From a virus, in the IMG/VR virus record IMGVR_UViG_3300009601_000004, positions 1 through 64,000 of that record: 64,000 bases of DNA; one strand, 5' to 3'. This document shows, piece after piece, positions 1 through 64,000 of this stretch (positions are counted from its first letter, which is position 1; every line of letters starts with the position of its first letter). Below the pieces are notes generated by a model. That model made no database searches and was not told the DNA's origin. It worked only from the letters and a program-made list of their open reading frames with translations. Both the position numbers and the translations under genes were made by a program.

Positions 1-325
1 CGCCGCCGCCGCCGCCGCCGCCGCCACTTGGCATCGGAGACTTGCCGCCGCCGTTGCTGCCCTTGTTTCCGCCATACAGGCCGTGCATAGGTGTGCGGCC
101 CTCGTACTTTGCGCCGACGTCGCCGTAGGCCGCACCTGGGCGGATGTTCGCCAGCGTCACGGGTCCGCTAGGGGCCCCCAACATTCCGGCATAGCCACTA
201 AGATTGCTGCCGACCATGCCGAAGCAGTTGCGGTAGCCGTGAGCCTGACGGGGCCCAACCTTGCCGATGGCCATGACGCCACCACGGGGCCGTGAGACGT
301 TGCCGAGGTTACCGTAGCGTGACAT
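1..325 (-). CDS. Gly-rich protein, runs off the left edge (MSRYGNLGNV...AAYGDVGA...PSGGGGGGGG)
   Basis: ATG at 325 overlaps the TAA of the upstream gene (TAATG). Frame is open to the window edge; (GGC)n at 1-25. Confidence 0.75.
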   Translation of the reverse strand, partial: MSRYGNLGNVSRPRGGVMAIGKVGPRQAHGYRNCFGMVGSNLSGYAGMLGAPSGPVTLANIRPGAAYGDVGAKYEGRTPMHGLYGGNKGSNGGGKSPMPSGGGGGGGG

Positions 326-1122
326 TATCGCCCTCCAAAGGCTACAAGGCCCAGCACCGCCGCCCCTGCAGCCAAACCAATCCACTTCCATGGCACGGGC
401 TTCGCGGGCACGGCCGCAGTAGAGCCGGCTTCGATGGTGGGTTCCGGCGGCAAGCCACTTTGGTTCTTACGCCCGAAGTGGGCACCGACGTCTCCCGGCT
501 TGCTCATGTCAGCCGGTGTGACTTCTTCTTGGATGACGGGGCCATACCGCATGTCCATGGTGACACCTGGCTGGTAGCCGGCGCCCAAGAACTTCGGACC
601 AGGTCCACCGCCCTGCTGGGGCGGGACGTGCATGGACGTGCCACCCGGCTTCCACGGCACGGAAGGCGTGAGCGCCGAAGGCCCCGAAGCGTGGTAGCGA
701 GGCAGGCCCTGCGGTAGTCCACGAGCCGTGGACGCTTGAGGACTGGTCAGAGTGCCCTTGTTGCTGATGGAGGCCTGCATGGGCTGTAGACCCCTGCCGA
801 AGACCTGTACACCTGGTGTGGGTGCCGACGCAATGACGCTAGGCGCCTTGTAGTACCCGCCGGGTACGATCTGCTTATTGTAGTCGGATGCGGGCTTTTG
901 CAAGTTGGACGTAGGAATCGCCACCGGGCGTATGAAAGCCGGTGTCTTTTCGGTCGTCAGCATCACGCGCTGCGGCACCTTTCTGGGGCTAGGTGGCGTG
1001 GCGAATGCCTGGTGTGGCTTCTTACTGGGTACGCTTTTGGAGACGGGCTGCATACCCGGTAGATTCTTCCAGCGGGACCAAGCTCCGGCGTCGCCGTACT
1101 TTCGCGCGTTGATCAAGGGCAT
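325..1122 (-). CDS. Pro/Gly-rich protein with C-terminal membrane anchor (putative virion membrane protein)
   Basis: GGAG RBS; C-terminal hydrophobic helix WKWIGLAAGAAVLGLVAFGGR. Confidence 0.75.
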   Translation of the reverse strand: MPLINARKYGDAGAWSRWKNLPGMQPVSKSVPSKKPHQAFATPPSPRKVPQRVMLTTEKTPAFIRPVAIPTSNLQKPASDYNKQIVPGGYYKAPSVIASAPTPGVQVFGRGLQPMQASISNKGTLTSPQASTARGLPQGLPRYHASGPSALTPSVPWKPGGTSMHVPPQQGGGPGPKFLGAGYQPGVTMDMRYGPVIQEEVTPADMSKPGDVGAHFGRKNQSGLPPEPTIEAGSTAAVPAKPVPWKWIGLAAGAAVLGLVAFGGR

Positions 1123-1185
1123 AGGCCGACTCCAGTTTCGCGGTAATTCGCGTGTGCCACCTCACACGTCTGCAAGGCTGCTCCT

Positions 1186-1194
1186 AGTCTAGCG
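1186..1194 (-). promoter_or_regulatory. CGCTAGACT motif, putative late-promoter -10 element
   Basis: Same motif lies upstream of the genes starting at 6578, 8065 and 51417. Confidence 0.5.
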
Positions 1195-1226
1195 GCACAG
1201 CGTCCCGCCTACTACACGCGAACGAC

Positions 1227-1268
1227 TTGCTAATCCAACCCGCCAGCGGTATCGTGCCGCTGGCGAAA
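1227..1268 (+). promoter_or_regulatory. sigma70-like promoter TTGCTA-N17-TATCGT with two operator copies
   Basis: -35 at 1227-1232, -10 at 1250-1255; ACCCGCCAGCGGTA at 1238-1251 and TGCCGCTGGCGAAA at 1255-1268. Confidence 0.65.
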
Positions 1269-1287
1269 CACTCTCACGGAGCGCACC

Positions 1288-1503
1288 ATGCGAAAGATAC
1301 ACGACGAATCCAACGGCGAGTATGATCTGACCTACTGGTCGGACGAGGACGTGGATGTCACACCACTACCGCTCGTTCAGCCCGCCGCGCTGTCTATCGA
1401 GGCATCTTGGGTAGACATCACCTGCGGCTTGCTCGCGGTCGTCGTGCTGCCCATCGTGGGCTGGCTCTGGCTTTGTGTCGCGCTTGGCTTGGCTTTGCAG
1501 TAG
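1288..1503 (+). CDS. Small membrane protein, overlapping the 3' end of the sigma gene convergently
   Basis: Own promoter and GGAG RBS; acidic N-terminus followed by a hydrophobic segment. Confidence 0.55.
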   Translation: MRKIHDESNGEYDLTYWSDEDVDVTPLPLVQPAALSIEASWVDITCGLLAVVVLPIVGWLWLCVALGLALQ

Positions 1504-2693
1504 CCCTGTAGGTGGCCACCTGGCGGCATAGGCACCGCATACCCGAGGCGGAATAATGCCTTGAGCGCGGATTCTACATGGTGGGCTTCGACGTCACCCG
1601 AGGCTAGGGCATCTACGGTCTTGTGTGCCCACGCGTGGATCTTGTCGCTGTGCTCCCCAGCCACGAACCATGACACGGCTTGCAGTGTGTCCATTCGGAA
1701 CGCCAAGCGCACTCGCAACATCCGCCGACTCTTGGTTAGGATGGCTTGAATCCAACTCGATGTGTAGGCCTGCCTGTCGATGATCTGTGCGTAGGCCAAA
1801 CGCTCCCCTTTGGGGTTGTGGACCGGGTGCTTAATCCCGTAGAACCAACAGACTACGGGTGCTGCCTTGCTGGGCAAGTGGTCTACTTCTATGCGAACAA
1901 TCGCCCACAATCTAGCACGGTCTAGGGATTCTTCGATGTGCTCTGCGTCCACTGGCTCTGCGTCTCGGTCCCACGGCTCACCCTGTGCTGCCCATCGCTC
2001 CTGCGTAGCCGTCGGGTAGCCCCCCAGTGGCTGCACTGTGCTGGTTCGTGTCGGTGGGTTCATTGCACGGCTGATGGACTGGAGCTGGTGTGTAGTGGTG
2101 CCCAAAGATGCCGCGGCCTCCGCCAAGGTTGCGCCTTGTCGGTAGACCGCGCGAGCAGCTCGATGTGCCAACCAGCGCTCCTGCCCTGGCACATGCACGA
2201 GGTTGTCGCGAGGCTCAGGGTCATTGATCGCCATCCGAATGTACCAGCCGGCCCACGAAGAGAAACGAGACGTTGTCGGATCCCAGCGCACTGCGGCCTC
2301 GTGCAGATTGATCATCACATGCTGGTGAATGTCTGCCTTCGGCGCGTCCGACCCTGTCCCCTGGTTGATCTTCACCCATGCCATGTCAGACCATGCGCTG
2401 ACCAGTTGCCACAATAGCTGGTCGGCTCGCTTGATCATCTCGCGGATAGCGTATTGGAACGCTCGCGACGTTCGGCCTTTTTCGAGCTTCACGAGGAGTG
2501 CCCGCAAGTCTTTCAGCCAGTCTTTACGGACCTTGCTCGGAGGTCGCGCCGGCCAGCGACGAAGGCGCCAACTTACCCGAGGCGCGCGGGACAGCAGCCA
2601 AGAAGCGGCGGCATACCAATCAAGTGCGTTTGCTGCCAGAGCAGCCTCGCGCTCTCTCTGGGTGCCACCGCTGCCGACTTGACGCCTCTCCAT
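1377..2693 (-). CDS. RNA polymerase sigma70-family factor
   Basis: Region 2-like INLHEAAVRWDPTTSRFSSWAGWYIRMAI, region 3 HTH ATLAEAAASLGTT, region 4-like LPSKAAPVVCWFYGI...IQAILTKSRRMLR. Confidence 0.8.
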   Translation of the reverse strand: MERRQVGSGGTQREREAALAANALDWYAAASWLLSRAPRVSWRLRRWPARPPSKVRKDWLKDLRALLVKLEKGRTSRAFQYAIREMIKRADQLLWQLVSAWSDMAWVKINQGTGSDAPKADIHQHVMINLHEAAVRWDPTTSRFSSWAGWYIRMAINDPEPRDNLVHVPGQERWLAHRAARAVYRQGATLAEAAASLGTTTHQLQSISRAMNPPTRTSTVQPLGGYPTATQERWAAQGEPWDRDAEPVDAEHIEESLDRARLWAIVRIEVDHLPSKAAPVVCWFYGIKHPVHNPKGERLAYAQIIDRQAYTSSWIQAILTKSRRMLRVRLAFRMDTLQAVSWFVAGEHSDKIHAWAHKTVDALASGDVEAHHVESALKALFRLGYAVPMPPGGHLQGYCKAKPSATQSQSQPTMGSTTTASKPQVMSTQDASIDSAAG

Positions 2694-2695
2694 CG

Positions 2696-3286
2696 CTACT
2701 CGCTCCCGGTATCGACGCTGGGAGCGAACTGCTCGCCGGCTTTCGCGAAGCTCACAACAAAGCGGCGAGCCTGTTCCGGTGCGCCGTCGCTGCCGTAGTG
2801 GTCGCGGAATTGCTGGGCAAGGTTGCGCGTCGTTGCCCCTTCTGCGTCATCCCGCAGCATCGAGTAGGCCCACACAGCCGGTGCCAAGTCAGACAGCGCA
2901 CGGGCCACCTGGTAGTCATACACGAACTCACACGCCGCTATAGTAACCCAACCCACGAGCACCGGGATGTGTCGTGGTAGCCGCGATACCTTGCTCCGCT
3001 CCTTGGGCCCCGCGGCCTTGAGCAGATGTTCCCACAGTTCCTCTGTGGTGCCCGTCGCGGCAAAGGTCTTCACGGCCTCAAAGTCCTGGCAGAGTCGATC
3101 AATAAGCGCTGTCCAAGCCTGCGGCGGTCCTTCCCGCTCTGGTGCCATCAGGCTAGACAGGGGGCTCTGTCCGTCGGCCATCAGGTCAAAGACCCGACTG
3201 TTCACTGCGCGGCAAAGCTCGATTACACCTGTGATCTCCATGAACTCGACATTGCGGCGTTGTGCCGCATAGCTCAGGGCCCCCAT
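2696..3286 (-). CDS. Hypothetical protein
   Basis: Coupled to neighbours in the minus-strand operon. Confidence 0.7.
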   Translation of the reverse strand: MGALSYAAQRRNVEFMEITGVIELCRAVNSRVFDLMADGQSPLSSLMAPEREGPPQAWTALIDRLCQDFEAVKTFAATGTTEELWEHLLKAAGPKERSKVSRLPRHIPVLVGWVTIAACEFVYDYQVARALSDLAPAVWAYSMLRDDAEGATTRNLAQQFRDHYGSDGAPEQARRFVVSFAKAGEQFAPSVDTGSE

Positions 3287-3765
3287 CAGGCTTCTGCCGA
3301 CTGTACACTGCGTAACTCTGCGTCATTGCGCATGGCCGTGACCAAACGCTGTGCGAACAGGGGCAGCGCATCGAACTGCTCTGCCGTCAGGGTGTCTAGG
3401 TCGACGTCGGCCATGTCATGCTCCCGCGACCAGCCGCCCCACTCCTCACGCGAGTCTGCCGTGTAACTGCGGCTGACCATGAAGCTAAGCATCTCTGTGT
3501 GAGCGCTCACCATTTCGCGGCGGTGTGACTCCGACAGGTCGAGCTGGCGTGCAAGCAACGCCATCGCCTCCTGTTTGTGATCTAGTGCATCCTGCAATGC
3601 GTTTTCAGCGTTCGTGTGAATGGCGCGCATCTTGCGAGTGATGCCTGACACCGACCGTGCCTCGTGTTCGCGCAGATCCTGCGCCACAGTCGCGCGCCAA
3701 TCGGCGTAGACGTCTTTGAGTACGGTGGACAGGCCCTTAGCGGCCTTGCGGGTGAACATAAACAT
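3286..3765 (-). CDS. Hypothetical helical protein
   Basis: Start re-called at ATG 3765 (GGAGG upstream) to avoid overlap with 3815-4231. Confidence 0.65.
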   Translation of the reverse strand: MFMFTRKAAKGLSTVLKDVYADWRATVAQDLREHEARSVSGITRKMRAIHTNAENALQDALDHKQEAMALLARQLDLSESHRREMVSAHTEMLSFMVSRSYTADSREEWGGWSREHDMADVDLDTLTAEQFDALPLFAQRLVTAMRNDAELRSVQSAEA

Positions 3766-3814
3766 GATGGGTCTTCCCTCCCAGCCTTGGCGGAATGCCA
3801 CAACCGAGCGCAGT

Positions 3815-4231
3815 CTAACCGATTGCGCCGACAAACTCGGCAACCGCTGCGTAAAGCCATGCGTGAGCGACCGCATCTTGTGCCCATTCGTGGAGCGCTG
3901 GGTCGTCTGGTTTCCACTTTTTGAGCTTCGGGTGGTCGGCCAGCTCGTAGGCGTTTTGGTAGGCCTTGATGACGTGCGGTGGCACTTTGGCGGCACGCGA
4001 AACGCTTGATTGGCGCTGGGTCTCACCGAGTTGGTGCTCGTACTCGCGGGTCAGACAACCTAGCAGCTGCTCCAGGGTCTTGAGCAGTCTAGGGTCTTGC
4101 AAACGCGCGGCCAGGATGCCGGCCTCCGCCATGTGCATGTAATTCTGTGGTTCCTTCGCGATCTCTATGGACCGTGCAAACAGCTGTTCTGCTTTCAGGA
4201 AATTGATACGTTCGACTTCGATGAGTGGCAC
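3815..4231 (-). CDS. Hypothetical protein
   Basis: AGGAG RBS before the GTG start. Confidence 0.7.
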   Translation of the reverse strand: MPLIEVERINFLKAEQLFARSIEIAKEPQNYMHMAEAGILAARLQDPRLLKTLEQLLGCLTREYEHQLGETQRQSSVSRAAKVPPHVIKAYQNAYELADHPKLKKWKPDDPALHEWAQDAVAHAWLYAAVAEFVGAIG

Positions 4232-4293
4232 TAGTGTCTCCTACCTTGCCGGCTGTATACCACGTCGCCCGCTTCACACGGCGCTCACTCACA

Positions 4294-5451
4294 TCAAGCC
4301 AGCCGCCACACGAGAGCCCCACGGTTGCCGATGACAACACCACCAAGCGTGGATTCAAACGACGTTAGGATGGTATCCCCTTCGTTCACGGAGGCGACGC
4401 ACATCAGGATGACACTCGAACCGTGTGTGGTTAAATTCCCCTCGAAGTGCCGAGTGCAGTCGGGTTGCGTGACACCTGCGACCTTCACGTCAAAGTGTAC
4501 GTCCATTGCGACGGAAGTCGTGGTGTAGATGGTGCCCACTTGCTTGCCCAATGTGATTGTGCCACCGCTGCCGCTGCCGACACTGCCGGCACCTCCGGCC
4601 TGGGTGGAGTCTGCGATTGTCCCCACGCCTGTGTAGTACGCAAATTCAGCCAGCAGGTTGAGGTCAATGGCGAGATCAGTGCTGGGTGTGCCCGACGGCA
4701 GGACTTGTGTGGATCCAGTCAGCGACAGAGCCCCACTGGTCGACAGCAACCGGCCCTCTAAGTCAAGGCCCCCACCGGGAGCCATGCCGCCCGCGATACA
4801 GATAATGTTCCCTTTGAGGTCTGCCCCACCACCTGCAGACGCCGCGCCGGCAAGCAGCCAATAGATGTTGCAGGCTTGCGCCCCGTTCGCGAGTGCATGG
4901 GTGTTGCCCGCATTGAAGGTCATGGTGCCGCTCACCCTGACCACAAAGATGGCGTCAGCGTCCCCTGCGGCGTCGAACGTCGTCGTCCCTGACGCGGTGC
5001 TGGCACCGGTCAGGTCGAAGACACCCGGTACAATCACCTGCCCGTTCGAGATGGTAGACGAAAGTCCGCCGCTCGACGTGAGCGCCTGGATCTGTGTCAC
5101 CATTGCATTCAGGTCGAGCAGGGCTTGAGCCACAATGTTTGTCGGCGTCGTGGCAAACTCGATTGTCGACTCCATGCGATAGATCCCTGTTGACGGTGCG
5201 GTCAGGGTCGTGTTGTTGACCGTAGCCGTCGCACGCAGCGCTAGGGTCTGCGGCGTACTGGACGAATCGTTGACATAGACCGAAGGGGCAAAAGCCCCCG
5301 CTGCCTCGATTACACCGTAGGACGCCGCGGCGCTGTCTAGTGATACGTACAAGACGCCACCCGACACCCCGATGGTGCCCTTGAGCCGTGCCTCGGTCAA
5401 ATTGGAAAAGCGGGGATGCACCCCGTCATCGAGGTAGGTGGGCTGTGACAT
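4294..5451 (-). CDS. Ice-binding (DUF3494) domain protein, apparently permuted and set in a C1q/TNF-like beta-sandwich
   Basis: PGVF..., TFDAAGDADAIFVVRVSG, LANGAQACNIYW, LKGNII and LEGRLLS match the DUF3494 solenoid pattern. Confidence 0.8.
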   Translation of the reverse strand: MSQPTYLDDGVHPRFSNLTEARLKGTIGVSGGVLYVSLDSAAASYGVIEAAGAFAPSVYVNDSSSTPQTLALRATATVNNTTLTAPSTGIYRMESTIEFATTPTNIVAQALLDLNAMVTQIQALTSSGGLSSTISNGQVIVPGVFDLTGASTASGTTTFDAAGDADAIFVVRVSGTMTFNAGNTHALANGAQACNIYWLLAGAASAGGGADLKGNIICIAGGMAPGGGLDLEGRLLSTSGALSLTGSTQVLPSGTPSTDLAIDLNLLAEFAYYTGVGTIADSTQAGGAGSVGSGSGGTITLGKQVGTIYTTTSVAMDVHFDVKVAGVTQPDCTRHFEGNLTTHGSSVILMCVASVNEGDTILTSFESTLGGVVIGNRGALVWRLA

Positions 5452-5462
5452 ATTTGCGATCC

Positions 5463-6578
5463 TTACCGTTTACGGCGTTTGCTTCTGCGTTCTAGCCAGG
5501 CTTCTGCTGCGCTAATGGCCACGAAGGTTGCGATGCCACCTACTGCGGCTTCAACGGCAATGATGGAAAGCTGACGCCAGTAGGGCTTAGGGTTGTCTAA
5601 GGGCCCGTCCCCGATGTCATCGAGACCACGGCCACTACCACGGAAGCCAGGCACGGGGATGCCGGCCATGGGTGCGCTTCCGACGTTGAGAGGCGCCACG
5701 TTCAGGGCGGTGCGAGCGGGTGACAGTCTACCGGGTCGTTTCAAGCCAAAGCCCCCTAGCCCTGCCGATGCAAGGCCACCATAGTATTCAGATGCCGGTT
5801 CGGCGCTCTGGCCGGTGTCACCCCCGTTCGGTGGCAATCCCTTGTACCAAGACAGTGCTCCCGGTTTGGTCACCGAAGCGGGCAGGGCCATGTCGCCATG
5901 CGTCCCCATCTTCACGCCATGCCGCACGATGCTGTAGCCCAGCGGCGACCCCTTGAGCGTCGGCTCTGTCTCTGCCCAGTGCTGGTCTTTGACGGCCGCA
6001 CCAAAGGGCCAACCAATCGCAGCCGTGATGTGAAACCAATCGACGTCCTTACCACTAGTCCAGCCCCTCGGCATCGGGGTACCTTCGAGCCATCGTACCA
6101 TCTGGCCCGTCTTGCGAACACGGCCGATGAGCATGTAGCGGTTGGGCAGACCGATGGAGCACGCGAGGCTGTTCAGCAGCAGCGCCATGTCGTCACAGTC
6201 TCCCAAGCCCCATTCCAACGTCCGCCAAGGTGACGCGATGCGCTCTCCCGGCTCGTTGACGTAGAAGACCTCGTCTTGCACAAAGGCAAGCAGCGCAGCC
6301 GCCATCTTGGGGTACTCGCGCTGTTGCGTACCTCTTGCTTCAATGACCCGTACAGCGAGTTGGGCCATTCGAGGGTCACGGCCGTACTCTTCGGCTTTCG
6401 CTCGCAGGAACGCGATGCGCTTCGGGTGGGACATTCGAGCCCAGTTGTGAAGCACCGAGACCTGACCCGTCTTACCCGGCCCACGCTCTGCCAGAACGCC
6501 GTCAGAAACGGCTAGGGCCCCCGCACGTCCCATAGGGGTGCGGGGCTTCGGGCGTGTGGTCGTGGGGTGTCTAGGCAT
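5463..6578 (-). CDS. Transglutaminase-like (papain-fold) enzyme with C-terminal membrane anchor
   Basis: SPWRTLEWGLGDCDDMALL (Cys), WFHITA (His), WAETEPT (acid); C-terminal hydrophobic helix followed by a basic tail. Confidence 0.8.
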   Translation of the reverse strand: MPRHPTTTRPKPRTPMGRAGALAVSDGVLAERGPGKTGQVSVLHNWARMSHPKRIAFLRAKAEEYGRDPRMAQLAVRVIEARGTQQREYPKMAAALLAFVQDEVFYVNEPGERIASPWRTLEWGLGDCDDMALLLNSLACSIGLPNRYMLIGRVRKTGQMVRWLEGTPMPRGWTSGKDVDWFHITAAIGWPFGAAVKDQHWAETEPTLKGSPLGYSIVRHGVKMGTHGDMALPASVTKPGALSWYKGLPPNGGDTGQSAEPASEYYGGLASAGLGGFGLKRPGRLSPARTALNVAPLNVGSAPMAGIPVPGFRGSGRGLDDIGDGPLDNPKPYWRQLSIIAVEAAVGGIATFVAISAAEAWLERRSKRRKR

Positions 6579-6584
6579 GACCAC

Positions 6585-6593
6585 AGTCTAGCG
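6585..6593 (-). promoter_or_regulatory. CGCTAGACT motif, 7 nt before ATG 6578 (possible leaderless mRNA)
   Basis: Motif shared with three other sites; no RBS in front of the gene. Confidence 0.5.
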
Positions 6594-6632
6594 GGCCGCT
6601 ACCGGAACTAGCACACGACGGCACGGGTCCAG

Positions 6633-7175
6633 CTAGTGTGTGGTACTTGCAATTGGCTCTACCGTCCACCCACGGATGTTGACCCACACAGAGTCACTCA
6701 TGGCCACATTGAGGCTTAGTATTGAATCAACGGTAGTATCAACTAGTGGGGGTGAGCCCACGTCAGTCGATGGCGTACTGTCGATCACAGCACTTAAATA
6801 GGACATGGCCATACCAGCAACAGGCCCTTCGGACTGGATGGTAAATGTGCCTGTGAGGTGCCACGGGCTCTGGTACGTGCCTTTGCTCACCATCATGACC
6901 TCTGCCATGATGGTGCTGCCGAGCGCGACGTCGAAAGTCACATCCGACACATCCCCAGCGGCAACTGTGCCCCACGCGGTGACGCGGTAGCTCTTGCCTG
7001 CGACCAATTGGCAAGCCGCCAAAGTGGGACCTGGGAAGATGGTACGCGCGGTATCATCAGTGCTTAACGGGGCAATGGCGCTGTAGCTGGCCTCCGGCGC
7101 ACAACAGGCCTGCGCGCTGTTCAGCAGAGGTAGGCAGAAAAGGACCGCGAGTAACAGTAATAGAAAGCGTGGCAC
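6633..7175 (-). CDS. Secreted beta-sandwich protein, paralog of the C-terminal domain of 7235-8065
   Basis: Signal peptide MPRFLLLLLAVLFCLPLLNSAQA; AGGAG RBS; alignable motifs with the neighbouring gene. Confidence 0.7.
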   Translation of the reverse strand: MPRFLLLLLAVLFCLPLLNSAQACCAPEASYSAIAPLSTDDTARTIFPGPTLAACQLVAGKSYRVTAWGTVAAGDVSDVTFDVALGSTIMAEVMMVSKGTYQSPWHLTGTFTIQSEGPVAGMAMSYLSAVIDSTPSTDVGSPPLVDTTVDSILSLNVAMSDSVWVNIRGWTVEPIASTTH

Positions 7176-7234
7176 GCTATTGACTCCTGGGAAGTGATGG
7201 CGACGGTTAGCCTCTAGAGCCTAACCCTTCTAAG

Positions 7235-8065
7235 CTACGGCGCGTTGATCTTGCGGATAGTCAAGGTCGACAGCCCCGCGGTGATACCTGCACCAGCCGT
7301 GTCCATGGTGACTGCGACGCCCAAGACATTGGTGGCGGTCGTGTCGATACCTGTGGTCACGACGGAGCGCCCACCTAGGGTGTTTGCGATTGGACCGCCC
7401 GTGAGCCCTGCGGCCAACTGAGCTGTGCCAGCGGCGCCGATCGCGCGCACCGTGACCTCTGCCACAACAGACCAGCCGTTATTTGAAACCACCGCATCTG
7501 CCGTGGCGGCAAGTGCCGTACCCCCAAAAGACACGTCAAAGCTGAATGCTGCGGTGACTGCCGCGGTCGTGCCACTTCCGATGAACTGCAACACATCGCC
7601 GACTGCCAAGCTGTTAACGGGCAGCGTGTAAGTCTGGTCAAACACCGTGCGGGTTGTGGTGTTGGCTACCACAGTTGACGAAACGACTGCTGTGAAGAGT
7701 GGCGTAACGGCGCCACCACCGGCTTGCCACGTCGGTTCCGTGCCTGCACCATTGGCAGTCAGCAGCTGGCCAGCCGTGCCGGCACCAATGCGCACAAGCC
7801 CGGTCGCGTTCCGAGACAGCAGGTCGCCCTGTGTCGTCAGGGCGGCGCCCGCCTCGTTGACTGGGGTCCAAGTAGCGCCGGCAGCTGCGGCGCTGGTGTT
7901 TTCGTAGAGTGTGCCAGCCGTCGTATTGAGGCAGAGCGAACCACGCAGAGCACTGAAAGACGGGACGCCCGCGTTTGCGTAGATGTCAATGTCGCCGGCG
8001 GACCCAGGACTGGCACCGCCACCGGAGCCTCGGAGGCGTACGGGGCTTGAAAAGATAGAGGGCAT
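7235..8065 (-). CDS. Fibre/spike-like protein
   Basis: Fibre-type motif TTQGDLLSRNATGLVRIGAGTAGQLLTANGAGTEPTW; Gly/Ala/Thr-rich beta composition. Confidence 0.7.
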   Translation of the reverse strand: MPSIFSSPVRLRGSGGGASPGSAGDIDIYANAGVPSFSALRGSLCLNTTAGTLYENTSAAAAGATWTPVNEAGAALTTQGDLLSRNATGLVRIGAGTAGQLLTANGAGTEPTWQAGGGAVTPLFTAVVSSTVVANTTTRTVFDQTYTLPVNSLAVGDVLQFIGSGTTAAVTAAFSFDVSFGGTALAATADAVVSNNGWSVVAEVTVRAIGAAGTAQLAAGLTGGPIANTLGGRSVVTTGIDTTATNVLGVAVTMDTAGAGITAGLSTLTIRKINAP

Positions 8066-8098
8066 AACGGGTACTCCGACTGTGGGTAGGACAGCTGT

Positions 8099-8107
8099 AG
8101 TTTAGCG
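8099..8107 (-). promoter_or_regulatory. CGCTAAACT motif, putative late promoter
   Basis: One-base variant of CGCTAGACT in the intergenic gap. Confidence 0.45.
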
Positions 8108-8131
8108 CCTCGACCTGCTGAATGGCACAGC

Positions 8132-8560
8132 CTAGCCGCGAGACTCGCGGACTAGCTTGGCATAAGCGCGGTCAACTGCACGCTCTGCCAGATGGCGCAT
8201 GGGGTGATAGATGAACCAGTCCGTCCCCAACTCTGCAATCTTGCCCCAGAGTGTTTCTGGGAAGGTCAGCGCCTTGTCAATCGCGAGCAGCACATGGTGG
8301 ATAGCCGCGTCGCGCTTCTCCTCACCGGGTATGGCACGCAGAGCTGCACTGATCACGGCCTCCTTCGCGGTCCCGAGCGCGATCTCGATCTGGGCAGTAC
8401 GCACGTCGTTCAGCGTGCGGCGCTGCCCACGTATCTGCTCGTTCCATGCGTCTTTGGCTTCACGGAACGTCACACCGTCTTGGTGTCCATGCTCCTTGTA
8501 GTCCTTGCGCTTAGGCTTAGGGTTGTCGTCAATCCACTCTTTGATGGTGTCGCGTCTCAT
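8132..8560 (-). CDS. Hypothetical protein
   Basis: ATGA overlap with the upstream gene; GGAG RBS. Confidence 0.7.
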   Translation of the reverse strand: MRRDTIKEWIDDNPKPKRKDYKEHGHQDGVTFREAKDAWNEQIRGQRRTLNDVRTAQIEIALGTAKEAVISAALRAIPGEEKRDAAIHHVLLAIDKALTFPETLWGKIAELGTDWFIYHPMRHLAERAVDRAYAKLVRESRG

Positions 8561-9105
8561 GTGTCGTCTCCGTAAATGAACGCGGAAGGCGTACCCTTCC
8601 ACTGCTCTGCGCGCCTTCTGGCACGTCGTGAGTCTCGCACAGGGGCCGGGATTGGCCCCCCTGCACCGGGTAGCATTGGACGAACCGGACTAGGCCCGCC
8701 TCGCGTTTTGGGTTTCCCCTTCGCCTTCTGCGGTTGAGCGACGGCCATGTCTGGCGCCGGCAAGTCTCGACCTTGCCCAGCTGGGGGCAGGTCGTGCATG
8801 ATGCCGCCGACCTGGTGCTGCTGTGGCGTGCCGGTCAGCCACGACGTCCAAGCCTGCCCCATAGTCGGTGGGGTGTCTGGCCCCACCTTCGTCGGCACAG
8901 CTTTGGGGATGGCGTGCTCCGCCATGTGTTGCCGTCGCGTCCAGTCCGTACCTAAGAGGTAGTGCAGCATTGCGTGCCGGCGCGCGTGCTTACCACATTT
9001 CTCACAGAATGGGTGACCCGGCATCGACTGCGCTAGGCACGCCTCTAGGGCAGGGCCCGAGCTGCGCACTTTTGGGATCCAGTTGATTCCGAAGCACCGC
9101 GCCAT
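8557..9105 (-). CDS. Hypothetical protein, Cys/His-rich N-terminus (possible Zn finger)
   Basis: C...C...HPFCEKC; position in operon. Confidence 0.65.
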   Translation of the reverse strand: MARCFGINWIPKVRSSGPALEACLAQSMPGHPFCEKCGKHARRHAMLHYLLGTDWTRRQHMAEHAIPKAVPTKVGPDTPPTMGQAWTSWLTGTPQQHQVGGIMHDLPPAGQGRDLPAPDMAVAQPQKAKGKPKTRGGPSPVRPMLPGAGGPIPAPVRDSRRARRRAEQWKGTPSAFIYGDDT

Positions 9106-9582
9106 CTAGGCCTCTGACTGCTTGCCAAGAAGCTGTGAGAGGTCGTACATGGGTTCGTCGAGATCGAGGTCTGTCCGGCGGTGGTCGGCCACCGCTGAAT
9201 ACTCCTCGACCTTCGCTTCATTGATCTTGTCCTTCTGGACGACCATGAACAGGAAGCCCAGTGACTGCGCTCCCATGATCTCACTCAGTGCCATCTGCGC
9301 TTGAGCTTGACCCGGCGGTGCGAGCAGGACACGGCTGGCATTCTCGAACAGAGACAAGTCGAGCATCATGGCTTGACCCTGCAGCTGAGCCGCGGGACGT
9401 CCATGGATCTGTGTGACGCCCACGCCAAAGTTAGGCACCGGGATCAGCATCCCAGACAGCTGGTCGATGGCCTCGTGTGTGGCGCCCAGCTGGCCAAACA
9501 GCTTGATCAGCCAAGGCGGAAGGTCCACGAGCTGAGGGCCTAGCTCGATGTTCTGCGCGGGCAGTCCCGTGGATTCAGTCAA
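9106..9582 (-). CDS. Hypothetical protein
   Basis: Abuts and overlaps its neighbours in the operon. Confidence 0.65.
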   Translation of the reverse strand: MTESTGLPAQNIELGPQLVDLPPWLIKLFGQLGATHEAIDQLSGMLIPVPNFGVGVTQIHGRPAAQLQGQAMMLDLSLFENASRVLLAPPGQAQAQMALSEIMGAQSLGFLFMVVQKDKINEAKVEEYSAVADHRRTDLDLDEPMYDLSQLLGKQSEA

Positions 9583-10057
9583 GGGTCACCTCTGGCAACC
9601 CGCTGTCGTCGCCTAAGTCGTCAATGTCGAGGTCGAAGTCGTCGTCGTCTTCGAGCGCATCAAATACGATGCCCATCTCCGCCAGCCGAGCCACCTGTGC
9701 GGGGCTGATCAGAGCGCCGGCACGCTCGTGGATGAATGCCGAGTCAGGGACTTGGGCTTCGAGCGGTCCCGTGACGAGATCGATCTCTTGCTGGTCAACC
9801 CCTTGTTCGGCACCTTGGCGACGCACGGTCTCGATCTGCGCTTCGATGGCTTCAGCGATGTCCTCGACGGTGGGGTCCGGTATGACCTGGTAAGCACGCA
9901 GGTACACCCACCCTTCGGCGAGGTGCTGCAAGATGGTCTGCAGCTCTACGTCTGATTCAGACTGTGTGAACTCCATGTTGGGGTTGAAAGCGTCTGGAGC
10001 TGTGAGCCCCGATGCCCCGCACTGCATTGTGCGCGGGCGGATGTCTATACTCGGCAT
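9575..10057 (-). CDS. Acidic hypothetical protein
   Basis: GAGGA RBS before ATG 10057. Confidence 0.7.
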   Translation of the reverse strand: MPSIDIRPRTMQCGASGLTAPDAFNPNMEFTQSESDVELQTILQHLAEGWVYLRAYQVIPDPTVEDIAEAIEAQIETVRRQGAEQGVDQQEIDLVTGPLEAQVPDSAFIHERAGALISPAQVARLAEMGIVFDALEDDDDFDLDIDDLGDDSGLPEVTLD

Positions 10058-10074
10058 GTGTCTGTCCTCATTGT

Positions 10075-10575
10075 CTAGGTTATTGAAAGAACTCCGCCAG
10101 GGTCGGCCGATGTCCCACGGAGGGTGACGCGCGCACCGGGGGGCCCTGTAAGGCCCCACTGGATTCCACTGCCCATGAAGCAGGGCATCTGGCGGTGCTC
10201 TTGTGTTTCAAGGTAGCCAGCTGTGTTCACACGTAGGCCGACTTTGCTCCCGGTGAAGAACGACCAATGCACGCCAGCGAGGTCGCCCGTCACGCGGTGT
10301 ATCGTCCAGTCGTAGATCGACTTGTCCGCTTGGTAGACCCCAGACTCTGGGATCACGATGCATAGGAGTGTGTCCAACCCGTCAGCGTCCGGTATCAGCG
10401 CTGCACGCACTGCACAATCTTTGGCTTCCAGCAACTTGAGCAGCGCGTGGTCCCGCATGAAGTTGTTTGGCCCCGTGGCAAGACGGGCCGCTAAGTCGTG
10501 GAATGGCTTGGACTGCGCCTGCAGGTGTGCGGGTAAGTGGTCGTAAGCAAATAGTTGTAGGATGTCATCAGCCAC
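10075..10575 (-). CDS. Phage protein with N-terminal helical hairpin (FAYDHLP...ALLKLLEAKDCAVRA), possibly Acb2/Tad1-like
   Basis: Phage motif recognised from memory; function is inferred. Confidence 0.6.
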   Translation of the reverse strand: MADDILQLFAYDHLPAHLQAQSKPFHDLAARLATGPNNFMRDHALLKLLEAKDCAVRAALIPDADGLDTLLCIVIPESGVYQADKSIYDWTIHRVTGDLAGVHWSFFTGSKVGLRVNTAGYLETQEHRQMPCFMGSGIQWGLTGPPGARVTLRGTSADPGGVLSIT

Positions 10576-12682
10576 GGGGGATGTCCTTGATGAGGGCCGC
10601 TAGGGGGCCCTCAATTTTGTTGAGCAGCGCGATGTACTTGTTGATCAAGACGTCGTCGGCGCCGGCCTCTTCGGCTGCTTTGCGGATGGTCGTGGCCGTC
10701 AGGTAGCCACCGAGAGCCTTCGGCGCGTGCTTCACAGCGCTGATGGTCAGAGCTTGCCACTTCGCTTGCGGGTGCTTGCGCAGACCCTCTACGAGTTTGA
10801 CCATGAGCTTGCGCGCCATGGCCTGGTCAGCTGCTGGGATGTTGGCTTTGTCCGCTGGGTGTTGACGTAGGTTTGTGCGAGTGCGAGGGGGCTCTGTAGG
10901 CGCGGGTGCTGTTGCCCCGCCTGCGCTTGGGTCGTACTTCTCACGTCCCATGGCGGCGAGCGCAGCGGGTCCACCGACCTCACGGTAGGCGTCACCATGC
11001 GCAGCACGCGCGGCTTTCACATGTTCGGGCACTGCGGCCTCTTCTGCGATGCGTGCCTGCTCTGCTTCTGCCGCTGCTATTTCGTCATTCGTGAGACCAC
11101 GACCGTTGGTAGACAGCCACTCGCGAGCCTGCTCAAGCGTCATCTCCTCTTCCGTGTCCGGGTGGTAAATGACGCCTTCGCTGTCTTGCAGTAGCCCGTC
11201 CTCACGCTCGATTAGGTCGTCTTCGTCGTCTTCGTCGTCGTCCTGTTCGAGCTGCATGGCCGGCGTCATTATCACCTTGCCGACTTCGCCGGCCTGCTTA
11301 ATGACCTCCTTCACAATGCCTGCCCAGCCGTCGGCCTTGTCCTCCTCCTCTTTCGGGGACACAAAGCGGTCCTTGAAGGCGTCGACCAGTCCGAGTTTCT
11401 CCGCAAGTGCCAGTGCTGGCACAAGCATTGTACCGACGGCCATGAGGCTATTCATCGGGTTGGACGCTTCCATACGCTGCGTCATTAGGGCCGTCATCGA
11501 GGCGTTGTGGCTACGTTCGCGCTCGCGTTCTTCCGCACGACGGCGGTCGTCCTCTGCGCGGTCTTGGCGCTCGCGAGCTTCCCGGCGGTCGCGCTCCTCT
11601 TTGATCTGTGCTTCACGGCGATTCTGTTCGCGGTTTTCTGTCTCCCGACGTTCAAGGCGCTCCTCACGCATCCGAGACTCACGGCGGTCGAGGTCTGTGC
11701 GCGCTTGGTCCGCTTGGATGCGCGCCTGGTCGACTACCATCGTGAGGCTCTGGGACTGGAGCGAACCGTGTTCCTTCATTTGCTCGCGGTCGCGGTCGGC
11801 GGAGCGGTTGTACCACTCGCGCTCCGCACGGGCTTGCGCGTCCGAGCGGGTCGCGCCTTGGTTCATCAGGGTGCTGACCATCGTCGTGTAGTTGTCGACC
11901 GTCTTCGCAGCCATCCCGAACTGACTCGCATTGGCGTCGGCGCGAGACTCCTCTAGCCGTGCTTCGCGCTCGCGCAGGTCGGTGCGGTCGGACATCTCAC
12001 GGTCAAAGGTCGCTTTGTCCTTCTGTTGTAGGTAAGCAAACGTGCTGTCTGTCACCTGGCCAGCTCCGTAGCTCATGGGGGCTGGTGCGACAGTATCTGC
12101 ACCATTCAGCCGGCGCTGCTCTTGGAAGTAGATGTGGTCCGGCGGGATCTCTAGGACGTACGGCGTGTTCGCGAGGTCGAGGTCGGCACCGAATTGGTCA
12201 ATGGGTGTACACAGGAAAGTGCCGGGACCGAACGTCTTGATGATGTCTAGGCGTGAGCACATTGCGGGGAAGTCGCCTAGATGCTCCATTTTACCCGTCC
12301 CGCCCATGCGGTTGACACGTAGATGGTAGGTCTCGCCGCTTGTGCTGTAGCGTGCCCAGTCCGACCAGACGGGAGCAGAGCCTACGACTGACGAAGGTAG
12401 TCGCCCCATCCCACGATGAGCCTGTGCTGCTGGGCCTCCGACGCCTGGCGTGTCGGCAACCGCCCCTGTGTCGGCGTCGTTGTCACCGAACAGGTCGTAC
12501 CCTTCATCATCTTCTGGGGGAACGCCTGCCATTGTCGGCTGTGCAGGTGTGGGCTGTCCGTCTGGTGCGCTTGGTCGCGGCTGGTAGCTGTCCCAGTCGA
12601 CTTCAAATTCATCCCCGGTATCCGCGCCCGGCACGCTCACATTGTCACCTGGCATCGCTGGCAAACTTGGGTCCATTGACAT
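10568..12682 (-). CDS. Large acidic/coiled-coil protein (704 aa)
   Basis: GAGGA RBS; long ER-rich coiled coil and acidic tracts. Confidence 0.8.
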   Translation of the reverse strand: MSMDPSLPAMPGDNVSVPGADTGDEFEVDWDSYQPRPSAPDGQPTPAQPTMAGVPPEDDEGYDLFGDNDADTGAVADTPGVGGPAAQAHRGMGRLPSSVVGSAPVWSDWARYSTSGETYHLRVNRMGGTGKMEHLGDFPAMCSRLDIIKTFGPGTFLCTPIDQFGADLDLANTPYVLEIPPDHIYFQEQRRLNGADTVAPAPMSYGAGQVTDSTFAYLQQKDKATFDREMSDRTDLREREARLEESRADANASQFGMAAKTVDNYTTMVSTLMNQGATRSDAQARAEREWYNRSADRDREQMKEHGSLQSQSLTMVVDQARIQADQARTDLDRRESRMREERLERRETENREQNRREAQIKEERDRREARERQDRAEDDRRRAEERERERSHNASMTALMTQRMEASNPMNSLMAVGTMLVPALALAEKLGLVDAFKDRFVSPKEEEDKADGWAGIVKEVIKQAGEVGKVIMTPAMQLEQDDDEDDEDDLIEREDGLLQDSEGVIYHPDTEEEMTLEQAREWLSTNGRGLTNDEIAAAEAEQARIAEEAAVPEHVKAARAAHGDAYREVGGPAALAAMGREKYDPSAGGATAPAPTEPPRTRTNLRQHPADKANIPAADQAMARKLMVKLVEGLRKHPQAKWQALTISAVKHAPKALGGYLTATTIRKAAEEAGADDVLINKYIALLNKIEGPLAALIKDIPRG

Positions 12683-12875
12683 TCGTAGTCCTCGTTTTCG
12701 TGGGCAATCGGTTTCCCAGCCGGTTGCAAGTGATCGACGTAAGCAGCGATTATTGCCCCCTCCTATAACCCTTGGGCACTTGCGCTAAGCAACTGTACAC
12801 TGCTAGAACGAGTCGCACAAGGGCGGGAGCACCCAGCCTGTCCCTGCCCCCCTTAACCCGCAGAGGCATACACCT

Positions 12876-13283
12876 ATGGCGCGCAAAACGTCGGCCCGAA
12901 GCCAACATGACACATCGACCCGACTTCAAACCCAGTCGTCAACCGTCGCACTAGCAGAGGGTATCGCCCACCAACTGGGTGTCCCCCTACAGTCGTTTGT
13001 TGACGCTGCAATCAAGCAATCCATCCACCGCTACATCCTGGGAATTACAGATCCCATCTTGCCCGTACCGAGTTTCCACCGCACTGGTAAACGTCGGCAT
13101 GTGGCGAATCCAGAAGCGTACAAGGAGTGCATTGAGCGGTACCGCCAAGAGGATGTCATGGCGATCATCACAGCAGTGGAACGCATCGAGCCTGTCTACC
13201 CGGAGCAGGGTAAACGGGTCACTTTCATACCCGGCGACCCTGCCACCTACGTCAAACACCACCCACGGATGAAAAAGACATGA
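12876..13283 (+). CDS. Hypothetical protein, possible ribbon-helix-helix N-terminus
   Basis: GAGG RBS; VALAEGIAHQLGVPLQSFVDAAI. Confidence 0.6.
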   Translation: MARKTSARSQHDTSTRLQTQSSTVALAEGIAHQLGVPLQSFVDAAIKQSIHRYILGITDPILPVPSFHRTGKRRHVANPEAYKECIERYRQEDVMAIITAVERIEPVYPEQGKRVTFIPGDPATYVKHHPRMKKT

Positions 13284-14005
13284 GCAACACGGATCCCAGC
13301 GCCATGCCCAAAGACATCGAGCGCTATGGCAATCTGCTGACGCTTGCAGCCAACCCCGCCGCCGCGAGTGGCGAAGTGGCCAACGCGCTGAACCACCTTC
13401 GACGGATGGAGGACAAAGACCCCAGCATCCGCATACGCTTCGCAGAGTACAAGGTAGAGAATCCTACACCAGCAGCTCCTCAAGCTGCACCTGACCCGTT
13501 TGGGGACTTCCTGACGGACCAGCTAGGTGCTCTCTTCGGCGAGGCCCGGTCAGCTCTGAGCAGCAACGTACCCCAGGCTACGGCCACCATTGTTGCGGCT
13601 GTTGAGGAGCTACTCGGCACCGCGAAAACCGCTATCACACCAGGGACATCCAGCATGGACATCGACACTTCGGACATTGACTTAGGCGGCATCAAATGGG
13701 GGAAGGAAGTCACAACCCCTGACCAGGTGGCCGGTGCCTACGAGAAGATGGTGCGCACAGATGAGGACTTTGGCATCGTGGACGGCGACGACCCGTCAGA
13801 GGGCGACCTTGCCCAGATCTACATCCAGATACCTGTCGGTATGCTCGTACAGGTCGCCAAGAACGCCAAGCTCTCACACGAATTTGTAGGTCAGCTCATC
13901 GTAGACTTGCTGGACGATGGCGAAGACGACGACGACGACGGCGAGGTAGAAGAGGTCGAGCCACCATCACGCTTTGCGCGTGGTGCTCGGTCCCGTATGT
14001 CCTAG
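13280..14005 (+). CDS. Acidic hypothetical protein
   Basis: ATGA coupling; followed by a terminator. Confidence 0.75.
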   Translation: MSNTDPSAMPKDIERYGNLLTLAANPAAASGEVANALNHLRRMEDKDPSIRIRFAEYKVENPTPAAPQAAPDPFGDFLTDQLGALFGEARSALSSNVPQATATIVAAVEELLGTAKTAITPGTSSMDIDTSDIDLGGIKWGKEVTTPDQVAGAYEKMVRTDEDFGIVDGDDPSEGDLAQIYIQIPVGMLVQVAKNAKLSHEFVGQLIVDLLDDGEDDDDDGEVEEVEPPSRFARGARSRMS

Positions 14006-14056
14006 CGTCTGCACTGCGTTATACCGGAGGTGTTCCACCGTGCCCGGTACAGGAAC

Positions 14057-14089
14057 CGCCCACCAGGGATTTACCTTGGTGGGCGTTTT
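14057..14089 (+). terminator. Intrinsic terminator
   Basis: CGCCCACCAGGG-ATTTA-CCTTGGTGGGCG followed by TTTT, between convergent genes. Confidence 0.7.
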
Positions 14090-14094
14090 CGCGT

Positions 14095-14808
14095 TTAGAG
14101 GCCACCACTGGGGCGTGTGGGTAGCCAAGACGTCATCCAGGCCCAAGCCAGTGAGAGGGCGAAGCGGACCTTCCAGAGGCGTCCAGGCGGCTTGTAGGCG
14201 GCAGGAGCCGGTCCTACCACCTTGACGTGCGCCACACGGTGGAAAGCCTCCATGTTGAACATGGGATGATTTTCCCCCTTGGCAAGAGAGATGGCCATGC
14301 TGGCGGCACGCTTGTCGTCGTCTGCCACGACCATCAGGACCGCCTTAGCGACGCGGTCTTCCAGCAGTCGAGGGCGACCCTGCAGGCCGTTGGCGCGGGT
14401 CCACTGGGCGACGGCGTCACCGACTAGCTGGGTCACGTCGGGGATCTCTGCGTAGTGATTAGGGCCTGTGGAGCCCATGGCACCCTTGGGCGGGCGGCCA
14501 TCAAGGGTCCAAGCGCCGTCGGTGTAGCGCACTTGGGCGTCAGCAAAACCCACTTGGATGACGAACTTCCCGCGGTGGGCACCTAGCACCTGCAGTTCGG
14601 CGACGGCAAAGGCTACTGGGTATTCGGGCATGTGCGATTCGATGCCGATCTGACGAACGTCCCCAGCCTCGGAAGCATTGCCCCCAGCCATTCGGCAGTC
14701 ACGGCGCAGCTCTGTGGTGGGGAGCCATTGCAGCAAGATGCGCGGCAAAGGCCCACGGGGTTTGGGTGCGGTGGATTCGTGCTGTGGGCCAGCGGAAACA
14801 GTAGCCAT
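14095..14808 (-). CDS. Hypothetical protein
   Basis: AGGAGG RBS before ATG 14808. Confidence 0.7.
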   Translation of the reverse strand: MATVSAGPQHESTAPKPRGPLPRILLQWLPTTELRRDCRMAGGNASEAGDVRQIGIESHMPEYPVAFAVAELQVLGAHRGKFVIQVGFADAQVRYTDGAWTLDGRPPKGAMGSTGPNHYAEIPDVTQLVGDAVAQWTRANGLQGRPRLLEDRVAKAVLMVVADDDKRAASMAISLAKGENHPMFNMEAFHRVAHVKVVGPAPAAYKPPGRLWKVRFALSLAWAWMTSWLPTRPSGGL

Positions 14809-14893
14809 GGATGACCTCCTAATGGTTGGTGGGGAGTGTAGCACGACGGTGCAAAGAGGGGGACGGCGAGCGGGTGCCGAGTAGGGAGAAACA

Positions 14894-15142
14894 CGGAGAT
14901 TTGACGGGGGGTATAGAAATAGGTAAGACATGCGTGGGAGGCTTTAGGCAGATTGCTAGAAAGAAAGAAGGTTAGTTAAGTAAGTAGAGACACACATTAA
15001 CCTAGTTAGAACCTTATATATCATACTATTACTACCCTATTCTGCTAACTTTACTAATCAACTAATATCTTTCTTTCCCGAATGCTGCGTAAAGGCCCCA
15101 CGCACGACTTAACAGTTCCTATACCCCCCCAAACACTCTCCG
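14894..15142. repeat. ~250-bp imperfect inverted repeat centred on TATATA (15015-15020), AT-rich core; candidate origin or resolution site
   Basis: Symmetric blocks CGGAGA/TCTCCG, GGGGGGTATAG/CTATACCCCCC, TGCGTGGG/CCCACGCA, GAAAGAAAGA/TCTTTCTTTC and TTAGTT/AACTAA all share the same centre within about 1 nt. Confidence 0.8.
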
Positions 15143-15150
15143 AGATTTTG

Positions 15151-16401
15151 ATGCGCAAAGACCCTCTCCTCTCGCTCACTTCCGGCCAATCAATAGCGAC
15201 CAGCGCACTGCTGGATGTCTTCCAATCCAGGTACTCAAACTCAACCGCTTACTCCTACCTCTGTGCTCTCCGCTCGATGCTTCGCGCAGGTGTCCAGTTG
15301 GACGAAGCCGAGCCCGTGCGCCTCTTCCACGCTGCTTTGTGTGCCGAACAGCCTGCTAGGGGCCGCCGCCTTCACCACGCCCTTGTGCATGTCCGTCGCA
15401 CCTATGGGCTCATGGTCGGAGCAGGGTGGGGATTCCTGACTGACCGGGCACCCGGACGGCCCCAACGCGACATCCCCCCCGTGGATGCCGCGGCAGGCCT
15501 GTACATCGACTTCGAGAAGGACTTGCTTGTACAGGGCATCAAACCTGCGTCTGCCGCGAAGACCCGCTACCACTGCGAACGGGTAGGAAGTCTCATCGGG
15601 GGCCGCAACGTCACGGCACCCGAAGCAACTGCTCACTTGTCCCCTAGCTACAAGATGCAGCTCCTCACGGCTTGGGGTCGTTTTGCTCGCTGGGTTGTTC
15701 GACATCAACGCGAATCGGAGAGTGAATCTATGTCCCACGTTCCATCCGGCGCAACACGCCAGCTCATCCACAAAATCGGATTCGCCCTGCGCTTGTCGGC
15801 TACCTCAACTCGTGTGGGACGGTATGAGCGACTAGAAGCCATGACGTGGGCTGAGATGGTACCGCTGGTAGACGAGCATAGTGGCGACGTGCGAGGGATG
15901 CGTCTCCCGCTGTCTGGTGCTTCGAGCGACTGGGGGCCGGATGGCACGCTCACCCGCGCCGTAGAGCTGTTCGGCCCCCGTGCGATGGGGTTGCTCGCCG
16001 CCCACCACGCATGGGCGTGCCCATTGAGCCGACATGACCCGCTGTTTCCCCACATACCAAAGTCGGGTAAGGTGCTGTCTGCCGGTGCGCTGCGTGAGAT
16101 ATTCCGGGAAGTCAGCAACGCGCGCAAAGGTGTGGAGACTCCAGGGGCACGTAAGAAGCAAGCAAGCGTCACGGCCTCCAAGGTTGAGGCGCAGTCCGAC
16201 CGCCCCATCTTCGCAGACGCGGAACCCATTGCGGATGACTACGACATGGACCCAGGGTTTGAGGAGGATGACGAAGCCATCACAGCGTTTCGCAATGCGG
16301 CACTGCAAGCGGGGATGTCACGCATCAGCTCACGCCTGCAGGAGACGACAGAAGCGGAAGATGCCGCAGAGCGCGAACGGCTCATTTCCGAGATCCAGTA
16401 G
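15151..16401 (+). CDS. Tyrosine-recombinase-like protein, catalytically degenerate
   Basis: Core-binding-like segments (YSNSTAYSY; QGIKPASA), box I-like GRYERLEAMTWAEM, and DPLFP...LSAGALREIF. HxxR reads TPGAR; no LGH or catalytic Tyr context. Confidence 0.55.
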   Translation: MRKDPLLSLTSGQSIATSALLDVFQSRYSNSTAYSYLCALRSMLRAGVQLDEAEPVRLFHAALCAEQPARGRRLHHALVHVRRTYGLMVGAGWGFLTDRAPGRPQRDIPPVDAAAGLYIDFEKDLLVQGIKPASAAKTRYHCERVGSLIGGRNVTAPEATAHLSPSYKMQLLTAWGRFARWVVRHQRESESESMSHVPSGATRQLIHKIGFALRLSATSTRVGRYERLEAMTWAEMVPLVDEHSGDVRGMRLPLSGASSDWGPDGTLTRAVELFGPRAMGLLAAHHAWACPLSRHDPLFPHIPKSGKVLSAGALREIFREVSNARKGVETPGARKKQASVTASKVEAQSDRPIFADAEPIADDYDMDPGFEEDDEAITAFRNAALQAGMSRISSRLQETTEAEDAAERERLISEIQ

Positions 16402-16407
16402 AACAAT

Positions 16408-16449
16408 CACCGCCAGCGGGTTGCAACCCGCGAGCGGTTGGAATAGACT
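16408..16449 (+). promoter_or_regulatory. Promoter TTGCAA-N17-TAGACT with two operator copies
   Basis: -35 at 16421-16426, -10 at 16444-16449; CACCGCCAGCGGGT at 16408-16421 and ACCCGCGAGCGGTT at 16426-16439. Confidence 0.75.
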
Positions 16450-16470
16450 TGGCGGAGTGGAGGCACCTCA

Positions 16471-16863
16471 ATGCCGGATGACGTCCCAGACAAGGTAAGC
16501 ACTGTGGCGGCTGTAGTTACAGCCGAGCAGCGCAACCTTAGCCGTATCTCACGCATTGGAAAGGAACGCAACAGCACGCTTTCAAAGCAGGCAGCGCTTG
16601 CGATGCACAAAGCCATCTGCCAAGCCCTTGGTGTCCGTCTGTCCGACGAGGCGAGTGGTGCCAAGTCTACAGCCGCGCGCCTACTGGGCGTGCGTACACA
16701 GCGCTACACAGAGGCCACCAGTGGCACACGGGGATCACTTCCCAGTGTGTGCAACTGGTTCAGTCTGTGGAACGCGTCGCAGGCCCGTGAAGCTCGTGGG
16801 CTTCCTAAGCTCCAACTTGTGTGGGATGGCACCCACTTCGAGGCTAAACCCCTAGAGGACTGA
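16471..16863 (+). CDS. HTH DNA-binding protein (candidate repressor/Cro)
   Basis: KSTAARLLGVRTQRYTEATSG is HTH-like; first gene after the operator pair; GGAGG RBS. Confidence 0.6.
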   Translation: MPDDVPDKVSTVAAVVTAEQRNLSRISRIGKERNSTLSKQAALAMHKAICQALGVRLSDEASGAKSTAARLLGVRTQRYTEATSGTRGSLPSVCNWFSLWNASQAREARGLPKLQLVWDGTHFEAKPLED

Positions 16864-16880
16864 AAGGTCAGAGGCGAAAC

Positions 16881-17195
16881 ATGAGTAAACTGGCATCAAG
16901 GGTTAACCGTGCCCTGTGGGTAGTGGACTGTCTGTGGACAAGCACAGGACAGGGCGTGGAAAAGCACCGGGTCAACCGGGCATCTCCCATGTACCCCACG
17001 ACAGAAGTACACGAAGTAGGCCGTACACACGACCTGACGCGTGGTCAGATTGTGCGGGACATCAACACGCTCCGTGACGCGGGGCTAGTGCAGACAGAAA
17101 AGCGGCCAGGCGGACTGACGCAGGCTTTTGCATACACACAATACATCGGCCTCACTCCTGACGGAATGCAGGCTATCGACCGGAGGGGACGCTGA
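16881..17195 (+). CDS. Winged-helix protein
   Basis: LTRGQIVRDINTLRDAGLVQ...IGLTPDG is a wHTH pattern. Confidence 0.65.
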   Translation: MSKLASRVNRALWVVDCLWTSTGQGVEKHRVNRASPMYPTTEVHEVGRTHDLTRGQIVRDINTLRDAGLVQTEKRPGGLTQAFAYTQYIGLTPDGMQAIDRRGR

Positions 17196-17671
17196 TGTCC
17201 GACGAAGCACTAGATACCCTGGTCGCCCTGCGTAATCGCATTGAGAAGGACCACGCAGCCGACATCGAATTGTCCACAGAGGCCGACCTCTGGCGTCTCG
17301 CCAAATTCCCAGGGGTACCGCCACCCGCAGACCCGTACGGCGATGAGATCTCTGTCGACACCGGGGGACGCTGCCCCATCGACGGGAGTGAACAGATCGT
17401 AGCCCGCTACCTGCCGGCAGGTGGGTACTCAGCCGGCGATGCTGCGGCATGGGATTGGAACGAGCCCATCACATTCCGCAGGCGGAAGGCGAAGCATCCG
17501 GGCAAAACGTACTTTCACGGCAAGATGGAAATTGTATTGAACTGCTACCCTGACATCCGTGTGGGGGAGCACATCGCACACGTAAACGCCCCGCGAGGGC
17601 ACAGGCGGGCTGACTCCGTCACCTGGGACTCGGTAGGTAGCTTTGCCCGCTGGCTGGGGCCGTTGACATGA
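17195..17671 (+). CDS. Hypothetical protein
   Basis: TGATG coupling; GGAGG RBS. Confidence 0.7.
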   Translation: MSDEALDTLVALRNRIEKDHAADIELSTEADLWRLAKFPGVPPPADPYGDEISVDTGGRCPIDGSEQIVARYLPAGGYSAGDAAAWDWNEPITFRRRKAKHPGKTYFHGKMEIVLNCYPDIRVGEHIAHVNAPRGHRRADSVTWDSVGSFARWLGPLT

Positions 17672-18066
17672 GTGACTCCAAACATCGCAGCACCCTAGTA
17701 CGTCTGGATATGCTCTACGCCACAGGGGTTGCGGCACGCCTCCTGTACCCTCTGGAAGTGGTTGGCAGTGACGGAGCGCCATTAGGTGCTGCTCTCCACT
17801 ACACAGGGCCCTACGCCGCAGACAACCGCTGGGACCACTGCGTGAATGTCTTCATTGACTACCACCAAACAGAGCCACCTGCGGACGCCTGTCTCGACGT
17901 CACAGACACACTCACTATCATCTCACTCTGTGTCGCCATTAACTTCCAGCCCAAGCCCCATCTAGGGGATGCCGCAGTCTGCCAAGCCGTGCTTGAGGCG
18001 TTGCTGGCCCATTGCACAGACGTCCTAGCTGACGCCATGGCAGGTAAGGACAAGCCACATGAATGA
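17668..18066 (+). CDS. Hypothetical protein
   Basis: ATGA coupling. Confidence 0.65.
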   Translation: MSDSKHRSTLVRLDMLYATGVAARLLYPLEVVGSDGAPLGAALHYTGPYAADNRWDHCVNVFIDYHQTEPPADACLDVTDTLTIISLCVAINFQPKPHLGDAAVCQAVLEALLAHCTDVLADAMAGKDKPHE

Positions 18067-18196
18067 CCCCAAACAGCTCAGCGCTGGGCAGCTGACAGAC
18101 TCGGCACCCCACGAGTGCGATTGTCCCTCAGCTAGCGTCGGCAGCATCGCCGGCTTGCTTTTAATCGCCTTCGTTGCCTTCCTTATCTTCCGCTAG
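18059..18196 (+). CDS. 45-aa membrane peptide (below the ORF-track cutoff)
   Basis: AAGGA RBS; fills the gap; ends in IAGLLLIAFVAFLIFR. Confidence 0.5.
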   Translation: MNDPKQLSAGQLTDSAPHECDCPSASVGSIAGLLLIAFVAFLIFR

Positions 18197-18207
18197 GAGA
18201 CTACCTA

Positions 18208-18993
18208 ATGTTCAGGACTCAAGACATCGGCGCCATAAACAGCGTCACCAAATACCCCTCGATCCCCACGTTTCACACCATGGGGGGCAGGGGCAAGCTA
18301 GGGCGCGTGAACCTGGCCATCCCCGATGAGCAGCTCTACTGTACCGAAAAGCTCGATGGTACCAACGCTCGAATCATCATTGACCCGCGTGATGGCGACT
18401 ACCTCATCGGAGGCCGCAACGAGCTGTTGTACGCTCGCGGCGACCGCCTAATCCGTGACTCCAACCGCATACTTCTTGCCACCATCGTCAAGGCCGAACA
18501 GGCCGCGGAGAAGCTGAAAGGGGCCAACGTCAGCACGGGCCCAGTGGTGGCCTACGGCGAGGTCTACGGGGGCCGTATCGGGGCTAACTGGAAGACCTAC
18601 GCAGACGACGAGAAGGCTGTAGGCTTCCGTGTGTTTGATACACAGGTCTGGACCGCGGGCATGTGGTTCGAGTGGCTGCACATGGACTCCAAGCTACGCA
18701 GTACCCGCCGGGAGCAAGGTGGACAGCCGTTCGTGGGCGTGGATGAGCTAGAGCGCAATGCAACCTGGCTAGGGTTCAAGACGGTGCCTGTCTCCCCCTT
18801 TGACCTTGAGCCGAAGGACAGCCAGACTGGCATCTTCGCGCAGCTCTGCGAGATGGGCCTTACTACGCAGGCTGCACTGACGGAAACCATCAACGCAAAC
18901 ACGAAGCGTCCCGAAGGTGTGGTCTTGCGCACGGCAAACCGCAGTTGGATCGCTAAGTTCCGCATTGAAGACTATGAACGGAGCATCCGGTGA
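18208..18993 (+). CDS. RNA ligase (Rnl2-like nucleotidyltransferase)
   Basis: Motifs TEKLDGTN, YGEVYG, FRVFD, PEGVVLR, AKFR. Confidence 0.85.
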   Translation: MFRTQDIGAINSVTKYPSIPTFHTMGGRGKLGRVNLAIPDEQLYCTEKLDGTNARIIIDPRDGDYLIGGRNELLYARGDRLIRDSNRILLATIVKAEQAAEKLKGANVSTGPVVAYGEVYGGRIGANWKTYADDEKAVGFRVFDTQVWTAGMWFEWLHMDSKLRSTRREQGGQPFVGVDELERNATWLGFKTVPVSPFDLEPKDSQTGIFAQLCEMGLTTQAALTETINANTKRPEGVVLRTANRSWIAKFRIEDYERSIR

Positions 18994-19150
18994 GCAAGCT
19001 CAAAGAAATCTTGGTCTGGGTAGCTATTGCTCTACTGTTCTGCGTATTCGTAGCAGTGGGAGCGCTACCCTTCGCAGCCTATGGCCATGCCATGTATGGC
19101 GACTGGCGCTGTGGATTCTCACAGTGCCGCATCATCGTGGAGGCCCCCTA

Positions 19151-19348
19151 ATGAGCTTCACACCTTACGCACAGCGCCTCAGCGAGCCGACAAAGCGGGC
19201 ACACAACGCGCTCTCCGATCTGGGTGCCCGATTGGACGCACGGCTGAATCACCCAGAGGAGTGGGACAAGTCACACCTCAAGCAATGCCGCAAGGTCCGC
19301 AAAACCATACTGAAGCTGCAAGGGCAGCTCGCGGAAATCGAACGATGA
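19151..19348 (+). CDS. Small helical protein
   Basis: GGAGG RBS; coupled to the next gene. Confidence 0.55.
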   Translation: MSFTPYAQRLSEPTKRAHNALSDLGARLDARLNHPEEWDKSHLKQCRKVRKTILKLQGQLAEIER

Positions 19349-19581
19349 GCAATCTACGCAAGGGAGAACTGACGTTTGCGGAGCGCTTCATGCGGGCGCT
19401 CCGCAAGCGCAAAGGCAGGGCAACCGTCCGGCGTCTGTCCTGGGACTTGGGTACCCCCGTCAACACCGTTGTGATAGCGGCCAACCGCTTGGAGAAGGCA
19501 GGCACTATTCTGATTGACCGCCCTACAGCCGAGTGGGCGAAGAGTTCGCACCATTGGTACATATCGGAGGCGTCGCCATGA
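19345..19581 (+). CDS. Winged-helix protein
   Basis: ATVRRLSWDLGTPVNTVVIAANRLEKAGTI. Confidence 0.65.
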   Translation: MSNLRKGELTFAERFMRALRKRKGRATVRRLSWDLGTPVNTVVIAANRLEKAGTILIDRPTAEWAKSSHHWYISEASP

Positions 19582-19808
19582 ACCGCGCAGACAAGGAACA
19601 CCACGACTGGTTCGGCGGGGACTTGGTGATCCACATTGAAACAAGTGTAGGCGTAGTCAATCCTACACTGCGCCTAAGCCGTAAAGTGGGGGAGTTTGAG
19701 CCAACACTGCACCTAGAAATCTGCGAGCGCGACCTGGTCAACCTCGAATCGGCTGTTGCAACTTTGCGCAGCATCAAAGACGCGAAACGCGAAAAGGACA
19801 CCACATGA
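19578..19808 (+). CDS. Hypothetical protein
   Basis: ATGA coupling; GGAGG RBS. Confidence 0.6.
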   Translation: MNRADKEHHDWFGGDLVIHIETSVGVVNPTLRLSRKVGEFEPTLHLEICERDLVNLESAVATLRSIKDAKREKDTT

Positions 19809-20116
19809 GCCGCCCACTATGGCAAACAACACTACGAGGGCTAGTCGAAGGACTAGCTCACGGCCCGGTCGTACTGACCGTCACAGTGCCCGAAGAGGCC
19901 GCAGCAACGCTGATGAGCCTAGAGACAACGATCGATGCACAAGCGGGGATGGCTGAAGTTCTGGGCATCGACATGGGGTGCGAAATGATGCACGACGGGG
20001 ACAAGCGCAGCACGCTCACCCTAGAGATCTCCCCACGTCCCGACTTCGCAGCCGGTCAAGTGCTCGAAATGATGGACATGCTGGACGTCAAAAACGGCTG
20101 GGAAGACGACGCGTGA
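19805..20116 (+). CDS. Hypothetical protein
   Basis: ATGA coupling. Confidence 0.6.
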   Translation: MSRPLWQTTLRGLVEGLAHGPVVLTVTVPEEAAATLMSLETTIDAQAGMAEVLGIDMGCEMMHDGDKRSTLTLEISPRPDFAAGQVLEMMDMLDVKNGWEDDA

Positions 20117-20958
20117 GTGCGCCATTCGCCTACTACGGGGGTAAGAAAAAGATTGCTGCATGGCTGGCTGGGCTGTGTCCCCTGCATTGCTTGTATGTCG
20201 AGCCGTTTGCGGGGGGCGCTGGCCTCTTCTGGGCGAGGGAGCGCACAAAGGTGGGCAACGCTGACGCCTACCGGGAAGTGCTCAACGACACGAACCAGGC
20301 CATCGTAACGGTCTACGAAGCTCTGCGGGATGACGCGAAAGAGGTCGAGCGTGTCATGTCACTAATCCCCTATGGGGAGACCGCATATCGCGAGGCTGTC
20401 CGTGTCTACAGGGGGGAGTCGGACAATGAGCCACTGGCGACCCGTGCTGCCTACCTGCTGTTCTACTGGTCCTGTTCCTTTGCAGGGAAGGCGGGTGGAG
20501 GCATCAAACGCGCCCGAACGTCCGAAAACCCGGCCATGACGTGGGCGAATAAGCTCGGGAAGGTCAGTGAGTGGACCGAACGCCTACGAGGCGTCTACGT
20601 CGAGGACGTCGACTATCGCCTGTGTATGACTCGATGGGACTCACCGGGCACGCTTCATTACTGTGACCCGCCCTATGTCGACGCGAACCAGGGCCATTAC
20701 AGTGGGTGGACGAACAGTGACCGCCGCGAGCTGTTCGAGTTTGTCGATACCCTACAGGGGTCTGTCATGATCTCCGGCTACCTAGACGCATGGTGTCTGA
20801 CTTACGCCGGCGATCGAGGATGGGCTGTCCACAGCAAGAGTGTGGCAGTGTCCGCAGGCCGGGAGAAGGCCGCGAGGGTTGAGACAGTCGTGATTAAGCC
20901 TGCAAGTCCAGCAAAGGGGTCACAGGTGCGCTACCTCTCGGCTTGCGCTGCAGCGTGA
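20113..20958 (+). CDS. DNA adenine methyltransferase (Dam/D12 class)
   Basis: PFAYYGGK, YVEPFAGG, LNDTN, YCDPPY. Confidence 0.9.
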   Translation: MSAPFAYYGGKKKIAAWLAGLCPLHCLYVEPFAGGAGLFWARERTKVGNADAYREVLNDTNQAIVTVYEALRDDAKEVERVMSLIPYGETAYREAVRVYRGESDNEPLATRAAYLLFYWSCSFAGKAGGGIKRARTSENPAMTWANKLGKVSEWTERLRGVYVEDVDYRLCMTRWDSPGTLHYCDPPYVDANQGHYSGWTNSDRRELFEFVDTLQGSVMISGYLDAWCLTYAGDRGWAVHSKSVAVSAGREKAARVETVVIKPASPAKGSQVRYLSACAAA

Positions 20959-20966
20959 GAGGGGCG

Positions 20967-21443
20967 ATGACGTTGTGCCTCGCCGACCTGTGGGATGCGA
21001 AAAAGCTCGAAGCTATCCCTGACGGGTCGGTGTGGCGCTACTTTGGCGAACCGCCTTTTGTCTGGCCACCTCTTCACGACGACCAGTTCGACTACATAGT
21101 GCAGCGCGTAGGTCGCTTCACGCTCAACCCGCTGACACACATGGGAAGCGCGACGATCAGTGCCATAGTCGCGCATCTCGCTGGACGGTCTCAAGTGGGT
21201 GTCGAGCTGGCTGTAGGCCCGTGCCGCCCTACTGTCCTCATGGGGGGCAAGCTGCAGCCATCACCCGAGGGGGTAGAGGTCACCCTCTGCCGGTACCCGT
21301 ACCGCGAGCTGCGCGTGTGGCGACCCTACGCGAACGATGTGCCAGCACTAGCCGGCTTGGACTCAAAGCGACCTTCTGACGCGGCGCGTGCCAAGGTAGC
21401 GGTTGCTCTGGCCCTGCTCGCGCGGGGCCAGAGCAACGACTAG
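20967..21443 (+). CDS. Hypothetical protein
   Basis: GAGGGG RBS. Confidence 0.55.
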   Translation: MTLCLADLWDAKKLEAIPDGSVWRYFGEPPFVWPPLHDDQFDYIVQRVGRFTLNPLTHMGSATISAIVAHLAGRSQVGVELAVGPCRPTVLMGGKLQPSPEGVEVTLCRYPYRELRVWRPYANDVPALAGLDSKRPSDAARAKVAVALALLARGQSND

Positions 21444-22081
21444 AAGGGGCAATCTTGCGGATATTTTGTCGCCTGGGTGCGGGCTTCCGCAGCATAGAAC
21501 GTGGCGACCATGGCACCTAGAACCGCTTGTGCTTTCACCAGGCGGTCTGCCAGACCTCGGCTAATCAGGCCATGGGAGGCAACCCCCGTCACGTTGAGTT
21601 CAACCAAAGCGTGTAGCTGTTCCCACTCCTTTGTGTACTTGAGGCCGATGCGCGCCAGCTTAGGTGTGAAGTCGGTAGCTGTGCAGCAGCTTTCCACGTT
21701 TGCAACGCGGTCAGCCGTCTTTACCAGACTCGCCAACGGGTTCTTGTAGCAAGCCGTCAGGTACTCTGAGCGGCTCCTTGTCTCACGATGGCTAAGTGCT
21801 TGGAGCGCCATTAAGAACTGGTCCTCCGCGAAGCCAGGCACCCGAGCCACCCAAGCGGACAGAGCGCTAAAGGTCTCAGCGGGCACAAGTGCGTCCTCTA
21901 CCGCGTCGTGCAAGTAGCCCAAGCAGATGACGTCCATCGCATGGTAGTCGTGGGTGCGCAGGACGCGTACGACAGCATCTAGGTGAACGCTGTAGGGCAG
22001 TCCACCGTAGGTGACCCCTGCCTCTTCCGCAGCTACGCTGCCGGCGTTACGGGCCTGCTCGATGATTTGATAAAGGTGCAT
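21440..22081 (-). CDS. HD-domain hydrolase, SpoT/Mesh1 (small alarmone hydrolase)-like
   Basis: PYSVHLDAV, YLHDAVED, LVKTADRVAN. Confidence 0.8.
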   Translation of the reverse strand: MHLYQIIEQARNAGSVAAEEAGVTYGGLPYSVHLDAVVRVLRTHDYHAMDVICLGYLHDAVEDALVPAETFSALSAWVARVPGFAEDQFLMALQALSHRETRSRSEYLTACYKNPLASLVKTADRVANVESCCTATDFTPKLARIGLKYTKEWEQLHALVELNVTGVASHGLISRGLADRLVKAQAVLGAMVATFYAAEARTQATKYPQDCPF

Positions 22082-22086
22082 TAGAG

Positions 22087-22302
22087 TTAATCCTTGCGCG
22101 CGACGTTGTTGTTTGGCCAGACGGCTGCAGGTGCCAGCCACGTCTGAAGTTTCTGCACGATGTCAGGGCTAAGGTACACGCGGTTCCTTGCCTCTTCAAT
22201 GAGGTGGGAGTCGGTTGTCAGTACGATTTCGCCGTCGTACCTGCCGGGTGAGACGTAGACACCATCACCAAGGTAAGACGCGGCTTTTTTCTGGTCGGGC
22301 AT
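22087..22302 (-). CDS. Small phage protein (YLGDGVY motif)
   Basis: TAATG coupling; GAGG RBS. Confidence 0.65.
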   Translation of the reverse strand: MPDQKKAASYLGDGVYVSPGRYDGEIVLTTDSHLIEEARNRVYLSPDIVQKLQTWLAPAAVWPNNNVARKD

Positions 22303-22550
22303 TAGAGGGCCTCTTGGCAGGAGCCGCACCAATCTTGCGGCATGACTGCGTGGTATTTAGCGAGTGCGAGCGTCTCGTGGTTGATCAAGGCGCCATGGGC
22401 TTCACACACTGTCACCCAAGGCAAAGCGCCGTCGCCGTCATCCATACCGGCCTGCTCTGCGTTGTAGACGCCGACCTTAGTGCCTGTTGTGCGAGCTGTC
22501 CGTAGCCTTACGCAGCCTGCGAGGCCGTGTGCGCTGTAGTCGCGGGCCAT
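22302..22550 (-). CDS. Small Cys/His protein
   Basis: WVTVCEAHG...WCGSC; coupled. Confidence 0.65.
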   Translation of the reverse strand: MARDYSAHGLAGCVRLRTARTTGTKVGVYNAEQAGMDDGDGALPWVTVCEAHGALINHETLALAKYHAVMPQDWCGSCQEAL

Positions 22551-23341
22551 CACTTCACCTCCTGAAGACGCGGGGCTAGTGGGATGTGCTTCCGCACGAT
22601 GGCAGCATGAGCAGCAGCATGAGTAGTAATATAAGCAGCAGCATCAGCAGCATCAGCAGCATAAGCCGCATGAGCAGCAGCAGTAGCAGTAGCAGCAGCA
22701 TAAGCCGCAGCCACATCAGCAGCATCAGCAGCATCACGAAGGGCTCTGCGCGGTACGTCTTCCCCTGCTGCCCAGCGTTCGGCTAGTTCAACGGCCCGTA
22801 GGGGGCGCAGCTCGCCGGCAGGCATTCCACTCAACCGAGTACGAGCACACGCGCAGGCAATGCGGACTAAAGTTCGGTGTGTCTCATCACCAGCTTCCCG
22901 CTTGGTCAGCCGTGAATAGAGCCAGAGGAGCCAGTCACCACGCGGGCATGTATCCCAGGCCGCTTGCCAGTCGGTCTTACCCCCTAGCCACTCAACGGCA
23001 TCTTCGCAGGGGCCGAGGTGTGCAATCTGTTCGCCGATTGTCTCGGGCTGCTTAGCGTGCTCGTCGCTGACCCACTGGTGCAGAGCTTCGATGCGCGCGT
23101 GGGTCGCCAGCGACGTGGACGCGGGGATCATCAGCTCGCAGCCCACCACATTCTGATGGTTGTCGAGGTAGCGGACGACGAGGACCACGCCCACGTCGGG
23201 GACCGTCCAGAAGGTGGCCTCTTTACGGTTCCCCTCGGTCGTATCGAGTTTGCGGGCGCCAATGGCGGAGAGAGCCTCCTCAATAACGAGTGCAGCGTTG
23301 CGACGGGAGGCGGTGAAGATGGAGGTAGGTAGAAATGCCAT
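22550..23341 (-). CDS. Phage protein with Imm5-like helical region and Ala-rich repeat
   Basis: AAGGA RBS; AWDTCPRGDWLLW, RPLRAVELAERWAAGE, AAAYAA repeat. Confidence 0.7.
   Translation of the reverse strand: MAFLPTSIFTASRRNAALVIEEALSAIGARKLDTTEGNRKEATFWTVPDVGVVLVVRYLDNHQNVVGCELMIPASTSLATHARIEALHQWVSDEHAKQPETIGEQIAHLGPCEDAVEWLGGKTDWQAAWDTCPRGDWLLWLYSRLTKREAGDETHRTLVRIACACARTRLSGMPAGELRPLRAVELAERWAAGEDVPRRALRDAADAADVAAAYAAATATAAAHAAYAADAADAAAYITTHAAAHAAIVRKHIPLAPRLQEVK
22601..22738 (-). repeat. Degenerate (GCT)n trinucleotide repeat encoding the Ala-rich tract
   Basis: 42 of 46 codons end in T by manual count, unlike the GC-rich flanks. Confidence 0.85.
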
Positions 23342-23391
23342 GGAGAGTCCTTGGGGTGTGCGTGAGGGGCGGAAGGCCCCCAAGCACAAAA

Positions 23392-23443
23392 ACCATACTT
23401 CACCCGCTGGCGGGTTGCAACCCGGCGGCGGGTGATTTATACT
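23392..23443. promoter_or_regulatory. Bidirectional promoter sharing one palindromic -35 (TTGCAA), with an operator in each spacer
   Basis: Plus strand: TTGCAA(23415-20)-N17-TATACT(23438-43). Minus strand: TTGCAA-N17-TATGGT(23397-92). Operators at 23402-23415 and 23420-23433. Confidence 0.8.
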
Positions 23444-23491
23444 CTTTGTGTCGGCGGCGCTCCCGCTTCCGATTCCCCCTCGGAGTTCCCC

Positions 23492-23809
23492 ATGAACCGC
23501 CACGCCAAGATTCCCGCCGACATGGGCCGCCCGCGCCCGCTGGGCTGGCCCGAAGAGACACCACTGTACTTCACGGACAATGACGCTGTGCTCTGCCGGA
23601 AGCACATGGGCAGCGCCGCAGCGCGCACAGGGCTCGACATCAGCGGACAGCCTGTCAGGTGGGTGGCTCCAGAAAACCGCCAAGAGTGGCGGGATGCTGG
23701 CCTCGGTGACATCCAGTGTGAGACCTGCAAAGCGCAGTTTGCCCGCCAGACCGAAGAGGCCCAGAGGCTCGCCCAGATGCTCGCAGAGGCTGGCCATGCA
23801 CCTGAGTGA
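23492..23809 (+). CDS. Hypothetical Cys-containing protein
   Basis: GGAG RBS; first gene after the promoter. Confidence 0.7.
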   Translation: MNRHAKIPADMGRPRPLGWPEETPLYFTDNDAVLCRKHMGSAAARTGLDISGQPVRWVAPENRQEWRDAGLGDIQCETCKAQFARQTEEAQRLAQMLAEAGHAPE

Positions 23810-24194
23810 CACCTACAAGGCGTTGGAGCGAATAGCGGCGCACGGTTGGTACAGCAATGTCGCGGGTACGTGTGACTTGGTGACGTGGTGTGTGCAGGTC
23901 GCGGACGGCGAGGCAGAGCACGATGACGAGTTCGACTACCTCGGACCCACCGCTTTTATCAAGCTCACCCAGCAGGGCTATGAGACCCTACATGCGCACC
24001 TCCACATGCGGGTCAATCTGGAGTTCGCGAACAAGCGCATGTCAGCGCTCGCCGATGAGCGCAAGGTCACGAGGGAACGCCGTTTCGAGATCACAAACGT
24101 CGCACTCTGGCTTGAACAGGGCATGGCAGAGGGCGAAATCCTTACCAAGCTCGCCTCTATGCGGAAAGTCCGCAAAGACGTAGTGGCCTCGTGA
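23796..24194 (+). CDS. Hypothetical protein
   Basis: GAGG RBS; position in operon. Confidence 0.6.
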   Translation: MHLSDTYKALERIAAHGWYSNVAGTCDLVTWCVQVADGEAEHDDEFDYLGPTAFIKLTQQGYETLHAHLHMRVNLEFANKRMSALADERKVTRERRFEITNVALWLEQGMAEGEILTKLASMRKVRKDVVAS

Positions 24195-24739
24195 GGGTCA
24201 CACAGATCCAGTGGCACCCGGCGACCACGCCACCTGACCACGTCAGCGAGGTACTGGTTTTACTGGATGAACAACAGTTCGCCCGTGTGGGCCACCACGA
24301 CGAGCGCTGGTACGTCACCGAGATGCAGCGCTGCCAGCCTTGTGAAGCGGTCGTACAATGGGCAGAGATGCCAGAGAAGCCGTCGCCCTATGAGTGCGCG
24401 ACAGACATCGAGGGTGCCACAGTAGAGGAGCAGTCAGACGCCGACCTCAAGACTGCTCAGAGCAAGACTCGCGCGGTGGGTGAGTTGCCCAACGGTGATC
24501 CGGTGTGGTTCGACACCTTCGGCAATGTCTTGGTAGGCACGCAGTACGCGGGAGTGTACGGTGTGAGCACACCCTACACAGTGCAAGACCTCCCGGAAAA
24601 GGGGCAAACACTCAGGGTCACGGTGTGGGCCTACCTCCAGGGGATGGATCGGGGCACCAACATACTGGGCACCCTGGCGGACGTGGAGCGTAAAGTTGTA
24701 GCCGAGCTGGCCCGCGGGCAAGCAGTGCCCCATGGCTAA
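24191..24739 (+). CDS. Hypothetical protein, DUF551-like N-terminus
   Basis: WHPATTPP...VLV...VVQWAEMPEKP. Confidence 0.55.
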   Translation: MRVTQIQWHPATTPPDHVSEVLVLLDEQQFARVGHHDERWYVTEMQRCQPCEAVVQWAEMPEKPSPYECATDIEGATVEEQSDADLKTAQSKTRAVGELPNGDPVWFDTFGNVLVGTQYAGVYGVSTPYTVQDLPEKGQTLRVTVWAYLQGMDRGTNILGTLADVERKVVAELARGQAVPHG

Positions 24740-25376
24740 ACCACCAAGACTGTCAGGCCGTGAGATACACAAGCGGCTCAAAAAGGCCGGCTTCGCCTAC
24801 GAGTCAAAGCGGGGCGCAGGCGCACACGCGGTGTTCTATTGGCCGGAAGGTATCGAGGTACCCAAAGGGATGGCGAACCCCATCGTTACGAGCTTCACAA
24901 ACAGTGGAAAGGATGCCGATCTTACCGGGGTGCGCCAGTGTCTCGACGCCGTCGAAGAGGTGAACAAACAACGGCCCAAAGGGGCGAACAAGCGTCTAAA
25001 CCCTAACCTAGAGGTCGAGCTGATGGCGCCGCTGGGACCGGGCCCGAAGCCGCTCCCGAAGCGCCGCCGCCCACCACCGGTACCCGTAGTCATGCGGCCC
25101 AAACGCAAACCCAAACCCCCAACGAAGGAAGTACCAGGCATGTCGGTACCGTCAACGCCAGCGACCACACCCGTAGACACCAACGTGATCATCGACCTAG
25201 AACCCGCCGGACTGGCCCTACTGGTCCGCATTGAGGACATCCTTCGAGCTGCGGCGGACCCGCACGACTTGGGTGTCGCAGTGACCATCGACCGCCAACA
25301 CCTGCTGAAGCGGGCGCTGGTCCAAGGGTTGACAGCCATTCAAGCGCGGCTCAGTCCCGCAAAGCCGGTGACGTGA
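24732..25376 (+). CDS. HicA-like domain fused to a Pro-rich linker and helical C-terminal domain
   Basis: PRLSGREIHKRLKKAGF...RGAGAHAVF resembles HicA (GSH motif reads GAH). Confidence 0.6.
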   Translation: MAKPPRLSGREIHKRLKKAGFAYESKRGAGAHAVFYWPEGIEVPKGMANPIVTSFTNSGKDADLTGVRQCLDAVEEVNKQRPKGANKRLNPNLEVELMAPLGPGPKPLPKRRRPPPVPVVMRPKRKPKPPTKEVPGMSVPSTPATTPVDTNVIIDLEPAGLALLVRIEDILRAAADPHDLGVAVTIDRQHLLKRALVQGLTAIQARLSPAKPVT

Positions 25377-25624
25377 TGAGCAAGGAATACAAAGTCCGCA
25401 TAACGGTCCCAACCTACATCTTCGTCACATACGACGTCACAGTCACGGCAGATGACGCAGACGACGCAATCGACAAAGCGTTTGATGTGCAGCTCGCTGA
25501 GGACAGACTGCCCTACAGGGCCACAGACGGCAGTATCGCGTCGCGCAACGGCACTAAGCTCGCTGGGGGTGACCGCGACAACATGGACTACGACGAAGCC
25601 GACGCTGAGGTGGTGGATGAGTGA
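25376..25624 (+). CDS. Small acidic protein
   Basis: TGATG coupling. Confidence 0.6.
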   Translation: MSKEYKVRITVPTYIFVTYDVTVTADDADDAIDKAFDVQLAEDRLPYRATDGSIASRNGTKLAGGDRDNMDYDEADAEVVDE

Positions 25625-25886
25625 TCAAGAGGGTGACAGCAGCACAGACGCCGGTATCGACATGGCAAACGCTGAAACACCCATCAACTGCACAACGTGT
25701 GTGTCGCTAGACGACTCCTGCGACCATCTCTCCTGCCGGGTGTCCTGTGCGTGGAGCAGGATCGGTAAGCAGTGCAGGAACAAGGACGCACTGAAGGAAC
25801 CAAAGAGCGCGCTCCTGCACGTCCATGCGTCCCTTAGAGACCCTGAAACATCGGTGAACTGCCCACATTGGCAAGGAAGTAGCTAA
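25617..25886 (+). CDS. Small Cys-rich protein
   Basis: GAGG RBS; overlap coupling. Confidence 0.55.
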   Translation: MSDQEGDSSTDAGIDMANAETPINCTTCVSLDDSCDHLSCRVSCAWSRIGKQCRNKDALKEPKSALLHVHASLRDPETSVNCPHWQGSS

Positions 25887-26275
25887 TGGCCATGAACAAA
25901 AAAGAGAAGGCGGCGATGGCTGCACTCGAACGCAACATCTCACTTCGTTGGAGTGACCCAACCAACGAGGAGCTGATGCCCGACTTGCCCGAACCGCAGT
26001 ACGGCGGCACGACGGTGCTGGGTTGGACGGTCAATTATCACAAGATGCGTGCCGACGGGTTGTGTGGAGCGGTTCATGCCACAACGTCCGAAAGCGCAAG
26101 CCACCACTCGGGGCACACGCCAAAGGCCCACGGTTCCCAGGGGCCCATCGCACAGCACAGCACTCGCCTTCGTGCCCTTCGTGCCCTGCGCCGCCAGGTG
26201 GAGCGGCAGAGTGCGAAGCAGCTCGCCCTTATTGACATCGAGATGCGGGCAGAGCTGGCAAAAGGGACGAGCTGA
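25886..26275 (+). CDS. Hypothetical phage protein
   Basis: TAATG coupling. Confidence 0.7.
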   Translation: MAMNKKEKAAMAALERNISLRWSDPTNEELMPDLPEPQYGGTTVLGWTVNYHKMRADGLCGAVHATTSESASHHSGHTPKAHGSQGPIAQHSTRLRALRALRRQVERQSAKQLALIDIEMRAELAKGTS

Positions 26276-26571
26276 TGCCGACGGGTACCGACGCATACTT
26301 TCGATGCCGAAAATGCTCCCATAAGTATGGGGGGCTGTGGCGCATCCCTGACCACCTGCAAGCAGGTATCCGTCGTACTGGCCGGACAAAGGTTGTGAAG
26401 CCGCGTGGAAGGATTCGGGGAGGCACAGCGCACGAATACACCTGCCCGTGCGGGCATACCGGGTGGAGCAAGCACTTCGCTATCGAAAAAGAAATTGCAC
26501 TCTCACCCCCTAGCGAGTCGCCGAAGGATGTCGAGCTGCGTTTCAAACTTGAGAAGGACGGCACACCGTGA
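26275..26571 (+). CDS. Zn-ribbon protein
   Basis: CRKC...CPCGH; TGATG coupling. Confidence 0.6.
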   Translation: MPTGTDAYFRCRKCSHKYGGLWRIPDHLQAGIRRTGRTKVVKPRGRIRGGTAHEYTCPCGHTGWSKHFAIEKEIALSPPSESPKDVELRFKLEKDGTP

Positions 26572-26816
26572 AAGCGAAAGAGACCGGGAGATTCAGGGGA
26601 CACAGGGCGCGTCATCTGATGGACTTAGAGCACACGCTCTGTGGCATGGCCATCGACATTTACGTGCTCGACGAGGGTGATGGTGAGTGGGTACCTGACC
26701 CGTCGATGGCGTCCTACGCCATCAGTTGTAGCGCATGTGCCGCTGTGATCAATCTGTGCAAAGGCGTTCGCCTGTCGCGCAACCTTCACCCACCACGAGC
26801 ATCGGAAGACACATGA
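26568..26816 (+). CDS. Small Cys/His protein
   Basis: HTLCG...CSAC; GTGA coupling. Confidence 0.6.
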   Translation: MKAKETGRFRGHRARHLMDLEHTLCGMAIDIYVLDEGDGEWVPDPSMASYAISCSACAAVINLCKGVRLSRNLHPPRASEDT

Positions 26817-26842
26817 GCGACAAACGAGCGGCAGAAAGTAGC

Positions 26843-26879
26843 TTGCACCCGCCAGCGGGTTCGGTTACCGCTGGCGGGT
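26843..26879 (+). promoter_or_regulatory. Operator pair with a -35-like TTGCAC
   Basis: ACCCGCCAGCGGGT at 26847-26860 and TACCGCTGGCGGGT at 26866-26879; the -10 match is weak. Confidence 0.65.
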
Positions 26880-26912
26880 CAGCATTACCGCCGACCTTCC
26901 CCCGGAGTTCCC

Positions 26913-27110
26913 ATGAACAACATCCAGACCGCTGCCGAAACCATTGTGGACAGCATGAGTGACGCAGAGCTGCACAGATACGTGCGGAAGGAGTGGCACG
27001 ACGGCATCAGTGCGATGCTCGTGGATGACTGGGAAGGGCTCGACCTTGAGGAGCTGCTTGACGCAGTCGACGCTCTAGTGCTCACAGGTGCGCCACCTAG
27101 CGACGACTGA
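26913..27110 (+). CDS. Small acidic protein
   Basis: GGAG RBS; its leader resembles that of 23492. Confidence 0.65.
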   Translation: MNNIQTAAETIVDSMSDAELHRYVRKEWHDGISAMLVDDWEGLDLEELLDAVDALVLTGAPPSDD

Positions 27111-27116
27111 TTATCG

Positions 27117-27183
27117 CGGAGGCGTTCGGTGTGTGCATCCTTGTTGGGTCTACGCACACACCGAACGTCTCCGTTTTTTTTTT
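27117..27183 (+). terminator. Long-stem intrinsic terminator or attenuator
   Basis: 20-bp stem (27117-36 with 27154-73, one G-U pair) followed by T10. Confidence 0.8.
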
Positions 27184-27203
27184 CATGACGGAGGACGACG
27201 AAG

Positions 27204-27836
27204 ATGACGAACGAAGAGATACGATTGCGCAGATTGCTGGACACATCGGATGCCCTAGAGGCGCTGGCTGCTTTGGCCCTGCGCTTCGGTGAGGTTGAGC
27301 GACTCACCCAGCACCCCGACGGGCGCAACGAGACGGACACCACGCACACGGTCATGCTCGCGTTGGCTGCTGTCCTGGTGGCGCCGTCGATGGGGTTGGA
27401 CCCTGGGGAGTGTGTCATCATGGCGCTGGTCCATGACCTACCCGAAGCCTACGCCGGGGACACACCCACACTCGTGCGCCTGACCCCAGAGCAACAGGCG
27501 GACAAGGACGCAGCGGAGGCTGCAGCGACCCGGCGAATCCGTAGGGAGTTGCCCCTAATCGGTGCCCTGATCTCGAAGTACGAGCGTCAAGACACACCAG
27601 CTGCACGCATGGTCAAGGTGCTCGACAAGGTCATGCCGAAACTCACGCACATGCTCGACAGGTGTACGGTCGCCCGCAAGCAAGGGATGACCTCGGATGA
27701 CCTGCAAGAGATGCAAGACCAGCAAGCGGGGCACCTGCGCGAGCGCTACCCGGAGCGTGCGATGATCCCCGTTCACAACCTCTTTGACGAGATGACGGCG
27801 CGGTGCATGGCTGCGTACCCGGAAGACCTTGGGTGA
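27204..27836 (+). CDS. HD-domain phosphohydrolase (YfbR/HD_3-like nucleotidase)
   Basis: VER...ETDTTHT, ALVHDLPEAYAGDTPT, VKVLDK. Confidence 0.85.
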   Translation: MTNEEIRLRRLLDTSDALEALAALALRFGEVERLTQHPDGRNETDTTHTVMLALAAVLVAPSMGLDPGECVIMALVHDLPEAYAGDTPTLVRLTPEQQADKDAAEAAATRRIRRELPLIGALISKYERQDTPAARMVKVLDKVMPKLTHMLDRCTVARKQGMTSDDLQEMQDQQAGHLRERYPERAMIPVHNLFDEMTARCMAAYPEDLG

Positions 27837-28059
27837 AGTTCAGCCGCCAAGGTTGGTGTGCCTCGATGCTGCTGAGGCCTCCGCTGGTCTCGGACGGTGT
27901 GTTGCGGGTGCTCTACACGCTCGGCCCTGACTTGAGTCCGCTGGTGTGGGCTCACCTGCTAGGCGAAGATGCGGAAGAGATCGAGCGAGCACTGGTGTGG
28001 ACGGATCGCGAGCAGAAGGGCAGGCACTCGGCTTTACGCGCTCTATTTCAGCAAGCACC

Positions 28060-28088
28060 TTGAACCTTGTACCGCTGGCGGGTAAGGT
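28060..28088 (+). promoter_or_regulatory. Promoter TTGAAC-N17-TAAGGT with operator TACCGCTGGCGGGT in the spacer
   Basis: Operator at 28070-28083. Confidence 0.65.
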
Positions 28089-28127
28089 GTGGCAACGGCG
28101 AAACAACCAACACGGAACTGGCACTCC

Positions 28128-28514
28128 ATGAACGAGACAAGCGAAACACCCGACACGGGTGCGGACGAAGACGCGCACGACGTTGCGCTAGGGTGGGATG
28201 ACCGCATGGACATCCTGCGAGCTGGGCTGACTGTGGTCGCAGAGATCAGCGTAGAAGACGTAGACCTCCGCCAGACCCCAGACGGTGACTGGACGGAGAT
28301 GAGTGACATGGCGGTAGAAGCGCAGCTCATCGGAACGGCCCTTGCTGGCTTGGTCGGGTGGGTGCTCGAATTGCCGGCGGAGTCCTCCATACGCCGCGAC
28401 CTCATTGTGCAGGTCAACGACCAGATCTTCACGGGCGGGCTCACCATTCAATTCAACCGGGAGCCTATGCCCACCTTCGATCTTGGTTTAGCCCACGCGG
28501 AAGTGCCCCAGTGA
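28128..28514 (+). CDS. Acidic hypothetical protein
   Basis: Follows the promoter; ends HAEVPQ. Confidence 0.6.
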   Translation: MNETSETPDTGADEDAHDVALGWDDRMDILRAGLTVVAEISVEDVDLRQTPDGDWTEMSDMAVEAQLIGTALAGLVGWVLELPAESSIRRDLIVQVNDQIFTGGLTIQFNREPMPTFDLGLAHAEVPQ

Positions 28515-28763
28515 GTGGGCAAGGCCGGGAGGCAAACGACGCTAGGAACGTAGAGTACTTGGAAGGACGGGGGTTCATCCTGCAAACCATGGGAGCTTTC
28601 GGCTTCTGGACCTGCCCACACGACCAGCCCCCCCTTACCTCCGAAGATGCCGAGTCACTGGAGTACCTCACGAACCCAGATGGACCCCACGGCACTGTCG
28701 GGCCGGTACACGCCCGCATTCGTCACTACAATGCCTTAAACCACGCGGAAGTGCCCCAGTGAG
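28493..28763 (+). repeat. 23-bp direct repeat CCACGCGGAAGTGCCCCAGTGAG at two gene junctions
   Basis: Copies at 28493-28515 and 28741-28763. Confidence 0.9.
28511..28762 (+). CDS. Hypothetical protein between the direct repeats
   Basis: GTGA coupling at both ends; ends HAEVPQ. Confidence 0.6.
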   Translation: MSGQGREANDARNVEYLEGRGFILQTMGAFGFWTCPHDQPPLTSEDAESLEYLTNPDGPHGTVGPVHARIRHYNALNHAEVPQ

Positions 28764-29193
28764 CGCGGGTGACGGTGGACCCGTCGCGATGTGCGCGAAG
28801 TGTGGCAATAAGCTGACCGCGTACGAGGAGTACATGCACTGCCCCGTTGAAGATGACCTCCAAGCACAACACGCGCGTGTGCCACTGGGCAAGGGTGTGC
28901 GGTTGCGCCGGTTGTCCGCGGAAGAGGCAACGCCAGGCAAACCAGAGAACGCTATCAAGGGCATACAACAGGCGAACTTCTGGCGCATAGCCGTGCTGCC
29001 GGACGGTGCCGAAGTGCCCGTGTGGCGCGATTACAAGAAGCGTGGCTACAGCTACGTCCTGCCTAGCGGTGAGCAGTGCCTTGTGCGCGGCGGCACTGTC
29101 CGGCTGGGCAGAGCAATACTAGGCACGCAAGACCCGTCGTACAGCAGTGTACGGGGTGAACTCGAAGACTTTCCACACTTTCTCGCAACTTAG
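28759..29193 (+). CDS. Hypothetical protein, N-terminal CxxC
   Basis: GTGA coupling. Confidence 0.6.
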   Translation: MSAGDGGPVAMCAKCGNKLTAYEEYMHCPVEDDLQAQHARVPLGKGVRLRRLSAEEATPGKPENAIKGIQQANFWRIAVLPDGAEVPVWRDYKKRGYSYVLPSGEQCLVRGGTVRLGRAILGTQDPSYSSVRGELEDFPHFLAT

Positions 29194-29208
29194 CAGAGGA
29201 CATCTACA

Positions 29209-31884
29209 ATGGCTAAAACCAAGCAACGCTACATCCGCCGCATCGAGGGTGACGTTCAGTCACACATCGACGTAGAGCTAGGACCACGCACACTCATCCA
29301 CGGACGCAACGCGACGGGCAAAGACAGCATCGTGCGCACTCTCACACTCGCGCTGCGTGGCGCTGTAGACGACATGGCTGGACGGGACGACGTCAAGGCT
29401 GCACACGTCCTCTCTGGCCTCGCACCGGGCCGCATTGGCACGCTTCGTGCCCGTGCGCTCGATAACCTGGGAGACACCGCCAGCTTCATCATGGACGTAC
29501 CGGAGCCAGGCAAGACGAAAGGGCTAAAGCACGAACCTCTCAAGGGTGTGCTCTGCCCTGTCGTCGACTTGCGCGAGCATCTTCTGGCTGGGCCTGAGCC
29601 GCGTCGTCGGTGGCTACTCGGTATCATCGGCACCGACATGACGGAGGAGCGCATACGGGCATTGATTCCGGGGCCCCTGCTGTCCGAATACACCGCAGTA
29701 CACACCGCCGTGCGCATTGCGCTTAAGGGCGCACGAGGCGCCACAGACCTCACACCGGTTGAGCTGCTCACCAAGGTTCGCGGCGAAGCGGCCACGCGTA
29801 AGAGCGGGGCCGCACGGGACCGCAAAGCGCACCTAGCCATCGCCGCTGTGGGTGGTTCAAACGTCCCAGTGCCTGCGGCGAGCGAGCTGGAAGGGCTCAA
29901 GATGGAGATGGAGCAAGCGCAGGCCCTACTCGGACAAGTGCCTGCCGTAGTGGAAGCGGCGGCGCTGCCTACCCTTGTCAGCACACATGAGGTCTCGCAG
30001 CTGCCTGTGCTGGATACGCTGGCACACGGCACAGATTTGCGGGCAAAGGACGCACGCGTGAAGGCCGACGCCATCCAAGAGTGGTTGTATCAAAACCCGG
30101 AGCCGTCGCTTGAGGATGTCGACGCCGCACGCAGAGCCATCGAGGTGCAAGGTGCGCTGAAGATGGTCGCAGCTGCGCAGATCGAGGCGGTCACAGCTGG
30201 CCGCATTCATTCCTGTGTACTCTGCGGTGGCGGGCAGTCCGTACAAGGCACGGACATCGTCTTGGGTACGGATTCGCTGGACTACGCAGACAACGCCATC
30301 CGCTCCGCCGATGGTGTCATCGGGCAATGGCAGGGGATCCTTGACATTGTGAAGACCCGCACAGCAAACGCCGGGTACCTGTCCCAGTGGAACACGCAGA
30401 TTGCCACGCTGGAAGGGCAAGCGGCACGCACTCGTGTAACAGCGGCCGACATCCGTAAGCGCCAGCACGAGCAAGAGAACCAGCGCGCCCATGCACGCAC
30501 ACAGCAGACCACTGGCGACGCCGCCGCACTGGGTGGCGCTCGTAATGAGCTGGAGGTGTCGCTTCGCAAGGCTACGGAAGACTACGTCCGCGCGAAAGGG
30601 GCATTTGACGCCAACGCCAACGTGCGTAGGGCGCAGAGTCAGGCAACTGTCGCACAGTCGGATGAGGACAAGTACAAGCGTCTTGTTGAGGCGCTAGACA
30701 AGGTCGTCGGCGAGGTCTTGCACCAAGCCAAGGATCTGTTTGTCCAGCAGGTGCGGTCGTTCATGCCAGAGCGTAAGGACATGCCAGGGGCCGAACGTAT
30801 CGGCGGCGGTGGGATGTTTGAGATCAGCTTGAATGAGGGCAAGCGTGAGGTTTGCGACATCGGACTGCTCAAGGCGGCGGACGAAGGCGGCAACCCTTAC
30901 GTCGCGACATCCTTGTCGGGTGCCGAAGAGGTCATCGTGCGTACCGCCATGGCGTGTGCGCTGGGCGTCCGTAATGGTTCCGACCTTGTTGTCGTGACGC
31001 TCAACGAGCGCGGCATCCACCCTGACGACCTTGGGCCGGCGATGCGTGCGCTCTCCAAGGCCCCCTGTCAGATCATCTGGACCAACACCCTGCCGCCGAA
31101 AGGCCGCAAGCCCGCTGGCTGGACCATCATTGACACCGGCAAGATGGTTGCACCCTCAGAGCCCTTCGAGGCTGATGCTGCTCTGACATCGGTGGAGACG
31201 GAAGCAAAGGCTGCGGCCAAAGATGCCGCGTCACTAGCCGCTGCAGAAGCGCGCGATGACGGGATGAACGCGCAGGAAGTCCGCGAGGCCGCCGCCGATG
31301 CTGCGAAGGCGGCGGAAGCGGAAGTACGCGGCGACGTCATCAAGTCGTTGCTACCCTTCTGGGCGCAAGACCTCGGTCGTGGGATGCCGACACTCGCGCT
31401 CAAGGGGCCTGTGACTGACGTCGTCTCGCTGGCCTACCCGTCGTCTGGGGGCATCTGCGATTCCCATCAAGTGACAGAGGGCACCGAGATCACCACCGTG
31501 TGGCACCGCTTCAACAACGGGCTGGTGTGCCGTACTGCGCCTGGTCGGCTGTTGATGTTCAGTGGCCGCTGCCCTGACCCAACAGCTGCCGAGCCTCCCA
31601 GTGTGCCGGTGTGGGCTGGGGAGGTGGAGTCGGGGCCTTCGCTCTTTGTTGTGCAGGGCAAAGAGCCAGACATGCAAGCAGTGCTGACCGCCAGTGAGAT
31701 GGGTGACTACGTCGTCGAAGTGGCCTACAACAAGTGGGAACGCCTGCAAACAGGCGTCGTGCTCTGGAAAGGCAACAAGGCCACATCGGTGCTTACCGGC
31801 ACGTCGCGCGTCGCACCTGGACAGGTGGCCGAAGTTCGCGCACAGGTCGGTCGACAGACCGCCGGTCTCGAAGGAGGTGGTTGA
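29209..31884 (+). CDS. Rad50/SbcC-like ABC ATPase with C-terminal extension
   Basis: Walker A GRNATGKDS, coiled coils, central CVLC hook, signature LSGAE, degenerate Walker B VVVTLNE. Confidence 0.75.
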   Translation: MAKTKQRYIRRIEGDVQSHIDVELGPRTLIHGRNATGKDSIVRTLTLALRGAVDDMAGRDDVKAAHVLSGLAPGRIGTLRARALDNLGDTASFIMDVPEPGKTKGLKHEPLKGVLCPVVDLREHLLAGPEPRRRWLLGIIGTDMTEERIRALIPGPLLSEYTAVHTAVRIALKGARGATDLTPVELLTKVRGEAATRKSGAARDRKAHLAIAAVGGSNVPVPAASELEGLKMEMEQAQALLGQVPAVVEAAALPTLVSTHEVSQLPVLDTLAHGTDLRAKDARVKADAIQEWLYQNPEPSLEDVDAARRAIEVQGALKMVAAAQIEAVTAGRIHSCVLCGGGQSVQGTDIVLGTDSLDYADNAIRSADGVIGQWQGILDIVKTRTANAGYLSQWNTQIATLEGQAARTRVTAADIRKRQHEQENQRAHARTQQTTGDAAALGGARNELEVSLRKATEDYVRAKGAFDANANVRRAQSQATVAQSDEDKYKRLVEALDKVVGEVLHQAKDLFVQQVRSFMPERKDMPGAERIGGGGMFEISLNEGKREVCDIGLLKAADEGGNPYVATSLSGAEEVIVRTAMACALGVRNGSDLVVVTLNERGIHPDDLGPAMRALSKAPCQIIWTNTLPPKGRKPAGWTIIDTGKMVAPSEPFEADAALTSVETEAKAAAKDAASLAAAEARDDGMNAQEVREAAADAAKAAEAEVRGDVIKSLLPFWAQDLGRGMPTLALKGPVTDVVSLAYPSSGGICDSHQVTEGTEITTVWHRFNNGLVCRTAPGRLLMFSGRCPDPTAAEPPSVPVWAGEVESGPSLFVVQGKEPDMQAVLTASEMGDYVVEVAYNKWERLQTGVVLWKGNKATSVLTGTSRVAPGQVAEVRAQVGRQTAGLEGGG

Positions 31885-33215
31885 TGCCGTGGGTAGAGGA
31901 CAGCAGCGCGCCGGTAGAGACCTACCGCCACGGAGACGGTCTCAGTCTGCGTTGGGGCCGTGAAAGCTGGTCCTTGCTGGTCTGGCGCTTGCCTCTGGGC
32001 ACGGGGATTATCACTACCCTTCAGTTGGATCCGAAACTCGCGGAAGCCTCGGGACTCGCGGCACTCGCGGCACTCGCGGAAAAAGAGCTAGACACCAGGC
32101 AAGAGGGTGACACCGTCCCGTGCGCGGCCACCAACCGCTCTTGGACACTGCGCTATGACGAGAGCATTGACGGCGTAGACGGTAGCGGTGGCTGGGTCTG
32201 GCTTGACGGTAGCGGTGGGTCATACAACCCTGGGGTAGCACAGCGTAAACACCCACTCGTCGCTTACTTGCGCCTGCAAGACCAGACCAGACGCTACTGG
32301 GGGCCTTCCACCACGCAGCTCGCGCACGATGCAAGCCCGTGGAAGGACGAAGAGACGGGGGCGGGTACGCCTACTGTGCAGCCGGCAGCGGAGGAGGTGC
32401 TCGCCGACGCACTCAAGGCCGAGACCCGCAGAGGCTGGCAAACGCTGCAAGATGGTCGAGCCTACCGCCAGGTAGGTGACACACACTGGGCCATCATCAC
32501 GGTTGCAGACATCGACGATGGCGTCCGCTTTGGATTGTGGGCGCTGTACCGCGATGGATGCCATGTACTGGATGTGGGGACAGGGCACACCGACACAGTA
32601 GAGCAACGTACAGCGTGGGGGGATGCGTACATTGCTACAGTCCACAGCGCTAAGTGGGCAATCTCCTCGGATGGCACAGCGCTCTACATTGACTTTACAG
32701 GGGCGCTCACGTGGACAATCTCGAAAGTGGCCGGTAGCATTTGGGCGCTGCACTGCAACGGCAAGCGTCTTTCGGACATTGTTCCAGGGCACACAGGAAC
32801 GGCTCGACAGCGCATCGAGTGGGCGGATGAGCACATCCAGCAGCTAGAGGCCATGCAGCGCGAAGACGGGGCAGCAGACGCACAAGAGAGCGCCATCAAT
32901 CCCAGCCACTACAAGGACCGCGACGTCTCCGAGTGCATCGACATCGTGCGCGCCATTACCTGGGATCCTGAAGAGGTCGCCTGTGCCGTGGCCGCCAACC
33001 TTGGCGATGGTGCTGCCCCCGATACGAAGTCTGTGGCCTTCGCTGACCATTGCCGACTCGACGCATTCAAGTACGTGTTCCGCGCAGGTGACAAGGTGCT
33101 ACCCGGTGAAAACGTCCACGACGCCATCGTTCGCGACCTCGGTAAAGCGGTCTGGTACCTCCAGAAAGCTCTGCATGAGTTGGGTGCCGGCGACGACCCT
33201 CGGGATGGCACATGA
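31884..33215 (+). CDS. Multidomain protein with C-terminal DUF3310 (T7 gp1.7-like nucleotide kinase)
   Basis: INPSHY...ECIDI...FKYVFRAGDK...DLGKAVWYL; AGGAGG RBS. Confidence 0.75.
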   Translation: MPWVEDSSAPVETYRHGDGLSLRWGRESWSLLVWRLPLGTGIITTLQLDPKLAEASGLAALAALAEKELDTRQEGDTVPCAATNRSWTLRYDESIDGVDGSGGWVWLDGSGGSYNPGVAQRKHPLVAYLRLQDQTRRYWGPSTTQLAHDASPWKDEETGAGTPTVQPAAEEVLADALKAETRRGWQTLQDGRAYRQVGDTHWAIITVADIDDGVRFGLWALYRDGCHVLDVGTGHTDTVEQRTAWGDAYIATVHSAKWAISSDGTALYIDFTGALTWTISKVAGSIWALHCNGKRLSDIVPGHTGTARQRIEWADEHIQQLEAMQREDGAADAQESAINPSHYKDRDVSECIDIVRAITWDPEEVACAVAANLGDGAAPDTKSVAFADHCRLDAFKYVFRAGDKVLPGENVHDAIVRDLGKAVWYLQKALHELGAGDDPRDGT

Positions 33216-33919
33216 ACGCCCGCGACCGCCGCACGCTTCGCCGTACCGTGCGACGCCGTCTAATCGAAATGGGCGTACAGCCAATGGCCGAAGACATGAG
33301 GAGCATGACCTTTTCCTCGGCTTGTGTTGTACGCAATTCGATGCAGCAAAACCTGTGGATTCGCCGTAAGGTGCAAGAGGACAAACGGCCTAAGTTCCAG
33401 GCGCGGCCAGGTCACGGGTCGCCTTCCACTTCCCGTAAGTGGGGCCACTTGATGAATCATTTGGGGAAGCTACAGCTCCTGCGGACTTTCCAGCGTCACG
33501 CCCCTGCCTTCCCTGAAGGCACGCAGGTGGAGTACACCCGCAAAGACGGCACCACAGTCACGGGCACGACTGACACATACTACCCGCAGAGCGTGCTAAA
33601 TGACTACGGCGCCGTGTTGGTGAAAGGCCCTGCGTACCGGCTCAAGCTCACCCCAGAAGACGCCAAGCGTGTTGGCCACCCTGTCACGGTCACTGCGTCC
33701 CGCCTCCGCGTCGTCATCACCCTTGACCCCGTGGGCTGCGACTTTGACCTGAGTACGCACGACTTTGACACCGTGCCTCGCGTCCGGTGTGATGAGCCCG
33801 TACTCGGTGACCTGCGCGTCTGCTACGACCACGCCAAGCTGTGCCCAGAGTGCCGCGAGGAGCCCGTCAACCCCGGCGAGACCTGCAACCCCTGCCCTGT
33901 TTACCTGGATGAGCCATGA
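33212..33919 (+). CDS. Hypothetical protein, Cys-rich C-terminus
   Basis: ATGA coupling. Confidence 0.6.
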   Translation: MNARDRRTLRRTVRRRLIEMGVQPMAEDMRSMTFSSACVVRNSMQQNLWIRRKVQEDKRPKFQARPGHGSPSTSRKWGHLMNHLGKLQLLRTFQRHAPAFPEGTQVEYTRKDGTTVTGTTDTYYPQSVLNDYGAVLVKGPAYRLKLTPEDAKRVGHPVTVTASRLRVVITLDPVGCDFDLSTHDFDTVPRVRCDEPVLGDLRVCYDHAKLCPECREEPVNPGETCNPCPVYLDEP

Positions 33920-34320
33920 AGACAACGCACACCCGCGAGTTGTTCCGCGTGCGTGGCTTGTCAGCCACGGCCATCACCGTGCCCATAGATACATCCTGGG
34001 TTGTCACCGGCTTTCGCCCTATACGGGCTAACCGGCCCCTAGTGATCTATGAGACAGCAAACACGCGCGTTGAGCTTCTCTCCACGCCTGATGGGAAGTT
34101 GTGGCACCCCACGCATGACGACCTGAACACGGTGCATCGACTGCAGCCGTGGGCTGTACCTGCGGGGGTCACATTCACCCTGCGCATTGAGGAGCGTGGG
34201 TCGTCGTTGGCTTCTCCCCTTATCACGGATCACCCGCCCCTTGTGGGCGCAAGTGGGGGCGGAGGGCGGTACACTTTCTACGGGGAAGAGACCACTATTT
34301 TGCAGGGGGATACCTACTGA
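33916..34320 (+). CDS. Hypothetical protein
   Basis: ATGA coupling. Confidence 0.6.
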   Translation: MKTTHTRELFRVRGLSATAITVPIDTSWVVTGFRPIRANRPLVIYETANTRVELLSTPDGKLWHPTHDDLNTVHRLQPWAVPAGVTFTLRIEERGSSLASPLITDHPPLVGASGGGGRYTFYGEETTILQGDTY

Positions 34321-34366
34321 TGACCAAGCCAATACCACGCCACATTTTCGACCCTTGGAGCCCCTA

Positions 34367-34699
34367 ATGAGCCGTGAGACACAACCGACGTGGGCAAGTC
34401 TCCAGGGTGCCGCGATACTTGCTTTTGTTGTGGGTGCCGCAAGCTGCTCGTTGGTCTGGTTAGCGGTCACCACACACCCCATGCCAGCGCACCCCGACAC
34501 GCCGACCATTCCTTTTCACCTCGAAGCTCACAGCGCCGTAGACTGGGTGGAGCATCAGGGCGAGCTGGTTCGCATCCGCGACGTAGAGAATGACCTGCTG
34601 TGTTGGGTGACTGTCCGGCTGGACGGCGACCCGATGAGCATGTGGTGTTCACCTGGTTGGGCACTTGAAGAACCGGGAGACGCAGACGATGAGCAGTAG
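34367..34699 (+). CDS. Membrane-anchored hypothetical protein
   Basis: GGAG RBS; N-terminal hydrophobic helix. Confidence 0.55.
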   Translation: MSRETQPTWASLQGAAILAFVVGAASCSLVWLAVTTHPMPAHPDTPTIPFHLEAHSAVDWVEHQGELVRIRDVENDLLCWVTVRLDGDPMSMWCSPGWALEEPGDADDEQ

Positions 34700-35102
34700 T
34701 AATTGGACATACGCAGAGAGCCCAGACACCGCCGCAAAGGCTCGTGGGGAAGGCTTCTTAGCCATTCGGCACACTCGCACCTGTGAGTGTCGAATCGTGC
34801 TTCACGGGCCGTCTCGTTCTGCCCTCGCGGACGCAGCTCACGAGGTAGACCGCGGCTTAGACTTGCGCGGCGAGCCGCAGCGCCTCACTCGCGCGAATTG
34901 GACGGGCCGCCCCACTGTAGAGGTGCCTACGCCGAAGGGCGCTGTTGTCGTCACGGGCCTCCGCTTGGTGGAGCCAGAGCCTTCAGTTGCTGGGGAGCCC
35001 TGTGGGGTGTGTTTGTCGCCCAACACCGAAATACTTGGGGACTACACTGATTGTGTCGACTGCGGCGCCTGCAGCTTGGACCCTGACTGGGTTGAAGCGT
35101 GA
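34689..35102 (+). CDS. Hypothetical protein with C-terminal Zn ribbon
   Basis: CGVC...CVDCG. Confidence 0.6.
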   Translation: MSSSNWTYAESPDTAAKARGEGFLAIRHTRTCECRIVLHGPSRSALADAAHEVDRGLDLRGEPQRLTRANWTGRPTVEVPTPKGAVVVTGLRLVEPEPSVAGEPCGVCLSPNTEILGDYTDCVDCGACSLDPDWVEA

Positions 35103-35284
35103 GCGACGCCCCCGAAGAGGTCCGCAAGCCGGCAAGGCCGGTTACTTTCGAGGGTGTGAGTTACCCTAGTGTGGGAGCGTTTGCGCGTTTCTACCGAGGG
35201 CATGAAGCGGGTCGGTTAACCAAACGTCAGCGCAATCGAGCGCTGGACGCACTGCGTGAAAACGCCAAAAAGGGAGGCACTTGA
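35099..35284 (+). CDS. Small DNA-binding-like protein
   Basis: PVTFEGVSYPSVGAFAR; GTGA coupling. Confidence 0.55.
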   Translation: MSDAPEEVRKPARPVTFEGVSYPSVGAFARFYRGHEAGRLTKRQRNRALDALRENAKKGGT

Positions 35285-35829
35285 TGCCAACAGGACCATT
35301 CTCACCCGGAAAGTTTCCACCGATTGACGGGCTCCCGCCTATCACGCAAGACGATGCAGAGGCCTTCGAGCAGGAGACTCACAGCAGCTTGGTTGAGTCG
35401 GGCTTGTCAACCATCATAGCCGTCGCGCAGGCAGCACAGGCTGGCCGTATGCCCCTCACGCGGGCACTCGGTCTCATCCAAGGCACCGCAGAGCAGTACC
35501 GCAACCTTGCCAATCTCTACGCTGCGGGAGAACCCGAGTTTGAGAAGGACGGCTATGGTGGGGGCCTAGTGCGCCGACGTCGGCCTGAAAATGCGGGAGG
35601 GCTCGCGGGCATACCACACGAGCTGACGGGTATGCTGGAGGGCCAGGCCGAAGCGGTCAACATCAGCGCGCTCACTTCTATCCTGAAGTCTGACGCTTCC
35701 GAGGACGCGAAGGCCGTGGCTAGTGCCCGCCTTGACGCTCTACTCTTGCCAGTGCCTGCTACGTGGACGCCGGCACCGTCCGAAGCCCTGCTTACCCCGC
35801 TACCCCCTGAACAACCCGAGGACGCTTAA
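35284..35829 (+). CDS. Hypothetical protein
   Basis: GGAGG RBS; TGATG coupling. Confidence 0.65.
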   Translation: MPTGPFSPGKFPPIDGLPPITQDDAEAFEQETHSSLVESGLSTIIAVAQAAQAGRMPLTRALGLIQGTAEQYRNLANLYAAGEPEFEKDGYGGGLVRRRRPENAGGLAGIPHELTGMLEGQAEAVNISALTSILKSDASEDAKAVASARLDALLLPVPATWTPAPSEALLTPLPPEQPEDA

Positions 35830-36552
35830 ATGCACTGGTTCATCCCATCGAGTACCGGGGACTTCCGCTTGGAGTCCATCAAGGACAACACGAGCTGCAA
35901 GCTCACAGTGAACGACCCGACGACCTTCGAGTACGGCGAGATACTGACACCGTTCATTACCAAGATGCGCAAAGCCTCCTGGATTGACGACGCCGACGGA
36001 GTCGCCCGCAAAGGCAAGACTGTCCTCAAGATCAAGGCATCGATCCAGACGATTGGTGCCATCCTCGCGAGCATCGTGACCGAGTCCCGTGGTGAGACGT
36101 GGACAGCCATCCGCAGCGAGGGCGGGAAGGTGACGCTCTTGTCAGAGTCTACGGACCCTGGGAAGGCCATTGAGTCCGCACCCGATACCATAGCGGCTGT
36201 GACGGTTAAGAAGCCTCGACGGGGGTGCCCAGCACCGGAGGATGCAAACATCCGTGCGTCCCAAGTGCTTCGCACGTTCAGCACAGAAGTCCAGTGGTTG
36301 GACTTCTTGGCGACGGGCACCATGAAGCTCATCGGCAACGCCACAGGTCGTGCATACCGCGTGTTCCATCGCAAGCGCGCAGTCGAACGCCGGCTAGGTC
36401 ACTTGCTGGTCGACGACACGGGCGACGAGGTCTGTGTGTGGGATGACACCATCCCCGCTGAAGAGGAGATGCTCGCCATCAAACTGGCTGTGGAGCACCG
36501 CGAGGCGTGGCTCATGAGCGGTCACCTTGGTGGTGGCTTGGCGCTGATCTAG
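35830..36552 (+). CDS. Hypothetical protein
   Basis: GAGGA RBS; 240-aa ORF. Confidence 0.75.
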   Translation: MHWFIPSSTGDFRLESIKDNTSCKLTVNDPTTFEYGEILTPFITKMRKASWIDDADGVARKGKTVLKIKASIQTIGAILASIVTESRGETWTAIRSEGGKVTLLSESTDPGKAIESAPDTIAAVTVKKPRRGCPAPEDANIRASQVLRTFSTEVQWLDFLATGTMKLIGNATGRAYRVFHRKRAVERRLGHLLVDDTGDEVCVWDDTIPAEEEMLAIKLAVEHREAWLMSGHLGGGLALI

Positions 36553-36773
36553 TGCCTCGGTACGAGTACCGGTGTGGTGAGTGCGGACACGTCCAAGACC
36601 TGTTCGGCATTCCTGTGTCGAGGCGAGATGAGCCCGTGATGTGCAACGCATCAGCTGCCCACCCTGACACGGGCGCTCCCGTCCGCTGTGTGCGACTTGT
36701 CGCGGTCACAGGGGGATTCTCGCTCAAGGGCGGCGGCTGGTACAAAGACGGTTACCAAAAGGACAAGCCATGA
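36552..36773 (+). CDS. FmdB-family zinc-ribbon protein
   Basis: PRYEYRCGECGH...FSLKGGGWYKDGY. Confidence 0.8.
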   Translation: MPRYEYRCGECGHVQDLFGIPVSRRDEPVMCNASAAHPDTGAPVRCVRLVAVTGGFSLKGGGWYKDGYQKDKP

Positions 36774-37012
36774 ATACATTTGCAACCATTTATGCCCTGG
36801 GGATGGCCTGGGGCGGGCTTCACACGGTGTGGCAGATTCACACGGGTAGGAGCGTCCTAGACACCGACCGAGCCGTCGTGAAAGTCTTACCGCTCACACG
36901 GCAGCAGATGATCCAAACCCTCGTGTTCGGTTCGGCGGTTCTTTGGCCCGCGTTGCTTGTGGCCATCCTGTTCAACCTGTGGTCCCGGTTGTCTGCTTGG
37001 GTGCATAGTTGA
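36770..37012 (+). CDS. Small membrane protein
   Basis: Two hydrophobic segments; ATGA coupling. Confidence 0.6.
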   Translation: MNTFATIYALGMAWGGLHTVWQIHTGRSVLDTDRAVVKVLPLTRQQMIQTLVFGSAVLWPALLVAILFNLWSRLSAWVHS

Positions 37013-37189
37013 AGGGGCGCAAACGGGCACTAGAGGCCTTGCGCTACTTTTCAGGCCAGATGTTTCTGGCGGAGGTCGAGGCGCGAGCCGAAGGCGACGC
37101 AGACGGGCAGAAGCTACTCACGGCGCTGGGTATTCACTGTCAAAAGCAGATGAGCGAAACGGCGCGCACCTTAGCTGATGAGGTACCCG

Positions 37190-37444
37190 ATGCGCCGGAG
37201 TAGGCGCCACTGGGTAAAGCTGGCATCGTTTCTGTACGAGCGCCACGATGGGCTGCGGGTGCATATCGGTGGATTTATCCGTGCAGCTGACAGGACACAC
37301 CTGTGGTCGGTTTACCGGCTCGATGACTTGATGCTCCCGGCGTGGAAAGCTGCGAAGGCGCGAGAGCCTAAGAGCCGCCGCGCATTGCTTCGCCTTGCGG
37401 ATGACCTGTGGCCTGCGCCTGTGGAAGAGCCGAAACATGCCTAG
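37190..37444 (+). CDS. Hypothetical protein
   Basis: GAGG RBS; position in operon. Confidence 0.5.
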   Translation: MRRSRRHWVKLASFLYERHDGLRVHIGGFIRAADRTHLWSVYRLDDLMLPAWKAAKAREPKSRRALLRLADDLWPAPVEEPKHA

Positions 37445-37961
37445 TTGGCCCAAGGAAAAGCTAGACAAGTGGGTGACTGTTTACACGGACGCAGGGTTTC
37501 ACGAAGGGAGGGCTCGTGTTGCGTACTTGGCGCGCACGAGCCTGACACCTAGATGGTTCGACAATGCTCGTGACTGCCAATGCACCGACGTGCAAGCGGC
37601 TGAAACTATCGCCATATGGTTCGCGCTCAACGAAGTACACCGGGTGTTCCCTGACCCCGCGACCATCGAAGGGCTGTTCGTGCGTACGGACAACAAGTGG
37701 GTCGCAGAGCTTGTGGGTGCCAAGACAAAGTCCCAGCGTAAGCATTACCTTCGGCGAGCTTTGAAGGGCCAGCTTCAAACCGATCTGCACACCGCGCTGA
37801 AAGGCGTGTTCAATGCTGCTGACCACTACGGGTACGAACTGCGGGTAAAGCATGTGTTCGCGCACGGGAGAGCTAACGACCCGACAGCGCGGTGGATGAA
37901 TGACCAGGCCGACAGGTTGGCAAATTTACGATCGAAGGAGCGACAAAATGCCGCTAACTAA
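37437..37961 (+). CDS. RNase HI-like protein
   Basis: VYTDAG, AAETIAI, VRTDN, KHVFAH, NDQADRLA give the DEDD set. Confidence 0.8.
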   Translation: MPSWPKEKLDKWVTVYTDAGFHEGRARVAYLARTSLTPRWFDNARDCQCTDVQAAETIAIWFALNEVHRVFPDPATIEGLFVRTDNKWVAELVGAKTKSQRKHYLRRALKGQLQTDLHTALKGVFNAADHYGYELRVKHVFAHGRANDPTARWMNDQADRLANLRSKERQNAAN

Positions 37962-38186
37962 GTGCTGGCCTCTACAGTTGGCTTGGCTTCTACCTCTTCG
38001 GCCCGCAGACCCGTGGGGCTTGCGGCAAACGTCCGTCGCGCTTAGCCGTGCCATGCTTGCAGCAAACCCCGAGTGGTACCGCCTGTTCGGTCTACCCAAA
38101 GGATGGACAAAGCATGTGCCGCAGTCTACCTATGAGGAGCTACTGAGCCTGGCAGCGAGACGGCCCTAGCTCCACAGGGACGGTAG

Positions 38187-38378
38187 CTAGGCCCAGTAGC
38201 CAGCATCACGGTGGCGGTTCATCGCTAGTTGCGCTGCGAGTATACGCTTGCCGTCTTTGCTGCGTTTGGCTTCGAGCAACGCGCGGTAGAGAATGCGGCG
38301 CTTAGCAAGGTACTCCGCGTGGAACTTCAGGTATTTCGGGTCAGCGCTGCCATACTTCTTGCTCACGTTTCGCTCCAA
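38187..38378 (-). CDS. Small basic protein
   Basis: Downstream of polA on the same strand. Confidence 0.45.
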   Translation of the reverse strand: MERNVSKKYGSADPKYLKFHAEYLAKRRILYRALLEAKRSKDGKRILAAQLAMNRHRDAGYWA

Positions 38379-41300
38379 CGGGATTGACCCATACCTAGCG
38401 GGTCATCTTCGCGGAGGGCCATCCCTGGATCAGCCGTGAAGTTGACACCGGGGTATGCCTCGTTGGTGACGTTCATCCGCTCGATGAGCAGGTCGTAGAT
38501 GCGCTTCGCGTCGTGCTCTGGGCACTCGACGGTGATGGAGTCGTGGCACTGGTTGATGATGCCGGTGCCGGGACCGGCGTACCCAAACGGAATGCGCGGT
38601 ACGAGGTCGGCCATGATCTTGTTCATCAGGCCCGCGCCACTCGCTTGGATGGGGAAGTTCACGAACTCATTCAGCTTCGAGGCGCGTTGGCCTGTGAAAT
38701 CGCGACGGCGCCAGGTGACCGGCTCGTAGATGCAACCGTGCGCCTTGACCAAAGCCAGCTCGCGGAGCCAACCGTCAATGAACTCCGGGCACCCCTTGAG
38801 CCAGTTTTCGTGCATGGCGCCGACCTCCATCTCCGTGAGGTCGGGGAAGAGGAGTACACCGCGCTTCTTGTCTTCGGCGGATGTGACCAAGCGGAACACC
38901 GTGTGGGTGTCCACGACCTCGACAGAGCCACCGCGGACGGCACAACCAGCTGCGTACTGCGAGGCGTATTGAATGGCCTTAGCGAGTTTGCGCATCTTCT
39001 CGAACTCGCCACCCCGCGCGAAGTCCTTGCGGCCAAACACGGAAGGTGCGCCGCCGAAGTTCATCATGCGAACCCGGCCGAAGACGGCTTCCATGGTCAT
39101 CTGGTGCGGGTCAATGCCCTTCTCAAAGGCTTCAAGGTACCGGGCAGCTCCCCAGCGGGCGGCGGCGATGCGCAGCTCCAGCTGGTCCATGTCGGCGCCT
39201 ACGAGCAGGTTGCCGGGTGCCGCGATGATCATGCCCTTGGCGAGTGCCGGCAAGTTCTGGACGTTAGGCCCGCTACTGCTGTACCGCCCGGTCACTGGGG
39301 TATGGTTGTTCCAATTCGCGTGGAGACGGCCATCTACCCAGGTGCGGCAGGCTTTATCCAGCGCAAGGTCGCCGGTTGGGGGGCGGAAAGGCCGGACGTA
39401 CGTGCCCCACATCTTCGCGTGGCGACGCACCATGCGGATGGAGTGGATGAACTTGCGCTGTAGGTCGGTGAGGTTTGGGTCAACCATGAGCTGACGCAAC
39501 ACGCTGTCCCCGGTGCTGATCTCACCGCTGCTCGTGTACAGCTCTTTGTTCTTCAGCTTCGTAGGGATGGGTAGTTCCCACTCATCGAATAGAACGGCGC
39601 GCAGCTGGGGGTGTGACAGGGGGTTGAAGGCTAGCGTGTCGAGACCCAGCTCTGACGCATTCGGCAGGAATCCAGCATCCCCGAACTCGTCTTTGGCGTC
39701 AGCGTCTGCCTCTTCTCGCTCATCAAGGGATGCTTCTAGCTGCCACTCGCTGTTTGCCTTGTCCGCTTTCTTGGAGCGCTTGACGATGTCCGTCACGTCC
39801 ACGCCACCGGCCTGGAGCACTTGACGAAGACGCAGGGTCCACTGCGGCACCGCACCACGCGGCAACGTGACCATGCCCTGCGACCCGTCAGCGTTCCGTT
39901 TGCCATTCCGTATGGTGATCTTGCCGGGAGACGCGAGCAATAGGTCAAGGCGCTCCCGCTCGTCTTGGTCGACCTGCATCCCTTGGTAGTGCATCCCTAC
40001 GCAGGCGCTCTGCATGACATGGTCCAGCGTCAGCACGCCGGTTTGCTGGCGCTCCTTGAGCACCTCGTACATGCGTGGGACGGTGTCACCGGGCACAACA
40101 TTGTCCCAGATGCAGTAGCGCCACAGCGTCTCATCCGTCCGAGCGTGTACTGCGGTGTGGTTGCCCTTCCAATCGTGGATGTCTGTCCACACACTGCCGA
40201 CGGTGCCGAGGTCGTTAGGTATCTCTGGCTGTACAGAGCGCTTTACTTGGATGCCATCAAGGTGGGGCGAAGGGCTCCACCCTGACCTACACTCGGTCAC
40301 GATTCGGTCGTATTGCCCGCTGTTCCAGCCTACTTTGAGTATTCCGGCGTCGGTTCCCCAGTGCTTCAGTATGCGGTCGCGCTCCGCTTGCTCGTGGGCG
40401 TCGTACAGGGGTAGCCGTGTACCATCGTCCATGGTGTACCAGTCTTCGTAGAACCCCGGCGGGTTGCTCTGAACATCGGCGATGGCTGCGCGTATGGCTT
40501 CGGACTGCACAGCGCCCTGCGACTCGTACACTTGGCGGAGCCGCACAGCCGCCTGCTGGCGCGCTTCCGTCTCGCGGCGCCACTGTACCGGGTCGTAGGG
40601 CACGATGACGCCCCATGTGGTCGTACCGATGCCAAGGCACCGCCGACGCGCAGTCATGGCACGAATGCCGTCAGTCTCCCAGTCCCAGAAGTGCGTCTTC
40701 GTGCCTAGCCAATCCAGGGGTAAGTAGTCTGGGTGGTCTCGCTGGATGAGCAGACGTTCCATATCGGCGACGCCGGGACGGTAGATCATCTTGGTGTCGA
40801 ACACACGCAGTTCACCGCGCCACCACCGCCAAGCCCGGTCGAGGTCCGCCATGAACACCTCATCCCACTGGCTTTCGCGCAAGACGAAACCAGGGCTCAG
40901 CATGGGCAGGATCTGTCGACCTGGGACGCGAGAGGGGTCGAGACCTTCGGCCTTCAGGCGTTCGGGGTAGTCAAAGAACGGTCGAGGGTCCACGGCGGAC
41001 AATGGCAGCTCGACTAGGCGGCCACGAGCGTTGCCAATGCCCCCACGTAGGCCAGGGACGATGGCGCGGGCGGACACCGGACCAAACGGAATGACGTGCA
41101 GAAACGGCGCAATCTCCCGATGCATCCGGGGGGCGCAACACTCGGTCGGCGTTGGGATTGGTTGCTTGCCAGCGCTGGCGCGCTTTTTGTTGCGACGGCG
41201 CAGCTTGCTTTCATACGCGGTCACGTCGCCGCCGGGGGACATGCACGCCACCGTAGATGTCGTTGATAGGTGATGGCGAGACGTGCCCAGCCGAACGAGT

Positions 41301-41521
41301 GCATCGTCTAGGTAGCCACCAGTACGCCCAGCAAAAGGCCGGTCGGCTAACAGCTCGGACTTGCCTGGTTCCTGTGCGACTCCGACGCGGTCAGTCCCCG
41401 GAATGATCTCGGAACCACAGGGCCCATGGCCTTCGGTGCGCAGTGGGCAGATGTCGCAGCGAGCGCCTAGTGCCTGCATGTCTTCGTAGGAGGTGTGGCC
41501 GGCTGGCCTGTCTATCACCAT
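38363..41521 (-). CDS. polA: Family A DNA polymerase with N-terminal family-4 UDG-like domain and 3'-5' exonuclease
   Basis: UDG-like CDICPL...EPG..E...PFAGRTG; exonuclease DWETD, NSGQYD, YCIWD; polymerase TGRYSSS, ADMDQLELR, RKLAKAIQY, HDS. Confidence 0.92.
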   Translation of the reverse strand: MVIDRPAGHTSYEDMQALGARCDICPLRTEGHGPCGSEIIPGTDRVGVAQEPGKSELLADRPFAGRTGGYLDDALVRLGTSRHHLSTTSTVACMSPGGDVTAYESKLRRRNKKRASAGKQPIPTPTECCAPRMHREIAPFLHVIPFGPVSARAIVPGLRGGIGNARGRLVELPLSAVDPRPFFDYPERLKAEGLDPSRVPGRQILPMLSPGFVLRESQWDEVFMADLDRAWRWWRGELRVFDTKMIYRPGVADMERLLIQRDHPDYLPLDWLGTKTHFWDWETDGIRAMTARRRCLGIGTTTWGVIVPYDPVQWRRETEARQQAAVRLRQVYESQGAVQSEAIRAAIADVQSNPPGFYEDWYTMDDGTRLPLYDAHEQAERDRILKHWGTDAGILKVGWNSGQYDRIVTECRSGWSPSPHLDGIQVKRSVQPEIPNDLGTVGSVWTDIHDWKGNHTAVHARTDETLWRYCIWDNVVPGDTVPRMYEVLKERQQTGVLTLDHVMQSACVGMHYQGMQVDQDERERLDLLLASPGKITIRNGKRNADGSQGMVTLPRGAVPQWTLRLRQVLQAGGVDVTDIVKRSKKADKANSEWQLEASLDEREEADADAKDEFGDAGFLPNASELGLDTLAFNPLSHPQLRAVLFDEWELPIPTKLKNKELYTSSGEISTGDSVLRQLMVDPNLTDLQRKFIHSIRMVRRHAKMWGTYVRPFRPPTGDLALDKACRTWVDGRLHANWNNHTPVTGRYSSSGPNVQNLPALAKGMIIAAPGNLLVGADMDQLELRIAAARWGAARYLEAFEKGIDPHQMTMEAVFGRVRMMNFGGAPSVFGRKDFARGGEFEKMRKLAKAIQYASQYAAGCAVRGGSVEVVDTHTVFRLVTSAEDKKRGVLLFPDLTEMEVGAMHENWLKGCPEFIDGWLRELALVKAHGCIYEPVTWRRRDFTGQRASKLNEFVNFPIQASGAGLMNKIMADLVPRIPFGYAGPGTGIINQCHDSITVECPEHDAKRIYDLLIERMNVTNEAYPGVNFTADPGMALREDDPLGMGQSRWSET

Positions 41522-41800
41522 GTCGCGTAACTCCAGCCTACCCAGCTATGAGTTATACGGGGCCTTGGCACAGGGGTACCCCAGGGCATGAGCAGGGGTA
41601 CAGCCCAGTCAGACCAGCAGGGTACTAGAATACCCAACGCAGACGTCCCCCAAGCAAAGGCGGTCGGGTGGGGTGCGGGTGGGACAGGTACCCACGTCTT
41701 TGGGACAGTCCACAACATCGAGCACTCCTAGTGATGAGGGGGCACGCCACAAAGGTCCGGTCCATACTAAACGCAAGAGAGTACCCTCTCAGTAGAGAAA

Positions 41801-41829
41801 CCCGCTGCCTGATGTGGTCAGACAGCGGG
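41801..41829 (-). terminator. Possible terminator after the SSB-like gene
   Basis: Hairpin CCCGCTGCCTGA/TCAGACAGCGGG followed by TTTCTCT on the minus strand. Confidence 0.55.
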
Positions 41830-41869
41830 CGGGTTGTAGGCCCTCCGTGGGGACCAAGGGCCTACGAGA

Positions 41870-42748
41870 CTAGGCTACGCCGGGAGGTCCAAAGCCTGCG
41901 GGTGCGCTAGGTGCCGACGGGCCACCGGGAGGGGTCAGCCCGTTGGTACGGGCTGCGGGGGCTGCGGGACCGGCGGGTGCTGCGGGACCGGCGGGTGCTG
42001 CGGGGGGTCCAGCCGGTGCGGTTGCGACTGCGCCACCGGGACGGGGTCCACCAACGGCCGGGGGGCCAGCAGGGGGAGCGCCAGCAGGCGGCAACATTCC
42101 AGCGGCGGCGGTCGGTGCCAGCGCGGCGCCTCCGGTCATCTTCGCCATCTTGGTGTCATAGCCCCAGCTGATGTTCTTGCCGCTGGTTGCAATCTTGTTG
42201 AACTGCTCACGGGCCTTCTCGATGCCACCGTCAGGGCCACCCGTCAAGATGGTGACGAGGGGGAAGCCGTTGTCTCCCGACTTCGGATCCTTGTAGCCCT
42301 TGGGGGGCGGGTCGAAGGTAACGAACAGCGTCTGGCCCAGGAACCAGTCGACATCGAACTGAAAATTGTCATCAAGGCTGGTCAGGAAGGCTTCCAAGGT
42401 CTTGCCCGCCGCCGCCGCGTGGTCGCCGTAGACGCCAAGGGCCAACAGGCCGCCCTTCAGCTCACGTTCACGGTACTTGTCGGCTTCAGTGTTCTTGCCG
42501 TCGGGAAAGCTCACGGTGGTGCGGATGTTTTCACCAACACCGGCTTTGGATGCCAGCCATGAGCCGTCTTCCTGCGGCGTGAAGCAAGTAACGGCCTCAC
42601 CTTCGATCTTGTCGTACTCGTACCCGGTCCCGCTCGTTTCCGAGGAGGTGGCAGTCACCAAGATTTGGTAGATGCCGCGCAAAGGGTAGCCTGAGCTGAC
42701 GCCTTGTGGGCGCTCGCCTTGGAGGTTTTGAACTGTGCGTAATGCCAT
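41870..42748 (-). CDS. Putative ssDNA-binding protein with Pro/Ala/Gly tail
   Basis: Position between the Sak4-like ATPase and PolA; beta-rich core; GPAAPA repeats (18-bp tandem repeat at 41961-41996). Confidence 0.55.
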   Translation of the reverse strand: MALRTVQNLQGERPQGVSSGYPLRGIYQILVTATSSETSGTGYEYDKIEGEAVTCFTPQEDGSWLASKAGVGENIRTTVSFPDGKNTEADKYRERELKGGLLALGVYGDHAAAAGKTLEAFLTSLDDNFQFDVDWFLGQTLFVTFDPPPKGYKDPKSGDNGFPLVTILTGGPDGGIEKAREQFNKIATSGKNISWGYDTKMAKMTGGAALAPTAAAGMLPPAGAPPAGPPAVGGPRPGGAVATAPAGPPAAPAGPAAPAGPAAPAARTNGLTPPGGPSAPSAPAGFGPPGVA

Positions 42749-42831
42749 GGGTCTTCTCGCTGTTGTCCGCTGTGAATGAATAGAGCCGGTTGGCGCGGAC
42801 AGAACCGCCGGCACTTCTGCAGAATCAAAAA

Positions 42832-43038
42832 TTAAAGGATGACCAACGTGCTAGTGTCGCCATTAGTGGCCATGGTGTAAAGCGTCCCATCAGAGGTCAG
42901 GGCAAAGTCTAGCAAGCGTAGTGCCCGACGTATGGTTTCAGTGCGGGAGGCGGCGCTTAGTGAGGTTTGGCAACTTTCGAGCATCTTTATGGTTGTGCTG
43001 TCCATATCGAGTTGGACGCGTGTTTTTCCCTTTCCCAT
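42832..43038 (-). CDS. Ribbon-helix-helix (CopG-like) regulator
   Basis: RVQLDM...SRTETIRRALRLL. Confidence 0.75.
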   Translation of the reverse strand: MGKGKTRVQLDMDSTTIKMLESCQTSLSAASRTETIRRALRLLDFALTSDGTLYTMATNGDTSTLVIL

Positions 43039-44237
43039 CAGATGAGACCTCGGAGTGCGTTGGTTTGGCGACCAGCGCGAAGACGGCCACGGTGGATGCC
43101 GTCAACTGTGGCCCACCTGACGTGAGTGTAGTGATGGCCTTGGCGTAGCAGGTACTCCGCCCAAGGCTTCGCGGCGTCGCGTTCGGGCGTGCCGTTGACG
43201 ATGATAGCCTGCGCGATGTTTTCGGCTACCTCTTCCATCCACTCTAGGCCGCTGGGGCGCGGGACATGGTAGTTGTAGCCGTGGACGCGTGCCGCTTCCC
43301 GGATGATCTCCGCCGTGTTGAGGGGGCCGTCAAACTCGGGAACAATGTCGAACCGATCACCTGTCGCGACACCAGGGTTGCCACGCTCAGCGTTGCAACG
43401 GAAGTCCCAGGGTGGGCTTGCTTGCGCCGTTTCTCCTGGCCGTAGCACCGCTGTGGGTTGTGGGCGGCCCGTGGCGTACAGGCATATGTCGGCTTCGCAG
43501 GGCAGCACGCTGACCAGCTTGCCCCAGCTTAGGTCCGGTCCCAAGGGGTACGCACCGTCTTTGTCGTGATGGTAGGCCAGCTGGGCATGAGCAGTCAGAA
43601 CGCCGGGTATACCTGCCCAGCGCAGGGCCTTGCCTACTTCGGTGACCAGTGGGCGAAGAACGCCCCACATTGCGCGGTCAGTGCCTTTCTCTGTGCCATC
43701 AGGGCGGTACTGGGTGTAGCGCTTGCGGATGGCTGCAAAGCTGTTGGCCATGAGCAGGGTCGCATCGTCGACATACACCGACGTGAACCCGTTTTCACCT
43801 GCCCAGCGAATCCAAGCGGGAAGCTCCTCAAAGGTCGAGACGTGCTGGATCTGTTGACTCACGTCGATACCTAGAACGGTCTTCGCGGTAGTAGCACCGC
43901 CAGGTTGGGTGAGGATGAGGCCACCGCCGGCCACGAAGCGCAAAGCGTCCGTAGACTTGGAGGTGTTGGTTCCGCCAAACACCACGATGAAGGGCGGGTC
44001 GTCGAGCTTGCGGTCTGCACCGCGGCCCACGTAGAGGTTTGGTGCGTTGATGGCGGCGCGGAGGTCGGCATCGAGCTGCGGGGTCACCGGAGCCTTACCC
44101 ATCGCAGGGCCTGGAGCGATGACGGCCACCGTAGTGCCCGTCTGGGCTACGGCTACGGCTGGTACGGCGACTGCCGGCGCTGCGACTGCAGCGACGCCGG
44201 TAACACCGGGTCGAGGGTCTGTGGTCATGTGTGCCAT
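43038..44237 (-). CDS. AAA_24/Sak4-like P-loop ATPase
   Basis: VVFGGTNTSKST, VYVDD, VLTAH; replication-module context. Confidence 0.7.
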   Translation of the reverse strand: MAHMTTDPRPGVTGVAAVAAPAVAVPAVAVAQTGTTVAVIAPGPAMGKAPVTPQLDADLRAAINAPNLYVGRGADRKLDDPPFIVVFGGTNTSKSTDALRFVAGGGLILTQPGGATTAKTVLGIDVSQQIQHVSTFEELPAWIRWAGENGFTSVYVDDATLLMANSFAAIRKRYTQYRPDGTEKGTDRAMWGVLRPLVTEVGKALRWAGIPGVLTAHAQLAYHHDKDGAYPLGPDLSWGKLVSVLPCEADICLYATGRPQPTAVLRPGETAQASPPWDFRCNAERGNPGVATGDRFDIVPEFDGPLNTAEIIREAARVHGYNYHVPRPSGLEWMEEVAENIAQAIIVNGTPERDAAKPWAEYLLRQGHHYTHVRWATVDGIHRGRLRAGRQTNALRGLI

Positions 44238-44268
44238 CTCCGTGGGGGGTGAGTTTCGCCTGTCGAGG

Positions 44269-44298
44269 GTTGTACTGCAGAGGGTGCGGGTACGTCAA
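44269..44298 (-). promoter_or_regulatory. Putative promoter TTGACG-N18-TACAAC
   Basis: In the gap upstream of 44237. Confidence 0.45.
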
Positions 44299-44333
44299 GT
44301 ATTTACCTACACGATGGTGTAGGGATGCCGATC

Positions 44334-45425
44334 TTAATTCTTGAAAGGGCCTAGCAACGGCTGTACGCCGGCCGGGATTCCGTCAGGCCCATAGTCGCAA
44401 AGGTACGCGCCGGGGCAGGGCCCATAGCGGTGCTCACACACACCATTCTCGATCATCACTTTGGGGAAGCGATAAGGGTCCATGTCAGTGCTCACGAGCG
44501 CTTGCTCTTGCCACTCACCATAGCGAATGGTGTCGCCGAAGGTCTGCAGGCGCCAGGGCAGCACTGGAGGTGTCACACGCTCGAAGCTGAACGCATAGTC
44601 TCCTGCAGCCCCATCACGACGCTCTTTCGGGTCGTGTTTGAACGTCGCGTAGTTGGTCAGCACGCCGCCGAAGAACTGCCGGAAATGCTGCTCTCCGAGG
44701 AGCCGTAGCGCTTGGAACTGGCCTGACCTGGCGTAGCCTCGCTGCTGCCGAAGGTCGCGGCGTCCACGCGTCTTGTGGTCAGGTAGGTGGACGTAGCCCG
44801 TCCGGTCCCAGTAGCAGAGGTCTAAGCGCAATGTCATCATGTAGCGCGTGATGGCGGGGTCGATGCTCCACCCGTCCGTGGGGACAAACAGCCGCAGTTG
44901 TTGCTCGACTGCCAGAATCTCCCAGCGCTCGTACGCTTGGAAGTGTGCGGCGTAGGCATGGACAGCGGCTTTGGCCTCGTCAACGAAATCCGCCCACCAC
45001 GTAGTCTCGTCGACTTCGATCCAGGGCTTGTTGTCCTCCGCACGGGCTCCCAGCTCGATGGCACGCATGGGACTGTGAAAAACGTCTGGGTCTTCACCAC
45101 GCTGCTGGGCCATGACGCGCCGGTAGTAGTGCGCCAAACCCAAGTGGTACAAGGAGCCTCGAATCAGTGGAGGTGACCGTGGGTGTCGGACGTGTGCGAC
45201 ACGCGGGTCGTCTTTGAGCTTCGGGTGGTACAGGTAGGCCCACAGCTGGGGGCAGCGCAGCATGGTGGACAGACGGTGCCAACCTCGTTCGGACTGGCCA
45301 GCATCCATGAGGAGCTGACCCTCGACCATTACGAAGTCGGTAAGGTCTTCGGCTGGCATCAGCTCGCGTGCCATGTCGGCAGACAAGAAACCAATGCTGT
45401 CGAGGTGTTCGGGGCGGAGGGACAT
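44334..45425 (-). CDS. PD-(D/E)XK nuclease (Cas4/RecB-like)
   Basis: RCP, RGSLYH, VEQ, RLDL, DHKT, Q, and C-terminal Cys cluster. Confidence 0.85.
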   Translation of the reverse strand: MSLRPEHLDSIGFLSADMARELMPAEDLTDFVMVEGQLLMDAGQSERGWHRLSTMLRCPQLWAYLYHPKLKDDPRVAHVRHPRSPPLIRGSLYHLGLAHYYRRVMAQQRGEDPDVFHSPMRAIELGARAEDNKPWIEVDETTWWADFVDEAKAAVHAYAAHFQAYERWEILAVEQQLRLFVPTDGWSIDPAITRYMMTLRLDLCYWDRTGYVHLPDHKTRGRRDLRQQRGYARSGQFQALRLLGEQHFRQFFGGVLTNYATFKHDPKERRDGAAGDYAFSFERVTPPVLPWRLQTFGDTIRYGEWQEQALVSTDMDPYRFPKVMIENGVCEHRYGPCPGAYLCDYGPDGIPAGVQPLLGPFKN

Positions 45426-45487
45426 GCCAAAATCTCCAAAGGTGGGCGGCTAGGGTGTACCGTGCAGGTGAGCCAAAAAGTGTCCGC

Positions 45488-45979
45488 CTACTCGGTGTCT
45501 GGAATAAAGCCGACGGGAGCGCTTACTTTGAGCTTACGGTCTGCCGCTCCGCGCTCACCGGCAGGGGTCAGCACGAGGCCGTCCCAGGGGTGCAGAATGC
45601 GCTGTGTGCGAAGGAGCTTGAGTAGGTCGGTCGCTGCGTGGGCGCGCTGGCCTTGACCTAGCAGCCAGTCTATGACCTTGTTCTGGGGTTGGCCTGCGGT
45701 GCGTGAGACATGCGCGAGCAGCCGACGGGTGATGCTACCAGGCTGTCCGGTGTACTCCACACGCTTGCGCCAGTCGGCACGTACGAGGACAACAGCCGGC
45801 TTTGCGGGCCACAGCCAACCGCGAGACCGCAGAGAGGCTGCGGCTTCCCGCAGGGTGCTGTACTCGCGGCCTGTCATCTTGCTGAGACGCTTGCCGGGGC
45901 GGCGTGCGGCTGCACGCAGCACAAGCAACTCTGTAGGTGTCAGGGCAACCTCAAGCTCTGCGGCAGGCACGGCGTTCAC
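45488..45979 (-). CDS. Putative winged-helix protein
   Basis: LTPTELLVL...SLRSRGWL...LVLTPAG. Confidence 0.55.
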   Translation of the reverse strand: MNAVPAAELEVALTPTELLVLRAAARRPGKRLSKMTGREYSTLREAAASLRSRGWLWPAKPAVVLVRADWRKRVEYTGQPGSITRRLLAHVSRTAGQPQNKVIDWLLGQGQRAHAATDLLKLLRTQRILHPWDGLVLTPAGERGAADRKLKVSAPVGFIPDTE

Positions 45980-46326
45980 TGGCCGCCCGCTGCGGCAAGC
46001 AGGTCATCCATGTCCATGTTTTCGTTGGCTTGGATGTGCAACCAAGCGCTAGTCTGGCGACCCTCACACTGATTGCGGTTTTCCGCAGCGCTAATCTGCT
46101 GACGCCAGCGGAAGGAGGTCCGACGCTCCTTGCGGTTGTGGCCCTGGCGGTCTGTGCAACGGTAGAAGGTGCGCAGGCCAGCATCACGGAAGTTCGCGAC
46201 GCCGACAAAGCCAACGTGTGCAAGGTCTTCTGGCCACTCTTGTCCGTCACGGATCAGGAAGTAGCTGCCGTAGTCGGCTTCACAAGGCGGCGCGAGGTCG
46301 TCCCTTGCGGTGGTCTTTGTGCTCAT
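45976..46326 (-). CDS. Hypothetical protein
   Basis: Coupled at both ends. Confidence 0.6.
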   Translation of the reverse strand: MSTKTTARDDLAPPCEADYGSYFLIRDGQEWPEDLAHVGFVGVANFRDAGLRTFYRCTDRQGHNRKERRTSFRWRQQISAAENRNQCEGRQTSAWLHIQANENMDMDDLLAAAGGQ

Positions 46327-46646
46327 AGTAACTCTCCAGTGTCTACACGATCGTGTCGGGAGCGTTGTAGTCCGAAAGGGGTGTTGTGGTCAAGTCTCTC
46401 GATCTCTTCGATCGCAGCCACCCACAGCAAAAGATCGAGGATGCCCCGTACTCTGTGAGGCACAGTCCAGATGACGACCCGTGAGTAACTGAGAGTTTCA
46501 AACCTAATTTCCCACAAGTCGAGCAGCCGGTTGTGCGCAGAAAAGCGCGTGAAAGCTGTAGGTGCCAATACAGCGTCCGGTAGCAGCCTCTGAAGTAGTT
46601 GCAGCACCGCAGTGGGTACGTCCGCTACGGTGGCGGTCCACTTCAT
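46323..46646 (-). CDS. Hypothetical protein
   Basis: ATGA coupling. Confidence 0.6.
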   Translation of the reverse strand: MKWTATVADVPTAVLQLLQRLLPDAVLAPTAFTRFSAHNRLLDLWEIRFETLSYSRVVIWTVPHRVRGILDLLLWVAAIEEIERLDHNTPFGLQRSRHDRVDTGELL

Positions 46647-48778
46647 AACAACGACTCCCAGAGATCCATCTCTTCGTCTGCAGCCGGCACCAATGCGGTG
46701 GATTCGCGGATGGCCTCGAACAGTTTTTCTTGCGATTCTGCGTCTGTGCCGCGCATGGTGTCCCGCACTTCTGCCAGCGAGCTGTTGCCCGTCGTAAGCG
46801 AGATGTCGGGTACCTTGTCGATGAGGACAGAAGCCCGCCGGTCATCCACTGTGCCGTCCGCAACGAGTATGACCACTTGGCAAGGGCGTTTCATACCTAG
46901 CCGCTGGACGCGTCTCATCCACTGGTCGAGGTCACCGGGGCTCCACGGCAAATAAACGATGCAAAGCAGGTCACTGTCCTGCAGGTCGAGCCCGGTACCC
47001 CACGCCTGCCCGGTAGCGACGAGGACTGTAGGCCCTGCGTCCGCCATGTAGGCGTCCTGCATGGCTTGCCGTTCATGGCCTTCGAGCACCTCAAACCCGC
47101 CCGCACGGACGCGACGCAGCCGTTGCGCGGGTGTCTCTAAGACGAGCTTGCCAGCCTTGTTGGTGACATGCTGGCGCTCTGTGTTCGCTAGGGCACGGAC
47201 ACCGCAGAGCAATCGAGCCCGTGCTAGCGGGGCGCCCGACTTATTGCCCGCACGCTCTAGTGCGTCGTACAGTTCCCAACAGTCCGCGTGCCGTCCCGTG
47301 AAGATGACGCACTTCCCTTTGATCTCGGTCGCGTCACGCGTTGGGATTTTGCCTTGGGCCTCTACTTCCTTGTCTAGCGCGACCCTACGGCCCACGTAGT
47401 CTTCGATGAGGCCGATGGTGGCGCTGCGCTTGCGTGCGGCGGCTTCCTGCCCCTCCACTTCCGCGAGTAGTCCACGGGCACTGCGGTCCCCCTTGCCGGC
47501 TTCGCGCGCTAGGCGGCGCATCTCGGTGCGAAAGTACGGGTCGGTCTTGTCCTGCGTCCTGCGGCTCACACGCATGACCGACAGGCGGCGCGGTGGTAGC
47601 TGGGCGTCGACCACATCTTGGGGCACGGTCGCCACAATGTAGGACTTGCGGACCAGAAACTCCTCAGTGTTTTCCGTCCCCTTGACTTCCCAGCCAAAGT
47701 CTCCCGCCTGCGCACCACAGTAGCGCCCGTCTGACCGACCGCTTGTCTCTTCCCACCCGTTCGAGCACAGGGAGAGCTGGCCCCACCAGTCCTGTCGGCG
47801 GTCAGGCTGTGGAGTGCCCGTCATCACCAGCCGTCTTGGTGTGGTCAGAGACAGCGCGTAAGCGGCGTAGGTGCGCGTGCGCCGCCTCGGAAACTTCTGG
47901 GAGCTGTTCAGCTTACGGACGTGGTCCCAGCGCTTGTGCGACTTGGCAAAGTGCGACTCGTCGAACACGATGCTAGACCATTTGATCTTTTCGAGCGCAT
48001 CGAGGACGTGCAACAGCGTGTCCCAGCCTACGACAATGTGAGGGCGCCCGTTGGCGTAGGATTCGAAGGCCGGGTCGTACTCGCAGAAGTCGAGGTATTC
48101 GGCGAGCAGATCATCGAGTGGGACACGCTTACCGTCGCGTACTGGTGCGTGGCTTGCCGAAGGTAGCTCGCAGGGTCGCACACGGGAAAACTGGGCAATG
48201 GCCCTGGCGTACTGCGTTGTGACGCTGTTCTTCGTGACGTGCAAGACGGGACCGGGCGGACCCAGCTCGGCAAACACGGTCGCGCTCACTGTCTTACCAC
48301 CACCTGGTGGGACTTCCCACATCCCACCGCCACGCTCCAAGGCGAACCAGACGATGTAGCGCTGGAAGGGCGTAAGCACAAAGGGCCCACCGGGGCGCAC
48401 AAGCCAGTTACGCAGGTGGCCATTACGCGTGATTGTCTCAACTAGCGCGGCTTCAGCCTCGTCGCCGTAGGGTCGAGGGTGGTGGATGTTGTCGGGTTCT
48501 TTCACCTTGTACGGCAGCTGCCACGCGTCGAGCGTCCGTTGGACAATCCAAGCGCTATCGTAGCTAGGACCGTACCAAGTGCCTGTCTTCTTTGCGTGAA
48601 TGCCAGGGACCACGCGTAGGCTCTGGTAGACGTTGTCCAGCACTTGTTGCAGCGGGTACATCTTGCCGTCGCTCGCAGCGACCGGCCAACATCCCCCGTG
48701 GGGTCTGCAGATTACCCGGAGGGCTCGCATGTCGAGGGTGTAGCTGTACCGGGCATGGAGAGAGGATAGTGCGCTCAT
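46643..48778 (-). CDS. SNF2-like superfamily 2 helicase
   Basis: PPGGGKT, VFDESH, MTGTP, GTGLDLQ, QWMRRVQRLG. Confidence 0.9.
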   Translation of the reverse strand: MSALSSLHARYSYTLDMRALRVICRPHGGCWPVAASDGKMYPLQQVLDNVYQSLRVVPGIHAKKTGTWYGPSYDSAWIVQRTLDAWQLPYKVKEPDNIHHPRPYGDEAEAALVETITRNGHLRNWLVRPGGPFVLTPFQRYIVWFALERGGGMWEVPPGGGKTVSATVFAELGPPGPVLHVTKNSVTTQYARAIAQFSRVRPCELPSASHAPVRDGKRVPLDDLLAEYLDFCEYDPAFESYANGRPHIVVGWDTLLHVLDALEKIKWSSIVFDESHFAKSHKRWDHVRKLNSSQKFPRRRTRTYAAYALSLTTPRRLVMTGTPQPDRRQDWWGQLSLCSNGWEETSGRSDGRYCGAQAGDFGWEVKGTENTEEFLVRKSYIVATVPQDVVDAQLPPRRLSVMRVSRRTQDKTDPYFRTEMRRLAREAGKGDRSARGLLAEVEGQEAAARKRSATIGLIEDYVGRRVALDKEVEAQGKIPTRDATEIKGKCVIFTGRHADCWELYDALERAGNKSGAPLARARLLCGVRALANTERQHVTNKAGKLVLETPAQRLRRVRAGGFEVLEGHERQAMQDAYMADAGPTVLVATGQAWGTGLDLQDSDLLCIVYLPWSPGDLDQWMRRVQRLGMKRPCQVVILVADGTVDDRRASVLIDKVPDISLTTGNSSLAEVRDTMRGTDAESQEKLFEAIRESTALVPAADEEMDLWESLL

Positions 48779-50241
48779 TCGTAGGCCAGGGCGGCGGCTA
48801 TGGCACTTCCGTCGTGCTCTTGGCGGTCTTGCCCGGTGTCAGCTGCCAGCGCCGGCTCGGGTGCCACGGCTTGTGGTACAGGTGGCACGATCTGACCGTT
48901 CACGACGCCGACGACGCGGGGAGCGGCTGGGGGGACCAAGTCGCGCCTTGGCGTGATCAGCACAGTGTCCCCGAATTGTTCGCGCTTGATTTTGGCCTCA
49001 CATGCGTCGGCCTCTTCGATCGATGTGCTGTAGTGGTCGTGGGCGAGCCCTGGGACCTTTCGTACAAAGATGGCTTCCGACTGTGCCAAGTGGTCGAGAA
49101 TTTCCCGCGTGTGACGGAGCGACATCGCAGGGCGGCAGCGCCTCAGCACTTCGGGGAACGACCGAAGGCCCCCTTGTACGGCTTCGAGCACGGCGCGGCG
49201 TTCGCGGCCGTAACGGTCGGTGTCAATCGCGTTGAGTGTGGAGACCACGCTTGCCAAGTGTAGGTCGGCGAACGTCGTACCCCAGCCCATCGAGCGGTCG
49301 TCTATGTACCAAGGGCGGCCGTTGCTTTTGCTGGCGTTGCCGATGTCCGAGCTGATGGTCACCGCAGCTTTGAGCGCTACCGACATGGCACGAGCGTAGG
49401 TAGGACGGGTCCACTGGTCTCGGCTACCGGCGCCCATCGCTTCGAGGTTGCGGGCCCACGCCTCTACACGAGCCCTCGCCTTGTCGGTGAAGCCAAGGCA
49501 AGGGCCTACACGGTGGTCTAGTTTGCGCCGTAGTGCCTCTACAAGTGTGACCCGTGTGGGTTCATCCCAGGGGGGCAGGAAGGCCAGACGCGAGCGTTTA
49601 GCGTGGACTAGAATCCATCGAGACATGCCGCCGTCTGTCCAGTCGTGGATGCCCGTGTGCTTTTCAAGAACACCCAACGCGACGCAGGCGAGCAGAGAGA
49701 CGCGAGGCCGCTCGATGGTGATGACAGCGCCTTTGCTGCGCTTCTCAATGACGTTGCCGTCCCAGGTGCTAAGCAGCCCCTCACGCATGGAGGCCTTGTA
49801 GGAACCGGCAGTCGTGCCCGCCAAGAACTTCGCCCACTCCCCGTAAAACATGAACAGCTGCGGGCGCTCCCCTAGATCCTCCAGGAACTTTGCCTCCGAC
49901 TCGTAGCCGCCGACACTGCACAGGTCAGGCTCTACGTCGCGCAGCATCTTGTGCGCCAGGCTACCCGCCGTCGTCTTCCGGCTATCCCCAGCCTCTCCGA
50001 CCAACATGCACCAGATTGTGCAAGACATCCCACCGTAGACCGGAATCAGCACGTCTGGGTCGACGGTCGCCGACAACATAGCGAGCGCTGACGCCAGATG
50101 GAAAGCGACGGGTGCGTCTGTGACAGCGGAGGCCCAAGTAACGTACTTCTCTAAGAAGCCGCCTTTGGGCACCGCTTTGCGTGCGATGTTGTCAGGGACC
50201 AACCGTGTGCCTTCGTTGTGAGTTTCGCCGTGGACTGCCAA
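48775..50241 (-). CDS. DUF3987-like P-loop protein (primase-associated helicase type)
   Basis: DAPVAFH, MLVGEAGDSRKTT, GGMSRWI. Confidence 0.7.
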   Translation of the reverse strand: MAVHGETHNEGTRLVPDNIARKAVPKGGFLEKYVTWASAVTDAPVAFHLASALAMLSATVDPDVLIPVYGGMSCTIWCMLVGEAGDSRKTTAGSLAHKMLRDVEPDLCSVGGYESEAKFLEDLGERPQLFMFYGEWAKFLAGTTAGSYKASMREGLLSTWDGNVIEKRSKGAVITIERPRVSLLACVALGVLEKHTGIHDWTDGGMSRWILVHAKRSRLAFLPPWDEPTRVTLVEALRRKLDHRVGPCLGFTDKARARVEAWARNLEAMGAGSRDQWTRPTYARAMSVALKAAVTISSDIGNASKSNGRPWYIDDRSMGWGTTFADLHLASVVSTLNAIDTDRYGRERRAVLEAVQGGLRSFPEVLRRCRPAMSLRHTREILDHLAQSEAIFVRKVPGLAHDHYSTSIEEADACEAKIKREQFGDTVLITPRRDLVPPAAPRVVGVVNGQIVPPVPQAVAPEPALAADTGQDRQEHDGSAIAAALAYE

Positions 50242-50339
50242 GCTACCGGGGGGATCGACTCAACGCAAGGGACTAGCACCATCACGATCGTGTCGGTATA
50301 GTGCGCTACCCGCCGCTAACGCGGGGAAAGGAGATCTGC

Positions 50340-50720
50340 ATGGCGATACTCATTCCGGCCAACGGGCTTTGGACCCACACCAAGACGGGGCGCATTTACC
50401 GCGTCCTAGAGTGCAAGGCGCTCTACCAGTCTAGCGTTGCCGAAGCACTCGATGGCACAACGTCAGTGAGGTACCGCATGGCGCGACTCGATGAGCTGCT
50501 GTTGTGCTTCCCCCCCACTGGGTGGCCCACCGCCATCCGACCCGACGCCGTTGGTGTTGAAGGCCTCGACTTGGAATTTGACCGGCAGATAGATGAGTTC
50601 GTGGAAAAGTTTGCGCCCATGACTACCGCCGATCTAGCGCGCGTCATCTTAGCGGCTGGGACGCCCAGCGAGGGTCCAGAGAACCCACCAGACTTGGTAG
50701 GTGAGGAGAGCATCGGGTAG
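50340..50720 (+). CDS. DUF1653-like small protein
   Basis: AAGGAG RBS; GLWTHTKTGRIYRVL; upstream TAGCAC-N17-TATAGT. Confidence 0.6.
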   Translation: MAILIPANGLWTHTKTGRIYRVLECKALYQSSVAEALDGTTSVRYRMARLDELLLCFPPTGWPTAIRPDAVGVEGLDLEFDRQIDEFVEKFAPMTTADLARVILAAGTPSEGPENPPDLVGEESIG

Positions 50721-51347
50721 CGCCCGATGGAGCTGCGTACCGCCGTCCTGCAGGATGCCGAGACGCTTGCACAACACTTCGAGCTTGAACACCTTGGAGC
50801 CTGTTGGATGCGCGTCTCGCGCCATCTGGTACAGACAGTCCTCTGCCCATGGCACTTGGAAGTTTTCGACGTGTTGGAACGTCTTTTTGACCATGCGCTG
50901 GTCAAAAGACTTGTTGTAGGCGGCGACCGTCACGCCAGGTGGCCAGACGCCGCTCCACATACAGAAGTTGTACCAGGCTTCCCAGGGTGTGGGAGCGTGC
51001 CGTAGGTCTGTCAGCTCGATGTCGTTGCATTTGAACGCGTGGCGGCTACCCAAAGGTGCCACCTCTCCAGGGGGCGGCCACTGCACAAGGCTGTCAAATG
51101 TGGAGAGGATGGAGCCGTCTACGTCTACGGCGACCGCGCCCAGCTCGACAACCTCTGCCCATTCATTGTGGGGAAGTCCGCTTGTCTCGGTGTCCAAGAT
51201 GACAAAGGGGGGTAGCGGCATCTTGAGGCCGCGAAGGTCGTGTAGCAAGCCCACAGCCGTGGGGTTGTCTGGTATTTCAGGCAGTGTGACATACTGCACA
51301 CCTTTGGCTACCGGCGGCTGTCCTGCTAAATCACTGTGCTCAACCAT
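50649..51347 (-). CDS. DEDDh 3'-5' exonuclease (DnaQ-like)
   Basis: LDTETSG, AYNKSFD, HRALPDA. Confidence 0.9.
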   Translation of the reverse strand: MVEHSDLAGQPPVAKGVQYVTLPEIPDNPTAVGLLHDLRGLKMPLPPFVILDTETSGLPHNEWAEVVELGAVAVDVDGSILSTFDSLVQWPPPGEVAPLGSRHAFKCNDIELTDLRHAPTPWEAWYNFCMWSGVWPPGVTVAAYNKSFDQRMVKKTFQHVENFQVPWAEDCLYQMARDAHPTGSKVFKLEVLCKRLGILQDGGTQLHRALPDALLTYQVWWVLWTLAGRPSR

Positions 51348-51387
51348 GTGCTCTCCTACCCTAGACAAGCACCCTACCACGTCCAGA

Positions 51388-51396
51388 CGCTAGACT
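51388..51396 (+). promoter_or_regulatory. CGCTAGACT motif, putative late promoter
   Basis: Upstream of AGGAGG and ATG 51417. Confidence 0.5.
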
Positions 51397-51416
51397 GTAC
51401 GCAGGAGGTACCTTCA

Positions 51417-51869
51417 ATGGACCCAGTAGCAACCGATTCCAGTGCGCCGTATGTGACCACCGACACCGACATCGACACCGACACCGACAGTGGCACTGCT
51501 GGCGTGTCGGTCGTGATTGACCCCATACTACCGCCGGGTGCCTTTGACCCTACCGACCCGATGTTCACGGCTGTGGCGGTCATCGTCGCCATTACGGTCA
51601 CCGCCGCTGCCCGCAAGCTCAGCAAGGTTAAACCGGCACTGGCCTCGCTGATGTCTGCCATCACGCCACCGTTTGCGATACTGCTCGCCGTGTTTGCGCG
51701 GGCGGCTGCAGACATTGTCTGGGGTGTGCCCTTCAGCGCTGACGTGCTGGGGCAGGGCCTTTTTGCTGGGGTGGGCGCTGTCACTGGCCACACGTCGTGG
51801 TTGAGCTTTACCAAGCACTTCCCGGCCTTCATCTCACTGCTGTTCCGCAAGACGTCAGCCGATGAGTGA
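51417..51869 (+). CDS. Multi-pass membrane protein (holin-like)
   Basis: Three hydrophobic segments; (TD)n repeat near the N-terminus. Confidence 0.6.
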   Translation: MDPVATDSSAPYVTTDTDIDTDTDSGTAGVSVVIDPILPPGAFDPTDPMFTAVAVIVAITVTAAARKLSKVKPALASLMSAITPPFAILLAVFARAAADIVWGVPFSADVLGQGLFAGVGAVTGHTSWLSFTKHFPAFISLLFRKTSADE

Positions 51870-52533
51870 CCCTTTCGACGAGTACACCGAGTTCCTTGAC
51901 AGGCTCCCTCGGATGCCGACGAACCCTAGCCCAGCGGAACAAAGCCACTTTATGGCGGAAATGTGGCGGTCGGCGTCAGCTAACTCCATGGTGCTGGCTC
52001 GTGTCGTGCGTGAAAACACGCAGGCACACAAAGACGGTAGCTCGCTGTACCGTGAGCTACTGGAGGAGCGGCGGGAAGCTCTGCGGCGCCAGGCGGGCCG
52101 TACGGATCACAGCCAGGTCGCCGCCGACCTTTTGTCTGTAGGGCCCCCACCAGCACCGCCGATGAGCGCGCCGTTGTCCGTGCCCGTCCTGCCGTCTCTG
52201 ATGACCCAGCCAGCCCCGCTACCAGCCCCAGCTGTAGAGATTGTGGCCCCAGCGGCCAGCGCACCGGCAGGGCCGGTAGCCGTCGCCAAACACTGGTTAG
52301 ACCGACTAAGAGAACTGCCTCTACCCATTCAGCTTACCTCGCTTGTCCTGGGTCTTGGCTTCTTGGGCATCATCGTAGGATTCTTTCGTTTGGACATGCA
52401 GTACAAGGAAGCATCCATCCGAAGCAATTCCGCAGGTGCCACGGAATTGGTTTCACCTGTTGCGCCTGTTGCGCCTGTTGAAACATCGGAGATGTCGACG
52501 CGCGACGGAACTGGATCCACCAACCTAGACTAG
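51862..52533 (+). CDS. Single-pass membrane protein, Pro-rich
   Basis: LTSLVLGLGFLGIIVGFF; overlap coupling. Confidence 0.65.
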   Translation: MSDPFDEYTEFLDRLPRMPTNPSPAEQSHFMAEMWRSASANSMVLARVVRENTQAHKDGSSLYRELLEERREALRRQAGRTDHSQVAADLLSVGPPPAPPMSAPLSVPVLPSLMTQPAPLPAPAVEIVAPAASAPAGPVAVAKHWLDRLRELPLPIQLTSLVLGLGFLGIIVGFFRLDMQYKEASIRSNSAGATELVSPVAPVAPVETSEMSTRDGTGSTNLD

Positions 52534-52625
52534 ACAGTTTCCTAGTTTGATGCTGGACAGTTGCCGTTGAGTCCCTGCTTTTGTGTATCACGCCACCCGT
52601 AGGGACACGCCTATTATCGGCTGAA

Positions 52626-52646
52626 AACCAAGGTTAAACCTTGGTT
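52626..52646. repeat. Perfect palindrome AACCAAGGTT-A-AACCTTGGTT in an AT-rich intergenic region
   Basis: Read directly from the sequence; lies upstream of TTGCTT-N18-TAGGCT. Confidence 0.8.
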
Positions 52647-52760
52647 ATTAGCTAAAAACCATAATACTTGCTTATCGTCGGTGTGTAGTGTTAGGCTTTG
52701 CCTCGTGAGTCCCTGGGAAGAGACTTCACGTAGGCGAAACACACCAAGAAAGGCGAGAAC

Positions 52761-53801
52761 ATGGCGAAAGGGGTAGACCCTGACCTTCGGTCAGTGGACA
52801 AGAGTAGTGAAGAGAACACCGAAGGTGAGACCTCACCTGCTGCGAAGTACACCGAAGCTCTCAATGCGGGCGACGACCCACATCAGGACTTCGTCCTAGT
52901 GCCCAAGGCCACTCGGTCTAAGGGTATTGACTGGTGGAAGGAGTTGGGTCTTGTCGAAGACGGTCCACAAGCCTCGGATGACCGCTTCTTTGCCCCTCGG
53001 GCGCTGACAGGGCGCTACAGCAGCAGCGAGCCAGAGATGCAGCGTATGCCCCCAAAGGTGGGAAGCCGTCGCCATCTGCGTGAGCAGGACGCGTACGAAG
53101 CTCGCTTCAAGGCAGGGGAAGACTTCGTCGTAGCCGACGACGACCTCGCCAAGCTAGAGATGCGCATTGCAGCGACAACCCCGCTCGACCTCTTCAACAT
53201 TCTGCGGAAGGGTGTCGGCCTCAGCACGGTGGAGCGCAGCCGAGCGCTAAACCGCCGCCTTGGGGCTGTGGAACGCGGTACCGAGATGCACCGCCGCATC
53301 GCAGCCGGTGAAGACCCCACGGGTGTCGTTGCTGCCTTGGACGAAGCACGGAAGAGTGGTCAGTTCGTGGTCCTCGACGACTTTAGCCTGATGGTCCCAC
53401 CGCCGACACCCGAGCAACGCACAGTGGTCAATGACCTCTTGGCCCTTGTGAGCGCTGCTATTGCCCCCACTGACCTTGAGCCCTTCCCCGACGACGCCGA
53501 CAACTGGAAGCAGGGCCTTCCCACAGGCGAGGACACGGTTGTCGGCATTGACAACGGCAGCTCTAGTCACCAGATCATCACCCCTGCGCCCGTCGGCATC
53601 CAGTGTGGCAGCTGTGATGTCGCTTGGTACGCCGACTCGAACGGCATGGTGACCATGCAGGTGTCCCGTGGTGTCGCTCGCGTGATCACAGATGAGACCG
53701 TCCAAATCGCCCCTGCTGTGCTGCCCTACAACTGTGCTTGCCCTCATTGTGGCAGTGGCGCGCTCAACCCTGTGAAGACACTACCGGAGACCTCCCCATG
53801 A
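52761..53801 (+). CDS. Mosaic protein carrying isolated PolA and other enzyme motifs plus a C-terminal Zn ribbon
   Basis: TGRYSSSEPEMQRMP, VVADDDLAKLEMRIAA, RGTEMH, FVVLDD, VVGIDNG, CGSC...CPHCG. Confidence 0.7.
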   Translation: MAKGVDPDLRSVDKSSEENTEGETSPAAKYTEALNAGDDPHQDFVLVPKATRSKGIDWWKELGLVEDGPQASDDRFFAPRALTGRYSSSEPEMQRMPPKVGSRRHLREQDAYEARFKAGEDFVVADDDLAKLEMRIAATTPLDLFNILRKGVGLSTVERSRALNRRLGAVERGTEMHRRIAAGEDPTGVVAALDEARKSGQFVVLDDFSLMVPPPTPEQRTVVNDLLALVSAAIAPTDLEPFPDDADNWKQGLPTGEDTVVGIDNGSSSHQIITPAPVGIQCGSCDVAWYADSNGMVTMQVSRGVARVITDETVQIAPAVLPYNCACPHCGSGALNPVKTLPETSP

Positions 53802-54142
53802 GTAAGCGCATATTCCACGTCACTGCCCACGCCTACGCGGACACCGGTGGCTCTGACATCGAAGCCGATAGCGCTGATGCTGCCATGGAAATTTACGTTG
53901 AAATGGACGAAGCGTCACCGTCGGTCTGTCACCAGTGCTCAGAGGGTGTGCAGTTTGGCGACTTTTTCATGCACACCGTGCAGGAAGGTGGCAAGGAAGT
54001 GTACAACGACCTTCCTTCTGCTGGGGAACGTCGCGAGATTGTGGCGCTGTTGGGCGCTATTGAGGCGTCGGTTAGCGTAAATGGTACCTTAGAGCCGGCT
54101 GACATTGCGCTGCGTCTGCGGGGTATCCTCCATGGAGCGTAG
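53798..54142 (+). CDS. Hypothetical protein
   Basis: ATGA coupling; GGAG RBS. Confidence 0.65.
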   Translation: MSKRIFHVTAHAYADTGGSDIEADSADAAMEIYVEMDEASPSVCHQCSEGVQFGDFFMHTVQEGGKEVYNDLPSAGERREIVALLGAIEASVSVNGTLEPADIALRLRGILHGA

Positions 54143-55412
54143 TCGACAGCAGCAACGCCTGTTCATCACGGTGGGCAGTAACCACCTTGAGGACTTCATC
54201 GACAAGGTCGCAGCGGAGGCGGAGACGCTGCGCACATCACACGGCAAGGGTGCGGTTGCGTTGGTGTTCAACACTTTCGACACGCGCCGTGCCGTGTCCT
54301 GGGAACTGGGTGCAAGCCTACGCGATTACCTCCTGTACGCCGTGGACACGTTCATACTGCGCGATCAGGCAGAGGAGCCGGCCATTGCTGCGGTGCTCGT
54401 TGTGGGCCCTCCTACGTACGCGCGTTTGATGAAGGTGGACAGCCGGTTCACACAGGGGGCCAACCCCATGCGCGCACAGGTCACCTACATTGCTACGGCT
54501 CCTGACATGGAGGAGCTGCGCCGGAACCTAGCGTCGATCGACACAGCACTCAGTGAGGCAGCGGCCAACGCCGACAGGACCGCTAGTGCACTGCAGGTGT
54601 CGGAACGTCAGGCCGCCCTTGCTCTGCAGCACGAACAGGACCGCAAGGAAGCCGTAGAGCGCACAAAGCAGAGCTTGCGTGACTTAGGGGGCCAGTTCAG
54701 CATCGAGACCGTGGGCATGGATGACGTCCGAGACCCTACCAAAAATGCGGGTGCCGCTTCCGAGCTGTCACGCCTAGAGCTGACCCGACACATGGCGCTT
54801 GACGACGTGAACCACCGTGCGCAGATAGGCGCACTCGAAGACCTGCTAAACGAGATTGCGCGGGACTTGGGTACGAAGCCTGGAGACTTCCAAGCGCTGC
54901 GCTCTGCTATCCTCCAAACCCGCCTGGGGCGCAACGCACCTGAGTTGTGGGCTGCGTGGATGACAGGCACCGTAGATTTGATGGGGATGCAAGCACTACC
55001 CCGTGTCGGCCACATGGCACCCATCCACCACGCCGTGCGCGCCATGATGCAAGCGCATCAATCAGACTCGACAGACCGCAAAGTCACGCTCAAGGAGCAA
55101 GCCGTCTTAGAGGCTGCGGCACCTACCCTTGCGCTGATGGAGACGGCTACAGGCAACCTGCGTAAGCTGTTCAGTGAAGCGGCTGAACGTGCCGAAGAAC
55201 GCCGCCAGCAGGCCGCTGCGGGCACCGACACACCACAGGCCGTGGTCCAGGGTCTCGACGACTTGCTCGTCCGTGTGAAGGCCCTCGGTGTCCGCGACGA
55301 CATGACCGAAGGTGAGCAAAACGCCATGAACATCGTGGCATCTCATCTAAGCACGCTTCAGCGCACCGCTGAAGCTCTACTTCCCCCCATCAACATCCCG
55401 GCGGCTACATGA
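54132..55412 (+). CDS. Coiled-coil hypothetical protein
   Basis: Long ORF in the operon. Confidence 0.7.
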   Translation: MERSRQQQRLFITVGSNHLEDFIDKVAAEAETLRTSHGKGAVALVFNTFDTRRAVSWELGASLRDYLLYAVDTFILRDQAEEPAIAAVLVVGPPTYARLMKVDSRFTQGANPMRAQVTYIATAPDMEELRRNLASIDTALSEAAANADRTASALQVSERQAALALQHEQDRKEAVERTKQSLRDLGGQFSIETVGMDDVRDPTKNAGAASELSRLELTRHMALDDVNHRAQIGALEDLLNEIARDLGTKPGDFQALRSAILQTRLGRNAPELWAAWMTGTVDLMGMQALPRVGHMAPIHHAVRAMMQAHQSDSTDRKVTLKEQAVLEAAAPTLALMETATGNLRKLFSEAAERAEERRQQAAAGTDTPQAVVQGLDDLLVRVKALGVRDDMTEGEQNAMNIVASHLSTLQRTAEALLPPINIPAAT

Positions 55413-55780
55413 ACTACGACCACAGTCTGCACAAGTGCAACGAAGAGACCTGCCAAGTCTGCCGGGGTGGCCTCGCCTTCTGTGAGGTCTGTAGCGGCGG
55501 GGAAGGGAGTCTCCCAACGTCGTGCCCTGGCCGTACTATGACAAGTGAAGAGGGTGACGAGGTCTACGGGGCACGCCGCGACTGGGCAGTCATCGCAGGC
55601 CACCGTGTGGAGCTTGTACGTGCCCACTACCAAGACCCCTGGCAGGAGGCAGCACGGTCTGTGACGCAGCGTCTTGACCGCCCTAACGCGGCGCCTGTTG
55701 TCGACTCTGCCTCCGATGCGCAGCTAGGGTCATACGCTCGGACCTTCTCCTCCCTTACTGCGCGGACGGACAGAGCATGA
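55409..55780 (+). CDS. Cys-rich Zn-finger protein
   Basis: CQVC...CEVCSGGEGSLPTSCPG. Confidence 0.65.
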   Translation: MNYDHSLHKCNEETCQVCRGGLAFCEVCSGGEGSLPTSCPGRTMTSEEGDEVYGARRDWAVIAGHRVELVRAHYQDPWQEAARSVTQRLDRPNAAPVVDSASDAQLGSYARTFSSLTARTDRA

Positions 55781-57009
55781 ACCCGCTCAAGCAACTAGCA
55801 GCTCGTGGGGCCATCTACGCTCAGCGCTACACGGGAAGTGCGGGCCAGATTGCACGCCGCACCAGTGACATCGTCGAGACGTGGTTTCACGCGCAAGAGG
55901 GTCCAGCCATCCTGCGGGGAGTGGCCGCCGTGTCCATCCTGAGCCAGCTGGCCGACCTTGTCCACACCATGTGGGACTTTGACCAGCTGATAGTAGCTGC
56001 AGGGTGGGAGCTAGTGCCTATGGGCAAGGATGCGCACACAGCCCTCATCACACGACTACGACCCTTTGCTCTGCGCTCACCGGACATCGAAGACGACGAC
56101 GGGGAAGGCCTAAGCGTCCTCACCTGGGTCGACGAGCACGGGCGGGCCGTTGTGATGGCGACCGAAAACAGGTGGGACGAAAAGTTTGCAGAAGTCGAGC
56201 CCGGTGCTCTTGATGCCCTGATCGGGTTTCATGTGTGGAGCCAGCCTATTTTGGAGGTTGTGCGGACCACCGACGAGGACGGCAGACACACAGTCACGCT
56301 GAACCCCTGCTCTGAGCCTGACCGGACCTTGGTGGGCAACCAGGTCCAGTCTGTGCAACAGGCTTGTGTGGTGTCGGAGGATACGCGGATTGTGGCTGTG
56401 CTGGGCTCGACGGGGTCAGGCAAGACATCCAGCGTCTATCAAGCGCTGTCAGGCCGTCGCGTGCTCTGCAACGTGGGGAACGTGCTGAGCCCGAGTAGCC
56501 TGATGGTGTTGGTACGCACGCTCAAGCCGGACGTGGTGGTTCTAGATGACCTAGAGATGTCAGACGACTTCGACGCCGGTCTAGGGCGGGCACTTGACCA
56601 GCTGCACCAAGAGGTACCGCTGGTCATCATCACCGTGATGCTGGACGAGTTCCTGTCGGTAGAGGAGATGGAAGCTGGGGCAATGTACTGGTCTGGAATG
56701 CGACCGGGCCGCATTGATCAGTTTGTGTTCATCGGCAAGCTCGATGACGGTGACCGCGCGAAGGTGCTCGATCTGTACGGGTGCCCTCCATCGCTGCTCG
56801 CAGAGGCCGTAGCAGGCACAGGCTGCCTTAGTGCTGCGTATCTACGGGAGACGGCCCTACGTCTCAAAGCGGGGGGTGACCTCGCTACGACGCTCCGCGA
56901 CATCCGCCTGCAAGCCCCCATCGAGATGTCCCCGGATGGCCTCGACTCGCAGGGCAAGCATTCGCGCAAATCTGTCACCACACCCGATGAAAACGAGGAC
57001 AGCCCATGA
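55777..57009 (+). CDS. AAA+ ATPase
   Basis: GSTGSGKTS, VVVLDD, RPGRID. Confidence 0.85.
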   Translation: MNPLKQLAARGAIYAQRYTGSAGQIARRTSDIVETWFHAQEGPAILRGVAAVSILSQLADLVHTMWDFDQLIVAAGWELVPMGKDAHTALITRLRPFALRSPDIEDDDGEGLSVLTWVDEHGRAVVMATENRWDEKFAEVEPGALDALIGFHVWSQPILEVVRTTDEDGRHTVTLNPCSEPDRTLVGNQVQSVQQACVVSEDTRIVAVLGSTGSGKTSSVYQALSGRRVLCNVGNVLSPSSLMVLVRTLKPDVVVLDDLEMSDDFDAGLGRALDQLHQEVPLVIITVMLDEFLSVEEMEAGAMYWSGMRPGRIDQFVFIGKLDDGDRAKVLDLYGCPPSLLAEAVAGTGCLSAAYLRETALRLKAGGDLATTLRDIRLQAPIEMSPDGLDSQGKHSRKSVTTPDENEDSP

Positions 57010-59150
57010 GACCGATTGCACTCCCCCCAGCACCAGGCACTGCAGCTACGGTTGACAACCGCAAAGTTAGCTACCCTGCGCATACCCGTCGCAAGGTGCA
57101 AGCCGCGCTTGACCGGCTCGACCCTGACCAGACGCGCAGCTCACAAGCTGTGCGAGCTGGCAAGCGGGGCGCGCTACGCATTGCAGCGACCGCAGGGTCA
57201 GGCAAGACGACGTCGCTAATCGCAACGCTCGCAGCGCTCATCGTGCTTGATGACGTGGACCCTCGCGAGATCTGCGCAGTCACGTTCACAAACAAGGCGG
57301 GTACCGAGATGCGCGAGCGCCTCGCACACCTCATTGGCCTAGTGCCCAAGGGCCTGCGCATGGGTACGTTTCACGCCCTTGCCCTGTCACGTCTTCGCGA
57401 GCTGGACAAGGACCGTGGGTGGGCGAATGACCGCAACCTCGACATCGCACGGTTTGACTCCGCCATACCGTCATCTAAAGAGATGTGGGAGTCAATCATA
57501 GGCTGGCGGCGAGGTGGCGTCTTTGGCAGTGAAGAGAAGTCCTTGTCTATCGACGGGGCGGATTGGCAAGAATACCAGCTTGTGGTCGACCAGCTTCGAG
57601 GGTCCGGTTTGCGCGTCAGTGACGACCCCCTCAAGGTGGCGGAAGCCTGCGAAAAGAAAGGTCTGCCCAGTCTGTACACGGCGTGGAAGCTGTTCGCTGG
57701 CGGCAAATCGCAGCTCAACATCTGGGACTTTGCCGATGCCCTAGACGCCTATCTCGACCTCATCACAGACGGTCGGGAGCCTTGGACGCCTCGGTACATC
57801 GTGGTGGATGAGGCCCAAGATAACAACATGGTGCAGCTGTCTGTCGCCATGGCTCAGCGCGCTGTGACTGACGGTACATTGGTGCTCGTCGGTGACGGCT
57901 CACAGAGCATCTACGAATGGCGTGGCGCGACGCCGGAGGTATTTTGCAAAGCAGACACTCTCATACCGGGCACTGAAACGACCACGCTACCCAACAACTA
58001 CCGCTCTGTCCCGGCCATCGTAGCGCTGGGCAACCGAGTCGGCGAAACACTGGGGAACGAGTGGACTGCCGGCCTTGTCGCCCGTGCCATCCGCCGCAGT
58101 GTGCCAAGCATCCAGCCTGTGGGGGCACTCGTAGGCAAAGACCCACTGATGACCGCCTACCTAGCAGCCGACGTCATTGCCAAGGCCGTGAAGGAAGGGG
58201 GAAAGCCCGACGACTTCGCTATCCTCATCCGCACCAACAACGCCGCCGCTCTCTACGAGGGTGCGCTCATGGCGAGGGGCATTCCATGTGTCCGCTGGGG
58301 CGGTACGCCTTTCTGGGAACGACACGACGTGCTCGGTTTCGTCGGGTACCTTCTGTTGGCGGAAGGCGGCAAAGGTGGTCGGGTAGCTGACACAACGCTC
58401 GTGCAGGACGGTGGGGCCTTCCGGCGCATTGTCAATCAACCTCTGCGCTACTTGCCCCGTGCGTGGACTGACGCCGTCGTAGACCGTGTCTACAACGGAG
58501 CCCCCTTGGTAGAGGCCATTCGGGATGAGCGCAGAGGCCTGAAACAAAAGAGCCAAGTGCGAACAGGCGAACTTGCCAGTTTCATCGAGCGCATTCAAGG
58601 CCACAGCTGGGAACACACCCTGTCAGTCGTGCGGCGCAAGATGGTCGAGGGAATCCCAAGGGACAATGGTCAGCAACCTGACGAAGAGAAACGCGCGGTT
58701 CCTGCGACATGCGCCGGCATCGCCAAGCGCGAATACTGCGGTGGGGAGCCGATGAGCAATGGCCTGCAATTCGCGCGGTACGCTGATGCAGGTGCGCGCA
58801 ACGCGGCGCGGGCAAATGGTCAAATCCCGGAGGGTAGGACCGTCCTGTCCACCGTCCACCGTTTCAAGGGCCTAGAACGCCCCCGCGTCATCATTCCGAT
58901 GGAAGATGGCCTATTCCCACACAAAAACTCGAAGGGTGACCCTGGCCGTTACGGCGAAGAACAGCGTTTGTTCTACGTGGCTGTGACCCGTGGACGTGAC
59001 CAGGTGTTGGTCACATGCTCACGCGCCAACCTAGATGGCGAGCCTCTTGGCACGTCGGACTTTGTGGACTTCCTGCCTGATGACGTGCGTAGCGACATCA
59101 AGGACGCCATGGCTATCGACGACTACGGCGACGAGGGGTACGAAGAATGA
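57006..59150 (+). CDS. uvrD: UvrD/Rep/PcrA-family helicase
   Basis: ATAGSGKT, TFTNKA, VDEAQD, VGDGSQSIYEWRGA, NYRS, TVHRFKGLE, LFYVAVTR. Confidence 0.95.
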   Translation: MRPIALPPAPGTAATVDNRKVSYPAHTRRKVQAALDRLDPDQTRSSQAVRAGKRGALRIAATAGSGKTTSLIATLAALIVLDDVDPREICAVTFTNKAGTEMRERLAHLIGLVPKGLRMGTFHALALSRLRELDKDRGWANDRNLDIARFDSAIPSSKEMWESIIGWRRGGVFGSEEKSLSIDGADWQEYQLVVDQLRGSGLRVSDDPLKVAEACEKKGLPSLYTAWKLFAGGKSQLNIWDFADALDAYLDLITDGREPWTPRYIVVDEAQDNNMVQLSVAMAQRAVTDGTLVLVGDGSQSIYEWRGATPEVFCKADTLIPGTETTTLPNNYRSVPAIVALGNRVGETLGNEWTAGLVARAIRRSVPSIQPVGALVGKDPLMTAYLAADVIAKAVKEGGKPDDFAILIRTNNAAALYEGALMARGIPCVRWGGTPFWERHDVLGFVGYLLLAEGGKGGRVADTTLVQDGGAFRRIVNQPLRYLPRAWTDAVVDRVYNGAPLVEAIRDERRGLKQKSQVRTGELASFIERIQGHSWEHTLSVVRRKMVEGIPRDNGQQPDEEKRAVPATCAGIAKREYCGGEPMSNGLQFARYADAGARNAARANGQIPEGRTVLSTVHRFKGLERPRVIIPMEDGLFPHKNSKGDPGRYGEEQRLFYVAVTRGRDQVLVTCSRANLDGEPLGTSDFVDFLPDDVRSDIKDAMAIDDYGDEGYEE

Positions 59151-60034
59151 AACGCGCAGGCTCCAAAGGTGGGCCCACCACACAAACACAAGCCAAGTTC
59201 CGTGCCCAGTTCGGCAAGTACCTCGCGGACCAAGGGCTGTCCGACGCAACAGTCAAGCAGTACGTGGGGCGTGGCGCGGCTTGTCTGCGCTCGCGTCAGA
59301 CGCCAGCGCAATGGCTGCAGTCTAAGGTGGGTAAGGGGGCACCTCGCGGGACCGTGCTGGGGTACCGTAGTGCAGCGCAGCACCTGCACGCCTTCCTGTC
59401 CATTGTGAAGCCTAGCATCGCAGGAGAGCCCCCTAAGGTCGACATGAAGCGTGTCGTCAAGAAGCGGCAGCTTCGGCTGAACAGTAGTCTTGATCCCGAA
59501 CGCCTCAAGATGTACATAGATGCCGTGCTCGCCGATAAGGTCATCTCACCCGAAGCGCGCGCCATCCTGCTGCTTTTGCCCTTCACGGGTTTGCGCGTTT
59601 CGGAGGCTTGCAACCTGCGACCGTCGCACCTGGTCAAGCAGGGCAATGTGCGCTGCATTCACGTAGCCGACGGCAAAGGGAACAAGGAGCGCTTCGTCCC
59701 CATGGGCAAGCGTGCCAAGCAGATCACTGACCACTACCAGCGCAAACACCGCTTGCAGGGGCCTTGGCTCTTTCCGAGTCCGATGTCCCCCTCCCGACCC
59801 ATCACACCCAACAACGTGCGTGTTCACCACCGCCGCATCCGCAGAGGTTTAGGGCCGGACTGGGAGTCTGTCCTTGTCCATGACCTACGGCATACGTTCG
59901 CGTCGCTGCTCATCGAGCGTGGTGTGCCCCTGCCGGCCGTCAAAGACCTGCTAGGGCATGAGAGCGTGAAGACCACCGAGATCTACATCCACAGCAACGC
60001 GAGCGCACTCAAAAAGTACGTCGACCAGCTCTGA
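59147..60034 (+). CDS. Tyrosine recombinase (XerC/D-like), intact
   Basis: GLRVSE, GKGNK, HDLRH, LLGH, TEIY. Confidence 0.95.
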   Translation: MKRAGSKGGPTTQTQAKFRAQFGKYLADQGLSDATVKQYVGRGAACLRSRQTPAQWLQSKVGKGAPRGTVLGYRSAAQHLHAFLSIVKPSIAGEPPKVDMKRVVKKRQLRLNSSLDPERLKMYIDAVLADKVISPEARAILLLLPFTGLRVSEACNLRPSHLVKQGNVRCIHVADGKGNKERFVPMGKRAKQITDHYQRKHRLQGPWLFPSPMSPSRPITPNNVRVHHRRIRRGLGPDWESVLVHDLRHTFASLLIERGVPLPAVKDLLGHESVKTTEIYIHSNASALKKYVDQL

Positions 60035-60039
60035 CAGGG

Positions 60040-60846
60040 CTAGGAAGGCTTCACGAGCAAGCCGACCATACGGCCGTTCGCGTCGTTCATCACGCTTAGG
60101 GCCATCATGTCCGACCCACGGAGAGCAGCCATCTGGGGGTGACCGTCGATGGTGACAATGCCGTGGTTAGCGGCACGGCAGCTGTCCAGCGCCTGCAACG
60201 AAGTAGCAGCCAACGGCGCGGCAGACGCGCGAGTGCCATCTGCGTGCTTGGCGAGGTAAGCCTTGATACCTCCCATTATAGTGAATGCTTGGCGCTGATC
60301 TGGCACGCTGACGCGCCACGTACCGTCCGGCAATTTTGCGTAAGGCTGGCGAGCGCGGCGGGCCAAGAACTCTGCTTTAGGTCCGACAATGTCAACAGCG
60401 TAGCCGCTACGTGCTTCCTGCGGCTTGCGCCAGCGGGTGTCGACCATGTCAGCACCTGCGAGGACCAGGAGGCCGTTCGCGCGTACTGAACCATAGGGCA
60501 CTTCGGTGAGGTCCGACTTGGCCGCGGCAGCTGCAATGGACTGCTCATGCACGATCTCTAGTCGGCGGTGGCTTTCAATGAGTTCCTGCTTAGCGGCACC
60601 CAGGCGACCGATGAGCGCTTGGTCTTCCTGCGCCTGCGCGATTGCGGCGTCAAGCTGCGTTTGCACAACCTCGGTCGCCTTAACGGCAGCGTAGGCGGCG
60701 GATTCTGCCGTTTCCTGCGCCTTGATCGCATCGTCTGCCTCGGTCTGCAGGCTCACAATGCGGTTCGATAGTTTGGTGTTTTCCGTCTTCAGTGACGTGA
60801 GTGTCGGCTTCTTTGGCGCGGCTTTACTGGGGGTTTCGTCTGGCAT
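60040..60846 (-). CDS. Coiled-coil hypothetical protein
   Basis: AGGAG RBS; operator-like CACCGCTCGCGGGA at 60881-60894. Confidence 0.75.
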   Translation of the reverse strand: MPDETPSKAAPKKPTLTSLKTENTKLSNRIVSLQTEADDAIKAQETAESAAYAAVKATEVVQTQLDAAIAQAQEDQALIGRLGAAKQELIESHRRLEIVHEQSIAAAAAKSDLTEVPYGSVRANGLLVLAGADMVDTRWRKPQEARSGYAVDIVGPKAEFLARRARQPYAKLPDGTWRVSVPDQRQAFTIMGGIKAYLAKHADGTRASAAPLAATSLQALDSCRAANHGIVTIDGHPQMAALRGSDMMALSVMNDANGRMVGLLVKPS

Positions 60847-60950
60847 GATGGCTCCTGTGCTTAGTGCGCCGGTAGCTTAACACCGCTCGCGGGACAGAGA
60901 GCGAGTATGAGAAGGTTGCAACCTTGCGCGTGCGCGGGTAGTATGCGCGT

Positions 60951-61030
60951 GGACATGCCAGTCCTCTCGTGTAGTGCGTTTCGCCGCGCCAAGACGCCCC
61001 CAGTCGATTGACTGGGGGTGTTCGTGTTTT
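60951..61030 (+). ncRNA. Candidate ~80-nt small RNA
   Basis: TTGCAA(60916-21)-N17-TAGTAT(60939-44) promoter, and a terminator hairpin at 60994-61021 followed by TCGTGTTTT. Confidence 0.35.
60994..61030 (+). terminator. Intrinsic terminator hairpin
   Basis: ACGCCCCCAGTC-GATT-GACTGGGGGTGT followed by a T-rich tail. Confidence 0.65.
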
Positions 61031-61035
61031 GGGGC

Positions 61036-62169
61036 TTAGTGCAGGCCTCGGACCCCACCGCCAAGCGAAACAGAGCGAAGCCCCGACATGCGGTTCGAGC
61101 TGCTTTGCTTGATGTGGATGGTACCGCCCTTGATGGACATGTCGGCGTTGCTGTGCTTGTACCCGCGCGACTGTGCCCATGCACGCGCGCTAGTGGGTGT
61201 GAACTGCGGTCGAGGGAAGACAAGCACTTTCATGGCCTGTGGGTTTTTGCGGGGCTTCGTCATCAGCTTAGCCATGTGTGCCGGTCCTTTGGCCAGGATG
61301 GGGTCGATGGTGCGTATAGCTGCGGCGTCGCCTTGGTCGGCGAGGTCGGCGAGGCGAAATAGACGCTCCATCTCTGGGACATTGGCGTTGCCCTGCTTGT
61401 ACGCGGTGTGCGAACCTTTACCTAGCGTGGACAAGCGAGTGGACTTGAGCTGCAGCTCGACGGGCACTTCAACCATGCGCCCGTCTTCGGTTTCCAGCTC
61501 GCGCATCAGCGTGAAGTGGTAAGCGCGGTAGCCGTTGTTGGGGCTGGTGTAAAAGTCGTCGTCTAGCTTGGCGCGGCCCAGTGCCCCGCCTTCGATGATT
61601 TTGCGCATACTCTCCACACCATAGCGGTCGGGCATTACGATGGTGGTGGCTACCACGTCTGTAAGTCCCTTCTTACCCACAAGACGCTTACGGCGCAGCT
61701 TGTTGATCATCGAGTAGGGCGTCTTGACGCGTCCAATGAATTTGCCACCTCGCTTGGTTGCGATCTGTTCCACGTCACGCCTGACGTCTTGAAAGAGCCC
61801 CTGCATCGAGTCGCGGTAATCCAGCAGCTTACCCATCTCTTCAGACAGCTTGGTCTCTTCGATACGGCGGGTGTTCTGTTTGCCGTAGGGTTCAGGGTCG
61901 TCAACCGCTGGGATGCCGTCCCCATCGAAATCGTTGAAGAACGCCGGGTAGTCCTTGCGGCTTAGGCGTGTGTCACCTGTCGCATGGACTGCGTACTCTT
62001 CCGCTCCGCTGTTTGGTCTGACCGAGGGACGCACCACCATGACAGCGTGGCCTTCGCCGTCGTAGACGTGACACGGCTTGTTGGTCGCTGCTGCCTGTTG
62101 GTGAGCGCGCCGTAGTGCGTTCTTTTTGCGTGTGTAAACTGTCGAACGGCCGTCAATGGTGAAGGGCAT
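61036..62169 (-). CDS. RelA/SpoT synthetase-domain protein (small alarmone synthetase-like) with extra small domains
   Basis: GRVKTPYSMINK, LTDVV, NGYRAYH, VELQLKS, SHTAYK. Confidence 0.85.
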   Translation of the reverse strand: MPFTIDGRSTVYTRKKNALRRAHQQAAATNKPCHVYDGEGHAVMVVRPSVRPNSGAEEYAVHATGDTRLSRKDYPAFFNDFDGDGIPAVDDPEPYGKQNTRRIEETKLSEEMGKLLDYRDSMQGLFQDVRRDVEQIATKRGGKFIGRVKTPYSMINKLRRKRLVGKKGLTDVVATTIVMPDRYGVESMRKIIEGGALGRAKLDDDFYTSPNNGYRAYHFTLMRELETEDGRMVEVPVELQLKSTRLSTLGKGSHTAYKQGNANVPEMERLFRLADLADQGDAAAIRTIDPILAKGPAHMAKLMTKPRKNPQAMKVLVFPRPQFTPTSARAWAQSRGYKHSNADMSIKGGTIHIKQSSSNRMSGLRSVSLGGGVRGLH

Positions 62170-62172
62170 GTG

Positions 62173-63096
62173 TCATCTCCGGGTCATGTATAGAGCGATG
62201 GCGTAGGCGTCCCAAGTGTGTCGATGCTTGCGCAGACGTCGGGGTAGCCGTGGGTTGTTTTTGTCGTTGACCAGGTCCTGCAGTTCACGCCAGACACGCG
62301 AATCGCGGCCTACTTCGGTAGGTGTCAGCCCCAGCAAAGAAGAGGCCCAAGTGCGTTTGTCTATGACGGTTCGGCCTTGGCTTGCCCCATCGGAAGCAAT
62401 GGCGTTGACGACGTCGGCACTCCGCTTGTCCTTGCCGCCGCCCCACGTCTCTTCCACGACCAGGCGATAGGTGCCTTGCGCGAGCTGTGCGGCTCGTGCG
62501 GCGATGTGCTCGCCGATACCGGCCATCGTATCGAACGTCAGTACCTCACCGCTCCCTGCGGCTTCTAGCAGCCCTCGACCGCCTTTACTGTCTTCGTCCC
62601 AAGACCAGCCCCAAGCACCCAAGATGCGCCTGCCATCTGCCGTGATGAGGACGGCGGCACCGCTGGGGCCGTCGTCGACTGCGAGCACTGGGTTAGCGTG
62701 GCGCGGGTTGCGCTTGACCGTCGGTGTGCTGCGGGCCAGCAGCTCGATACGACCCGTCAAGGTGGGACCGTTGAGTGACTGATAGCCTTTCGTGATGAGC
62801 TGGTTGCTGTACGACGCAGCGACACCAGAGGCGTGCGAGACGGTGATGTGATGTGGGCCCACAGAAGGAAGTCCACGAGGCAGCTCAACGACCAGAGCCT
62901 GCGCCTGCTGGTCTTGCGCCACTCCTACCACTTTCATGCGCACTGCACGCCCGACAAGGTCAGGCAGAGCGGACAGCGCGAGTGTGACGTGGTCCGCAGT
63001 GACATGGGGATGTGCAGGCGCCACGGCGCGTAGCACAGCTCGCCGTGACTTAGGGGACAGCTTGACCGCGGTGTATTCGCGACGACGCTTTGTCAT
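62173..63096 (-). CDS. 2H phosphoesterase fused to a RuvC/RNase H-like domain
   Basis: HVTL and HITV motifs; then VLAVDDG, LVVEE, HTWDAYAIA. ATGA coupling. Confidence 0.65.
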   Translation of the reverse strand: MTKRRREYTAVKLSPKSRRAVLRAVAPAHPHVTADHVTLALSALPDLVGRAVRMKVVGVAQDQQAQALVVELPRGLPSVGPHHITVSHASGVAASYSNQLITKGYQSLNGPTLTGRIELLARSTPTVKRNPRHANPVLAVDDGPSGAAVLITADGRRILGAWGWSWDEDSKGGRGLLEAAGSGEVLTFDTMAGIGEHIAARAAQLAQGTYRLVVEETWGGGKDKRSADVVNAIASDGASQGRTVIDKRTWASSLLGLTPTEVGRDSRVWRELQDLVNDKNNPRLPRRLRKHRHTWDAYAIALYMTRR

Positions 63097-64000
63097 GCGT
63101 CGATACCGGAGGCTTGCAGCTGGAAGGCGTGGGGCCACTTCGCAATGGTGTCCTCCATCCGCAGCATCTCAGCGTGCTCTTTGCCTGGTAGACGCCGACC
63201 GGCCTCTGCGTAGCCCATCATGCGGTCTTCCATCGCAACGTACTGCCGGTACATCTTCGTAGCCACTGCCATCGTGGGGAGGCCGTCGTTGTCGTCGTTG
63301 TCGTTGCTGGCCTGGATGGCCTTCACGAGCTTGCGCCAGTCCCAGTTTGGGATGCCAAAGACTTCCGCAACGTGCATCAGCGCGGCACCTGTAAGGATGC
63401 GCTGCTGCACCTGACCACGCCGGCTCCAGTTGAACCCGCGCAGCTTGCCATGGATGGGAGCACCCCGCTCGTAGGCGAGTTTGATGCGGTCGTCTGTGAT
63501 CTCGATGCCGACCTCGGTACCGTCAGGCGCAACCAAGTTGCCGGACACACCCGAGGCCTCTTTGCGCACGAGGATGTCATCGAGCATGTCGACGGCGGCT
63601 TTCAAGTCGGGCCCCGTGGCTTTACCTTGACGCCTCGCGGCAATCAATAGCTTCAGCTTGCGCAGCTGGATACCGGCTTGACCCCCTGACTCTTCCATGC
63701 GTGCTTTGTTGATCTCACGCTGGGTGACTTTGGCCGCTTGCTTGATCAAGTCGAGCCAGTCCCCTTGCCGGCGGTCGGCACTGTCCGACTTTTTTTGCTC
63801 CCGGCGCTCATTGCGACCACCTCGGCCTGTGATCATCCACGATGTGGTACCTGCCCGCGAGCCCAAAAAGGCGCGGAAAGCGGCTTTGTACTTTGTCAGG
63901 AAGCGGCCTAGCTCGGCAATGGCTGTACGGCGCTGGTTGACTGTATCCGCCATGTCTGCAGCCTCTTCTGCCATGTCATTCCACATACTGGCGTACTCAC
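63093..64000 (-). CDS. C-terminal part of a larger protein (polyvalent-protein-like region)
   Basis: Frame is open to the window edge; SWMITGRGGRNERREQKK motif. Confidence 0.65.
   Translation of the reverse strand, partial: EYASMWNDMAEEAADMADTVNQRRTAIAELGRFLTKYKAAFRAFLGSRAGTTSWMITGRGGRNERREQKKSDSADRRQGDWLDLIKQAAKVTQREINKARMEESGGQAGIQLRKLKLLIAARRQGKATGPDLKAAVDMLDDILVRKEASGVSGNLVAPDGTEVGIEITDDRIKLAYERGAPIHGKLRGFNWSRRGQVQQRILTGAALMHVAEVFGIPNWDWRKLVKAIQASNDNDDNDGLPTMAVATKMYRQYVAMEDRMMGYAEAGRRLPGKEHAEMLRMEDTIAKWPHAFQLQASGIDA

Follow-up and report, generated by a model that had tools for sequence, protein, structure and literature searches.

The 346-residue ORF P0001, encoded in a 64,000-nucleotide stretch of viral DNA (the window, by which we mean the whole stretch that was analysed), contains a contiguous stretch of about 100 residues from a family A DNA polymerase (PolA), in circularly permuted order, namely, PolA residues 792-807, a DFVL junction and then residues 709-787. 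We put at roughly 55% the probability that P0001 is a non-catalytic accessory protein in which this captured fragment of a PolA gene is by now largely vestigial. P0001 is a fast-evolving modular protein, probably expressed from a strongly conserved putative promoter and leader, and its aa 27-138 descend from the thumb base, palm, TGR motif, motif A and next helix of a UDG-type family A polymerase.

Genomic setting of P0001

The genome record is complete (92,736 bp, with direct terminal repeats), and the window comprises its first 64 kb. A close cultured phage was not found, the best match of the PolA in the phage collection being only 29.5% identical. Two genes are central to the analysis:

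52761..53801, plus strand: P0001, a 346-aa ORF for an undescribed, fast-evolving accessory protein, first gene of a plus-strand operon
38363-41521, minus strand: the resident PolA, a UDG-PolA fusion of 1052 aa

The P0001 ORF is preceded by a 227-bp non-coding gap and has a ribosome-binding site (AAGAAAGG) upstream; its homologs P0002, P0004 and P0005 share this reading frame. Across the conserved modules that can be aligned with the homologous metagenomic contig L002, dN/dS is ~0.3-0.4 at a dS of ~1.1, from which we conclude that the ORF is a real coding gene under moderate constraint. P0001 heads a gene run (52761-60034) whose members mostly overlap or abut. The run encodes three proteins without an informative family match, a protein with a Walker-A-like GSGKTS motif, for which only weak NTPase matches were obtained, and, at the operon end, a UvrD/PcrA-like helicase and an Xer-like tyrosine recombinase. 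Upstream of P0001, the opposite strand carries a replication module consisting of an RNase T-like exonuclease, a DUF3987 protein, an SNF2 helicase, a PD-(D/E)XK nuclease, an AAA_24 protein and the UDG-PolA fusion. Searches of Pfam, PHROG and NCBIfam assigned no family to P0001 (apart from a sub-threshold match to Pfam DNA_pol_A), PADLOC produced no match, and composition and repeat analysis detected no island or repeat signature around the gene.

A contiguous, permuted block of PolA

The PolA-related parts of P0001 and their counterpart in the resident gene are as follows:

39101..39397, minus strand: PolA aa 709-807 in the resident UDG-PolA gene, matching the captured block
52839..52886, plus strand: aa 27-42 of P0001, AAKYTEALNAGDDPHQ, a copy of the helix that follows PolA motif A (PolA 792-807, AARYLEAFEKGIDPHQ), out of order
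52899..53174, plus strand: main PolA-derived block, aa 47-138, corresponding to PolA 709-787 (pre-TGR segment, TGR motif and motif A)
53007..53051, plus strand: aa 83-97, TGRYSSSEPEMQRMP, counterpart of PolA TGRxSSxxPNxQNxP
53127..53174, plus strand: aa 123-138, VVADDDLAKLEMRIAA, counterpart of motif A, with the catalytic Asp as D126 and with E133 and R135

A PolA family HMM was built from 107 intein-free relatives of the resident UDG-PolA, and a joint profile of P0001 and P0002 was aligned with the PolA family profile using HHalign. The latter comparison matched aa 47-138 to PolA 709-787 with a probability of 93.4% (E 2.4e-7). The own-family HMM gave P0001 a score of 18.4 bits, compared to a maximum of 3.6 bits over 2000 shuffles, and 14.1 bits for aa 79-139 (hmmsearch). 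Pfam DNA_pol_A (PF00476) matched P0001 in a single stretch, aa 81-139 (E 1.8e-3), at 17.7 bits, which is below the gathering score of 34.3 and leaves P0001 outside the family A polymerases by this measure. Direct BLASTP comparison of P0001 with the resident PolA yielded an E of 1e-3, and all seven PDB matches of P0001 are Pol I. Furthermore, tblastn against all phage records matched solely Bacillus phage DNA polymerase genes, and, in a six-frame scan of the whole genome with the PolA HMM, PolA and the P0001 ORF were the sole matches.

The two PolA-like peptides noticed from the letters alone, aa 83-97 and 123-138, do exist and have counterparts in the UDG-PolA gene. They had been taken for isolated motif islands; because HHalign joins both into the colinear aa 47-138, the PolA pieces form one contiguous block rather than scattered islands. 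The third piece, aa 27-42, had been overlooked. It is identical to PolA 792-807 at 10 of the 16 positions (BLASTP E 5e-3; HHalign E 4.6e-4), and its score was reached by none of 20000 shuffles against PolA 788-832 and by 12 of 1000 against the whole PolA. In PolA, the block is followed by the helix; P0001 has the helix ahead of the block, with four residues (DFVL) linking the two.

The peptide TGRYSSSEPEMQRMP agrees with the invariant PolA columns G, R, S, S, P, Q and P, whereas E and R stand in place of the two invariant Asn of the TGR motif. D126, E133 and R135 sit on invariant motif A columns, and a two-residue insertion is present. Overall, the block matches 18 of the ~24 near-invariant PolA columns, and the retained residues include the TGR arginine, the Gln of the TGR motif and the aspartate, Glu and Arg of motif A.

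PolA is the sole contributor to P0001 among the replication enzymes, and it contributes a single block, at variance with the patchwork of several enzymes that had been proposed. The strings on which that proposal drew, RGTEMH (with RGSLYH), FVVLDDFSLM (with VYVDDATLLM) and VVGIDNG, are present in the sequence, at chance level: BLASTP gave E values of 0.6-19 and did not recover the claimed pairs. Specifically, comparison with the PDDEXK_1 protein of the window gave an E of at least 0.6 for the proposed PD-(D/E)XK/RuvC likeness, whereas for a P-loop ATPase, P0001 had no ATPase family match and an E of at least 2 against the AAA_24 protein. RGTEMH falls in a stretch missing from P0002. When set against controls, the polymerase motifs held up and the nuclease, ATPase and RuvC motifs did not. 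No pieces of other genes of this genome were found in P0001, P0002, P0004, P0005 or a 102-aa ORF of L002.

Absence of the catalytic parts

Motif B, motif C, the fingers and the thumb are all missing from P0001, which therefore cannot polymerise; the earlier remark that the rest of the polymerase is absent was correct, and the exonuclease and UDG domains are missing, too. Using the family profile, we found neither motif B (the O-helix, R..AK..NFG..YG) nor the fingers past aa 138. HRRIAA alone aligns with the first motif B residues, in one Pol I, with K, F and Y missing. Motif C (HDE) and the second catalytic Asp gave no significant alignment in aa 183-346, and VVGIDNG is not conserved in P0002. 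The AlphaFold2 model of P0001, built from four sequences, has a pLDDT of 37, and the Atlas model scores 0.42.

One segment borders directly on the block:

53175..53333, plus strand: aa 139-191, missing from P0002 and bounded by EMRIA / EMHRRIA (alignment A1)

The PolA block may extend into aa 139-191, approaching the beginning of motif B, although this match is not significant with the own-family profile.

That the whole of P0001 is a degenerate, shortened PolA domain, colinear from TGR to motif C and folded as a single pseudo-polymerase, is scarcely credible. By eye, aa 195-240 and VVGIDNG can be aligned with the GxV..GRRR, ER.A.N..QG.AAD and motif C regions, and the distance from TGR to the end of P0001 is 263 aa, which we take to be the same as in Taq polymerase. 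The phmmer match to the Pol I chain of PDB 6vdc reaches aa 182 (aa 76-182, E 0.024), and the ESM Atlas feature clusters closest to P0001 are DNA_pol_A (0.87-0.88), which is no more than a lead. However, the profile-profile comparison of aa 183-346 with the PolA domain gave an E of 0.5, and 143 of 200 column shuffles scored equally well or better, that is, there is no PolA signal in this part. HHalign against the PolA family returned nothing past aa 138, the N-terminal piece is out of order, and the modules of P0004 are arranged differently. Colinearity of the entire protein with PolA is thus disfavoured by the profile test with column shuffles. A decayed second PolA gene surrounding P0001 was rejected as well, since tblastn of PolA over 50-57 kb showed just the two in-frame pieces.

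Homologs and module turnover

Homologs were sought by exhaustive HMMER searches over 1.84 billion representatives, word-indexed searches and a profile search, covering ~15 billion proteins. Three other proteins belong to the family, P0002 (303 aa), P0004 (186 aa) and P0005 (83 aa), i.e. it has 3-4 members. L002, a 1665-bp metagenome contig, encodes P0004 and P0005 in one frame, with a stop and the 102-aa ORF in another frame between them. Synteny is maintained on L002, given that P0004/P0005 are followed by a homolog of the next large gene of the window. Scans of viral contigs disclosed no further relatives of P0001, and the metagenome scan yielded one contig only, L002. At distant PolA loci, there is no P0001-like gene, and PolA is the sole match.

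Two modules outside the main block stand out:

53334..53483, plus strand: middle module, aa 192-241, including FVVLDDFSLM and RTVVNDLLALVSAA; kept in P0004, with no known family and no PolA signal
53580..53714, plus strand: C-terminal CxxC module, aa 274-318, which stands as the separate small ORF P0005 in L002

Conservation between P0001 and P0002 (37-47% identical overall) varies considerably along the protein. Identity is 71% over aa 1-66 and 81% (13/16) over the helix at aa 27-42, which is also kept in P0004; it is 33% over aa 67-138, the least conserved part of the family, 64% over aa 192-241 and 24% over aa 242-346. Conservation does not extend to the second Cys cluster, aa 324-329. P0004 retains the N-terminal 45 residues and the middle module and has lost the entire TGR-to-motif-A part. 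TGR and D..LE.RIA persist in P0002 (ADLEDLEKRIA versus ADMDQLELRIA in PolA), which aligns to the PolA HMM at motif A only; neither P0002 nor P0004 has a Pfam DNA_pol_A match or a Pol I match in PDB. The TGR-to-motif-A part is thus less conserved, at 33% identity, than the flanking modules, at 71% and 64%, and P0004 lacks the PolA motifs. Two of the modules that the family conserves best lie in the supposed low-complexity linkers. Additional PolA pieces in the homologs, namely, a motif B-like RHTLKSVLFGANYG in P0004 (E 0.25 with the PolA family HMM) and a QG.A.D-like stretch in P0002, were considered and found unsupported.

The PolAs P0003 and P0006 fall into one 90% cluster and are ~92% identical; P0006 and P0002 each list a 47,037-bp JGI contig as the longest. 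Set against the 37-47% identity between P0001 and P0002, this figure indicates that turnover of the slot occupied by P0001, by divergence or by exchange, is far faster than that of the replication core.

Origin of the fragment

The matched pieces of P0001 and the resident PolA are 62-67% identical at the nucleotide level, and 14 of the 27 identical residues use the same codon; the synonymous differences quoted in the sequence-only reading are correct. Because nucleotide identity is that low and only about half of the codons are in common, the event must be old, or else the donor was another phage. This, together with the HHalign E of 2.4e-7, bears out the view that the likeness is an old one at the protein level rather than a recent DNA duplication. 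The resident PolA ranks 19th of 121 as a match for the main block and seventh for the short helix, and farther members of the UDG-PolA family outscore it as block matches. P0001 displays an LELRIAA-type motif A and a K.TR.K.G..G.V segment ahead of TGR, both traits of the UDG-PolA family, which point to a UDG-PolA family polymerase as the donor rather than to a bacterial Pol I. The permuted order may have arisen by partial tandem duplication with subsequent trimming.

The TGR motif is also a site of intein insertion. Four relatives of the resident PolA (P0007, P0010, P0056 and P0094) carry inteins near residues 740-755, in or beside this motif, and other intein positions in the relatives are 452, 853 and 959. 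The captured fragment covers the TGR site, and over 30 nt around TGRYSSS, the P0001 and PolA genes are ~80% identical, as opposed to 62-67% for the whole pieces. In principle, the fragment could be a by-product of break repair at the TGR site during intein homing, or could serve the homing endonuclease as a secondary target or as bait. We judge such a DNA-level link extremely improbable: P0001 resembles no intein or endonuclease, with no splicing blocks or LAGLIDADG/HNH domain detected by Pfam or by BLASTP against the inteins of the PolA relatives; the borders of the block and the intein sites lie at different positions; common amino acids explain the local DNA identity; and the resident PolA is devoid of an intein.

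Relic or working module

Of all parts of the family, the PolA block is the least conserved; it does not specifically resemble the resident PolA and has been deleted in one relative, and we therefore regard it as largely vestigial. The conserved N-terminal (~20-66) and middle (192-241) modules, both helical in the low-confidence AlphaFold2 model, probably carry the function of P0001, and the protein would act via binding rather than catalysis.

Alternatively, the block could be a working, exapted module selected for holding the primer 3' end or the minor groove of the duplex, or for contacting a replisome partner. On this view, P0001 would regulate replication or repair without catalysis of its own, in concert with the helicase and recombinase encoded in the operon; the presence of UvrD-like and Xer-like genes there fits this possibility, which we nevertheless consider unlikely. 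The block retains the equivalents of Klenow R668, Q677, D705, E710 and R712, residues with roles known from Klenow mutagenesis. Synonymous sites in the matched pieces are saturated and look randomised, yet the 18 of ~24 near-invariant PolA columns are still matched; this speaks against a vestigial block and could mean selection, i.e. a working module instead of a relic. TGR and D..LE.RIA have survived in P0002, and the 16-residue PolA-like helix, part of the best conserved module, has been retained by all three relatives; both observations also sit uneasily with a relic. On the other hand, the block shows the lowest conservation and is missing from the L002 relative, the TGR motif has lost two invariant Asn, and half a palm sheet is unlikely to fold alone, the structural model not being confident.

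It was also proposed that P0001 is an immune decoy or a dominant-negative mimic, in which the block imitates the PolA surface and titrates a host sensor or disturbs the polymerase. A fast-evolving modular gene behind a conserved expression leader is the pattern of counter-defence genes, and a defence that senses phage family A polymerases, Borvo, does exist (10.1101/2022.08.27.505566). Borvo, however, senses these polymerases via the proofreading cleft, and its escape mutations map to this cleft, not to the palm (10.1101/2022.08.27.505566). The resident PolA is not the best match of the block, the motifs are poorly kept in P0002 and missing from P0004, mimicry of several enzymes is not seen, and PADLOC, NCBIfam and PHROG contain no named anti-defence or counter-defence family matching P0001. 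We accordingly hold this proposal to be very improbable. There is a one-site hint of co-variation with the resident PolAs, Y (TGRY) in P0001 and its PolA as against F (TGRF) in P0002 and its presumed PolA, which would go against a vestigial block and is too thin to count in favour of mimicry. A generalization along these lines, namely, that phages repeatedly keep diverged pieces of core enzymes in accessory proteins as mimics, acting as sensor decoys or as competitors for replisome partners (here through the face of the palm at the primer terminus), appears rather improbable.

Relation to known systems

Phage genomes are mosaic, with chimeric ORFs produced by illegitimate recombination and with variable 'moron' genes located behind conserved promoters. 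P0001 resembles such genes in its tiny family, the gain and loss of modules, the combination of a conserved leader with a variable gene and the use of a core-gene fragment as material. It differs from them in that the fragment is old yet recognisable at functional residues, and circularly permuted.

The UDG-fused phage PolAs (N4-like cluster 17 and unclassified UDG-PolAs; PF00476; PMC10201439) are homologous to P0001 aa 27-138. Compared to UDG-PolA, P0001 has ~100 of the ~400 residues of the polymerase domain, in permuted rather than native motif order. Split or truncated, active PolAs include the S-SBP1-like exo/pol split and the staphylococcal CCPol (PMC10201439). P0001 is similar to these in being a phage or mobile-element gene with only part of PolA. 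However, the S-SBP1-like proteins and CCPol have the entire polymerase domain, all catalytic motifs and a complementing partner (PMC10201439), whereas P0001 carries a sub-domain fragment within unrelated sequence, with a complete PolA encoded elsewhere in the phage. In the literature searched, we found no described case of a PolA sub-domain fragment inside an unrelated protein.

If the fragment is a relic, P0001 cleanly illustrates how mosaic phage genomes assemble ORFs out of core-gene fragments, and how a hypervariable slot can sit downstream of a conserved regulatory leader; this is of value for annotation and otherwise ordinary. If, instead, the polymerase residues are selected, P0001 would be a non-catalytic protein built on a sub-domain of the polymerase palm, and the question becomes whether that surface is recognised by DNA ends, by a replisome partner or by a host immune sensor.

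The conserved leader

A conserved control region lies immediately ahead of the variable gene, which is the pattern of an accessory-gene slot:

52626..52760, plus strand: leader, with a 21-nt palindrome (52626-52646) and, after it, a structured 5' region for which pairing with the ribosome-binding site and ATG is predicted

In the 132 nt ahead of the ATG, 116 positions (88%) are identical between the window and L002, which is far above the identity of the gene behind, with its coding dS of ~1.1. The leader had no match in Rfam. Its fold has a z-score of -4.4 and includes a long hairpin, and the consensus fold, based on two sequences, pairs the leader with the SD/ATG. The perfect 21-nt palindrome, AACCAAGGTTAAACCTTGGTT, is unique in the window, and its half-sites recur once in the genome, at position 60912 (AAGGTTGCAACCTT).

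Leader and operon of the accessory gene

The leader of the gene for the 346-aa accessory protein P0001 (52626-52760) is identical at 116 of 132 nt (88%) to that of the P0001-like gene on the distantly related 1665-bp metagenome contig L002, whereas dS of the coding part is ~1.1. The leader contains a unique 21-nt palindrome and is predicted to fold into a long hairpin in which the ribosome-binding site and the ATG are paired (fold z −4.4); an Rfam search with this leader returned no match. The leader is a candidate operator and translational control element ahead of a variable gene slot.

Palindromes of the form AAGGTT-N(1-2)-AACCTT occur only twice in the whole 92.7-kb genome, at 52630 and 60912, each being intergenic and upstream of a plus-strand feature. 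A looser core, AGGTT-N(0-4)-AACCT, recovered the same two sites only, against a chance expectation of ~0.2, and the two may be sites for one regulator. P0001 is the first gene of a plus-strand operon, which continues as follows.

Genes downstream of P0001 in its operon (together 53798-60034, plus strand)
114-aa protein, PHROG 9642
~426-aa protein without family; homologue on L002
123-aa Cys-rich protein
410-aa protein with a Walker-A-like motif; NTPase matches weak only
UvrD/PcrA-like helicase
Xer-like tyrosine recombinase

The helicase further matched the GajB and DRT helicase models, as expected of any UvrD.

Module changes among P0001 relatives

A 53-residue stretch of P0001 (53142-53306) has no counterpart in its 303-aa homologue P0002 and is bordered on both sides by similar short repeats (EMRIA and EMHRRIA; GAGATGC...GCAGC in DNA), suggesting that the difference between the two proteins arose via microhomology, as either a deletion or a duplication. 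On L002, the P0001-like gene (132-1235) is represented by two ORFs of 186 and 90 aa in one frame. They are kept apart by a stop codon, together with an overlapping ORF of 102 aa, for which no relatives were found. A small module, 'VSTK..HAALTAYV.ANK', is present twice in the same region.

The TGR motif and inteins

P0001 (Y at aa 86) shares TGRY with the UDG-PolA fusion of the same genome (aa 747), and P0002 shares TGRF with its presumed PolA, P0006. Tyrosine is rare at this position in the family; the matched residues at this single site could reflect coincidence or co-variation. Relatives of the UDG-PolA are heavily invaded by inteins (P0007, P0010, P0056, P0086, P0089, P0092, P0094, P0098 and others), which occupy at least four positions, at about residues 452, 740-755, 853 and 959 in the numbering of the window's PolA. 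Several of these inteins interrupt the TGR motif. No intein is present in the PolA of the window itself (38363-41521, minus strand).
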